The notes beneath the pieces were generated by a model. That model was not told where the DNA came from. It worked only from the letters and a program-made list of their open reading frames with translations, and ran no database searches. Source: Eledone cirrhosa (taxonomy: Eukaryota). From it: 64,000 nucleotides of DNA. Position 1 is the stretch's first letter; each line of letters begins with the position of its first letter. Both the position numbers and the translations under genes were made by a program. Shown here in pieces: positions 1 to 64,000 of the stretch. The stretch spans positions 5,580,001-5,644,000 of the forward strand of contig OZ024743.1 of the NCBI GenBank assembly GCA_964016885.1, read 5' to 3'.

Positions 1-468
1 TGTAAAAGACAATTGCCCAAGATGCCGTACACTAGGATTGAAACCAAAGCGACTTCATTGCAAAGTAAATATTTCAACACACCCACACACGCACGTGTGT
101 GGGTGTGTGTGTGTTAAAAAGGAATAAAAAGTTTCAGCCACAGTAATCTGACAATAGAAACATGATCAAGAAGTCTTATAAATCCTACATCAATATATTC
201 TTGTTAAACTACACGAACCTCCTCTAGTTCAGTGAAATCCTGAAATAGTTGCGATACAACAAATTAACAGATGTCGCCTGGGCAGTGCCGGTACCAGACT
301 ATCTGGCACCCTAGTGTGCCTATATGGTAACCCCGGCCCTCTGCCTGGATATGGATTGTTTCAGAATGCCGAACATAAATTACGGATAACTCTTTCTGAA
401 AATCGTTGTAACATTTCTAATTAATGACTTTTGAAATGTAGATAACTACTTTTAAATTAGTGAAATAC

Positions 469-654
469 ATAATTGTTTCTTCTTTTGGCACAAGGCCAGC
501 AATTACCCAGTACATTACTGGAACTTTATTTTATCGACCCCGTAAGGATGAAAGGCAAAGTTGCCCTCGGCGGGGTTTGAACTCAGAATGGAAAGGGCCG
601 TAACTCTATGCGTCAAAGCATAGTGTCCGACTCTCTACCGATACTGCCAATCCA
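469..654 (-). mobile_element. tRNA-derived SINE
   Basis: Reverse complement of the 58417 family; TSD atacataat. Confidence 0.85.
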
Positions 655-821
655 CATACATAATGACTGCTTTTTATATCTCTATTAGGCTTGATAATTA
701 CGTTTTATGATAATTAGCGAGTGCAAGTTCCTATGTGCAACTGTACAATACTTTGCCATGTCATTAACTAAAGTATTATTAGTTTTACTATACCACGATA
801 TATTTTTATTATTTTACAAGA

Positions 822-1043
822 GGTAAGGTGGTGGATTAGCAGTATTGGTAAAGCATCGGACAACATGCTTTCAGGCATTGAGTTACGGCCCTTTGCGTTC
901 TGAGTTCAAATCCCGTCGAGGTTAACTTTGCCTTTCATCCTTATGGGGTCGATAAAATAGAGCACCAGTAATGCATTGGGTCGATTTAATCGACTTTCCC
1001 CTCCCCCAAAATTGTTGTCCTTGTGCCTAAAGTAGAAACAATT
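822..1043 (+). mobile_element. tRNA-derived SINE (longer-tail variant)
   Basis: B box gagttcaaatcc, same core. Confidence 0.8.
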
Positions 1044-1889
1044 ATTTTACAAATGGTGACGTGTGTGTATGTATGTATCTATGTATCTATGTGTCTATGT
1101 ATGTATCTATGTGTGTGTGTATGTATGTATCTATGTGTGTATGTATGTAGTGTTTATAGTGACAAACGGTAACAGCACGGACCAGCAAATGAAAGGTTGT
1201 CACGCCTTTTCTTTCACTCGTTTTGTCTCTCTGATGTGCAATACCTCGGGTGGATGTTGCCTCATCCCATTGGAAAGATGCCGAGGATGATGCGCTTGAA
1301 AAGCCATCTTGCGGATGACTACTGAAATGTGGTAGTACTCTACAATCTGGTTAACACTTATAATATCAAACCGCTTGAAACTACCCCTAGTTTTTTTTAT
1401 TCAAATTTGTTTGTTTTAAAGTGTTTATTTATATCCCAAAACCTTCAATCATTATTTTATATAGGAACATTTAAGTTATGTTCCACACAATGAGAAAGTT
1501 ATATCACTAAATCCTTTCAAATTCATAATTATCTACAAAGTTATTTGAAAATCATAGGCGTTGTCTTTCGTTAGAAATATGATAACGAAAGAGTTAATGT
1601 CTTAACTATCACTAATAGTCGAGTTTGACATACAAAGAAAGGTTAAAGGATATATAAAGCATTTTGTCAACTCCGACGCCTAAAACATTAGCACTGCACT
1701 CTTGTATATACTTAAATACATTATATATATCCCATTGTTTCCTGCATGTAAATATCTTTATCATTTTTTTTATCTCAACAATGGCCGTAGTACCATTTCT
1801 TTACGTTCTGCAGTTCATTCTATTACATATCTACTCCAAGATATTTTGATTTGCGTCTCTTGGAATACTCTTAATGAGTATATGCGTAT

Positions 1890-1911
1890 ATGTGTGTGTG
1901 TGCGTGTGCGT

Positions 1912-1959
<48 letters not shown>

Positions 1960-1993
1960 GTGCGCGTGTGCGTGTGCGTGTGCGTGTGTATAT

Positions 1994-2075
<82 letters not shown>

Positions 2076-2120
2076 ATACACTATATATATATATATAAAT
2101 ATATATAAATATATATATAT
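1890..2120. repeat. Compound (TG)n/(TGCG)n/(TA)n microsatellite
   Basis: Direct inspection. Confidence 0.95.
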
Positions 2121-2122
2121 TT

Positions 2123-2292
2123 AATATAGAAATGGATTCTACAGGACTAGAACTGTTTCATTCAAAGGAAATCACCAGGAAAGCATTCTTGATGATTTCC
2201 TTTGAAAGAAACAGTTCTAGCCCTGTAGAACCCATTTCTATATTATGTATTGAGTACCTTACTTACTGTGGTTACCTCCGATTGAACTCGGG
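2123..2292. mobile_element. Fold-back element with two degenerate hammerhead copies in a microsatellite
   Basis: 59-bp inverted arms 2123-2181 / 2186-2244 (5 mismatches). Plus arm: ttc-TTGATGA-tttc(cttt)gaaa-GAAA-cag..ctg-TA-gaa. Minus arm has CTGGTGA. Confidence 0.7.
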
Positions 2293-2294
2293 AT

Positions 2295-2374
<80 letters not shown>

Positions 2375-4246
2375 GATAGGCTTCCACTCGGTTGCTGTCT
2401 CCCAAATTCCACTCACAAGACATTGGTCAATCTGAAAATACAATGCTGTAGTGTGTGTTCCTTAAACCATATATACATATTAAATGTTTGTGTGTGCATG
2501 CGTGTGCGCACACATTTCTATGTCTTTATGTTTAGTGGATGAGAGTATCTTAAAAATACACAATATAAGTAATAACTACGTTTATGAAAATAAGCTCCAC
2601 CAAAAGATGTAAGGCTTTCATGACTCCACTGAATAAATATCTTTGGGGATATACCATGTTCCAATACGGATAGTGGTAAAGGGTCGGAGCCGTGGAGGAC
2701 TTTCATCTAACCAGAGTGGTGACGTCTTCTTTCCTTAAAGCATATTTATTCATTATATCTGTTTTATGTAATTATCTAATTATGTTTGTGTGCTTATTTG
2801 TGTAATTAAAAGCATTAACATGTATAAATATATTTTATAATTTCTTTGCCCTTCCCCTTGTTTTCTTGTTTTTTCAATACAACTTTGTTGTAAATCTCAC
2901 ACTTTTTTTTATGTCCACTTTATAAAATCTTTATCGTATGTATGAATATGTATTCATGGCAAAATAAGAGAAATTATATAAAATATTAATTCGCGTATAG
3001 ACCTACATATGCTACGCGGATAGAGGAAGAGACAAAAGCAGAGAAGAGTGTTTATCAGAGAGAAAATGTTAATGCTGACAAGCAGAAGAAAGAGAACACT
3101 ATTTACTGGTAGTTTGTTCAACTGTTTGGTGGAAAATACATAGAGATAAGAGTGTTTATCGGAAAGTGACAACGGTGAGAAGCAGAATGAGATGATATTT
3201 ACTGACATGTAATCACATACACACATATATGGGATATACTAAGAACTGTAGTAGCTGTTAAAGTGGTGGTGTTATTGGTAGGACTATTGATTAATGGGAG
3301 TGATGGTAGTAGATGTCGGTGTGGTAAGAAGGGGAGAGCGATGGGTTGGGGGAATTAATTTTCTTGAACCTGTTCATTGCACATCCGTTTAATGCCGCAG
3401 AAAATGAAGCTGAGTGTCGGCATTTTTGATCCATGCTGTCTATAAAGGATTAGCTTAACGCCTAGAACTAAGAGCAAAGAAATACCAATCCATCTTGCCA
3501 TATATGTATCAGGTATATTTAGCCACACAGTGACATGTAAACATGAGTAATTAACATCAACAAGAAGTTGATTATAAAACATGAAATGACCACGAAAAGC
3601 AAAATTGCAAAAATAAATAAATAATAAACTGCTTTTGTTTTTGCTTTTATTCTGGCGGGCAGTATTTTTTTTTTTTTTTTGGAGGGGGGCGATATTAATG
3701 TATAAAACTATAAGAGAAAAAGTATTAAAGCAACCGATATTGGCAAAGACCCAGAATAATACAAGATTCGATAAGCCACGTAAACAACTCGGAAAGCACT
3801 TTATGCAACAACGTGTGCAAAAAAAACAAAAATTATGTCAATAACCCAGATCATCCAATCATAAAGATTGTACATATTTTGATAAAATGTTTGGGGGGAA
3901 AAAAGAGAAAGAAATTTTCAAAAGAAAAAAATGCGGAATAAATTTGAATAAGATCGATGCCAATAGTAAGAAATAGAATGAAAATATCAGCAAATACTGA
4001 TATCTGAAGATATTGAGATTTTTTAGACGAATATACAAATCTCACGGAAGTTTAATGAATACTTTATTAGAAGATTTTTTTTAAATCATTCATCTAATTA
4101 ATATTAATGACAAAGTAGTATAAAATAATAATACTTCTGGTAATGCTCTAGAAAAGGATAACTTTTATACACAGTTGTATAAATAACATTACAAATGCGT
4201 AAATAACATAAATTGTTCGCAATTCGTTCAGAAAAACATTACAAAT

Positions 4247-4420
4247 ATAATTGTTTCTACTTTTGGCACAAGGCCAGCAATTACCTCAGTGCATTACTGG
4301 TACTTTATTTTATCGACCCCGCAAGGATGAAAGGCAAAGTTAACCTCGGCGGGATTTGAACTCAGAACGTAAAAGGCCATAACTATGCTGCAAAGCATGG
4401 CGTCTGACGCTCTACCGGTC
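4247..4420 (-). mobile_element. tRNA-derived SINE
   Basis: Same core and tail. Confidence 0.8.
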
Positions 4421-6654
4421 GTTGATAAACACAAATATAAACAGATAAAAGAGAGAAGAAATAAAGATAGATATTTTCAGCACTGAACAAAACATTCATT
4501 GCTATGAAGGGTATTATAATGTAGCATAAATGATGATATCAGCTTGATAAACTATTTTTAAAAGTCCAGGAACTCTCTGTTGCACCCTCCAAATACTTAA
4601 TAATTTTAAATAATCTCACACAATGTGATGTCTCACATTGTGATCTACAGCAGACCTGCCAACCTTTAAAAATCTAAACGAGGAGTACCATGAAAAAAAG
4701 TGTGCTGCAGTTACGATAAAATTAGAAAACAAGTTTAATTAATTAGGTTCTATTGCAGGAAAAGATATTAATATGGTTAAATTTATCAACTTTAATCACG
4801 AGTACACAGGCCATTAATTTAGTTGAAAAGCAGCCGTGACAATTAGGACAAAAAAGGAGCTAAGCTGTGCTTCGTTCTCGCCCATTGGTGGCTTTACGAA
4901 GAATACATCTTTTGTTTCTATTTCCTATTCTTTCAGTGTCCCATATCATTTCAAACAGTTTCAGCGGCATGACAAATTTATGAAGCAGTGTCTTACTTTC
5001 GCTCACGAACCTTTCTCCCACACTTTCTATCCATTCGATATCATGTTTACCTCGAAATTGACCCTCAGTGCTCGCATTTGTAAATCCTTCATGTTTTTTC
5101 TTTACTTTTCAATTAAATTTCTTTTTAAAATCACATTTCTTTAATTTCTTTTTAACCTAAAATTGCGTTTTTATTCATAATGTTTCAATCAATGGTAATT
5201 TCTCAGATAGGCACAAGGTAAAGATTTGGGAGGAAGGAATAGTCGGTAATATTGCCAGTCCTTGGCTGGTGCTTATTTTATCGACCCTCGAATGATGAAA
5301 GGTATCAAAAAGGATTTCTCATTTAGGCACAAGAGGGAGAGGAAAGTCGATTAAATCGACCCCTGTGCGTTGCTGGTACTTTATTTTATCGACCCTGTAA
5401 AGATGAAAGGTATAAATAATGTATTGGAAAAGACATGCCACGTTGTCACTTCTACTTAGCTTCATTATCTCTTGTCAATCATTTTAGTTTCTCTTACTAT
5501 CTCTCTCTGTCCCATACTATTACTAACTCTTACTTTCATTTGCATGTATCTCCCTTTCTTTATCATTTATTCGTGTTTCTTTTCTCGGTTGCTTACACTA
5601 GTGACCAAAGATAGAATATAAACATATAAACATATGCAGACTCAGACACGAACACACACCAAACAGAATACATGCACACAAATGCATGCGCAATTAGAGA
5701 CAACAAAAAACGTTATAGAAACATAATGGTGGGAAACACAGCGATAATCACTGAAGATGTCACAGATATGTGTGACGAAAGAACTTTCAGAAGTTATATT
5801 TGTATTTGTATTTTTAAATGTTGGTCAATCAATGATAAACATTTATTGCCAGCTAAATTATTTATAGAAATATAAAAATATAAACTGAAGCGAAAACCAA
5901 ATCAAACAGTGAATGCGTTTTACTATTTTTTTGGCAATATCAAGACAACATGACCCTCCCTAAATATAACAATATCTGTTTCAACACACGATCTCATATC
6001 AAAAACCTTCGCTTTTTATCTCTCATGGTCTTTATTTCTTATTCTTCCAAGTTTCTTTTTTCCGGCACTTTCTAGATTTGTTTATATTTTGATATTTTCT
6101 GTAATTCGAATTAGACAATCAGTGCTCGCATATACAAATCATTTATATCTTTCTTTTACATTACAATTGCATTTTTATTTAAAGTCATATTTTCTAAATT
6201 ACTTTCTTTTTAGTAATGATATTTCCGTCAATAATGCCACAGAAAATACTTCCTACACCTACAACGCTCTCTGATTCTGAATGCAGATCAGCTGTGACAA
6301 CAAAAATTGCAAGCTAATGCTGCCAGGAATGAATCATTTGGGAAACTTGAAACTAAGTGAATCGAATATACCTTCATTAAGAGCAACTGTGGTCCATGTA
6401 TAGTTACTTTTAAATCTGGGAAATACCGAATATTCTGCTAGTTTACAGTTCTATCATTAGTTGTGGTGTTTCTGAATAACAAACGAACACTAACTTCAGC
6501 TTCGAAGCTTCTGAAGGACTATATCAAAATACTAGGGCAAACAGTATGTTCCGACCTTGATGCAAGAATCGTTTTTTCTTTCTTCTCTGAAACTGAAAGT
6601 GTGGGATGGCATGCTTTTCCAGAAAAGATCTTTTTCATCTACCTAGAACACAAG

Positions 6655-7005
6655 TTCTACTGTGTGACCGTGGTATGAGTAGTTGCCTCTTTCGATGATA
6701 CTCTTAAGAGCCTAAGGGAAATTATTGGCTGCCTAGGTGTCTGCACTTGCAGCTTCACTATACATTGTGTTGTGTGCTTTTTATTTGAATAAGCAGCATG
6801 ATACTAGTCCAACTTATACAAAACCAAAGAGCATCTTCAGGCATTTACAAGGAGATAATTCAAAAGTACACACAAGCTGAGACTAGTTTTAATGATTCAA
6901 AATACGGCATAACATACACAGCACTAGGCAGTTAATAATTTTCCTTGGGTTCGTAAGAGCGTCATTGATCGAGGCAATTACTCATACCACAGGCACACAG
7001 TAGAA
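6655..7005. repeat. Gapless 82-bp imperfect inverted repeat (6655-6736 / 6924-7005)
   Basis: 68/82 positions complementary by manual alignment. Confidence 0.85.
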
Positions 7006-8494
7006 GCGAAAGTGTACGAACTGTTCACTTCTTGGCTAATTCACTCAGTCGTCTGCGCTTCCGTTTAGAAATGGCTCTAACATAAAACTTCTTTGACTGT
7101 TCGAGTGGAAATACTGTAGAATAGCAAGATGTGGAGATGTTGACCAGCCAGAAGGGTAATTGATTATAAATACTAGATTGTCACGACATAACTCAATCTG
7201 AAAATGCACCAGTGTACCTTCGAAGACAAAGACTCACTTCTAGATACTCACAAATATTGATTCCTACACACACATACACCACCTCTCTCTCTCTCTCCTC
7301 TATCTAGGATTCTTTGTTGAACATGTGAGAGTTCACTATATAAGTTGATGTAGAGTCAAGCTCAGTTGTTTTCAACGGGGGCTCATATAAGATTTTGGTG
7401 TTCCACGCTAGCAAAATAATATATTGGGGTCCAACTTTTGCTTTGGAACTATTTATTCTTAGTAAAAGTTCTAAGCGTTAGAAAAAGGAAATAAATTTTA
7501 AAAAACAAAGAATTTAAACAAAGAAGTTGATCAAAAAATTCCCTAGTAAATTACTAGAAACAAATTAGTAGTTTTACCGTTCGTTCCATACTCCGAATAG
7601 GATATTTTAAGCATTGAATAGCTATGGAAGAGTAAAACAGAAATCAGAAGGGTCTCTAGGTTAAAAAAAAGTTTGAGAGCCAATAGTCAAGCTGAACAAT
7701 GTAGGGATAACGTGGGATAATGAGTGTTTGAAATGCGACTAGTTGCGAAAGGTGGATGGATAAAGTCGAGATTAGACTGAAAACAGACTCTGGATTTTTT
7801 AAATCAGTAAATAATGGTTTCAGATTTAAGCATAAGGTTAACAATTTTGTGGGGAGGGAAAATTTACCTCAGTGTTTGACGAGTATTTCATTTTATCGAC
7901 CTCAGAGCAACAAAAGGCAAAACTGGCATCAACAGGCTTTAAACTCAGAATAATAAGATTCTCAGAATTTGTTTATGTAGTTTCAAATCCAATATTGACA
8001 AAATAAATAACTCTGTTTCATACAGATGCATTTGTTTTCTGTGTTCAATTTTATCAGCCGTTTCGTTAAAACATAAATAACGGGCATTGAATGAAATTTC
8101 GCGAATATCTCATACTGACAACCATACATACCATCACATTGTTTTCAACACCATTTCATAACACACGCTAGTCAAGCCTTCACGGTCAAAGGAAGAAAAA
8201 GAAATTGAATGTACCAGCATCTATTGTATTTAAAACTGAAACTACGCAGCTCCAGCTGGCAAGAATGCAAGTGTGGCTAAGTGGTTAAGAAGTTCGCTTC
8301 GCAATCATGAATCTTGTGCAAGGTCTTTACCATAGCCTCGGGTTTACTCAAGACGTGTGAGTGGAGTTTGACAGAAACTGTACTGAAGCTTGACGGATGA
8401 ATTGTACTAGCTTTGTCCCGTATTGTGCCATATTGATTCTTCTTCGTAATTAGGTTAAAGGTGTACATGTCTGTGGAATACTCAACCACTTACA

Positions 8495-8678
8495 CAGACC
8501 TGTCAACTCTCCCCGTCGGACGGGACGATCTCCAACCCACTTTGGTGTGGGTGAGATGTCTTCTTTTGTAAAAATGGGCATAGCTTTCATTATGTAAAAT
8601 CTCCTCATTTTGCCTCATTTCTCCCCATTTTGGAGCACTTTTTTCATGGATTTGGGCTTTTAGAGGTTGGCAGGTTTG
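8495..8678. mobile_element. hAT-like MITE inserted into a SINE-like repeat
   Basis: TIRs CAGACCTGTCAAC / GTTGGCAGGTTTG; imperfect ~8-bp TSD a(c/t)ttaca(c). Confidence 0.65.
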
Positions 8679-8807
8679 ATTTACACGTTAATTTACGTTC
8701 ATTTAATCTATCCATCAACCAGTTTAGCACATTAGAATCTTTTAGTTGTACATCACTTACACGGATCCAGTGAAATAGATGACAGTCAACTCCCCAAGCG
8801 AAATAAG

Positions 8808-8990
8808 CCAAGCTCATGGTTGTTATCCAACGACCCCGAGAAAGATGGTTGAATAACATCCATGAGCTTGGCTGGTATCACTTGGGGATCCAGCCGGATC
8901 AGTTGGAACGGTTGCTTCTGACAGGACTCGCTGGAGGGAGTGTTTGAGGACTCTGCTCTCACGACCCTCTCAGGAAGAAGAAGAAGATAT
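8808..8990 (+). mobile_element. LINE 3'-end fragment with (GAA)n tail
   Basis: Reverse-complement similarity to 40232-40375 (catgagcttggctgg...gcttctgacaggac...accctctcaggaa). Confidence 0.6.
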
Positions 8991-9945
8991 GGATGGTATG
9001 TTAATGTGCTGCAAGAAGGAATACATTTAAGTACTTTATTAGAAACCAAAAAAATATTGATTTTTGTTTTTTAACGTTGACTCATGGTCTCTTATATATA
9101 AGAGGAATGATATAATCATTAAAATCAGTTCTAATTTTAGAGTTGTACTTATTTTATCGACCTAGAAAGAATGAAAAGCAAAGTTGCCACCGGTAAAATT
9201 TGAACTCAGGACATAAAGAGTTGTGATTAAATATCGCAAGGTTATATTAAAAGGTACTCTTTAAATCGTAGATTCTACTCGTCGAAAGCTTAGATATTCT
9301 TCTTGAATATTCACCTTTTAATTCCTTTTAGGTCTTTTCAATAGGCATAAGGCTCTGTAATGAATTCAAAACCTTGTTGAAGACTGTGCTTACCGAAAAC
9401 TTCGTTTTTGATTTACAACGCTCGCTACTTCTACCAAAACATATTGCCATGATTGAGAACAAATAAAAAGTATTCTTTATGTCTAAACTCTTATTGATTC
9501 TCAACGAAATATTACCAAATTGCTGTCTGTTGTTGAAACCAAATGCTTGAAATTGTCATCCATATCTGTTTAAACGAGTGATTATTTCAAAATTGCATAT
9601 CGATCGTTCTAAATGGAGCCTGTTTTCCTCGACGTCATAATATCAACGTTGCTCTGCTATCTTCATATATTTTACTATTTGCTGTTACATATCTTCTGCT
9701 CATTTATTAATGCTTCTTTCCTCACAAACGATTCAATGCAGATATTAAATATTTTGCCTTCCCATGAGAATTAGAAAGCGATTATTGAAGTCATAAATTC
9801 TGTTCATTTCACATTTGACTGAAAATAAAATAAATGGTTTAGACTTTTGAATAATTTATTTTAGATTAAGTTTTCAAATAAAGCACATAGTTACTTTGTG
9901 ATACCTACTGAAAATGTTTAATTAAGTTTAATATTTTCATTAACG

Positions 9946-10115
9946 CAGACCTGTCAACTCTCTCCGTCCAATGGGGAGATCTCCCACCCACTTTGAGGTG
10001 GGTGAGAGATGTCTTCTCTTGTGAAAATGGGTATAGCTTTCATTATGTAAAATCTCCCTATTTTACCTCGTTTCATGATACTCCCCGTTTGGATTTTTAG
10101 AGATTCACAGGTCTG
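9946..10115. mobile_element. hAT-like MITE, second copy
   Basis: CAGACCTG...CAGGTCTG ends; collinear with 8495-8678. Confidence 0.65.
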
Positions 10116-11932
10116 TTAATGGTTTGTCATTTTGATTTTAACTCCAGGAAACAAAAACAAGCTCACTTTCTAGTCTTGACTCATTATATACTCAACTTAA
10201 ACTTCTGTAAGCGTGTGTTTATTAAGAATACTACTAATGCAAGAGAACTTTCGTAGAGCTAAGTTCCATAATGAATTTGTATACGTTTAAAACAAACTAT
10301 TAACCTCAATCTTTTAACTTAATATTTCGAGCAAAAACTGTAGAATGACGGATTAAATGCCTTATATGATTTAAGTATGTACCTCTTCTTTTTGAGATCA
10401 AAAGTTCCCAAGATAAACTTTGTCGTCGCTGATAAAAAAAAAAAAAGTGAGGTTTATTCATTCAACTTGAGATAATGTTTTAAAATCCGCATCCAATGTC
10501 AAACTAATTCAATCGTGTCTGGTATAATTACCAGAATTTCTTCAGCTTGGCATCCTCTTCTTTGAGTTGAAAATATAGAATTTACAGCTTACACATCTAC
10601 AGGTTTAGCTAGCTTCCTACAAAGTTGTATCATAGAAATTTTCTTGAGTGTTTTAATGATGAGTCCTAGTCATATCATGAAAAGCAGTGTGAAATAAAGT
10701 ATCTTCCTCAAGAACACGACGCACTGTCTGGTCCAGGAATTAAACACATGACCTTATAATCGTTACTGCAGCGCCTTAGCCACTAGGTTACGCATTACAT
10801 TTTAAATACAATTAGGTCGGTCTAAATCTCCGATAAAAAAAGAAACGAAACCAGGCACTGGAGGTTTTTTAAGTTTACAGAATAATTGGTGTTCCTAAAA
10901 CCAACTGTTAAACTCTATAGGAAATGGTATTTTCCACTGATTTCTTGGTTAGATCCTATTGTATTCCTAGCGATTTTTTAATCGATGAGTAAAGTTAACT
11001 CCAAGGCAGCGAATTGGCAGAGTCGTTAGAATTCTTTGCAGTATTAGTTTCGGCTCTCTGCTCTCTGAGCTCAAATCCCGCCGAGGTCAGCTTTGCATTT
11101 CATTTATTCAAGGTCGATAACAAAAAGTACCAGTCAAGTACTGGGATCGATATCTCTTTCTCACTTCCATTCTCTATCTCACTCTCTCTATCCTTCTCTG
11201 AAAGAAATCTGCTGTATTCGAACCTGGAGAGGAAATGGACGCCGCCAGGTTTTAAAATGCCGTATGTCAATGCGACGCCCCTACAACTCCATTAGGAATT
11301 ACGGGATTATACATTCAAAGTCAACTCCATCCTCAACGGAAGTTGAAATCACCATCTAGGAGAACGAAATTAAACTCTATTGTGTATGTTTAGTCAGTTA
11401 TAACAGCTGACTCAGCAACCTCCATCAGCCTGTGAGATTGAATGCAATATTCTTTATTTTTATATTACACGATCTAGGCAAACGGTTGATTGTTCTATGT
11501 GTGTCATGAGTAAGTACGGTAGAAGTCGAAGCTTTTGGAGATTGTTTGACGTTAGTGTGATTAGATTTAAGTCTCATTCTATGCGCAACAGTTTAAACGG
11601 GAATTATGTTCAGGCGTTCACTTGAATAAACAATCATGCACAAAACCGCGAGTGATGGCCACTATGCAAATGATTTCTGAACACAAATCATTTGCTAACT
11701 TGAACTTCTGGAAAATAATTACTTTAGAATTGTACTTGATTGACAGGGGATTTGATCTGAGATTGTGTGTTGAAACTGAAATAAATTACATCGGAGTAAG
11801 AATTATGATAGTTATTTAAAACACACTTATACAGCAGATAGATTTATTTTTGTTTTATTTTCTATAGTAAAACAGAGTATCAATGACTAGATCGAAGATG
11901 TATGACGAATGACTTTGATACATAATACAATG

Positions 11933-11933
11933 G

Positions 11934-11967
<34 letters not shown>

Positions 11968-12059
11968 ATATATATATATATATATAATATATATATATAT
12001 ATTATATATATATATATATTATATATATATATATAATATATATATATATTATATATATA

Positions 12060-12116
<57 letters not shown>
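11933..12116. repeat. Long interrupted (TA)n microsatellite
   Basis: Direct inspection; further (TA)n at 2315-2370, 12324-12370, 13361-13414, 20960-21003, 21352-21411. Confidence 0.95.
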
Positions 12117-12118
<2 letters not shown>

Positions 12119-12323
12119 AAAAAGTATGACCCCGACGGCAGAGCTCAAGCCGTTTCGACGACTATTTCTGGACTCCTAAAAAAGAGTCCAGAAATAGTCG
12201 TCGAAACGGCTTGAGCTCTGCCATCGGGGTCATACTTTTTCCTATTTCCCACTCTACTACTCTAAGTATTGAGTACTCTGGTGCGTTATGGTCCATCTGG
12301 TTCCTTACCACAATTCCTTTGTT
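12114..12323. mobile_element. Fold-back element (62-bp stem, 8-nt loop) with the 3' half of a hammerhead
   Basis: Arms 12114-12175 / 12184-12245, one mismatch; GAAA-cggc(ttgagctct)gccg-TC in the minus-strand arm; between (TA)n tracts. Confidence 0.65.
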
Positions 12324-12476
12324 ATATATATATATACATATATATATATATGCATATATATATATATATATTTCGTATCTCCGAGGAAATACGGTTTTAG
12401 GAAGCCGTAGCTATGCAAACACCGGGGGGGGGGGGCTAACGCCATCTGGTGATGTCCAGCAGAAGCAAGGGGGACA

Positions 12477-12520
12477 ACCGTCTATACATTTCAGGCTTAA
12501 CTGGCCTTCGTCAGGACGGT
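12477..12520 (-). ncRNA. Type I minimal hammerhead ribozyme (canonical core)
   Basis: Minus strand reads accgtc-CTGACGA-aggc(cagttaa)gcct-GAAA-tgta-TA-gacggt: 6-bp stem I, 4-bp stem II, short stem III, AUA cleavage triplet (cut 3' of 12483). Confidence 0.9.
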
Positions 12521-12859
12521 CCCTCCCACCGCTTGCGACTGCTGGACTAGAAGACAGGCGAGAAAATATACTTTTCTCGTCTGTGTAAATGAGGTGATTA
12601 ATCTCATTTGTATATGAAGCTGCATAAGTTGTCTCAACTTATAATAAAAAAGAAATAGGATTTCACTTCAAGCATAGCTTTATACAATATGTATAAATAT
12701 TTCGTATCTCCAAGGAAATACGGTTTTAGGAAGCCGTAGCTATGCAAACACCGGGGGGATAACGCCCTCTAGTGATGTCCAGCAGAAGCAAGGGGGACAA
12801 CCGTCTATGCATATTTTCACGCCTGTCTTCTAGTCCAGCAGTCGCAAGCGGTGGGAGGG

Positions 12860-12903
12860 ACCGTCCTGACGAAGACCAGTTAAGCCTGAAATGCATAGAC
12901 AGT
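12860..12903 (+). ncRNA. Type I minimal hammerhead ribozyme, inverted copy
   Basis: accgtc-CTGACGA-agac(cagttaa)gcct-GAAA-tgca-TA-gacagt. Core intact, one mismatch each in stems I and II, palindromic ATGCAT stem III. Confidence 0.85.
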
Positions 12904-13073
12904 TGTCCCCCTTGCTTCTGCTGGACATCACCAGAGGGCGTTAGCCCACCCACCCCGGTGTTTGCATAGCTACGGCTTCCTAAGACCGTATTTCTTTGGA
13001 GATACGAAATATTTATACATACTGTATAAAGCTATGCTTGAAGCGAAATCCTATTTCTTTTCTATATATATAT

Positions 13074-13360
13074 ATATCACATAAGAAACGGAGAATCAGT
13101 GTTGCATCGAATAAAATTTATTAGACATATTACAATCGTTTCTCTGGCGACCAGCTCGATTTCAGAGTCAGGTTCGATCATTACATCGATCGTGCCCTCG
13201 AGCTGGTCGCCAGAGAAACGATTGTAATATGTCTAATAAATTTTATTCGTCCCAACACTGATTCTCCGTTTCTTATGTGATATCATACTCTGCTCTGTAA
13301 GAGCATCGAGTGCTCAAACGGCCTACCGCTTACGGACGCTTTAAGCATCCCACACCAATT
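13074..13360. mobile_element. Fold-back element (86-bp arms), Penelope-like pLTR end
   Basis: Arms 13074-13159 / 13198-13283 nearly perfect; GAAAcgattgTA followed by AATAAA; (TA)n both sides. Confidence 0.65.
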
Positions 13361-13365
13361 ATATA

Positions 13366-13414
<49 letters not shown>

Positions 13415-13420
<6 letters not shown>

Positions 13421-14389
13421 CTTACTTACACGAAGTCCTCTTCCTGATTGTTGTATTATTTTGTACCAAATCAAAGTTTCTTGAATTTACTTTGCCATTT
13501 CGACAAGAGGTCCATGTCAATGAAAGACTTGTCTGAGCCTGTGTCAAGTAAACCTTCTTTTTTGTGTGAATTGACATAAATTGTTAAAAGGTTTGTATTA
13601 TGATTCACGGAAGCAAGTTTATAACAGGCACCAAGATTACTGCCATCATGGGCTTCATCGGGGCCCTCGTTATTATTCAAGACTGCTGCGTGTTTTATCT
13701 TCTTTAGTACCTTCTTATTTTTAACAAAACATACTGTTGCCCAGTGGCCTTTCTTGTGGCAGAAATTGCAAGTTGAATTTTTTGCAGGGCACTCTGATTT
13801 TTTGTGATATGAACCACCACACCAGAAACATTTTGATGAAGAAGCAGCGAATATGGGTTGTGACGGGGGTTGTATTGTTGTTGTTGACAGATTTTGTGCG
13901 TCTTCTATTGCCAGTTCTGTGAGAGCGGTTTGGAATATTTTATCTAGATTTTCGTCAGGTGATTCCAGAAGTCGTTGTTTTATGGTGGCGGATTGAACAC
14001 TTGACACGAACGCATCACAAATCAACAATTGTCTATGTTGTTCCCCTGTTAGGGTTTAGTGGGGAATTTCTTTGCGAGGGCTTTTAATTCAGTCATGTAG
14101 GCCTCCAATGATTGCCCTTCTTGTTGACGATGGTTGCGTAGTTTATGTCGGGTCATTATTGCTGAGCCTTTCTTTTGAAATTTATTATCAAGAATGGATG
14201 ACGCCTCATCGAATGATGTTGCTTCTTCAATGAGAGTATAAGCATTGGCTCTGCAAAGAACCAGAAGGACTGACAGCTTACTTTCGTCAGAAACAGACAA
14301 GTTTTCCAAATAGATCGCCAACATTCATAGGCATAATCGGATTCACTAGGATCATCCGGAAGAATTTTCTTGAATATTTTCGGATCCAT
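13415..14389 (-). pseudogene. Ty3/Gypsy gag-protease remnant
   Basis: MDPKIFKK start; two zinc knuckles (CFWCGGSYH..C, CNFCHKKGHWATVC); protease LLDTGS; frameshifts. Confidence 0.85.
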
Positions 14390-14499
14390 GATTGAATAAA
14401 ATTGTCTCTGTTGTTCCCCTATTAGGGGTTTAGTGGGGCATTTCAATTGACGTCCCCTATCTGAGACAAATGCAGCTTTAATCAAAATAGAATACATTT

Positions 14500-15745
14500 C
14501 CTTGGACATGTCATAGAAAAAGGTAAATTAAGATCGGTCTTTTTGCATAATATGCTAAATGAATTAAGGGCTCTTCTAACCTCTCAGTCGTTCTTACAAA
14601 GGCAAGAAACACCATTGATAAACAAGGTCTATCAAACGAAGAAAAATCTACTATTAATAAGATGAAGGAAGAACTCATAAAGGCATCACTGTGTTCACCC
14701 GATTTCACTGCACCATTTATAATCGAAACCAATGCATCAAATATTGCTATTGGCGGAACTCTATCACAAAATGGTCGTCCAATTGCTTTTCTTAGTAGAA
14801 CCCTAAATAAGTCAGAAAAAGGACATTTCATCATCGAAAAGGAAGCTTGCGCAATTATAGAAAATGGAGGCATATGATCAGCGCTGTTCCACATTGTAAT
14901 ATAACAGACCAACGATCGGTTGCATTTGCGTTCAACAAAAAACACACTTCCAAGATTAAAAACGAGAAGGTAGCCCGTTGGCGACTGGAGTTAAGCAATT
15001 TTAACCTTACCTTCTCATATAGACCTGGTTCATTAAACCAAGCCGCAGACGCCCTATCGCGCTGCTGCTCTACTAAGACGGAACACGAATTATATAATAT
15101 TCACTCACGTCTATGTCATCCGGGGCTCACCAGACTTCTACATTATTGTAAATCAATGAACTTGGCATATTCTATTAATGAAATAAGAGAAGTTATCGTC
15201 AATTGCAAAATATGCCGTGAATTAAACCACAATTCTATAAACCACCCAAAGGAAGATTAATACATGCGACAAGACCCTGGGAAAGACTATCAATGGACTT
15301 TGTGGGTCCCATGGCTATCTCAAACGGTTTTCGATTTATATTAACTATAGTTGACGAGTACTCACGTTTTCCATTCGCCATTCCCTGTAAAGAGATAACA
15401 ACGGACGTAGTAATTAAACATCTATTGGAGATATTCTCTATATTTGGAAAACCCAGTTCGATTCATACGGATAGGGGACGTCAATTTGAATGACAAAAAC
15501 ACAGATTTCTTATGGAGTAATAACATTGTAAAAAGCCACACCACGCCATATCGACCCCAAGTCAACGGCCAATGCGAAAGAGTTAACGGCACAATATGCA
15601 AAACGATAAGTCTGGCATTGAAAACAAATAATCTTAATAAAAATGGAGTAACATGATTCCAATCGCTCTGTCGTCTATCCGAGGATTGCTTTGCACTGCT
15701 ACAAACGCCACACCACATGAAAGAGTATTTTCATTCACCAGAAGG
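14500..15745 (+). pseudogene. Ty3/Gypsy pol remnant (RT end, RNase H, integrase), opposite strand to gag
   Basis: IETNASNIAIG, IEKEA, ITDQ, YRPG..N..ADALSR, H..LCHPG, MDFVGP, VDEYSRF, TDRGRQF, NGQCERVN; frameshifts and stops. Confidence 0.88.
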
Positions 15746-16159
15746 ACTGACAGCTTACTTTCCTCAGGAACAGACAAGTTTTTCAAATAGATCGCCAACA
15801 TTGATTAACGAAAGTGTGCACTCTGGCCAGCTGGATTCGACTTTTAATAACACGAACTTAGCTGGCCATTGAGTGAGGAAACGACCGAGGCTTTGACCGT
15901 TCTATTCGATTTGCTTCGTCTCTTTTATATATATGTGTGTGTTTTTGTGTGTGTGTGTTTCCGTCCAACTCATGAAGCTTGAAAAAACGAATATAAAATT
16001 ATAATGATGATATAATACAATTACAAAATAAAGCTAGATAATCGTTTACTTTATCACAGAAGACAATATTTTTCAACAGCTTAAATGATACAGTTCATTT
16101 TGTGGGGGTGATGCATAATGAATTTTGAAATTCTAAGTCTACAGAAGCCACGAATACTT

Positions 16160-16522
16160 TCTTTTCTTTTGGCACAAGGCCAGCAATTATCCTAGTGTAT
16201 TACTGGAGCTTAATTTTATTAACCCCCATAAGGATGAAAGGCAAAGTTAAACCACGGCAGGATTTGAACTGAGAACGTAAAAGGCCATAACTCTATACTA
16301 CAAAGCATGGTGTAAGACACTGCCTTTCCCTCCTAATAATTGTTTCTACTTTTGGCACAAGGCCAGCAATTATCCCAGTGCATTACTGGTACTTTATTTT
16401 ATCGACCTCGTAAGGATGAAAGGCAAAGTTAACCTTGGCAGGATTTGAACTCAGACCATAAAGGGACGTAACTCTTTGCTGCAAAGCATGGCGTCCGACC
16501 CTCTACAGATACTGGCAATCCA
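16160..16522 (-). mobile_element. Two adjacent SINE copies
   Basis: 16160-16325 and 16337-16522 both match the family. Confidence 0.8.
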
Positions 16523-16939
16523 ATTATGGTTTCTAACATTGACAGAAAGGCAAAAATAATTTAGGAGAGTAGTATAGCCAATTGTATTGACCTTGCATGA
16601 GAGATGATAGAGATTGGAACCAAGAATCTATACTCACTCACAATTTCAGTTTAGCAGAAGCTTATACCTTGGACAAATAACAGTAATAATGGCTTCTAAT
16701 TCAAGGCCAAGGCCAAACATTTGGAGGAAGGTAAAAGTCAATGATATTGACCACCCCCAGTTCTTGACTGGTGCTTTATTTTATTGACCCCAGAAGCATG
16801 AAAAGTAAAGATGACCTTGAACAGATTTGAACTGGGAATGTAAAGCACAGAAACAATTACCACAAATTGTTTTAGATACAAGCTCCTATTGCACCTGGAC
16901 TGCAGTGTTTTCAATGCATAGCTGAAATAATTCACTTAA

Positions 16940-17147
16940 CCCTTTATCATTTACATTACTCTATATTTACTATTGTATTTTCACAGTAAACACTTTATCT
17001 CACATAATATCGAATCATCAAGATTTTTATATTATTTATTTTGAGAACAATACCTTAATATAAGTATGAGCAGCTGGTTATGGCTGGTTTGAATAGAAAG
17101 AGGTGAGAGAATTCTGGCAGGATATGACCGGTTTAAATGCTAAAGGG
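16940..17147. mobile_element. piggyBac-type MITE
   Basis: TTAA|CCCTTT...AAAGGG|TTAA; same family at 35229-35432, 58382-58755, 60933-61425. Confidence 0.75.
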
Positions 17148-17786
17148 TTAATATACACTAATATTATCCCCTTTACCTATCTTTAAAGGGATGAAAGGCA
17201 AATTTGACCCAGGAGGAAGTTGAACTCAAAATATGTAGATAAAATTGAATACTGAAAGTCATTCAGGCTGCCACCCCAGTACTCTAATAAACAACAGTAA
17301 TAACAACATCATCATCATCATTTCATTTCATTTTACGTCCGCTTTTCCATGCTTGCAAGGGTGGGACGGGAACTGATTCTGGCTTGATTTCTACAGCTGG
17401 ATGCCCTTCCTAACACCAACCTCATTTGCAGTGAGTGCTGGGTGCTTTTTTGCCGTGGCACCTCCACAACCACTTTGCAGTGGAATGATAGGGACCCCAG
17501 TCCCTATCATCTCATTTTTAAAGCTGAGTAAACTGGAGCAATGTGAAATAAAGTGTCTTGCTCAAGGAAACAACACATCACCCGGTCTGAGAATTGAACT
17601 CACAACCTTTCGATTGCAAGGACGATGCTCTAACCACTAAGCCATGTGCCTCCATAATAACAACATGTACAATCAAAGAAAAAATAAACAAACAAGAAAA
17701 ATGATGTAACTTTTAATTTGTGATTTGATGTTTCATTTGAAATGAATTTTTAAAAATTAATGTAAAAATATTTTTTAAATGTGAAA

Positions 17787-18107
17787 TTATTTTTTCAGAT
17801 GTCTAAGATCAGATTTGCTTTTGCGATCCCTTTCTCTAAAGCGGTCTTTAGAAACTTTGTCAGAATCTCTGGACCTTTTCAAATCAGGTGAGCGCCTCTT
17901 TAAATCAGGAGAAGAACTGCGATTGGCACGATTTTGTGCACGAGAAATTGGAGAACGGCTACGACTGATTTCTCTAGAATTTTCTTCACTGCTTGCATGA
18001 GATTTTCTTTTGATTGGTTCAGGTGATGCTGATGATAACTTTCTGCGTTTCTCTGGATGGATAACAGCTGCACTAGATTTATTGTCATGTTTTGATTTGG
18101 AAGATTT
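17787..18107 (-). CDS. PPIL4: PPIL4 last coding exon (RS/SP-rich tail, TAA at 17787-17789)
   Basis: tag acceptor; 107 open codons incl. [21 protein letters not shown]. Confidence 0.88.
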   Translation of the reverse strand, partial: KSSKSKHDNKSSAAVIHPEKRRKLSSASPEPIKRKSHASSEENSREISRSRSPISRAQNRANRSSSPDLKRRSPDLKRSRDSDKVSKDRFRERDRKSKSDLRHLKK

Positions 18108-20959
18108 CTATAATTAATGAAAAAAGTTTTAAAATAATATATGTAGAAAAACACAGAAAACATAACAAACATATTTATTTTAACCTTTAACATGCTACAA
18201 GTATCTGTAATTACTGTATTATTTTACACTGTTGCTGATGCCATGGGGCTCTGATGAAATATAATTTAAGTTTTATAACCTATTTTTTCAACAATCTAAT
18301 CCAAATATTGACACTCTGTAAAGTGGTTGGAGATTGAAGAAAGACAATTCTGGGTTGGGAGGAATCTTCAGTCTTGCCAAGTACATGACAACCTCTCTAA
18401 TATTGGTGCTATGGTCAAATGCGCTAAGTATACTCTGTAAAATGGATGACATTAGGAAGGGATCCAAATGTAAAAACCATCCAAAATATGGAATGTATGA
18501 GTATGGCATGGTTCTCCAGTCTCTAGTCATAGACGATGATGACCTGTCCAATCCAAACCAGCTTGGATGATGATGATAAATAGAAATGAAAACAAAATGA
18601 TACACAAATAGCATACATAATGATTGTCTGTACAGCATTATATAATAAGGCAGCAAGGTTTTAAAGATTAACCAGATTTTGATTCATGAGAGAGAACAAA
18701 TCTGGTAACTGTTATGGAGCTTTTGATTAAATATAATCTAATACCACTGAAGATATTTTGACATATGAGACTGGATAGTGGCAGGAGATAACTGCAGCAT
18801 AGAGAAACATGACACCTGACAAAAAATTGTGAGATGTTTTAAATCAAAGGTTCTCAAAGTGGGCACTACTGCCCACCCAGAGAGTGTTGAGAAGGTCTTG
18901 GGGGCGGTGGGGGGGGGGGGGGGGGGGGGTGAATAGATGATATAATAGTATATTAAATATCAAATGATACATGTTATGTATAAATATAGTAAAATAAAAA
19001 ATATATATTTATTTATACATAGTTTTTATTACATTATTTATTATATATTATTTACAATTTACATGTAGGCAGGTATCTCTGGAAATAGGGTTGGGGGCAC
19101 TGATGATATTACATAGCCGTGAGGGGGGGGGGGGGGGGGGCTAAAAAGTTTGAGAACATCTGATTGAAATAAATAAACTGATAATGGTACCCACAACTTT
19201 AAAGAAACTAACCATATCTGTGGGCTGTATAATCTTGCTAAACAAAATTCATTATACATTCCTCATACCTTAGATGGTCTCTCACTAGCTGCTGACTGCT
19301 CACTATCACTTTCTTCCTGCTTTTTCTGTTTCTTGTGTTTTTTCTTATGCTTCTTCTTCTTTTTCTTCTTCTTTTTGTCCTTTTTCACCTGTGCAGCTTC
19401 AATTTCAGCATCAAGGTCATCATCTTCCAGTACAAGTTCATATTTTTTTCTGGTGTTATGTTAAAGAAAAACAATCAAGATTCACAAAGCCCCAGCAAAG
19501 CTGAGTTGAAGAACTGAGTTATGTATGAAGAGATGATGGCTGCAATCTAGAATAGCATTGTCTTGTTATTGGATGCCCTCCTTGTGTTACTTATAACCTA
19601 AGCTAGCATGGCAGATGAGCCAACAAGGAAGCTCCGAAGTGGTCGCTTGACTTACTAGAAATAACAGTCTTTCAAACCATACCCTACCATCCTCAAAATG
19701 GAAAGACACATTGAATATGGCAGAAAATAAAATGAGATGAGTTTGCTGATTCAGAATTCACATGGGGCTAAGCAGAAGTTCAGCAGTAGTGATAGCAATG
19801 TACCATGGTGTATATTTTTCTCAGTAGAGAACCTGGTAGTCACAGATGTGAAAACTGTGATGAAACCAGCATGTCAGCTAAAAATCTGAACAGATCATCT
19901 AACACAGACACTTTGTTATGATTCTGACAAATACACGAAACAATCAACTGCACAGTCTACCTAGCAGGGAAATATAAAAACTAATGCCACCTTCCTATGA
20001 ATATAAAGTATAGTTCCTCATTGTAAAAAGCAAATTATCTACTTTTCACATTTCTTCATATCTTCTATCTAGAGCAAGTTAGTTTGGCAGAACCTTTCCT
20101 TCTCCAAAACCCTTTTTACAGGTAATATCCAATAGCAAGGATGTGCACTCTGCACTTTAAATTAATGAAATACTCATTTTTACAGAGCTGGATTTTTTTT
20201 CCAATGGCAATACTTATTTACAGCTAGAAGTACTGGGTTGTTTGATAGTTTAATCTCTCAGCCACAGACATAACACAGTTCTGATAACAAGACACCTTTC
20301 AACTGGTTGCCGAGTTCTCTAGCATCTTTGTCATCTGCTCTTACATATTGATGAATGTTTTATTTACTTAGTGTTGTGCTCAAATCTTCCAATAGCCAAC
20401 TAAAGAGTAGATTAAAACAAAAATAAAGATGCCCCACCACATCCAAGCCATGTCTACAATGTGTTTTTAATTTATGTCTTATATATGTAGGTGTCATGAC
20501 AAAAAGCACCCAGCACACACTGTAAATGTGGTTGGCATTTAGGAAGGGCGTCCAGCCATAGAAAACCAGTCCTGTGCGAGCAAAACATGGTCCTCCAACC
20601 TAATCTCTCACAAAGGAACAGCCCGTCCTACCCATGCTAGCGTGGAAAATGGACGTTAAACGGTGATGATGATGATTGTTGGTGATCTCTGGCATGAGCA
20701 TTGCATCTCCAGCCCACATTCCATTTTCCTTCATGTGGAAAGGTTTAGCTTCATCCCTATATAAAGAATCAGAGAGTAATCCCTATAGCACTCTGTTGAT
20801 GAAGATTACTTAGGCACAATATTAAGATAAGTGGAAAACAGAATGAAAAAGTACCAAAGACAGAAAAATATTCCAAGCCCTTTGAAGACGTGCCGGCAGT
20901 AGAGTAGAACAAAAGCAAATGACTCGGTGATGAAGTACCAAATTAACTGGAACTAATGG

Positions 20960-21007
<48 letters not shown>

Positions 21008-21349
21008 AAAGAATAGAGGTGTAACACACAAGTTATTATATATTGGTAAACGGAATAGAAAATGCTGATAAATTGTTCACAGTTGAAAAATGGTTTAATT
21101 AGGAATAAAAGAGTATTAGTGATTGTATGGGTTAGTATTCAGTTGTGTTTGCTCTGATCAGAGCAAACAGCACGGACACTCTATCTCAAAATTATTTTTG
21201 AAAAGCATTTAGAAATGCGCAACCGGTAAAAACTTAAAAACTTAAAACCACAACTGAATACTAACCCATACAATCACTAATACTCTTTTATTCCTAATTA
21301 AACCATTTTTCAACTGTGAACAATTTATCAGCATTTTCTATTCCGTTTA

Positions 21350-21412
<63 letters not shown>

Positions 21413-24400
21413 CCACAAGAAATTGTTTTAAAGGATACTCTTCTTTTCTGGAATTGTTTTTCAAAACATATTGAGGTTGAGGTGGATCAGGTTTGCTAGG
21501 CACTACATCAACACCTTTCCCTGTAAGGAATAAAATGATCAAATATTCTATAGATGAAAAAATTCTCTTTTATCTCTAAAGACCTATAATCTTATTAACA
21601 ACACATCTCAGGCATCTTTGCATTTAATTTTATAGATATTTTATAACTATTATAATTTTAGTGTAATATGTCATCATTTTATGATAATGATATTACAGAC
21701 TGGCAAAGACAGATCTTCAGACTAAAGGCCTTACAATATTTACTTTTGTCCCTCAAAATTCTGAAAACAAATCTTGTGGGCATCAACAGAATCAGGAATA
21801 GGTATATACTGGGCAAGTATTGGGTTAAATTTAATCAACTATACCCATCTCCTAGAAATGTGTGATCTCATGCCAATATAAAAAAATTATTATTATTATC
21901 ATTTTATAGATACTTTTTTATGTTTAAATATATTATGGAGGCACTCCGTCAGTTATGAGTGTTCCAGTTGATACAATCAATGAAACAGCTTGCTAGGGAA
22001 ATTAACGTGAAAGTGGCTGAGCAGTCCACTGATATGCATACACTTAATGTAATTCTCAGGGAGATTCAGCACGACACAGACACAGAATGTGTGACAAGGC
22101 TGGCCATTCGAATTACAAGTACAACTCATTTTTGCCAGCTGAGAGGACTGAAGCAACATGAAATAAAGTATCTTGCTCAAGGACACAATGCGCTGCCAGG
22201 AATCAAACTCACAACCTTACGATTGTAAGCCATATACCCTAACCACAAAGCCACGCGCCTTCACATTTGTAATATATACCTTAACAGAAAGAGACTATTT
22301 AGGAATGTCGACTATCTAAATTAAGGGTTGCAGCTTGCCAAGTTGTAACATGGTGCATATCATGTCAGTGGAGCTGTAATTGTTCTTAACAAATATACTT
22401 AAGTTTTATGGGCTCAACCCACTTGTCTGTAGTTTGGTATTATAGAGGTATAGTTCACCATTGAGATGGCATAAGGAACTGTATAACTGATGACTATTAA
22501 GGTTGCAATGATAAGTTGAAATCATTGCACTGTATATTGGGAAAGAGATGGATACTACAAGCAATGTTAATAAGTACTAGTTTGACACTGAAACTAATTC
22601 AATCAATTATTGTTTCCTCTGCTGTCAATGTGTGAGATCATTATCTATGATTGTTAATACTGAGTCATGATATATAGTAGCTGATTGAAATTGAATCATC
22701 ATCATCATCATCATCATCAGGTTTAGCGTCCGTGTTCCACGCTTGCATGGGTTTGGACGGGGGTTTTCCCACTTGAGGCAAGAGTGGTTGTCTTGCTCGC
22801 ATAGGACTGTCTGGCGGGTTTTCTACAGTTGGATGCCCTTCCTAACACCAACCACATTTACAGTGTGGGGCTGGGAGGTTTTTACCGTGTTGCCTACACG
22901 GCCACATTACAGCGTGGACTGTCTGGCGGGTTTTCTACAGCTGGATGCCCTTCCTAACACCAACCACATTTACAGTGTGGGGCTGGGAGGTTTTTACCGT
23001 GTTGCCTACACGGCCACATTTACAGCGTGGACTGTGTGTTTTTTGTCGTGACACCTACACGATCTCATTTGTTTCGGCCTGGATGTTGTGGGACCAACAT
23101 AACTTTACATTGAAAGGGGCGGTGTGGGTGGGGTGGAGGTGGTGGAACGGGGGTGTGTTTTGATAGAGGTGCCTACTGACTGTAGTAGGTTTTTACTTTG
23201 TATTTAGGTAAGGCGGGTCTTCTCTATTACTGAGTACCGCCAAAGGTCTCGGTCCAGTGACATTGTCTTGGAGAGGTGTAAGCGTGTGAGGTCGGAATTT
23301 ATCAGCTCGTCCCATGTTTTTCTGGGTCTGCCTACTCCGTGGCTACCGTCTATCTTTATTGCCCTGCACTTTGTTATACAGCTGTCGTCTTTCATGCGCA
23401 TCACGTGACCGTACCAACGTAGCCTTCTCTCGAGTAAACAACATCTGATCCCTCTTATTTCTAATTTTTTCCTTAGTTCGTTTATGCTTTGCCGTTCACG
23501 TATATTACTATTGCACATCCAGCGGAGCATGCAAGCTTCGTTCCTCTCTAGTCTGCGTATATCCTCTGCACACAATGCCCAGGTCTCACTGCCATGCAGC
23601 ATTGCTGTTCGTATGCAGGCATCGTATAACCTGCCTTTCATTTTTAGGGAGAACCCTCTAGCGGCTAATAGTGGTATAAGCTCTCTGAACTTTTTCCATC
23701 CAGTTCTGACTCTAGCTACTGTACTTTCAGAGCACCCTCCCCCACTGCTGATTTTGTCACCCAGATAACGGAAGCTGTCCACTATTTCTATAGAACCCTC
23801 TGCGCAGTTGAAGGAGCTAGTATTTTGTGGGCACTTGCTGCTACTTATTGCACCAGAGCACCGGCCACATGTAAAATCTATGTTCTTAGTTAGCTTACCT
23901 GTGATCCCACTACATCTTTTATGCACCCATACTTTGCATTTGGGACATAAAATGGAGTTTCTACCTACGCCTTTCCTACACACTGAGCATGGCCATTTCC
24001 CCGATGGGACCGCCGCCTTATTTTCTTTCCTACAAACTAGAACTTTAGTCTTAGCCAGGTTAATTTTAAGGCCTTTTGATTCTAGGCCGTGCTTCCACGT
24101 TTGGAATTTCTTCTCTAGTTCGGTCATTGATTCAGCTATGAGCGTTAGATCATCTGCGTATAGGAGTTCCCATGGGCAGCCGGTCTTGAACTCCTCTGTT
24201 ATAGCCTGAAGGGCAATAATAAATAGTAGGGGGCTAAGTACAGAGCCCTGATGGACACCAACTTTTACGCTAAACTCTTCACTATATTCGTTGTTAATTC
24301 TAACCTTACTGACTGTTTCTTTATACATGGCTTGTATAGCTCTCACAAGCCATTCGTCAACACCTAGTTTTCTAAGAGACCACCAGATAATGGAACGGGG

Positions 24401-27400
24401 GACTCTGTCGAAGGCTTTCTCCAAGTCGACAAAAGCTAAGTATAGGGGTTTACTTTTAGCTAGGTACTTCTCCTGTAGTTGTCGTACAATGAAAAGAGCG
24501 TCTGTGGTACTTTTGCCTGACACAAACCCGAACTGCATTTCATCTAGATCAATTCTCTCTCTGATTAGTTGCGCTATTACTTTTTCCGTGACCTTCATGA
24601 CCTGGTCGATTAATTTAATGCCTCTATAGTTACTCCTATCTAGGGCATCTCCTTTTCCCTTATAGCAGTTAACGATGATGCTGCTACGCCATTCCTTCGG
24701 AACAACCCCATTCTGTACGACTTGGTTAACTATCCGGGTGACCATGGTGTGTCCCACCGAACCAGATGCCTTCAGCATCTCAGCAACTATTTCCGAAGGC
24801 CCAGCCGCCTTACCCGTCTTCATATCTTTGATTGCCTTACTTATTATACTACCTTCAACTAACACTGCTGGTCCCTCTATTGGGTCGATCTGGGGGAGAC
24901 TGTCTTTCTCCCATTTGTTCTCCTCATTTAGAAGCCTTTCGTAGTGACACTTCCAAGCTACCTTCTTATCAGCGTCGGTGATGGCAAGTATGCCATCATC
25001 GTTAAGTACACACTTCTCCCCGACAATATCACGGTTTTCCTTGACACATTGCCTGGCAATCCTGAACACCTCACGTTTTTGGTCCTCACGTTGTAGAACA
25101 TGCTTGAACTTTCTTTCCTCTGCTTCCCTTCTTGCGAAGTACACTTGTCTCCTAGCTTCCCTCCTGGCCACTTGATAGTCTTCTCTACTTCCCCCATCCC
25201 GCCATACTTTCCAAGCCTGCTTTTTGGCCTTAATTGACTCCTCCACCTTACTGTTCCACCACCATGTTACTCTCCTCCTACCTACAGGCCTGCTCCAGCC
25301 ACAGACTTCGTCTGCCGCCGTCAGCAGGTTTGCTCTCAGGAATTCCCACTGTTCCTCTATATTATACGACTCTAATTGCTCTTCCTTACTGTCGAAAGCG
25401 TCAAGTAATTTGCTTTGAAATTTATTTCTGGCTATGGGGTCCTTTAGCTTCCATATTTTTCTCCTGAGGATAGTCCTCTTTCGCTGTCTAGTACGTCTCG
25501 TCCTGACTATGAGGTCGCTAATTATCAGTCTATGTTGGGAGGTGAATTCTTCATGGGGGTGGGATTTAGTGTTAACAACAGACACTCTGTCACGTCTTCT
25601 GGTAAGGATATAATCTACCTGGCTTGTGTGTTCCCCCGATCTATAGGTGATCAAGTGATTGTCTCGTTTTTTGAAGTTAGTGTTACAGATAGTTAAGTTA
25701 TTTGCGTCGCAGAATTCCAGGATTCTGGAGCCTTCCTCATTTCTAGTACCGAACCCATAGCCTCCATGGATTCCGTCATAGCCGTCACAATGTTGTCCAA
25801 CGTGACCATTTAGGTCGCCTGCAATAACTATATAGTCACTGTCGGTTATTTGGGAGGTAGCGAGCATCAGTGTCTCGTAGAATCTGTCTTTTATAGCGCG
25901 GGGCTGTCCGGATTGGGGTGCGTACGCAGATATTACTGTCACCGTAGTTTTATTGAGGACAAGTCTTGTTTTAATTATTCTGTCGTTCACTCTATTTACG
26001 TCTATTATCTTATCTGCCCACTTTTCTGCTACCATGATTCCTACCCCACCCAACCCATTGTCATTTCCCACCCAGAAAAGCTTATAGCATCGCTCTTTAC
26101 CCACGATGAATCTAGCCGACCCTCCCCTCCACCTGGTCTCTTGAATACAACAAACATCGACCTCCTTACGTTCAAGCATTTCTACAACCTCGTTAGAGCG
26201 ACCCTTTAAGGTGCCTACATTCATGGTACCAACTCTGAAGTTTTGGATTGCGTTTGGAGGGTGGGAGCGGTGGGGCGCGGGGGGGGATGGGGTTATGTTA
26301 GCCATCCTGGGCCGAAACAAGGAGGAGTGCTTGCATTTAATGATACTTCATAACAATTATAATATATATAAGATTATATTTCAAGATATTAAAAGATTTT
26401 CTAAAAGAAGAGGTTGTCTTATGAGAAGTATATAGAATCATAACCTTTAAATTCTCTAATAGAAATTATTGAAAAAATTGACAGATTCTTAAAATAATGT
26501 ACTAAGTAAGGTAATAACACATGAGCTAATGAAACCTTACTGATGTGATTACACAAATAACAATAAATATCAAACTGAATACTAGTGTAAACATAATGAA
26601 CAATTTTACTAATCATCTCGTACAAAAAAAAACCCTTCATGGATTGCAGTAAAGAAAAATACTGCTGTGATCCCCAAGCCTAAATTATGAACCCTTTTCA
26701 TACCAAACCTTGTGAAACTGCCCCTGGCTCTATGATACTAAACTGTTTGTTTTCAAGTGTTTATATTCATCTAAAAGATTTCTGTCATAATTTTATGTAA
26801 GAACCTAACACCATCTTAATAATGAGAAAGTTATATTACTAAATTCCTCCAAATTCTTTGAAAATCATAGGCAGTATCCTTCATTAGAAATATGATAATG
26901 AAAGGGTTAAAGTAAAACGCTTAATGGTAAATGATAATTTGTCAGCTTATACAATGAGTAACACAAAATGAACATTTGTGGAGGAAACTTTAAAAATAAT
27001 CGTATATGCTAGTGGCTTTGTAATGAGGACTATAGGGTAAAAAGTCAATTACTTTTTTAAATATTTTTTTTACTCGTGGACTGCAATTTGAGCATCTGCA
27101 AGGATAACTGAAGCAACCATTATTTTACAATGAGATGTCATTTCTAACATCTGACTAGTAAAAAGAGGTTGCTGTTATTTAAATAAAGTTGTCTCTTACT
27201 TAAGAACAGCATAGAGCAGACCTAATAATAATGTATTGAGCTGTGTGCTTTTGAAGCCAGCAATCTAACTATTCAGTCACAGAACCATAAATTATGGGAT
27301 GGGGTCGATGAAAAGGGGGCAAAAGAACACTGATTTAGTAGTATTGGACTACCACCTGAAAAATCAGTGAATCATATCGATTCACTGATTTTTTACCTCT

Positions 27401-30400
27401 TTTTACTAGTCAGATGTTAGAAATGACATCTATACCAGCTCTTAACTGTGCCTAACATACTTTGTAACCACTGTTTCAATCAATTTTAGTTAGGCATTAC
27501 ATATAAATACAGAATAAAATTATACAATGAACATTGTATAATTGCCAACTGTTTCATTAGCTTACCATGTTGAGTACAAGTGACCTTATATGAGCTAAGA
27601 ATAGGGCAACACAAAACTGATCTGATGTATTATTCATTTTATTTTTTTGTATCTTATGAGATACGAAAATTAGTAGAATTATCAGGAGTTCAATATAAAC
27701 TCTGATTGTATAAAGCAACCCAAAATATTTTTTCTCAAAATCTCTATAATTTTTTTTTTATATTTTTGTAATACAACTTCTACAATACCTTTTCCTTTCC
27801 ACTTCAACTTGGCAACTGACTGACTGAAATCTACATGTATTCGTCGATCATCAATCAAGACATTATCCATTTTAAAATAGGCATTCTCACATTCATCAGG
27901 CTACCATAAAAAAAATAAAAAAATTAAATAAATACAAAATTATTAATATTATAACATTAATTTGTGACAAGAATATAAAGTTTAAAAAAAAAACATAAAT
28001 ATGATATAAAGCTGAAAATAAAACTGAATAAAAATTGGAATACATGTTTGGTAAGATAAAATGCCCTAGGAAAGTATGCAGTCAATGAAATAGACCCCTA
28101 TTGATTATATGAGAATGTAACAAAACAAACAGTTCCTTACTCAATATCATCAGCACAGAGTTAGCTACCTGCAGGTGTGAGCCTTGTGAGTTGGAATGGC
28201 TGTTCCAGCACGTCTCACTCACCATCCTCCAGGGAAAAGCTTTCTCTATTCTGTCCGCTGGGGCCGCAAGGTGGCCAGCACATGCACCTCTATTTGCTTA
28301 TAATAGTGAGAGATGGGGATAGACGGAGGAGTTTGATTCCATTGTGTTCGGACCTGGTGTATATATACATATGTGTATATGTGTTAATAGATTGTTATTT
28401 TGAATTCAGTTATGTTCGTTATTGTCACTGACCATCACAGTGTATACCATGTCCTGTTGTCAGTGCTGTACACTGTAACGATGCCAAAATAATTAACTCT
28501 AAACAACCAAGTCTACATAGCTCTAAGTAAATACCACAATTTACTGTGATGTAGCTGGTTAATTGTAAACAGTTTATCATTTACTACAGGTTAATTTTTA
28601 TTTCATGCTTTAGACTGTCAGCAGTAATTAAAGAAGTTTGAAATATTTGTTTCTAAACAAAGAAGTGGTAAAGTTAATGTTAACATGGAAAAGACAATTG
28701 AATAAGAAAAAAAGAAGCTTATTGCTATCAAAGAATAAAAAGAAATGTATTAACCTTTTCAAATTCAATAAATGCATACTGCAAGGATTCTTTAGTTTTT
28801 GAGTCTTTGATCACCTCACAGCTATATACATGAAAATAAAATCATATAGACATGAAAAGAAAACACATACATATATCATTAAAGATTAAATCACCTCCAC
28901 GCATAAGAAACTTCTCTATTATTATGGATTGGCAGTATCGGTAGAGCATCAGACAACATGCTTTACGGCATATTATTATGATTCTTAATGTTCCATCGAG
29001 GTTAGCTTTGCCCCTATTTATCTACTATTTCTAGCATACATATGGACCACAATGAAGTTTCCCCTATTTAGCTGCTATATCTAGCACACCCATGGACCAC
29101 CACAAGGTTCCCCTTGTTTAGCTGCTATTTCTATCACACTTATAGATCACCATGAAGTTTGCCTACTTAGCTGCTATTTCTAGCACACGTAAGGACCACG
29201 ATGAGGATCCCCCTATTTAGCTGCCATTTCTAGCACACCTATGGGACACCAAGAAGTTCCACCTACTTAGCTGATATTTCTAGCACACTTATGGACCACT
29301 ATAAGGTTCCCCCTGTTTAGCTGATGTAGCTGCTATTTCTAGCCCGCTTATGGACCACCATGAGATTCCACCTATTTAGCTGCTATTTCTAGCACATCTG
29401 TAAACTATGAGGATATCCCAATTTAGCTGCCATTTTTAGCATAGCTACAGACCACCATGATGTTCCCTCTATTTATCTGTTATTTCTAGCACATCTATAA
29501 ACTATGAGGTTCCACCTATTTAGCTATTTCTAGCACAGGTATGGACCACGATGAAGGTCCCCCTATTTAGCTGCCATTTCTAGCACACCTATGGACCACC
29601 ATGAGGTTCCACCTATTTAGCTGCTATTTCTATGAACAATTATGGCGAGATCCCTATTTAGCTGCCATTTCTAGCCTACCTACAGACCACCATGAGGTTC
29701 CATCTATTTATCTGTTATTTCTAGCACATCTATGAGGTTCCCCCCATTTAGCTGCTATTTCTAGCACACCTATAGATCACCATGAAGTCTGCCTACTTAG
29801 CTGCTATTTCTAGCACACGTATGGACCACGATGAGGATCCCCCTACTTAGCTGCCATTTCTAACACAACTATGGGCCACCATGAGGTTCCACCTATTTAG
29901 CTGCTATTTCTAGCACATCTATGGACCACGATAAGGTTCCCCTATGTAGCTGCTATTTCTAACACCTATGGACCACCATATGGTTCCCCCTGTTTAGCTG
30001 ATGTAGCTGCTATTTCTAGCACGCTTATGGACCACCATGAGGTTCCACCTATTTAGCTGCTATTTCTAGCACATCTGTGAACAACTGAGGTTCCCCCTAT
30101 TTAGCTGCTATTTCTAGCACACCTAAGGAACACCATGAGTAACCCCCTGTTTAGTTATGTAGCTGTTATTCCTAGCAAACCTATGGACCACCACGAGGTT
30201 CTCCCTAATTAGCTGCTATTTCTCGCACACCTATAGATCGCCATGAGGTTCCCCCTGTTTAGCTAATGTAGCTGCTATTTTTAGCACACCTATGGACCAC
30301 AATAAACCTCCCCTTATTTAGCTGCTATTACGAGCGCAACTATGGACCACTATGAGGTTCCCCATGTTTAGCTGATGTAGCTGCTATTTCTAACACACGT

Positions 30401-33400
30401 ATGGACCACCATGAGGTACCTGCTATTTAGCTGCTATTTCTAACACACCTATAGACTACCATGATGTTCCCCCTATGGACCACCATGAGGTGCTATTAAA
30501 TTAATTGTTTCTACTTTTTGGCACAAGGCCAGCAATTACCCAGTGCATTACTGGTACTTTAGTTTATCGACCCCCGTAAGAATGAAAGGCAAAGTTAACC
30601 TCGGCGGGATTCGAACTCAGAATGGCAAGGGCCGTAACTCTATGCGTCAAAGCATGGCGTCCAACCCTCTACCGATACTGCCAATCCACCGCCCTAGGTG
30701 CTATTAAATTAATAATGTAGGAAGTGAGTTGATCCAAGCATAGCTATTGATAGCGTGTTGTGTTGTTAGCTTTGATATTGCTTCTTAGTTTGTTTCTGTA
30801 TTTTATTGTTTCTAGTCCTACCCATGCTAGCATGGAAAATGGATGTTAAACGATGATGATTGTGATGATGATGTTTCCTTGCATAAAGAGAAATGTTTTG
30901 TTTTTTTTATTTCCATGTTTCTTTGTTACATTTATCAGTCATGTTCTATTTGTTTCTATATACTTTTTCTAGCTCATCTGTTGTTATTTCATAGTAGTTT
31001 TCTATTTGTGTCAAGCCACCCTCCTTGTGTACAGAATATTCTGTTTATGTCAACTTTTGGGTGGTGGCTTCGGTATGCTGTCAGTATTTTTGTGGGGGCT
31101 TTCTGTCTGGTCATATCTTCTCATTGGTCTAGTCTTTTGCTGTTAATTCAAATCAACCCATTCCATTTGAAGTTTTCTTACAGTTAACATTTAACCCTTT
31201 AGCATATCCAGCCAAAATTTTCTCACCTCTTGCTATTCAAACCAGCCATAACTAGCCACTCATACTGGTGTTAAAGTATTGTTCTCAAAATAAATATCAA
31301 AATCTCATAGATTCGATATTATGTGAAGTAAAGCCTTTACCACAAAAATACAATAGTAATATTGATTTAATGTAAATGCTAAAAGTCAAATAATTGTTTC
31401 TACTTTTTAGCACAAGGCCAGCAATTATCCCAGTGTATTACTGGTACTTTATTTTATCGACCCCGTAAGGATGAAAGGCAAAGTTAACCTCGGCTGGATT
31501 TGAACTCAGTCCGTAAAGGGACGTAACTGTGCTACAAAGCATGGCGCCCGACCCTCTACCGATACTGCCAATCCACAAAAGTCAAATAATGATACATAAT
31601 TGAATAGTGACAATAGTTATAAATTGGACTCTTATATTGTTGGTTCATCAGTAACTTAATATTTTTTTCTTTTGTTTTCATACAACATTTATTGATTAGC
31701 ATGAGTTGAATTAGTTTGTAATGAAAGGAGAAATGTTGCTATTTGTCTACATTTATCACAGCTAAAATATATCACAATAAGAATGGTCATTATAGTGTTG
31801 CTTCATCAGCAGCAGCAAAATGATCAATTTTGGGGTTGAATATCTGAATATTCAAATACTAAAATTTTTCAGAATAATCCTATTAACATAAACATTATAG
31901 ATACATTTTTAAAAAGTAGACTATGAGATAAGTTATTCAGAAGTAGATAATGGGGATGGGTGTAGAGGTATTCCTTCAGTGGTAATTGGCTTAAATCCAC
32001 TGAAATATAATAAATTTAATGAATTTGCTAAATGTCAGGTGACAGATAATTACCTGACAACAAAGATCTATCTTTGTCTCTTAGCAAAGGCCTGTCCCTA
32101 AAAAAAAAAAAAGAAGTGCTTACCTACGAATATTACCAAAACGAGAAAAGATAATTTCCAAATCTTCTTCTGTTGTAACAGGGTTTAATTTGCAGACAAA
32201 CAAAACATTTTCAGGTGGTGCAACATCCACATCAGGAAGATCTCCAACCTAGAGAAGAGAGACAGAGGAACTGAGGATGATGATGATGGTGGTGGTGATA
32301 GTGTTGTGGTTGTGGTGGTGATAGTGGTGTGGTCGTGGTTACGGTAGTGATAACAACAAAGGTGGTCAAGATAATGGTGATACTTCACTACAGCAAAGTA
32401 GTGATAAGCACCAAGTCACACAAATCAAAGCCATTAGAAAAGATCTTTAAATATTAGCATGAAAAGCATCAACTTCTAATAATTGAGTTAACAACCAATT
32501 GGTAGCACGGCTATCTTAACAACAATATAGGGTCCTGCACAAACCAATGCATGGGACTCCTACAAACACAACAAAATACATAGATTATAGCAGTGGGCCC
32601 CTAAACCTTGTGGTTCCCCAGGCAACTGACTAGTGTACCCATGCCTTAACCCTTTCATGACTGCATTTTTAATGAAATACACTCAATTTCAATTAATTCA
32701 GAATTTTGAGGGATTTACTAAAATTACTAAGATAGTAACTTAATGTAAGGTTCTTATATAAAATTATGTTAGATTTTAATTTAAATTAGAAACCTTTAAA
32801 ATGGGTAGTTTTATTTCATAGAACCCAACCGGATTTGCCTGGGTTGGTAACAAAAGGGTTAAAATGGCATTAATTGGTAACCAATAATAGCAAACAGCTA
32901 CAAACTTATATTTCATAAACATTTATTGAAAATACATCATTACAATATATCAATTATTTTTTTACTTGGAGAAAATTCTAAAGAGAAATGTAAGTATTGC
33001 TGACTTACCATTTCTAGAATCTGGGCATTAGACTTGGCTTCTTTTTGTTCCATAAGTTCTTTTAATTCTTCTTCCTTCATACCTTTGGTGTCATCAAGTT
33101 CTTCAGTATCACCAATACGGTCACTCTACAATATCATTTTTATTACAATGAAAATCATTTCCAAACACAATTTGACTTCCACAATTTCTTACTTAAAACA
33201 TTTATGATAAGTCATTAATTTAACTGATATATAATAAACAAAATGACAGTTGCTTTTCAGCAAATATACTATTATTCTTAATTAAATACATTTCAATTTA
33301 TATTCCATATATTTTTAAACACAAAACAAAATGAAAAAATGGTTATGTCTGTGTACTAAACTCAATGCTTTTGCAAAATCTCTCATATCTATAGCTTCCT

Positions 33401-36400
33401 ATATTGAGATAACATTTCTCTGTACATTATCCAATAGTGGTTCTTCATTGCCTTCTGATACACAAGAAAACTAAGATTTCTATAAGTATATAAGTGGTAG
33501 CAATGATGTTCATGTTTTTTTCTGGGAGATTAGAGATTTAAGATGAAATAAATATAACCAGTAATTAAGTCACATTAAATTCAATGTACCAGCAGCCTAT
33601 CTTATAGTACAGTGATCAGAGATAAAAAGGATTTCTAACATTGGTTTAAGGCCACAAATTTCGAGGTAGGGGTGAAGTTAATTTAATCAAAGTCAGTACT
33701 GAACTGATGTTTTAATCAAAGTCAGTACTGGAATGGTGTTTTAAAGGCAGTGAATTGGCAGGCATTAAAGTACTAAACAGAATGCCTTACAATATTTATT
33801 TTAGTTGTGTTCATACTCAATTAAATTCAAATTTGCCTTTCACCCTTCAGAGGTCAATAAACAACTACTTGTCAAAATGATTAGAAGGTGCAATTGTAAT
33901 TTTACAATTTTACAGTATGGCCACAGATTACTGCACTCATTATCTAAATGGATTGAGAAGAGCTTAGTGTCTTATCCACTGACACAAGGCATTATTCAAT
34001 GCCAGAGTAACTTGGCTGTACAAACAATGAATAGCACAGAGTTTGATATTTACTGCCTCTCACTCATTGATAATGTTATGCATGTTATAAAATATTTTAT
34101 AAAAAACAAGTGTGATTAGAAAATCATCTTTTACTTCAAGTTGTTCTTTTGTAGGCTCAGGTGACATTGCAGGAATGTCCAAATGCATTGGATCGTCATA
34201 AGGATCATCTATAATAACTGTATGGTAAATCCTGTTTGAAAAAGTAGAAATGTATATATACATATATAAATGTGTGTAAGGATGTGGGAGTAAGTATGAG
34301 TGTTATATATGTTTGTAGAACACTGTGTGTGTATAGAAATTCGTTTTCATTTTCTTTTTACTGTTTTGAATTCATGTTAATGTTTGTATAAATGGGGTGG
34401 TTCATTTGTTGAAGAAATTGCTTTTAAAGTTGGATGCAAACCACTCAAGTGAAGAAATGCAACATACTTTTCAGTCATCAGACAAACTAGAGCAGAGTTA
34501 TGTACCTTGCCCAAAGACAAATGTGATTTGTAGTTTAACAACACAACCTCACAACTTCACACATCATATTATATATTGCAAATAATCACATACTTTTGAG
34601 GTTGCATCTTATCTTTTAAGTACAACAAACCAATTCAAATAAATAAAATTATAGTACCTTTAAACATTTCATCCATTACTTACAGCTAACTCATGCTAGT
34701 AAGTTGCTAATATAACAGGATATCTCGCTCAATATCAACTGCATCAGAAATAAATAATATGCAATAGGAAGTAACCTCACCTGATATCGCGAAAAGGTCG
34801 ATGATCTTTATCACAATAAGCTTCATTTATCTTGTCAAGGATGTTGAAACCTTCAGCTACTTCTCCAAAGACTGTGTGAGTCCCATCTAGGTAATCCAGA
34901 TTATCTTGCAGAGTTATAAAGAACTAAGAAAATATAAAGTTATAACAATGAGATTAAAAATGTATCTATGATAATATGTTATTTTTGATAAAGTGTTTAA
35001 CATCTGAAGTATTACTTTACATCCAGTAAACATTGTGTGATTGGATAAGACACATTTCTGTACAGGAAATAAAATCACTTGATATATTGATTTTTCAAGG
35101 AAGACATATGAAATTGTGAGATAACAAAATTGATAGTAACACTTTTCTATACTGCAGATTTCTGTAACCCATGTCAGTGTGGAAACACGGGCATTAAAAA
35201 CAATGTTGCTGGTGGCATTGATAGTTAACCCTTTAGCATTTACATTACTCTATATATACTACTGTATATTCGCAGTAAAGGATTTATCTCACATACTATC
35301 GAATCTATGAGATTTTGATATCCATTTTGAGAACAATACCTTAACATAAGTATGAGCAGCCGGTTACGACTGGCTTGAACAGAAAGAGGTGAGAGAATTC
35401 TGGCCGGATATGGCCAGTTTAAATGCTAAGGGTTAAAGAACTCATACAAGAAAACAAACAAGGCAACAGTGGCCAGAACATTAGTTAAAGAATCCACGGC
35501 AAAAGTTTCCTTTTACTGTTTTACATCAATTTTCCATGCCAACATAGATGACATGTTTTATGTCGGAGTAGATAGATGGATAAGCAATATTAGACATGCA
35601 TGAGAAATGTTCATTGTGTATGGGCATAATAATTGTTTCTACTTTTGGTACAATGCCAGAAATTACTCAGTGCATTACTGGTACTTTATTTTATTGACTC
35701 CATAAGGATGAAAGGCAAAGTTAAACTCGGTGGGATTTGAACTCAGAATGACAAAGGCCGTAACTCTATGCGTCAAAGTATGGTGTCCGACCCTCTACCG
35801 ATACTGCCAATCCACCAATACCGATTAATGCAATATCTTTTGATTCAATAATCCATCTCTTGACACACTCTGTAATCTTACCACTTAATGTGTAGACCCA
35901 TTTAATTTATGCTACTACAACTAAATAAACATATACCTACGTCCCCAATTTCCCCACCCCACCCAAGTTCCCAACCCACTCCATAGTGTGGTCTCCCCTG
36001 GAGCCACAACAAAAGTGACCAGGAGGTGTCACAACAAAAGCTCCCAGCCCATACTGTAAAGTGGTCGTGTTGGTGACACGACAAAAAGCACCCACTACAT
36101 CCTGTAAATGTGGTTGGTGTTAGGAAGGGCATCCAGCTATAGAAACCAAGCCCAAATCAGTTCTGTTTGAGCGAAACATGGTCCTCCAACCTGATCCATC
36201 ACAAAGGGACAACTCGTCCTACCTAATGTGGAAAATGGACATATGATCTCTTGGGTACACAAGAGATGTAGTGGGATAGCAGGCAAACTAACAGGTAGGG
36301 AAAACTACGTATGCAGTAGATGTACAGGGAAAGTTGGCAGTAGTAATCGCAGTGATAGACACATTTTTCCAATGCAGGTGGGTTCTATAGAAGTGGTTGA

Positions 36401-39400
36401 CAGCTTCCGGTACCTAGGTGATCAGATTAGCATGGGTTGGAAGAAGTTTAGGGAGCTGCTTCCTCTGTTGGCAAAGAAGGGTTTCTCCCTGTGTATTAAA
36501 GGACGGTTATATGATGCCTGTATGAGATGCGTAATGCTGCATGGTAGTGAGACATGGGCAGCAACTGCAGAGGATATACGACGGCTGGAGAGAAATGAAG
36601 CAAGCATGCTCCGTTGGATGTGCAATGTCAATGTGCGTGAACAACCAAGCATAGATGAGTTGAGAAAGAAACTGGGTATAAGAGGGATAAGTTGTAGTGT
36701 GTGGGAGATGAGACTGCAATGGTATGGACATATGATGGGCATAGAGGATGACCGCTGGGTAAAGAAGTGCCAAGAAATCCCAGTGGAAGGAAGACGCAGT
36801 AGAGGAAGACCACAAAAAACATGGGCGGAGGTGGTGAGAGCAGACCTCAGATCGCTAAAATTCACGGAGGAGATGACGAAGGACCGTGACAAATGGAGAG
36901 ATGCTGTACTGAATAGGATCCGTCCCACCCTTGGAAGCAGGGAAAAGTGGACGTAAAATGATGATGAATACAGGCCTAGTCAAGTAAAATGGTTCGAATC
37001 AATTTATAATTAACTGAAACTCAAAGTGAAACTCACCATTTATCTTGTTAACCTTATTTTCTATACTGATAAAAACATGTGTTGCATAAATATACAGGAT
37101 TCAAAATAACCAAGGTTATAATAACTCAAGAAAGCATCAAATATGCTATTTCAAAATATTGAAATATTTTCAGATTTCTTTTTTAATGTTTAATTTGAAT
37201 GAAACTGAGAAAAGCAAACTTGTGAAATGGACTTCAAATGATATATAGTAATAAATAACATATTTTCACATTATTTTATGCTGAAAAATAGATTCTGAGC
37301 TATATTCCATTGCATATAATGATTGCTGAGCCTGATTCAACTGAATATGATTCCTGAGCCAGATTCAAGCTGGATTTAATTGAATACAGCAATTACTGAG
37401 CTAGATTCAACTGAATGTAATAATTACTGATCCAGATCCAATTAAATATGATTGCTGAGCCAGATTCAATTAGATATAGGATTTCCAACATAAGCTCAAG
37501 GTCACAAATTTTAGAGGACACGACAGTCAATTCAATGAACCCCAGTACTTCATTAGCACCTATTTTATCAAACCCAGATGAAAGGCAAAGTTGTTATCCA
37601 CCACTCTTCAATTGAATGCAATGTAATTAATAGAATAGGATGAGAATAGTTTTAGTACATTTGCAAGAGTCAAAAAACATTTAAAGCAAAGAAAAAAAAT
37701 AGTGCTTTTTATTTGTATTAATATAGAGAGAAATTTACCTGTGACCCATGCATATCATTTCCATTGTTCACCATAGATACTGTTCCTTTTTTCTTGTGTT
37801 TAATCTTTGGAACAATTTCCATTTCAAAGTACTGTGCCTGATCACCATACAATTTCCTGACAAATACACAAATACATATTAGATAACCAGTAATTAATTC
37901 CAATTAACAACACAAATTGTTTGTTTACTTTTAGGTACCTTCCCATCCACCTTCTAAGTATGATAATGTCCCTTTATTCAAAAGTAGTGATTTGAAAATG
38001 TGTAAGAAATTATAAGACTTTACATTTTTAAATATTCATTGCATGAAGTTGAACAAATTCATCAAAATTCTTGGTCATATTATTTATTTATAATTTGATA
38101 CTTTATTTTTTTTTATGTTAGAGGTGGGGGCAAAATATACATTTCTCTAATGAATTATATAAATACTACAATTTTCAAAATCATTCCATCTACATGCTAA
38201 CACTGAAGAAGGAATGTAAAAATATTTTAAATATACTTCAGTTGTGTCAATGATTTGAAAACATCCCTAGTGTTGGTGATCTACACAATAAACCCACCTA
38301 ATAAACTCTGTGAAGTGTTTGGTGATAAGAAGGGCACCCAGCCATAGAAAACCTGCCAAACAAAGTGTTGGGAAGACTCTTCAGCTGTGTTGAATACATG
38401 ACATTGAAAATACAAGATAGCTGATAAAAAGAGTTGCAATGCTGCTAATATCCACAAATGGTTACTACATTCAAAAGAAAAATGCAGTATTTTGATCACA
38501 AGTTTATGTAAAACCAGATATACTTACATGCAGTATTTTTAAAGTATCTCTGATGTTCTAGCTAACAATTGATAACAACATTTTAATAAAGCTTATCTAG
38601 CAGTCACTGAACTAAGCACATCGTACACTACTCACAACTGAGTGAAACTATCAACACAAAATATTCCTAATAAAGTTACACCTTCATTTTTGTAATACTG
38701 TAACATTTGGATAGAAAATGCTTACCGGAATACAGATTCTCCACCACGGCCACTTCCAGACGGATCTCCAGTCTGAGCAACAAGATTCCTCTACCAAAAA
38801 GAAAAATGATCATGCATTTAAATAAAAGGTGCTTAAGTATTTGTTTTAATGTATGAAAGAAGGAAATGCAGAGCTAGAGAAAGAGAGAGTGGGAGGAATG
38901 CACACACAGATTTCACTTCAAAGTTTATATTTCAAGCTAACATAAATTTCTGCATCAGATAAAATAAACAGTTACTAAATTAAAAGACAAGATAGATCTA
39001 ATCTACTGCTATCACAAAAAGACCTAACTCCATTTTACAACCTTTTTATTACCAACAGTTAATACCAACCTTAGAAAAACCAAAACTAACTTCAATATTT
39101 TATCTTGTAAACCATATTGGCATTCCTATTATTTCAACAGTTCAATTTCATACCTCATAAACTATGTCTTATAAATAGTTTCTAATGGGGTGAAATATAC
39201 ATTCATAGCTTTTGATTTGTGGCAGTTTGCTAGATTAAGTAATCATCTCTTGTAAGGAAAGATCAGATCACTACTTACAGAGGATTTGAATTCAAGACTT
39301 ATGAGCCAGTTAGCTAAAACTAAATTCGTCTTATTTACATTCATCATCATCATCATTTAAAGTCCATTTTCCCTGTTAGCAAGTGTTGGATGGGTCTTCA

Positions 39401-42400
39401 CAAACTGAGTCAGTACTTAATCAGGGCTACTGACCCCTCAGATGGGTCAATGGCCTGCATCTCACATGTGATCCTGCCTTCTACTAAGTGCATTTTATCG
39501 TGACACTAGCACTAGGGAGGTTGTTATGTCTTTGACAAAACTGAAGGGTCTTCCTGGCCTTTTGTTTGGCATGTTTTCTATAGTTAGGTTTCCTTCTTAT
39601 CACCAACCACAGTCTAAAGAGTACTAACTACTCTACATTGTCTCCATTCATTCAAAGCAACATTACCAAAAGATAGAGAAATGACAGAAGAAGGAACAAA
39701 GTGAGTGGATGAGGGGTGCACATATATGATAGGAGAAACAGGCTGAATTGGTGAGGGGAGGTTGTAGGGGTGTGTGTAATGGAAGAGAGACAGAGTTAGA
39801 GGTAATAATTGTTTCTACTTTTAGCACAAGGCCAGCAATTACCCAGTGCATTACTGGTACTTTATTTTATCGACCCCGAAAGGATGAAAGGCAAAGTTAA
39901 CCTCAGCGAGATTTGAACTCAGAATGGCAAGGGCCGACCCTCTACCGATACTGCCAATCCGCAAGAGAGAGAGTAATGAGAAAAGGGAGCAGGATGATGA
40001 TAGGCAGTGCTGAGGGAGCAGTAATGGATAGGGAGAGGGTAATGGATGAGGAGAGAGTAAATGATGGGGAAAGAGTGATGGCTATATATATAATATATAA
40101 CTGACTAAATAATAGTGTTGTTCATAAGACCTATGAGCCAGCTTTAATATACTGCCACAGAGTAATAGATTTTACATTGTTACATGTTATGATCATAAGT
40201 GTGTAACAACAGATAACACGGCACAGAGAAATTCTTCTTCTTCTTTGTCCACTTATTCCTGAGAGGGTTGTGGGGGCAGTATCCTGAAACACTTATTCCA
40301 GCGGGTCCTGTCAGAAGCAACCGTCTCCAATTGATCTGGCTGGATCCCCACGTGAGACCAGCCAAGCTCATGTCTATAGTATCGGAGCTATGATCTCTCA
40401 ATTTGGAGAAGTAGTGGCTTTACCTGGAGTGACTCTCTGATCTCCGAGGTACATACTCTATTGAGTAACGTTACTCCAAAGACCTTTCAGAGGAACATCA
40501 TTTCAGCTGCTTGTATTCATGATCATAATCTTTCGGTCATTACCCAAAATTCATGATCATAGGTAATTCTGAATTGAAAAACTATTGAACTTCTGTCAGC
40601 ATGAGAAAGTGGTGATTAAAACACTACTGAGACCAATAACAGTGATGATGAAGCAGATACTCTATTTACTGAGATTGGTTCTAAGAAATAAGTTGCTATT
40701 TTTTATGTTACTCTTGCCCCAAATATTTATATTAAAATAAAATAAATTTTAAAAATGTCAGCTTACCTGAACTGAATGGAAAAGACAAAAGTTGTAATAT
40801 TTTACTTTGCATAATTTCAAAAAATTCAGACAACCTGTAAGATTAAAAAAATAAAAGGGAATTACTTGAAAGAAAAAAATAATAAAATCTCAATTATCAA
40901 GGAAAAAAAATAAATACAACAAAACTTATAACTATTAGGAGAAATATTGTCCATGCCATGGTTGGAATTATCAAAAGATGAAAGATAAATTTACTTCAAT
41001 TATCTTAATCATTTTGATACCAACCCACCATACTCTGAACACCTTGCTTCTCTGGGCATGGATACATTGAAGCTCCATCGTCTGGCAACTGTTTTGGTAA
41101 ACACCCACAAAATTATTAACCATCTTTCCAACAACAACCCTGAGCACAATTTTGAATTCCATGTGTCTAACAACCATGGGCATGCCTACAAAGTCAGAAA
41201 ACAGCACAATTCCCATGACTTTCAGAAACATTTTCTCATGATCAGAGTTGCTGAAGCATGGAACCAACTACCTGCATCAGTTGTTAGCTATCAGGACACT
41301 GCATCCTTCAAAACTTCCATGCTTCCCGAAATTCGCCAACACTACACCTGATATTCTCCCTCCATACACATGCACGCATGTATCTGTGTGTATATCATGA
41401 CTCATACACTGTTCACTTTCCTGACATTTGTACATTATTCTATGTACTATACATGTAACTTTGATGAGGTGTAGTGCACACAATAATGTTCATTATCATC
41501 ATCAATACTGCCCCTGGTTCTATGAAAAAAAACTACTCCTTTTTAAGGGTTCCTATTTAAATTAAAATCCTCCAATATAATTTGTGTGTCCCGGGTGGCT
41601 TGGATCTCTGGAAAAGGACCTAAGCAATGGCAATCAGAAGTGATAATCCCAATTTTCAAAAAGGGAGACAAGAGAGATTGTTCCAATTACAGCACAACCG
41701 ACCAAATATTCACACTGCGGCAGGTCTTCGAGAAATCATGGGAGTATTGCCAAGAGGTATATTCATGTTTTGTTGACCTTGAAAAGGCATACAACTGCGT
41801 TCATCATAACCTACTGTGGAAGGTTCTGCAGGAGTATAGGATCGATGATCAGCTCCTGCCTGCACTGATGTCTCTATACGAATGCACGAGTATTTATGTT
41901 AGGATAAATAGTGCTGAATTGAGACGATTCAATGTGGGAGTCAGACTCCGCCAAGGGTGTGTACTGTCACCTCTCCTCTTCATTATTTACATGAACAAAA
42001 TTCACATACGCAGCCAGGCCGGAAGTGGTATCATGACGTTACTCGATAGAGTGCATAGCTCAGAGATCAGAGAGTCACTCCAGGTAGAGTGGCTACTTCT
42101 CCGAATTGAGAGATTACAGCTCCAATACTATGGGCATGTGGTTAGAATGTCTCAGGAAAGAATCGCACTGCCATCCTTTTCCTGGCTAACCAAATTTTTT
42201 TTTAATTGAAAAATAGCAGCAACAGCCTTTAATCACCATCTTAATAGCTTTTATATTTATTATGACAAATATACAATATTATGGGGTCGATAAAATAAAG
42301 TACCAGTCAAGCACTGGGGTCGATTTAATCGACTTTCCCCTCCCCCAAAATCACTGGCCTTGTGCCTATATAAGAAACCAATATTATACACACAAAATAA

Positions 42401-44805
42401 TGTATTATCTTCATCAGTTATTTTTGTTTGTGTTCTTTTTTGTTTATTTTTTTTAATTGTACATATGGAACAAAGGATTTTTATAGCTAGGTTCCTTTGT
42501 TATTTTTCTAACCTCCACATGCAAAATTTATCCTGTCAGTTTCTGTTCTCATGGCATCATCTGATCATTGCTTAATGAAGCCAACCCACCCTACATTGAC
42601 TTACCACAAACAATCTCACCCACCCCCAATTCTTTCAATCATTATAAACATTTTTGATGTCTAGTCATTTATATTATTGTACATCATATTGTGATTGCCA
42701 TATTGATAATATGGCAAGTACAGATTATGTTGTTTTGCTGAAGAAAAAAATGACCTTCAACAAATAGCAAATCTCACCCTGCTGGCTAAGGAAAAGACAC
42801 ATTGAACAATATAGTCCTGGGTGCACTATGCCTGGTTTAAAATGGAATAGTCATGTAGAATGTTATTGATTATACGTCTGCTCAATAAGGGCTGACCTAA
42901 AACTAAATAATAGGCATTTCTTTTATCATCTTGAGTCTCTTTCCCTACTCCCTTACCATTGTAGTTTCCATGGTACCATATGTACTGATGACCTGTTTTC
43001 TCTATATATCATATAACTGCAATCACTCACACTTGAGAACTTCAGTGAAAGGAATGTTATTGCCTTTGACAATATCTGGCTTGAACAAAAGCACATTAGC
43101 TAAGTTACTACTTGTTTAAAGGCTCCAAGAGTCTTTCAATTAGTTCAAAAATGCTTTAGACTACTTCATGACAACGTGTGTTGCCAAGGCTTTCTCTGGC
43201 CCACATTATATGAACTCTATGTGTGACAAAGAAACACTTGCATCACCCACATTCTTCCTAGTCTATGTTTATATGATACTTTATAGGAATATTAAATCGA
43301 CACCAATACTAAAGTGCCAATTGTCTTATTTTTATCGACTTCAGAAGGAAAAAGAGCAAAGTTGGTCTCAGCCAGTTTGAACTCAGAACATGAAGGGTTT
43401 TAAGTGCAATCAGTTTGTATGAAGCTCTATTTTGAGGAGTTTTTAACAATGATAATATAGGGAATTTCAAAATAGTAATAATTTGCATTTATTAAAAATG
43501 ATACCTCAGCCTGTCGGTTGGAGCAAATAAAAGAGTCACAATACTAATAATAAACAGTTCACTCTGTATACAAGACCAGATTCTAGGATGTGTATATATT
43601 TTGGTCCAAGAAATTCATTTATAGTGTAAATGTTCATCGAAATATATTCTCTTCGATCAATGTTTAAGGTATCACTGTCAGTAGCTCTCAAAATAAGAAA
43701 GGTAAATACCTCATCAGATTCACTCATTTTGCATACTCTGCTTCTGCACGCGAACGTGCAAACACCAACACATACACAAATGCACACACATGCACGCACA
43801 CACACAAACACATATACAAGACGGCGAAGGAACCCTAAGCCAAATGTGCATATATATATATATATACGTAATGAATCTAGTGAATCCTACAAGACATTTT
43901 TTTTCTTACATTAAGATCTATAGACAAGAATTACCCAATTTTCTTATAAGATAATCAAAGTTCGATGCAATATTCTATTGTTGCAAACGAAATATATTTT
44001 AATTCTAATTCGACAGAATCATTTTCAAGTCTCTTATTAGCTGTTATCTTCAGTTCGATTAGTGAGGAATCTACTGTTTTTTTCAATATACTGTTTTTAT
44101 ATTTGTGATAGTGTCGGTCTAGGCAGTTTGTGCACGTGAACCGCAGTATTGTATCGGTTAACGAAACGTTATTTATGTAGTCTAGGGAAAAACACAATGA
44201 GCACCACAATCTTATTTTTCCTCCCGCAAGTGCCAGTATGAGAGATCGATACATTTATTGCTTAACATGTTATAATGTTTTTGGTAAATATTATGAAAGC
44301 TTATTTATGCATGAATTTTAGAATGTGGTAATTAAGTTTATCATTTCACAAGAACAGTTTAAAAGAATAAACTATTCACGGAAAAATGTATCTTTACCTT
44401 ACAGAATTAATTGTTATTGCAATAAATCATACAACGTTTTTGTTTTGTTTTCAAGCTATGTGAATAGAATGACAAGAAAAAGGTGAAAGTCTGTTGAATC
44501 GAATTCCTAAAAACTATGAGTGTTTAACGTTAATTTGCATGCTAAAATAAAAAAACACAATTATGAATAGCTTTTTCACTTAATGTGAGAAACAGACTAC
44601 AAAGCATACCACGCTTGTACTAATGTTTAAAGTTTACATAAAACCGATACACATGCAAAATTAAAACTGAAGATTTACAGAGAAAAATTGTTTTAGAAAC
44701 ACACTATAAAATAATATTGTATGAAATAGACGTACTATTTGGTCTTTCTTTGATATATAAATCAATCACTATATCGCCTAATGATGTTTCCAAAAGCACC
44801 GCCAT
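17787..44805 (-). CDS. PPIL4: Peptidyl-prolyl isomerase-like 4 (cyclophilin + RRM + K/RS-rich tail); whole gene span, 13 coding exons, 521 aa
   Basis: Exons assembled by hand with GT-AG sites and consistent phases (70,68,65,118,143,97,117,125,67,112,82,181,321 nt = 1566 nt). The protein runs [17 protein letters not shown]...[15 protein letters not shown]...[19 protein letters not shown], diagnostic of PPIL4/Cyp59. Confidence 0.97.
19269..19449 (-). CDS. PPIL4: PPIL4 exon 12 ([11 protein letters not shown]...poly-K...ERPSK)
   Basis: cag/gtatga boundaries; KYELVL motif and lysine-rich tract, in phase. Confidence 0.88.
21004..21351. mobile_element. Fold-back element with perfect 103-bp inverted repeat and a decayed hammerhead, in PPIL4 intron 11
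   Basis: 21045-21147 is the exact reverse complement of 21249-21351; inner 24-bp palindrome 21146-21169; HHR-like 21195-21232; (TA)n both sides. Confidence 0.7.
21439..21520 (-). CDS. PPIL4: PPIL4 exon 11 ([27 protein letters not shown])
   Basis: ttacag acceptor and gtatcc donor; phase 1 in and phase 2 out fit the flanking exons. Confidence 0.85.
22697..26330 (-). mobile_element. RTE-clade LINE, near full length, in PPIL4 intron 10 (same strand as host)
   Basis: Single long ORF, ~500-nt 3' UTR, (GAT)n tail at 22697-22718; 5' UTR short or truncated; no TSD recognised. Confidence 0.95.
23204..26320 (-). CDS. RTE LINE ORF: APE endonuclease + reverse transcriptase + PHD-like Cys/His finger (first ATG at 26305)
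   Basis: APE motifs GTMNV, IQET, GDLNGH, VDYIL, SQHR; RT motifs [20 protein letters not shown]; uninterrupted 1038 codons. Confidence 0.95.
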   Translation of the reverse strand: MFRPRMANITPSPPAPHRSHPPNAIQNFRVGTMNVGTLKGRSNEVVEMLERKEVDVCCIQETRWRGGSARFIVGKERCYKLFWVGNDNGLGGVGIMVAEKWADKIIDVNRVNDRIIKTRLVLNKTTVTVISAYAPQSGQPRAIKDRFYETLMLATSQITDSDYIVIAGDLNGHVGQHCDGYDGIHGGYGFGTRNEEGSRILEFCDANNLTICNTNFKKRDNHLITYRSGEHTSQVDYILTRRRDRVSVVNTKSHPHEEFTSQHRLIISDLIVRTRRTRQRKRTILRRKIWKLKDPIARNKFQSKLLDAFDSKEEQLESYNIEEQWEFLRANLLTAADEVCGWSRPVGRRRVTWWWNSKVEESIKAKKQAWKVWRDGGSREDYQVARREARRQVYFARREAEERKFKHVLQREDQKREVFRIARQCVKENRDIVGEKCVLNDDGILAITDADKKVAWKCHYERLLNEENKWEKDSLPQIDPIEGPAVLVEGSIISKAIKDMKTGKAAGPSEIVAEMLKASGSVGHTMVTRIVNQVVQNGVVPKEWRSSIIVNCYKGKGDALDRSNYRGIKLIDQVMKVTEKVIAQLIRERIDLDEMQFGFVSGKSTTDALFIVRQLQEKYLAKSKPLYLAFVDLEKAFDRVPRSIIWWSLRKLGVDEWLVRAIQAMYKETVSKVRINNEYSEEFSVKVGVHQGSVLSPLLFIIALQAITEEFKTGCPWELLYADDLTLIAESMTELEKKFQTWKHGLESKGLKINLAKTKVLVCRKENKAAVPSGKWPCSVCRKGVGRNSILCPKCKVWVHKRCSGITGKLTKNIDFTCGRCSGAISSSKCPQNTSSFNCAEGSIEIVDSFRYLGDKISSGGGCSESTVARVRTGWKKFRELIPLLAARGFSLKMKGRLYDACIRTAMLHGSETWALCAEDIRRLERNEACMLRWMCNSNIRERQSINELRKKLEIRGIRCCLLERRLRWYGHVMRMKDDSCITKCRAIKIDGSHGVGRPRKTWDELINSDLTRLHLSKTMSLDRDLWRYSVIEKTRLT
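26692..26906. mobile_element. Second piggyBac-type MITE family (related: ~1352-1596, 32650-32858)
   Basis: CCCTTT...AAAGGG|TTAA ends; shared internal gagaaagttatat..ctaaat and gaaaatcataggc. Confidence 0.6.
27789..27900 (-). CDS. PPIL4: PPIL4 exon 10 ([37 protein letters not shown])
   Basis: tag/gtattg boundaries; overlaps ORF 27682..27870. Confidence 0.97.
28755..28821 (-). CDS. PPIL4: PPIL4 exon 9 ([22 protein letters not shown])
   Basis: tag/gttaat boundaries; RNP1 LQYAFIEF. Confidence 0.96.
29011..30492. repeat. ~47-bp minisatellite, about 30 units, in PPIL4 intron 8
   Basis: Consensus ctatttagctgctatttctagcacacctatggaccaccatgaggttccc; some units carry a 9-nt gatgtagct insertion. Confidence 0.95.
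30503..30695 (-). mobile_element. tRNA-derived SINE with TSD
   Basis: aggtgctattaaatt(aat) at 30488 and 30696. Confidence 0.85.
31391..31576 (-). mobile_element. tRNA-derived SINE with TSD
   Basis: aaaagtcaaataat at 31381 and 31577. Confidence 0.85.
32124..32248 (-). CDS. PPIL4: PPIL4 exon 8 ([41 protein letters not shown]), RRM start
   Basis: tag/gtaagc boundaries; RNP2 LFVCKL. Confidence 0.97.
33009..33125 (-). CDS. PPIL4: PPIL4 exon 7 ([12 protein letters not shown]...[12 protein letters not shown])
   Basis: tag/gtaagt boundaries. Confidence 0.95.
34135..34231 (-). CDS. PPIL4: PPIL4 exon 6 ([32 protein letters not shown])
   Basis: cag/gtaaaa boundaries; overlaps ORF 34060..34263. Confidence 0.95.
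34781..34923 (-). CDS. PPIL4: PPIL4 exon 5 ([26 protein letters not shown]...PFRDI)
   Basis: tag/gtgagg boundaries; LDG-HTVFG cyclophilin motif. Confidence 0.96.
35229..35432. mobile_element. piggyBac-type MITE
   Basis: TTAA TSD; CCCTTTAGCATTT / AAATGCTAAGGG termini. Confidence 0.75.
35628..35815 (-). mobile_element. tRNA-derived SINE
   Basis: Same family. Confidence 0.8.
35930..36966 (+). mobile_element. RTE 3'UTR-type fragment (35930-36240) fused to a 5'-truncated RTE of a second subfamily (36245-36966)
   Basis: ORF 36228..36956 matches the RTE C-terminus ([22 protein letters not shown]); tail ggacgtaaaatgatgatga. Confidence 0.9.
37318..37470. repeat. ~28-30-bp degenerate tandem repeat
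   Basis: (atgattgctgagccagattcaactgaat)n, about 5 units. Confidence 0.8.
37739..37856 (-). CDS. PPIL4: PPIL4 exon 4 ([39 protein letters not shown])
   Basis: cag/gtaaat boundaries; overlaps ORF 37718..37903. Confidence 0.96.
38726..38790 (-). CDS. PPIL4: PPIL4 exon 3 ([21 protein letters not shown])
   Basis: tag acceptor, gtaag donor; cyclophilin QTGDP-G-GGES motif. Confidence 0.96.
39805..39960 (-). mobile_element. tRNA-derived SINE with internal deletion
   Basis: Same family; lacks ~32 nt between two 'ccg' motifs. Confidence 0.8.
40230..40565 (-). mobile_element. Decayed RTE-like 3' fragment
   Basis: Minus strand encodes remnants WVMTER..IQAAEM..GVTLL.RV..EIR; ends in gaagaagaag; related to 8808-8990. 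Confidence 0.65.
40767..40834 (-). CDS. PPIL4: PPIL4 exon 2 ([23 protein letters not shown])
   Basis: ttacag acceptor, gtaagc donor. Confidence 0.96.
41010..41500 (+). mobile_element. CR1-type LINE 3' fragment (same family as 46.5-48.2 kb)
   Basis: ORF 41058..41351 closely matches ORF 47793..48086; same 3'UTR. Confidence 0.9.
41586..42170 (+). mobile_element. Decayed RTE-like RT fragment of a third family
   Basis: [47 protein letters not shown] with internal deletions. Confidence 0.85.
44736..44805 (-). CDS. PPIL4: PPIL4 coding exon 1 ([23 protein letters not shown])
   Basis: ATG at 44805; donor GTACGT follows 44736. Confidence 0.95.
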
Positions 44806-44808
44806 CTT
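44799..44808 (-). promoter_or_regulatory. YY1-type motif AAGATGGCGG overlapping the PPIL4 start codon
   Basis: Exact match to the YY1/initiator-Kozak overlap common in housekeeping genes; function inferred. Confidence 0.5.
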
Positions 44809-46494
44809 TCCATGTGAGTGACTTCCCTTTAAAAAAAACATTCTCATCTCCAGTTTTAATGAACAGTAAAGTACATCACGCTTAATTTGTAAGTACTACA
44901 ATTTGTATGGTTGAATGGAGAAGTTTACATCAGAATCATTGTGTCTTGGTGCCTTTGGCAAGCTTAAACTACCACAACCTCAAGCCGATCTAAGATTTTT
45001 GAGTGAAATTAGGTCGATGGAAACTGAAAGTACGCCAGATTGACTGATCCTATTATATAAACTGATAGTCTTGTTACACGCCGTGTAATGGTGATTTGGT
45101 TTCAGTATTACGTTAAAGGTATAATGTCTGTAGAATATTGAATCACACTATAATTTAATGATCAGTTCAGTTGATCGAACAACTAAAATACTGAGGATCC
45201 GTTTACTACCAATCTCACTATTGAACATCCAACCACCAAAATATGTTGCTACCTTTCAGTTTTAGATGAATTTATTCCTTGCTTGGGTCCAGTGCCAGAT
45301 GATTTACCATTGCACATGGCCCCGTTGACCGGGGGGGGGGGGGGCAACTTCCTACCAAAAACATGTTTACGATGAATTTTTCAACCGTTATTCAAAGTAA
45401 GGAGCCTCATAACTTAACTAGCACAGAGCCTCATTTGTCCTAAATCCGGCACCGGTAGGGCCTCCGCTCATATATCAGTCTACTCGAGTTAGGAAGTCCA
45501 CCTTTTTTTTTTTCATGTTTATTGAATGAAATAAGCAGTGTCTCCGGTTTGCATTTAGAAATTATGTTTTAGCAAGTTATTTAACCACTATGCTAGTCGA
45601 TTTACGTATTGTACCTAAACTAAGATCAGTCACACACAAAAAAAAACCCAAAAGCTTCAGTTTAGTCATAACCGAGCAGACCTATAATCTAAGATGTTCC
45701 AACATTAGACCATTCACGGTGGGAATGTTAAAAGACAAACGCTCTCAATCACACTGACACTTCCCTCTAAACATATTTTAGACAACCCACAACACTTATT
45801 CAAGACACAGGCAAAGCGTCAACCCAATTTCCAGAAAATCTAGTACTTGCAGAAGGTAATCGATGCTTGATCCAATTAATCGAAAAGATATTTCCACTAT
45901 AAATTGACCCAGTTTCTGTGTTGATTTATGCTGATCTGGAACTAACAAACCAAGCTAATCCATGGTAGTAGAGATTCGTCCGGCTCCTTGTTGGAGTTAG
46001 CTAATCTATAAAGATGATTTCCACCAAAAGAGGAGTAAGCATGAATGAATAGAAAAGAGTATTTACGCTAATCCAGACCTCCGAAAGTACGGGCAACTCA
46101 GCCAATGCAAGGGATTATAATGAAGGTTTAATATTGATCAAACGTTTACATTTCGCATAAATAAAATCGTCAAAAGGTTAAAGAAAGGGTGAGGAACTAG
46201 CTCAAAAGATTAGCATATTTTAAAGAATAAATGACATCCATATGAAAAACAATAGTTTGGTTAGTGTTAACATATTTAATGCAGTGAACATGCAAAAGTT
46301 AATTAGTCATAATTTTATGGTAAGAAAAAGATATGTCAATCGTTTATTGTATTTATTATACAGAGCATATAAATAAATTTACAGTAGAATAACATAACAA
46401 ATATGTTTTAAATATATACATAAATAACATTACAAATGCTTAGATGACATTATAAATTGCTCGCGATTCTTTCAGAAAGATATATTCTTTTCAT

Positions 46495-48250
46495 GTTACA
46501 GATCACTGACAATCCCAAAGAATGCGCAGAACTCATTGCTGAGTACTATGCAAGCATTTTTACTGTTGAAAACCAGAATGTACCATCTCTAACATCAAAT
46601 TCCATAAGAACTATGGAATTTACACCTGCAATGCTGCGACGTCACCTTAAGAATAAGCGCAACTATGCCTCCCCTGGTCTTGATGGTGTTACATACCTGC
46701 TTCTCAAACGTGGCGGGTACGTCCTTTTGCACCAGCTTTCTTCTTTCAATAGTGTCTCAACAATGGTGCTACTCCGGAGCAGTGGAAAACTGCCAGTGTC
46801 ATTCCCCTGTTCAAAAAGGGCAACCGCATGTCACCTGTCAACTATCGTCCAGTCAGTCTTACTAGCTGTATTGCCAAACTGATGGAATCCTGTGTCAGAG
46901 AAACACTTTGGAACTTCTGGAGCTCTCACAGCCTCATCCGGCCCTTGCAATTTCGATTTATCCCTAACTCCAGCTGCTGTGATCAGCTTATCGAGTTCCT
47001 TGAAGACATTACCCGGATCACTGGCAGCGGCTCATGGGTGGATGTTGTTTACCTTGACTTCGCTAAGACTTTTAATTCTGTGCCACACAAAAGACTTATG
47101 GCGAAACTCTCTGCAATGGGTGTGAGGGATGATCTTTTTAACTGGTTGAAATCCTTCTTTCTCAGCCGAAAGGAAGTAGTCACAGTTCTAGGACAGCATT
47201 CTTCACCATATGAGATGTCATCTGGTGTACCACGGGGATCTGTTCTTGGTCCCCTTTTGTTTGTGGCATATATTAATGACATAGATGCCAACTTAAAGAA
47301 TGCCACGGTACTGAAATATGCAGATGACATCAAGCTGTACCTTGAAATCAAAAGGACTGATCCTGAAATTTACAACTCTTTCCTACAATCAGACCTGGAC
47401 ACAATGCAGTAATGGATCAGAGACTGACAATTGAAGCTGGCTGTGGACAAGTGTACCACCATGCATTTTGGAAGGAAAAATCCAGCGTCCACATACTCCC
47501 TCCACAACACTGATATCAAGAAGTCCTCTTGTGAACGTGACCTGGGCATTACTGTCAGCAGCGATTTGCGTTGGACAAAGCATGTCTCTAAGATTGTCAA
47601 GAAGGCCGAGGGTGTCTTGGCATCACTCAGCAAGACCTTTGTTAGCCGCTCTCCAGCCATCTATTTAAAGCAGTCTGGAACCCCTATCTTGCTCAGAACA
47701 TTGACCTCCTGGAAATCGTTCAGAGACGTACAACCAAGCGCATACCCTCCATCAGACACCTACCATACTCTGAACGCCTTGCTTCCCTGGGCATGGATTC
47801 ATTGAAGCTCCGACGTCTGGCAATGGACTTGGTAAACACCCACAAAGTTATTAACCATCTTGTCAACAACAACTCTGAGCACCTTTTTGATCTCCATGTG
47901 TCTAACACACGTGGGCATGCCTACAAAATCAGAAAACAGCACAGCTCCCATGACTTTCGGAAACATTTTTTCACACTTAGAGTTGCTGAAGCATGGAACA
48001 AACTGCCTGCGTCAGTTGTTAGCTGCCGAGACACTGCATCCTTTAAAACCCTCATGCTTCCCGAAATTCGTCAAAACTACACCTGATGTACCCCTTCCAT
48101 ACGCATGCACACGTGTATATCATGACTCATGCACTGTTCATTTTCCTGACGTTTGTACATTACCCTATGTACTATATATACACTTTTGATGAGTTGTAGT
48201 GCACCTGAGCACTGTACACAATATTTTCATTATTATTTTTATCATTATAT
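46495..48250 (+). mobile_element. CR1-type LINE, 5'-truncated and frameshifted
   Basis: NYRPVSLTSC, YLDFAK, GVPRGSVLGP, YADD, C-terminal TRGH..K...FFTLRVAEAWNKLP; (TAT)n tail. Confidence 0.9.
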
Positions 48251-48400
48251 TAAAGAAAATGTAAAGAAAGGGGTGAATAACCGAGGTAACACCAGAGCAA
48301 AAGACAGCAATGTCGCGAGGAGTACTGGGCAACCTCTCTAATGATTTTTCAGGTAAGCCAGCACACTCCCTCGGGTGATGGCGATTTTCTTTCCTCAAAT

Positions 48401-50427
48401 AGCATGGAAGGCTTGGAAAAAGGGTGGGAGTAGGGAAGAATATACAGCCGCTAAGAGAGAAGCTAGACGACAGGTGTACTTAGCACGCAGGGAGGCTGAG
48501 AGTAGGACATTTGCCAATGTTCTGCGACGGGAAGATCAGAGGCGTGCGGTGTTCTACATTGCAAGGCAGTGTGTCAATGCAAATCAGGATGTTGTTGGAG
48601 ATAAATGTGTCCGGGATGATGCCGGTGTACTTAGTGTCACGAATGATCATAAAAAGGAGGCCTGGAAATGTCATTATGAGAGACTGATGAATGTGGAGAA
48701 CGAATGGGAGAGAGAGAAATTACCCTTAGTAGATCCGACAGAGGGACCAGCTATTGAGATTGATGAATATAGGGTCCAAGAGGCGATTAAGGAAATGAAA
48801 AATGGTAAGGCTGCTGGACCATCGGGAATAGTTGCTGAGATGCTGATGGCATCAGGGGACGTAGGCACTAAACTGGTTGCACGCATCATCAATCAGGCTA
48901 TATATGGTGGTGTCATACCCAAAGACTGGTGCAGCAGTATACTCACAAATTGCTACAAAGGTAAAGGGGATGCTCTGGAGAGGAGCAATTATAGGGGTAT
49001 AAAACTGATGGATCAGGTTATGAAAGTGGCAGAAAGGATATTAGCACAACTAATTAGAGAAAGGGTCAAACTAGATGAGATGCGGTTTGGTTTTGTGCCT
49101 GGGAAGAGTACAACAGATGCCCTCTTCTTGGTGAGACAATTGCAAGAGAGGTTCTTAGAGAAAAATAAGCCACTATACTTAAGCCTTTGTTGACCTAGAG
49201 AAGGCCTTTGATAGGGTACCCCGATCTGTCATCTGGTGGTCCCTAAGGAAACCAGGTGTTGAGGAATGGTTTGTGAGGACTGCAAACTTTGTACAGAGGT
49301 ACTCTCAGTAAAGTCAGGGTAGGAATAGAGTTTAGTGAGGAATTCCAGATACAAGTAGGAGTACATCAAGGATCGGTCCTCAGCCCGCTCTTGTTCATTA
49401 TAGTCCTCCAAGCCATAACAGAGGAGTTTAAGACTGGCTGTCCATGGGAACTGCTCTATGCTGACGATCTGGTTCTTATAGCAGAATCAGTAGAGGAGCT
49501 AGAGAATAAATTCTGGCTATGGAAACAGCAGTTGGCAGCAAGAGGACTGAGAGTGAACCTAGCTAAGACAAAAGTGTTGATGAGTAGAAAAGAGGACAAA
49601 ACTCTGATTCCGTCAGGGAAATGGCCATGTTTGATATGCAGAAAAGGAACTGGCATAAATTCTATAAAATGCACACAATGCAGATCCTGGGTACACACGA
49701 GATGTAGCGGGATAGCAGGCAAACTAGCAGGTAGAGAGAAATATGTATGCAGTAGATGTACAGGGAAATTAGACAGTAGAAGTTGCATTGATAGACACAT
49801 TTTTCAAATGTAGGAGGGTGCAATAGAAGTGGTGGATAGCTTCTGGTACCTAGGAGATCAGATTAGCATGGGAGGAGGGTGTTCCAAGGCTATAGTATCT
49901 AGAATAAGGACGGGTTGGAAGAAGTTTAGGGATCTGCTGACGAAGAAGGGTTTCTCCCTGTGTACGAAAAGCCGGTTGCATGATGCCTGTGTGAGGAGCG
50001 CGATGCTGCATGGTAGTGAGACATGGGCAGCAACTTCAGAGGATATGCGACGGCTGGAGAGAAATGAGGCAAGCATGCTCCGTTGGATGTGCAGTGTAAA
50101 TGTGCGTGAACGACCCAGCATGAATGTGTTGAGAGAGAAACTGTCTGAGAGGGATAGAATGTAGTGTACGGGAGAGGAGACTGAGGTGGTATGGACATGT
50201 GATGCGCATGGAGGATGACCGATGGGTGAAGAAATGCCAGTTGAAGGAAGACGTGGTAGAGGTAGACCATGAAAAACATGGGCGGAGGTGGTGAGAACAG
50301 ACCTCAGATCGTTGAAGCTCATGGTGGAGATGACGAAGGACGATGATGAGTGGAGAGATGCTGTGCTGAATAAGACCCGTCCCACCCTTGCGAGCTGGGA
50401 AGAGCGGACGTAAAATGATGATGATGA
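48401..50427 (+). mobile_element. 5'-truncated, frameshifted RTE LINE (second subfamily)
   Basis: ORFs 48375..49193, 49289..49813 and 49829..50164 are collinear with the intact RTE protein; YADD; (GAT)n tail. Confidence 0.93.
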
Positions 50428-51625
50428 AATACCATAGAATCTCACACATGTAATAAAGTGGTTTGAAAAACTACGATCAACTATCTGATTTGGAAGCAAT
50501 ACGTATGCATACCCTCGTGCGCTGGAGGCAGCGCATTGAGCCGGTGCTTATCTCGGTTTCATGGCATGAAGCAACTGAGAGTACAAGACTCCTCACCCCC
50601 TGGACAGGACGCCAGTCCATCGCAGGGTTAAACCCCTAGATATTGCTGGTACTCATTTTCAGCTGAGTATACTGGAGTAACGTGAAATGGAGTGTTTTTG
50701 CTCAAGAACGCAACACGCAACCCAGCCTAGGAATCGAATCCCCGACATTACGATCGTAAGTCCAACACCCTTACCACTAGGTCACGTGCATTCACAGGGA
50801 GCAATATAGACAATCAAAATTGGAGGGGCGGTGGTGAAGTCCGTTGGTTTTAAAGACTGACTATTCTAATCCGTATTGTTTATAAAGTCAAAAACATTAG
50901 ATTAACTAGTTTTATTAGAGTTATCTCCCTTGCTCATTTGTTTTGTTTGTTTGTTTGTTTTTTTCTCAATTAAAAAAACGCCTCTAAAGTGAGTTTTTGT
51001 CTGTTATTTACTTGGATCCCAGTTGATCGAATATTTTCAAATCGATATATATATATTAATATTTGAGACTAGGTGTATTTATGTTTAGTATGCAGAACAT
51101 TCCACTGATTTTTTTTTCGTCTTCATTTGCTTTATCTTTTCTCCCCTCTCCATCCAGAATTTTGCAGGTCAAACACAGTTCATTCCATCTATCAGCTTAA
51201 TACATGAGTAATTAACCTCAGTAATTTATTTAATACTCTTGCTCCATGACGAGGAACATTACTAAAATAACAATCAAAATATTTTTTTTTTAATGCCGTA
51301 AAGCTACTTTTCTATGTAGATACCGTTCATCGATTACAGGACAGATATGTACTGTTCGTGGAATAGAGGTACACAGCCTGTAATTTTATCGAATATAAAC
51401 TACCATCACTTATATAATAACTCAAAGGAATCAGATGAGATTTGAACTTCAAATAAAGACGATATTTAGCCCGTCACTCAATTTTTTTAATAATCTCCAC
51501 CACTCAAAATCCATCATTTATTCATATCAACAGTCTCTAAAGTTTGGTGATTTAATAACTCCAAACAAGCACACGCAACAAGTATAACTCGATTTACACT
51601 GGTAAAAGCTGGTTGTCAAATGACT

Positions 51626-51633
51626 ACTTCCGG
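51626..51633. promoter_or_regulatory. ETS-type motif ACTTCCGG ~110 nt upstream of the ACAT2 ATG
   Basis: Consensus CCGGAAGT on the minus strand, in a proximal promoter position. Confidence 0.4.
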
Positions 51634-51742
51634 GCGCTTTATTTATTTCGCTACACGTGTGTACTGAGTTAATCGTAAATTTAGACGTGAGCAAAGGGAC
51701 ATAAAATAATTCTGTTACTTTTCTGTTGGAAATAACACAATT

Positions 51743-51785
51743 ATGGAATCAGTCGTGATTGTTACTGCAGCTCGCACTCCCATCG
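51743..51785 (+). CDS. ACAT2: Acetyl-CoA acetyltransferase (cytosolic thiolase) exon 1 (MESVVIVTAARTPI)
   Basis: Thiolase N-terminal VVIV-AARTPIG motif, no targeting peptide, gtaag donor. Confidence 0.92.
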
Positions 51786-51979
51786 GTAAGCAAAGCGTTT
51801 TGTGTTTATATCTATATACGGAAACTGATCTAATAAAAAGATTTTAATGTGGGTGTTGATAAACCGGTACGTCATTATTTAACTGATATTATTTTACCAT
51901 CAATGTCCTATTTTTGTATTATCGAAAATTAACATAAGCATTTTATCACTATTAAAATGCACATATATATTGGTTTTAG

Positions 51980-52114
51980 GTTCATTTAATGGTAGTTTTG
52001 CCACAATTTCAGTGGTAGAACTGGGTGCTAATGTTATTAAGAATCTCCTTGAACGGTCTGCTGTAAAACCCGAAGATGTATCAGAAGTTATTATGGGAAA
52101 TGTCTATTCGGCAG
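51980..52114 (+). CDS. ACAT2: ACAT2 exon 2 (GSFNGSFATISVVELG...VSEVIMGNVYSA)
   Basis: tag/gtaag boundaries, in phase. Confidence 0.93.
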
Positions 52115-52768
52115 GTAAGAAATATATATTTTACATCTACCTAATTTACTATTTGATAACTTATGGTAGTTATAGTATTGTCTCAGTTTTCGTTGTTGAT
52201 GACTTCCTGCTACTTCTACTTTAGCGATATATTTCAATTACACACTCTTCATATTTAACGTATGAAATATCATTTTGTTCATAGAGGAAACTTAACATCA
52301 ACAGTAATTTTTCATTTTAACTTTTTTCAAACAATACGAATTTTAACTGCTTTAAAGTTATATACATAATTCTTTTTAAAAGTAAGAATTATCTTATAAG
52401 TAACCAAATTCAATGTGTTTAGTTCTTGTCATTGCTGGAGGTTGTTTCTGCGCCTTAGCCTCACCATCACCAGTTGTAATGCTGAGAGCGTATGGATTGC
52501 CTCAAAATATTCCGTTGATCCTTGTGATGTGCGGCCGATTGTTGCACTTGGTGGTGAATTGATGGTCGTTTTAGTTTTTGTTTACTTCCCCTCTTTTTTT
52601 TCTCTTTCTCTCACTTTTGGTACCTTGTATTTGTGAGGTTCCTGGCAATAGTTAATTGTATTTAAATCAAATAAATTCCTTTCTTTCTTCTAAAAAAAAA
52701 AGAAGTTACAAATAGTAAGGGAAAACCTCATTATCTTCGCTTTGAACTTTTTCTGAGTTATATATACT

Positions 52769-53034
52769 ACTAGCAGTGGTTCCCGGCGTTGCACGGGATA
52801 AGGTATTTTGGAACGCGGGCCGCCAACAGACCTAATCGTGGAAAAACTGCATGCCTGGGACAATATGTAAAGAAAATAAACCGAATACTCTCATGGCTGG
52901 ATAATCTTTAAGATTTTCCTCGATGAAGCAGGAAAAATGCAGGTTTTCACCTAATGCGGGCCCTAGGGAATCAAGAAAATGAATTTTTTTATGTGCATAA
53001 TATGCGTTGAAATTTCGGGAAAATCGGCTAGACG

Positions 53035-53068
<34 letters not shown>

Positions 53069-53415
53069 TTTAAAAAGGTGAAAAAATGAAGTTTTTCACC
53101 TAATGTGGGCCCTAGGCCATAAAAAAGTTAGATTTTCTTTGCTCACGGTATGAAGAAGAGACTGACTAATACATAGTTACAATTTCAAGGAAATCGTTCT
53201 GACGTAACGCCTAAAAAAAAACCTAAAAAGCTGAAAAAACGCAGTTTTTCACCTAATGCGGGCCCTAGGGGATCAAAAAGTTGAATTTTATGTGCATAAC
53301 ACTCCCTGAAACATAAGTAATACACATGTAAAGTTTGAAAAAAATCGGTTGGGTACTTCTCGAGTTTTAGGGATTCAAACTCACAGACAGACATCCTCAG
53401 TTTTATATATATAGA
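52769..53415 (+). mobile_element. Non-autonomous Helitron/Helentron-like element
   Basis: 5' ACTAGC..CCCGGCGTTGCACGGG hairpin; internal ~140-bp imperfect repeats (ttttcacctaatgcgggccctagg x3); 3' cacagacagac...ttttatatatataga. Confidence 0.65.
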
Positions 53416-54333
53416 CTAGCAGAAAACCACCCGGTGGGCGGTTTTCTGCTAGCAAATCTAGTGTATATACTGATATTGTTGAGATTTGGATGAGAAATGT
53501 TTTCGGCACCACATGTTCACCGTCTCTCGGTGTGTCTTTTATGCATGTATAAATATATATGTTAAAACTAAAAAGGAGAAAATAAATAACTGGCGGTTAG
53601 AAAAAAATATTCCTATGAAATTTTAATCATACCATTAGGTGTGAATAAGGAAATATTTTTTTATTGTCAAAACAAATGTTCAAAAGTTAAACTTCAATTT
53701 TTTGAATTATTTCCAATTTTTTCATGAAATTGAACACTGGACATTGGCTGCTGGAAATGGAAATTTAATCGTATTTAATTGTATTTAAATTTCTAACCTT
53801 ATTTTATTATTTATATTTTTTCAATAAGAAATTAAAAAAAATTGAAGAAAAAAATTGAACAAATCAAACGTAGGTTATGAAATTGCGCAATCTGATTAAT
53901 AAATTACCTCATCAGTAGCAACCTTCTTCAAATGGTCCTTATTATCAGCAGCAACAACCACAAATTCAATGACAACCTTCTTCTCATGGTGTCAAGTCAG
54001 AACCGCCTCGAACTGGTTACTTCTGGCTTGTGCAAGGTGTCTCTATAGCAACCAGCGATTCCCTCGGCCTCAGTGACCAAAGTCAGTGGAGAGGGGAAGG
54101 TAATGTTTCTATAGCGACAGTGTTTCTCTTGGTAATACCAAAGTGGAGAAAGGAAGGGGAAGGTAATATTTCTGTAGCACGTGTTTTAGCGTCTATTCAC
54201 TCTCTCTCTCTCCCTCCCGCTATCCCCCTCTCGTAGTCTGTCTCTTTCTTTCACTCTCACTCTCTCTCTACGCACGTGTTTCCACTGCCGGACAGACAGA
54301 CAAAGAAATTTCTGGTTATATATATAAGTAGAT
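53416..54333 (+). mobile_element. Second Helitron-like non-autonomous element abutting the first
   Basis: Starts with the CTAGCAG hairpin 53416-53452; ends gacagacagac...tatatatataagtagat; interior uncertain. Confidence 0.45.
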
Positions 54334-54334
54334 A

Positions 54335-54380
54335 TTGTCTGATGACCCTGTGATAAACAGGTAAAATTCCAGAGTAACAA
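54335..54380 (+). ncRNA. Degenerate type I hammerhead motif
   Basis: ttgt-CTGATGA-ccctg(tgataaa)caggt-AAAA-ttc(ca)gag-TA-acaa; G12 is mutated; AATAAA follows. Confidence 0.55.
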
Positions 54381-54450
54381 GATTCACTTTAATAAAATAG
54401 ATATTTAAACTCTACTTCGGTATTGAGTATTCTTTTCTCTTGTCTATCAA

Positions 54451-55113
54451 CAGCAAAGCATAAATGAACTAAGGGAGAAATTAGGAATAAGAGGAATCAG
54501 ATGTTGTTTACTCGAGAGAAGACTACGTTGGTATGGTCACGTGATGCGCATGAAAGATGACAGCTGTATAAAAAAGTGCAGGGCGATAAAAATAGACGGT
54601 AGCCACGGAGTAGGCAGACCCAGAAAAACCTGGGACGACTTGATAAATTCCGACCTCCCACACTTACACCTCTCCAAGACAATGTCACTGGACCGAGATC
54701 TTTGGCGCTACACAGTAATACAGAAGACCCGCCTTGCCTAAGTACAAAGCGAAACCTACAGTCAGTAGGCACCTCAAACAAAAATACACCCCCACCTCAC
54801 ACCACCCCTTTCGATGTAGAGTTATGTTTGTACCACAACATCCAGACCGAAATAAATGAGGTCGTGTAGGTGTCACAAAAAAAAAAAACACACAGTCCAC
54901 GCTGTAATGTGGCCGTCTAAGTAACACAGTAAAAACATTCCAGTCCACACTGTAAACGTGGTTGGTGTTAGGAAGGGCATCCAGCCGTAGAAAACCCGCC
55001 AGACAGTCCTATACGAGCAAGACAACCAATCTTGTCTCAAGTGGGAAAACTCCCGTCCAAACCCATGCAAGCGTGGAAGATGGACGTTAAACGATGATGA
55101 TGATGATGATGAT
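54451..55113 (+). mobile_element. 5'-truncated RTE copy (same subfamily as the 22.7-26.3 kb element), ACAT2 intron 2
   Basis: [30 protein letters not shown] plus the long 3'UTR and (GAT)n tail. Confidence 0.92.
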
Positions 55114-55879
55114 ATATGTGTGTATGTAACTAACTACCAGTGACATCAACATAGCTTTTGACACAATTCATTCCCCATCAACGTCGAATATTCGTGACAT
55201 TTCATACGTATAGGGTCACTGGCAACAAAGTTTTTATCTGACAGAAGTATTGGATGAAGTTTGTGAGAGTACTTGGCTATTCTGGTGCTTCTCAGTCACA
55301 CTATCACCCGCAGTAATGACGTGTTTTGGGTTTTCTCAAAATGTATTGAGGATTCAACTTTATTGATTTGTATCTTTTGTAAATCATATACATAATATAA
55401 ATATTGCTTTTGTTGTTGTTGTTTTTTCTTTTAAACATTATAAGAGCTTATCTGCATAAAAACTATTTGGAAGTATTAGTTGAACATTAAAAGGATAACA
55501 TTTGCAAAGGCCAGAACACTCTCAATCACACACCATAACTAAGAAGACTGGCACAAATCTTTTCACCTTACCTAGTAGAGATTGCTCAGATATTTCCAAC
55601 TCAATCATGTCACCCTTCACAATCCCGATGTCAGCAAGGCATTACTCTTTGTTCCATACAGAGAGCTGGTCAATGAAGGTTTATTGGATAGCCAACCCAT
55701 ATATATCCATGTCATAGAACTTTGTCACTATTTAGTTTTTGTCCTGTAAAATGCATTCATCTCTCTTTAATGACATTAGTGAATGCAGACAGACTACTGT
55801 ACAGAGTACCGCATTTCTTAATGGATTATTGGGTACACACACAATATTTTCATGTTTTTATTGACGCAGAACTATAAAG

Positions 55880-56060
55880 GTGAATCATAGAGCTTTTTTT
55901 ACCTAACACATTGGTAATAATAGCTTCAGATCTAGTTTTACCACAACTTATTTTAGTAGCTACATTTGAAACCTTATAAAATTTTGAATTTAGTTTCAAA
56001 GTACAATAAAGTGAATGATTATGCTTAACTGCATGATATATCTGTACTATTTCAGAAAAA
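55880..56060 (-). mobile_element. hAT-like transposase fragment
   Basis: YHAVKHNHS...KISCGKTRSEAIITNVLG resembles a motif recalled from hAT-family transposases; short and decayed. Confidence 0.45.
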
Positions 56061-56302
56061 AATGGCATCCTCTTCTTTATGCACTTCGATCTGTTTACCC
56101 CTCACCCTACATAATATATTCTCAGTATTACTTCAAACACTTCAGTTGAGGTAAAATATATATCTCTCATCATCATCAATCTGTCACTACTATAAGTAAT
56201 CTTGAAGTAATGACAAAGTGAAGCTTCAGTTTAGAATAAATGATGAAACTCTACATGTATTGAATTCTTTTTGTATTCATTTTACCCACTCACATACATA
56301 TG

Positions 56303-57960
56303 CGAGGACCAAAAACATGAGGTTTTCAGGATTGTTAGACAATGTGTCAAGGAAAATCATGATATTGTCGGGAAGAAGTGTGTCTGTAATGATGATGGTG
56401 TACTTGCCATCACTGACGCTGGTAAGAAGTAAGAAGGTAGCTTGGAAGTGTCACTACGAGAGGCTACTAAACGAGGAGAATAAATGGGACAAAGATAGTC
56501 TGCCCCATATCGATCCAATAGAGGGACCAGCAGTGCAAGTTGAAGGTAGTATAAGTAAGGCAATCAAAAATATGAAGACAGGCAAGGCAGCTGTGCCTTC
56601 GGAGATAAATGCTGAAAGTATCTGGAACGATGGAACACTATGTTCACCCGGATAGTAAACCAAGTCATACAGAAAGACTGGCGTAGCAGCATCATTAATT
56701 GCTACAAGAGTAAAGGAGATGCACTAGATAGAGGAAACTATAGAGGCATTAAATTAATTTACCAGGTCATGAAGGTCACACAAAAGAGCAAATTGATCTA
56801 GACGAAATGCAGTTTGGGTTTGTGTCAGGTAAAAGTATCACAGACGCCCTTTTTCTTGTACGACAACTACAGGAGAAGTACCTAACTGAAAGTAAACCCC
56901 TATACTTAGGTTTTGTTGACTTGGAGAAAGCATTTGACAGAGTCCACCGCGCCATTATCTGGTGGGCCCTTAGAAAACTAGGGGTTGATGAATGGCTTCT
57001 GAAAGCTATACAAGCTATGTATAAAGAAACAGTCAGCAAGGTTAGAATTAACAACAAATATAGTGAAGAATTTAGCATAAAAGTTGGTGTTCATCGGGGC
57101 TCTGTCCTTATCCCCCTCCTATTTATTATTGCCCTTCAGGCTATAACAGTTCAAGACCGGCTGCCCATGGGAACTTCTCTATGCAGATGATCTAACGCTC
57201 ATAGCTGAATCGATGGTTGAACTAGAGAAGAAATTCCAAACATGGAAGCATGGCCTAGAATCAAAAGGCCTTAAAATTAACTTGTCTAAGACTAAAGTTC
57301 TAGTATATAGGAAGGAAAATAGGGCACAGGTCCCCTCTGGGAAATGGCCATGCTCTGTGTAGGAAAGGAGTAGGCAGAAATTTCATTTTATGTTCCAAAT
57401 GCAAAGTATGGGTGCATAAAAGATGTAGTGGGATCACAGGTAAGCTATCTAAGAACGTAGATTTTATATGTGGCCAGTGCTCAGGTGCAATAAGTAGCAA
57501 GCGCCCACAGGGCCACTAGCTCCTTCTATTGCCCAGATGGCTCTATAGAAATAGTGGACACCTTCCATTACCTGGGTGACAAAAGCGAAACCTACAGTCA
57601 GTAGGCACCTCTTAATCAAATATACACCTCTCTCCCACTGCCCCAACTCCCCCACCCCATCAACACCACCCCTTTCTCTGTAAAGTTATGTTGGTACCAC
57701 AACATCCAGTCCTAAATAAATGAGGTCGTGTAGGTGTCACGACAAAAAACACAGTCCACGCTGTAATGTGGCTGTGTAGGTAATACGGTAAAAACCTCCC
57801 AGTCCACACTAAACGTGGTTGGTGTTAGGAAGGGCATCCAGCCGTAGAAAACCTGCCAGACAGTCCCATACGAGCAAGACGACCAATCTTGCCTCAAGTG
57901 GGACAATCCCGTCTAAACCCATGCTAGCGTGGAAGATAGACGTTAAACGATGATGATGAT
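56303..57960 (+). mobile_element. 5'-truncated RTE copy with internal deletion, ACAT2 intron 2
   Basis: RT fragments in ORFs 56218..56655 and 56807..57190; jumps from YLGDK to the 3'UTR at ~57584; (GAT)n tail. Confidence 0.92.
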
Positions 57961-58381
57961 ATATATAGGTTAGAGAGAGCTCTTTAATCATGTTAAAGAC
58001 ATGAACATTTTCTCGTATAGGTACCACAATAAAATGCACCTAGTATTCTCTGTTGTATGGTTGGTGTTACAAAGGGCATCTGACCATGGAAACCTTGTCT
58101 AAAATTGGAATGTATGAGCAAAATGATATCCTCCGACCTATTTAAGGAAGGCAATAACTCCAAATAAGGCATGACTCGGACTGTAACTCAAATTCCACCA
58201 TTATCAAATTTGCTTTTCATCCTTCCATGGTTAATAAAATAAAGTACCAGTTAAATTGCTGGTCTTAACCACTGATAAACAGAATTATATGTCACCTTCA
58301 TATTCATTTTTATCCTGTCACTCTCTCAACTCACTTAACTTGTCCTGCTACCTCCTATTCTAATTAATGTTGACCTTTTAA

Positions 58382-58755
58382 CCCTTTAGCATTTACATTA
58401 CTCTATATATACTATTGTGGATTGGCAGTATCGGTAGAGGGTCGGACGCCATGCTTTCCAGCATAGTTACGTCCCTTTACGATCTGAGTTCAAATCCCGC
58501 CGGGGTTGACTTTGCCTTTCATCCTTACGGGGTCGATAAAATAAAGTACCAGTAATGCACTGGGTAATTGCCGGCCTTGTGCCTAAAGTAGAAACAATTA
58601 TATTTTTACAGTAATTATCTCACGCAATATAGAATCTGAGATTTTGATATTATTTATTTTGATAAAAATACCTTAACATCAGTATGAGTGGCCAGTTACA
58701 GCTGGTTTGAACAGAAACAGGTGAGAACATTCTGGCCGGTTTAAATGCTAAAGGG
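58382..58755. mobile_element. piggyBac-type MITE interrupted by a SINE (58417-58600)
   Basis: Same termini; the two halves are collinear with 35229-35432. Confidence 0.75.
58417..58600 (+). mobile_element. tRNA-derived SINE with Meta-like central domain (reference copy)
   Basis: A box TGGCAGTATCGG, B box GAGTTCAAATCC, core tttgcctttcatccttacggggtcgataaaataaagtaccag, tail gaaacaatta. Confidence 0.85.
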
Positions 58756-59808
58756 TTAGGTAATGTATTTGTTCAAACCTGCTTCACTTTATGTGGTACA
58801 CATATCTGAAACAATACTAAATATTATTAGAAACTTGTCAACTATAACCAAATCAAATAGGATTGTCAGCTATTTGGGGATGGGGGAAGTTATTTTAAGC
58901 TGATAGTTTTAATAAAAACATTGGTATGAACCTTCTTTTATAGAATTTAACTAATCAAGATTATATCAATCCTGTCTAAACTTTTAAATTCTTGACATTA
59001 GAGAAGCTTTTAGAAGTATTCATTTAAAAAATAGATGAAAATTATTAATTTATAATAATTGTTTCTTCTTTTGGCACAAGGCCAGCAATTATCTCAGTGT
59101 ATTACTGGTACTTTATTTTATCAACCCCGTAAGGATGAATAATATCACTATTTCATAAAAGTTTGCTGTAACAAAGATTTCAGTGCAGAATTATTTCCAT
59201 AGCAACTACAGCGCAATAGAAGGGAATGTTTTGTCATGGTTTCATGTTCAGAATTCCAAAACTTTTTTTATCTCGTGACCTCTTTCTGTTCAAACCAGCT
59301 GCTCATATTTATGTTAAGGTATTGTTCTCAAAATAAATATTTAAATCTAGTAGATTAGACATTATGTGAGATGAAGTGTTTACTGTGAAAATACAACAGT
59401 AAATATAGAGTAATGTAAATGCTAAAGTGTTAAACATCAACCCACTTGAAACCACCTCTATTAAAGTATTTGAATTTAAATTCATTACTACTTGACAGAT
59501 AATATTAGATTTCAGTAATTTAATATTTGTCTTTCATTTTTTAAAGTTGAAGGTTAGTTATTTCTCTAAACCTCTCATAATTCTTGATTATTTTGATGAG
59601 TAAAGGTCGTATATTCTAAAGGATGGTCACAAAAGGGTTAAAAGTAAATAAATCATATTTCAAAGAATATCTGAAACCAAGCCAGAATCAGTTCTGTATG
59701 TGCAAGACATGGTCACTTGACCTAGCATTGCCCACAACAGGACAACTCGTCTAACCCATGCTAGCGTGGAAGAATAGGCGTAAAACGGTGGTGATGATAT
59801 ATGTATAT

Positions 59809-59842
<34 letters not shown>

Positions 59843-59879
59843 CATCATCATCATGATATATATATATTTATTATAAAAC

Positions 59880-60386
<507 letters not shown>

Positions 60387-60663
60387 TGAGATCTGACATG
60401 ATGTTTCAAACTAAGTTTTGTGTATTAAAATGTTTTTCATTAAAACTAATGCAACAATAGGAAAGTAGTACAGTTGTAATTTTGTCTTCCTATCAGCTAG
60501 TGACTTTTGATGACTTGATGCCACGAAAAATGCACCCAGTACGCTCTGCAAAGAGGTAGTGGTGGTGCCACGACAAAAATGCACTCAGTACAGCTTGTTT
60601 TTGTTTTGTTTTTGCATTATATACTTCATTGTTATTTGTTTATAAATATATTTCTTTTGTTAG

Positions 60664-60781
60664 GCTCCTCATTGTACTCATATGAGAGCTGGCACTAAGA
60701 TGGGAGACATTAACATGACAGATACAATTTTAAAGGATGGTTTAATTGATGCCTTTTATCAATATCACATGGGTGTAACAG
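60664..60781 (+). CDS. ACAT2: ACAT2 exon 4 (APHCTHMRAGTKMGD...DGLIDAFYQYHMGVT)
   Basis: tag/gtaag boundaries. Confidence 0.94.
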
Positions 60782-60932
60782 GTAAGATGGATATTATTTG
60801 CTATATTTGTTTTTCTGTTCAATTTCCTAGTTCACATTTGATTCCTTTTAACCAGACTATATTTTGTATAGAAAATATATAATTAGTTTTTTATTATTTT
60901 GTATTTAACTCTTGAAGTGTGTATTTACATAA

Positions 60933-61425
60933 CCCTTTAGCATTTAAACCGGCTGTATCCGGCCAGAATTCTCTGTCTCTTTCTGTTCAAACCAGCTGTA
61001 ACCAGACACTCATACTTATGTTGAGATATTGTTCTCAAAATGAATATCAAAATCTCATAGATTCAATATTATGTGAGGTAAAGCCTTCACCATGAAAATA
61101 TAATTGTTTCTACTGTTGGCACAAGACCAGCAATTCCCCCAGTGTATTACTGGTACTTTATGTTATCGACCCCCGTAAGGATGAAAGGCAAAGTTAACCT
61201 CGGCAGGTATATACAATGTAAATGCCATATCCGGCCAGAATTCTCTCACCTCTTTCTGTTCAAGCCAACTGTAACCAGCCACTCATACTTATGTTATGGT
61301 ATTGTTCTCAAAATAAATATCATCAAAATCTCGTAGATTCAATATTATATGAGATAATTATGTGAGATAAAGTGTTTACTGTGAACATACAATAGTAATT
61401 ATAGAGTAATGTAAATGCTAAAGGG
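60933..61425. mobile_element. Composite of two MITE copies and a SINE fragment
   Basis: CCCTTTAGCATTT...AAATGCTAAAGGG|TTAA; internal duplication around a SINE fragment at ~61100-61207. Confidence 0.65.
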
Positions 61426-61814
61426 TTAAGTTTCTTAGTTATTTGAATGAAAATGTATTATGTAAATCAGCAGTGAATTTTTAGATTGTTTTCTTAGAGT
61501 TGTTTCTAAGATCTTGACTATTCATTGTTAGTTTAGAGGAAATATAATTTCATTTATTTAAATTTTTAAATATTTAAAAAAAAATTATTTCATCAAGAAA
61601 TACATCTTCAAAATATTCATACAAAATAGATATAATAGCAGATTGTGTATTTGAAGTTATTGATATTTAGATAACACCAAAGGTGGTGGTGTAATAGACA
61701 GCTTTATATCTCAGATGATTATCCTTTTTAAAACCAAAATAGTTTATACAACCTGAATTTGTCTTTAATTCTATAGAGTATATCTTATTTCATTTATGGT
61801 AATTTATCTTTCAG

Positions 61815-61958
61815 CTGAAAATGTTGCTCAAAAAATGAACATATCTCGAAGTGAACAAGATAATTTTGCCGTATTGTCTCAACAAAAATGTGATGCTGCC
61901 CAAGTATCAGGACATTTTATTAAAGAAATTATTCCTGTTATTGTCAAGACACGAAATG
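61815..61958 (+). CDS. ACAT2: ACAT2 exon 5 (AENVAQKMNISRSEQDNFA...KEIIPVIVKTRN)
   Basis: cag/gtttgt boundaries. Confidence 0.94.
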
Positions 61959-62659
61959 GTTTGTATTCTTTCTATATTTCTACTATTTATTGATGACAAA
62001 GATGTTGGAAAGGCAGAAATGGTAAAAAGCTATTTGAAATATGTTATAGTACTTAGTCTTGTTTCTTTACATTCTTGATTCTATCCTTACCAAAGTCAAC
62101 TTTGTATTTCATTCTATTGGAGTCATACAATAAAGTTAATTTAATCAAATTTCCCATGGACACAAACCAAAGCTGAAGCATATACAGTATGCACCACCCC
62201 ACCTCATCCACTCCCACACATCCTCCATGAAGACAGCCTGAAGTATACATCCAGTGAAGCCTCCAGCCTTCACTGTAAAGTGGACATGTAGGTGTCACAA
62301 CAAAAAGCACCCAGTACTCACTGTAAATGAGGTTAGCATTAGGAAGGGTATCCAGCTGTAGAAACCAAGCCCAAATCAGTTCTGTATGGCCAAGACATGG
62401 TCACCTGACATGGCTCACAGCAGGATAACTCGTCTAACCCATGCCAGCATGGAAAAATGGACATTAAACAGTGATGATGATAAAGATTCACAAAAAATTA
62501 TTTATGATCTGCACACCATATCTTTATCCTCTGTGACATCACAAACCATACACATTACAATCATATTTCTAACTCTACTAACATCACAACTATACTTTTG
62601 ACTCCATCAGGATGTCGCAACTTTACTTTCAAATTCTAATATGACAAGACTAATTTTAC

Positions 62660-62850
62660 TGTCACTGAAAATATACCACTGACCTTATTGTGACATCACA
62701 ATTGTACCATAAGTTCTATTGTGACATCACAACTTTACCACTGGCCTTATCGTGACATCACAACTTTACCATTGACCCTATTGTGACATCACAACTGTAC
62801 CACTGACTCTAATGTGACATCACAACTTTACCACTGACTCTATTGTCACA
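62660..62850. repeat. ~31-bp tandem repeat
   Basis: (ttgtgacatcacaactttaccactgacccta)n, about 6 units. Confidence 0.85.
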
Positions 62851-63039
62851 ATATTATAACTATCTATGACCTAACTATGCTATCATGATCAAACTTTTCA
62901 CTCTGTTCTGCCATTTTTGTCCATAGCATTTCATTCATTTTTACCTCATGACCATTTCATTCTCTTTTACACACATCATTCTTAAAATATTTTCTGAATT
63001 CATTCTTTCTTTCCTTTTTATAATATTCCACTTTTTTAG

Positions 63040-63159
63040 GGGAATTGATTATTGACAAAGATGAATTCCCTCGGCCCAACTCCACAACAGAAACTCTGGC
63101 TAAACTGAAACCTTGCTTCTTAAAAGATAATGGAACTGTTACTGCTGGTAATGCTTCTG
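63040..63159 (+). CDS. ACAT2: ACAT2 exon 6 ([13 protein letters not shown]...[18 protein letters not shown]); gene continues beyond the window
   Basis: tag/gtaag boundaries; DE-PR and GTVTAGNAS thiolase motifs. Confidence 0.94.
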
Positions 63160-64000
63160 GTAAGTTTGGAATTCGTTTTTTCATTGATTGAAAGTATCAC
63201 TTTATGCCAAGGAAATAAATACTAAAAATGATCAATGTACCATTGCAAGCAGGAAAAAAGCGGACGTAAAATGAAATGATACTGTGTTCAAACCTTGCTA
63301 CAGCATTTTATGCTGTAGTTTGAGTTTGTCAGCCCTGATTTTACTGACTGGCTGTAAGCACTTCATTTTTATATCAAGAACTAAATTGTCCAATGTTTCC
63401 TTCCTTTTTTCAGTTGATAGAGTATGTTTAAGAGAAATTTAGCTGTTATTTCTAGCAGATCAAGTGACTGCATAGAGACTCTTTCATTCATTCAATCAAA
63501 AGCACTCCTTTTTTTTATTCTGTTATTCTGTATCTATCATTATATTATCTAATAGTCTTAGATATCATTTTGAAGATGATAGTGTGTGATTTAAGGGAAA
63601 TTTGTCTGCTATTTCTAGCATGTCAAGTAACCTTGTTGAAACTCTCTCTCATTGGCTCATACATTTGCCGTTGTTGCCTAAAGCAAAGTTCAAAGTTCAT
63701 AAACTCTAATTGCCTTTATTTACTTGATTAACAACTGGTACAACTACTTTTTCTCAGTTGGGTTGTTAGCAGTAAAAAGAAAATTCAAATTTAGAGAAAA
63801 TTTCTTTATTTTCCTTTTTTTACTGTTTGATGTTCTTTTTCTTACTTACTATTCAACTTCAAAATAAGGATAACACCTGTTGATAAGTAGGACAGCTGAT
63901 GTAAGCAGAGATGATTGCCCTACTCAGAGCCACATTAATTATTGTACCCAGCTAGGAAGGGCATCCAGCTGTAGAAACCTAGGCAAAAATATGAGTAAGA

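What the first reader, a model, noticed from the sequence alone, without database searches (positions are those of the whole stretch)
12371..13061. Candidate retrozyme: ~323-nt structured tandem unit bounded by hammerhead cleavage sites
Seen: on the minus strand the locus reads AUGCAUA^GACGGU (12812-12800), then ~323 nt, then a complete hammerhead accgtc-CUGACGA-aggc/gcct-GAAA-uguaUA^gacggt (12520-12477), then a repeat of the unit start, then (TA)n. The two AUA cut sites (after 12806 and after 12483) delimit a 323-nt monomer with no credible ORF. The monomer is packed with hairpins (12554-12584, 12587-12609, 12624-12642, 12679-12697, 12704-12721, 12719-12738). Stem I extends further (ccagcag/ctgctgg, gcaag/cttgc). 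Known: metazoan non-LTR retrozymes are 170-400-nt tandem units with type I hammerheads that yield circular RNAs and are thought to be mobilised by Penelope-like RTs. Inference: this is such an element, and I know of no description of this family in cephalopods. It is the strongest candidate for an undescribed system in the window.
Basis: partly seen in the sequence, partly recalled or inferred. Interest (0 to 1): 0.92.

Follow-up and report, generated by a model that had tools for sequence, protein, structure and literature searches.

The report
Hammerhead retrozyme copied by Penelope-type enzymes
This is one copy of a short, non-coding mobile repeat that carries a self-cutting RNA motif; it belongs to a known class (retrozymes), and the way its copies are inserted points to the Penelope-type retrotransposon machinery that probably moves it.

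Summary
The hammerhead, the 323-nt spacing and the hairpins are real. Only one complete hammerhead lies on the minus strand.

The unit is a dispersed family: 342 exact hits to a 35-nt core and 611 to another 31-mer. An older sister subfamily (about 62-68% identical) keeps the stems by compensatory changes. There is no ORF, and no coding body was found attached.

Copies show the Penelope-like (PLE) insertion signature. They end at two fixed 3' sites about 43 nt apart, mostly beside (TA)n, and their 5' ends vary. In 32 of 36 pairs one arm has the short end and the other the long end. Copies read through the cut site (0 of 38 arms stop there), both arms share variants, and a ~10-unit array shares one rare variant. 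This fits a circular or uncleaved multimeric template.

Verdict: a new member of the non-LTR retrozymes. Cleavage, circles and the exact PLE partner are not shown. The host taxon was not checked.

The parts
12359..12812 (-). Direct arm, about 1.4 units (unit positions u317 to u119). The 5' end is at the inversion junction; the 3' end is the 'short' family end, running into (TA)n (unique sequence ends near 12371).
   Evidence: L001 row
12483..12805 (-). 323-nt cut-to-cut monomer (u1 = 12805), non-coding, GC 42%, strongly folded
12477..12520 (-). Complete type I hammerhead: stem I 12520-12515 with 12482-12477, core 12514-12508, 4-bp stem II, GAAA 12492-12489, 2-bp palindromic stem III, predicted cut between 12483 and 12482. 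This copy has AUGUAU where 72 of 80 family sites have AUGCAU.
   Evidence: cleavage is inferred
12800..12812 (-). Upstream AUA site: substrate half of a hammerhead only, at the junction of the two arms
12811..13065 (+). Inverted 5'-truncated arm (u237 to u162) ending at the 'long' family end, followed by TA
12860..12903 (+). Second hammerhead, on the inverted arm; core letters intact, one mismatch each in stems I and II; predicted cut after 12897
12323..12371 (.). (TA)n target tract on the left; a short TA run at about 13063-13075 bounds the right side

Best explanation
The element is a non-autonomous, non-coding non-LTR retrozyme mobilised in trans by an endonuclease-bearing Penelope-like element. 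Step 1 (inferred): a copy with two hammerheads is transcribed and cut, most likely as a double hammerhead paired through the palindromic stem III, then ligated to a 323-nt circle. Step 2 (inferred from copy ends): a PLE protein cuts both strands of a (TA)n tract and primes reverse transcription inside the RNA at two fixed sites, near u119 and u162, one for each DNA end. Step 3 (shown in the DNA): the two cDNAs run backwards through the cut site for variable lengths (under 100 to 855 nt in single runs; one array of about 10 units) and are joined 5' to 5'. The result is TA, short-end arm, inverted long-end arm, TA, as in this window.
For: Family: 342 and 611 exact hits, controls 0; 2139 candidates, 40 scored at 92-96%. 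Fixed 3' ends: 139 of 163 open 3' ends lie at u105-130 or u145-168; 5' starts are spread over the unit. Head-to-head in 58 of 99 non-redundant loci; 32 of the 36 pairs with two canonical ends are short+long (binomial p about 1e-6; the other 22 pairs have a non-canonical end). A young coding RT/GIY-YIG family in the same genome also has two ends (15 short, 13 long, 5 running on). Read-through: of 38 arms from loci picked by a pattern downstream of the cut, 30 pass the cut site, 8 stop before it, 0 stop within 8 nt. Same template: mismatch at six polymorphic sites is 25/294 between arms and 36/260 between tandem passes, against 2635/7164 between loci. The ~10-unit array (L261:3131-6435) ends at u119, and 10 of 10 units carry a variant seen in 4 of 165 pieces elsewhere, so it is not the family master. 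Covariation between subfamilies: 88.9% of cells paired against 32-51% for slid controls, with two-sided changes in stems I, II and the distal stem. Three unit pieces run directly into another family's 3' terminus, one (L216) into a GIY-YIG-type PLE ORF remnant. Two internal start sites and the tail are shown for a PLE in vitro (PMC11167929); inverted 5' copies, a one-sided tail and microsatellite bias are PLE hallmarks (10.1101/2021.04.23.441226).
Against: No cleavage, transcript or circle is shown. No coding PLE with a terminal repeat homologous to the unit was found among the families sampled. In PMC11167929 the hammerhead was not needed for insertion and uncut RNA was the main template. In the 2026 preprint only 1 of 9 predicted Xenopus retrozyme dimers cleaved. 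Arm lengths show no pile-up at whole turns. The covariation rests on essentially two lineages, so each two-sided change is about one event; the stem III change could be CpG decay. The chimeras could be deletions between neighbours in TA clusters. The array also shows signs of later local duplication (a repeated deletion). Rfam does not recognise the hammerhead.
Confidence: 0.62

Rival explanations
1. Same non-autonomous element and same PLE priming, but the template is an uncleaved linear multimer from a few homogeneous source arrays. The hammerhead is weak or dispensable and circles play no part.
For: Read-through and within-locus identity fit this equally well. PMC11167929 found uncut RNA to be the main substrate. 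No whole-turn pile-up. Arrays can be collapsed in an assembly.
Against: The one long array found carries a rare variant and is not the source. Several haplotypes each gave rise to copies, so several arrays would be needed. Core and stems were kept across two subfamilies of the same unit length; 120 of 149 pieces covering the core keep all core letters.
Confidence: 0.28
2. The unit is only the terminal repeat (pLTR) of a coding PLE, and the copies are 5'-truncated insertions of that element.
For: The insertion signature is identical to that of coding PLEs, and short head-to-head pLTR remnants are described (PMC4209133 passages). The search for the parent covered only a few PLE families.
Against: Upstream of the hammerhead the sequence wraps round into the unit itself, up to 2.6 units in single runs and about 10 in one array. 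By my reading, none of 129 loci (32 with PLE-protein hits) has an ORF contiguous with a unit 5' end on the same strand. The older subfamily is also tandem, with spacings of 324 and 328 nt and no PLE ORF.
Confidence: 0.06
3. A DNA-level repeat (minisatellite, MITE or foldback) spread by recombination, with an incidental hammerhead.
For: Inverted arms and TA flanks resemble a MITE; the array shows some local duplication.
Against: The arms have variable inner ends and unequal, paired outer ends; copies are dispersed over many contigs; the stems covary.
Confidence: 0.04

Closest known systems
Metazoan non-LTR retrozymes (PMC7229834: coral, mussel, axolotl; 10.64898/2026.07.22.740005: vertebrates, insects, coral)
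   Same: Type I hammerhead once per unit; unit 323 nt; GC under 45%; non-coding; self-paired monomer; monomers, dimers and a multimer in the genome; PLEs present in the same genome.
   Different: Mostly short dispersed pieces in (TA)n with two fixed 3' ends and inverted partners. I did not see this anatomy described for retrozymes in the parts I read. No target duplication can be read inside TA. Expression is untested, and no homologous pLTR was found, whereas 24 of 57 Xenopus families had a TE match in the preprint.
EN+ Penelope-like elements (Poseidon PAc, PMC11167929; Neptune, Nematis, Naiad, 10.1101/2021.04.23.441226)
   Same: Two 3' ends separated by a tail (about 43 nt here, 30-40 bp in print), 5' truncation, inverted 5' copy, AT-rich or (TA)n target, hammerhead upstream of the start sites.
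   Different: No RT or GIY-YIG ORF; the repeat wraps onto itself.
Canonical metazoan type I hammerheads acting as dimers (PMC4209133 passages, citing Forster 1988; axolotl in PMC7229834)
   Same: 6-bp stem I, 4-bp stem II, 2-bp stem III with a palindromic loop. The hexamer does not fold alone but self-pairs at -4.7 kcal/mol.
   Different: AUA (young subfamily) or AUU/GUU (old subfamily) triplet; below every Rfam hammerhead threshold; activity not measured.

Membership tests
non-LTR retrozyme | Type I hammerhead in each unit | tested here: met
   Descriptor hit, covariation, 120 of 149 cores intact. Rfam models do not score it.
non-LTR retrozyme | Unit of 150-450 nt, GC under 50%, no protein | tested here: met
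   323 nt, 42% GC, longest Met frame 42 aa
non-LTR retrozyme | Tandem copies with at least two consecutive hammerheads somewhere in the genome | tested here: met
   Dimers (spacings, L027) and a ~10-unit array. Not met by this locus alone, which has one complete hammerhead per strand.
non-LTR retrozyme | Independent of a coding element (no LTR or ORF body attached) | tested here: met
   sample of 129 loci, not the whole family
non-LTR retrozyme | Self-cleavage | not testable with these tools
   needs in vitro transcription
non-LTR retrozyme | Expression as linear and circular monomer RNA | not testable with these tools
   no RNA run was available to test this
non-LTR retrozyme | Homology to the pLTR of a resident PLE | tested here: inconclusive
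   No match in the families sampled; most PLE families of the genome were not sampled
EN+ Penelope-like element (autonomous) | RT plus GIY-YIG ORF | tested here: not met
EN+ Penelope-like element (insertion mode) | Two 3' ends with a one-sided tail, 5' truncation, inverted 5' copy, microsatellite target | tested here: met

The most novel reading that the evidence does not exclude
The family is a fossil record of the retrozyme life cycle. One circular RNA is engaged by a two-headed PLE enzyme that primes both broken DNA ends at two fixed internal sites and rolls round the circle, up to about ten turns. The enzyme is promiscuous and switches between retrozyme and PLE RNAs within one insertion. 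That would be direct genomic evidence for steps that the papers I read present as hypotheses.
Probability: 0.4. Interest if true: 0.7.

Novelty: new member of a known kind. Interest (0 to 1): 0.5.

Why it matters
The class is known, so the element itself is not a new system. Its value is as a test case. PMC7229834 names PLEs only as strong candidates for moving retrozymes, and the 2026 preprint says the mechanism remains to be worked out. This family gives two mapped start sites (u119, u162), a rule for how the arms pair, candidate coding PLE families with long open frames in the same genome, and one chimera with a PLE ORF. These plug straight into the published in vitro PLE assay and make 'is the circle the template, and which enzyme reads it' testable. 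Hundreds of inverted pairs could also be a source of double-stranded RNA if transcribed (speculation).

Tried and rejected
Rfam: no hammerhead family at either threshold; only hairpin-type chance hits.

Expression: no RNA holder listed, which is no evidence either way. The three runs of unknown kind were laid as contigs; they hold many related copies and say nothing on expression or on this junction.

Autonomous partner: two coding PLE families were pulled out (RT and GIY-YIG matches, those of L167 below Pfam's cut-offs) and share no terminal repeat with the unit. A 10-of-11-letter likeness between one family's end and u97-107 was dropped, because it is that family's long end but lies near the unit's short end. 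A recalled Pfam accession was not in the library.

One-turn stop: no excess of arms of exactly one unit; the u41-60 bin is inflated by alignment breaks in the poly-C tract.

My first impression that the right neighbour is a fixed palindrome was query bias. The resemblance of a translated unit segment to the PLE zinc-finger linker in L216 is treated as chance.

The two neighbouring families could not be extended, so whether they are coding stays open.

Literature searches listed no cephalopod retrozyme and no paper on retrozyme insertion ends. One search was swamped by unrelated cephalopod papers. The supplement of PMC7229834 was unreadable, preprint supplements are closed, and Repbase and Dfam were not available; any of these may already list this family.

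Full report
OBSERVATION. The minus strand holds a type I hammerhead at 12520-12477 as described. A strict descriptor finds it once in the window and never in 30 Markov-resampled windows. The two AUA sites are 323 nt apart. The monomer folds far better than shuffles (z -5.87), is 42% GC and has no usable frame even when concatenated. Rfam does not recognise it. The upstream cut site is therefore only a half hammerhead at the junction, and a second hammerhead with two stem mismatches lies on the plus strand. Positions below are unit coordinates, with u1 the first base after the cut.

FAMILY. The genome holds 342 exact matches to a 35-nt core and 611 to a 31-mer at u54-84, with 0 for the reversed controls. 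A DNA search had 2139 candidates, of which 40 were scored, at 92-96%. Copies differ by 7.4% between loci. A chance hit in a flank led to an older sister subfamily: 649 candidates, about 80% to the query, and mostly 62-68% to this unit over its whole length. It has tandem spacings of 324 and 328 nt and no PLE ORF. I aligned 18 of 72 young and 20 of 23 old hammerhead regions. For the named structure 88.9% of cells pair, against 32-51% when slid. Two-sided changes occur in stem I (18 U-A, 17 C-G), the distal stem (20 U-A, 17 G-C) and the stem II closing pair (18 A-U, 7 U-A, 12 unpaired). These are about one event each, since two lineages are compared, and the shuffle control was not exceeded for the two measures that count pairs or types. 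Stem III is a self-complementary hexamer in 72 of 80 young and 10 of 16 old sites. That is the dimer-type arrangement described in PMC4209133; its two forms could also be linked by CpG decay.

INSERTION ANATOMY. In 99 non-redundant loci (29 duplicates dropped; check), 139 of 163 open 3' ends fall at u105-130 or u145-168. TA-rich sequence follows 55 of 94 segment 3' ends and precedes 5 of 94 5' starts in the first 56 loci. 5' starts are spread over the unit. 58 loci are head-to-head. Of 36 pairs with two canonical ends, 32 join a short and a long end, 2 are long-long and 2 short-short. The window's locus follows the rule. These loci came from four searches with different biases (full length, core, u54-84, long), so the fractions are not genome-wide estimates. 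This anatomy is the PLE signature: an inverted 5'-truncated copy, a one-sided tail and microsatellite bias (10.1101/2021.04.23.441226, passages). The tail has been shown to be the interval between two internal RT start sites (PMC11167929, parts 1-2 of 4). The genome has coding RT/GIY-YIG elements with long open frames. The younger family has its own hammerhead, TA flanks and two 3' ends.

NOT A pLTR REMNANT. Upstream of the hammerhead, copies continue into the unit itself, passing u162 and u119. Single runs reach 855 nt, and G000:C2:83920630-83923934 holds about 10 units ending at u119. Of 129 loci, 32 have PLE-protein hits in the flanks; by my reading none is contiguous with a unit 5' end on the same strand.

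TEMPLATE. Reverse transcription starts downstream of the cut, so a cut linear monomer would give copies that stop at u1. Of 38 arms in loci chosen by the u54-84 pattern, none stops within 8 nt of the cut, 30 pass it and 8 stop earlier. The template is therefore continuous there: a ligated circle or an uncut multimer. Arms and tandem passes of one insertion agree at polymorphic sites far more than different loci do (8.5% and 13.8% mismatch against 36.8%), so one RNA variant fed both arms. All 10 array units share a variant found in 4 of 165 pieces elsewhere, so the array came from one template and is not the family's source; part of it was later duplicated locally. This favours circles but does not prove them, and there is no pile-up at whole turns.

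PARTNER. Not identified by homology. Of 24 non-canonical 3' ends, three verified cases run directly into another family's 3' terminus. L043 runs into 23 nt of the young coding family's end. L221 runs into the family at window 12114-12322. L216 runs into a degraded GIY-YIG-type ORF and terminal repeat of a relative of the young family. Template switching by a shared enzyme explains these; so does deletion between neighbours in a TA cluster.

MECHANISM AND STATUS. Shown: hammerhead anatomy, covariation, copy number, fixed and paired 3' ends, read-through, single-variant origin. Inferred: cleavage as a double hammerhead, ligation to a circle, PLE priming in trans. In this locus the upstream half site could in principle be cut by the catalytic half of the same monomer, but its stem III and the plus-strand stems carry mutations, so it is probably a dead copy (inference). 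Against over-reading: the PAc hammerhead was dispensable for insertion in vitro (PMC11167929), and 8 of 9 predicted Xenopus retrozyme dimers did not cleave (10.64898/2026.07.22.740005, parts 1-3 of 5).

COMPARISON. It meets the sequence-level definition of a non-LTR retrozyme (PMC7229834: passages and sections 14 and 17; supplement unreadable) and inserts like an EN+ PLE. An Octopus vulgaris repeat annotation lists Penelope-like families and has 0 occurrences of 'ribozyme' in its main text (PMC13282606, passages). Searches listed no cephalopod retrozyme. The host was not verified, and repeat databases and supplements were not seen. An earlier scan note from another genome describes a similar TA-targeted insertion pattern for a tRNA-bearing unit; it is not independent evidence.

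VERDICT. A real, new member of a known kind. Interest 0.5, for the mechanistic record in its insertion ends rather than for the element as such.

Noticed in passing
window 13074-13359: A second, unrelated head-to-head element in the same TA tract: short end at 13074, long end with a tail of about 75 nt to 13359. Longer copies show a hammerhead-like core with a long stem II and over 450 nt of shared upstream sequence; 1341 and 1978 candidates. Coding status unknown.
   Followed up: partly
window 12114-12322: A third head-to-head element (short arm 12114-12175, long arm 12184-12322) with what looks by eye like the 3' half of a hammerhead. 2047 candidates, best 40 at 96-99%, 29 of the 39 other loci with an inverted short arm; very high depth. 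Three such families are stacked in one (TA)n tract.
   Followed up: partly
L141-L170 (e.g. G000:C4:65189817-65190605): Very young coding PLE family: 145 scored hits at 97-99% amino acid identity, open frames up to about 1400 aa, own type I hammerhead, two 3' ends in TA, several head-to-head pairs.
   Followed up: partly
L121-L125, L138: Second coding RT/GIY-YIG family with repeated 796-aa open frames, whose 3' region is a long TA/TG-rich tract with no hammerhead found by my descriptor.
   Followed up: partly
flanks of L003-L086 and L091-L170: About ten further distinct type I hammerhead sequence families appear in TA-rich flanks, many with palindromic stem III; the genome may hold several more retrozymes.
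   Followed up: no
L070:875-1090 and L171-L200: Older sister subfamily of the unit, with a U at the cleavage position and a shorter stem II loop.
   Followed up: yes
window 13471-15260: Fragments that look by eye like an LTR retrotransposon (zinc knuckle and protease motif on minus, RNase H/integrase-like piece on plus; labels recalled).
   Followed up: no
window 23204-26347 (-): A 1047-aa open frame that looks like an intact endonuclease-RT LINE ORF (label by eye).
   Followed up: no
window 29011-30476: Minisatellite of about 29 copies of a 50-nt unit.
   Followed up: no
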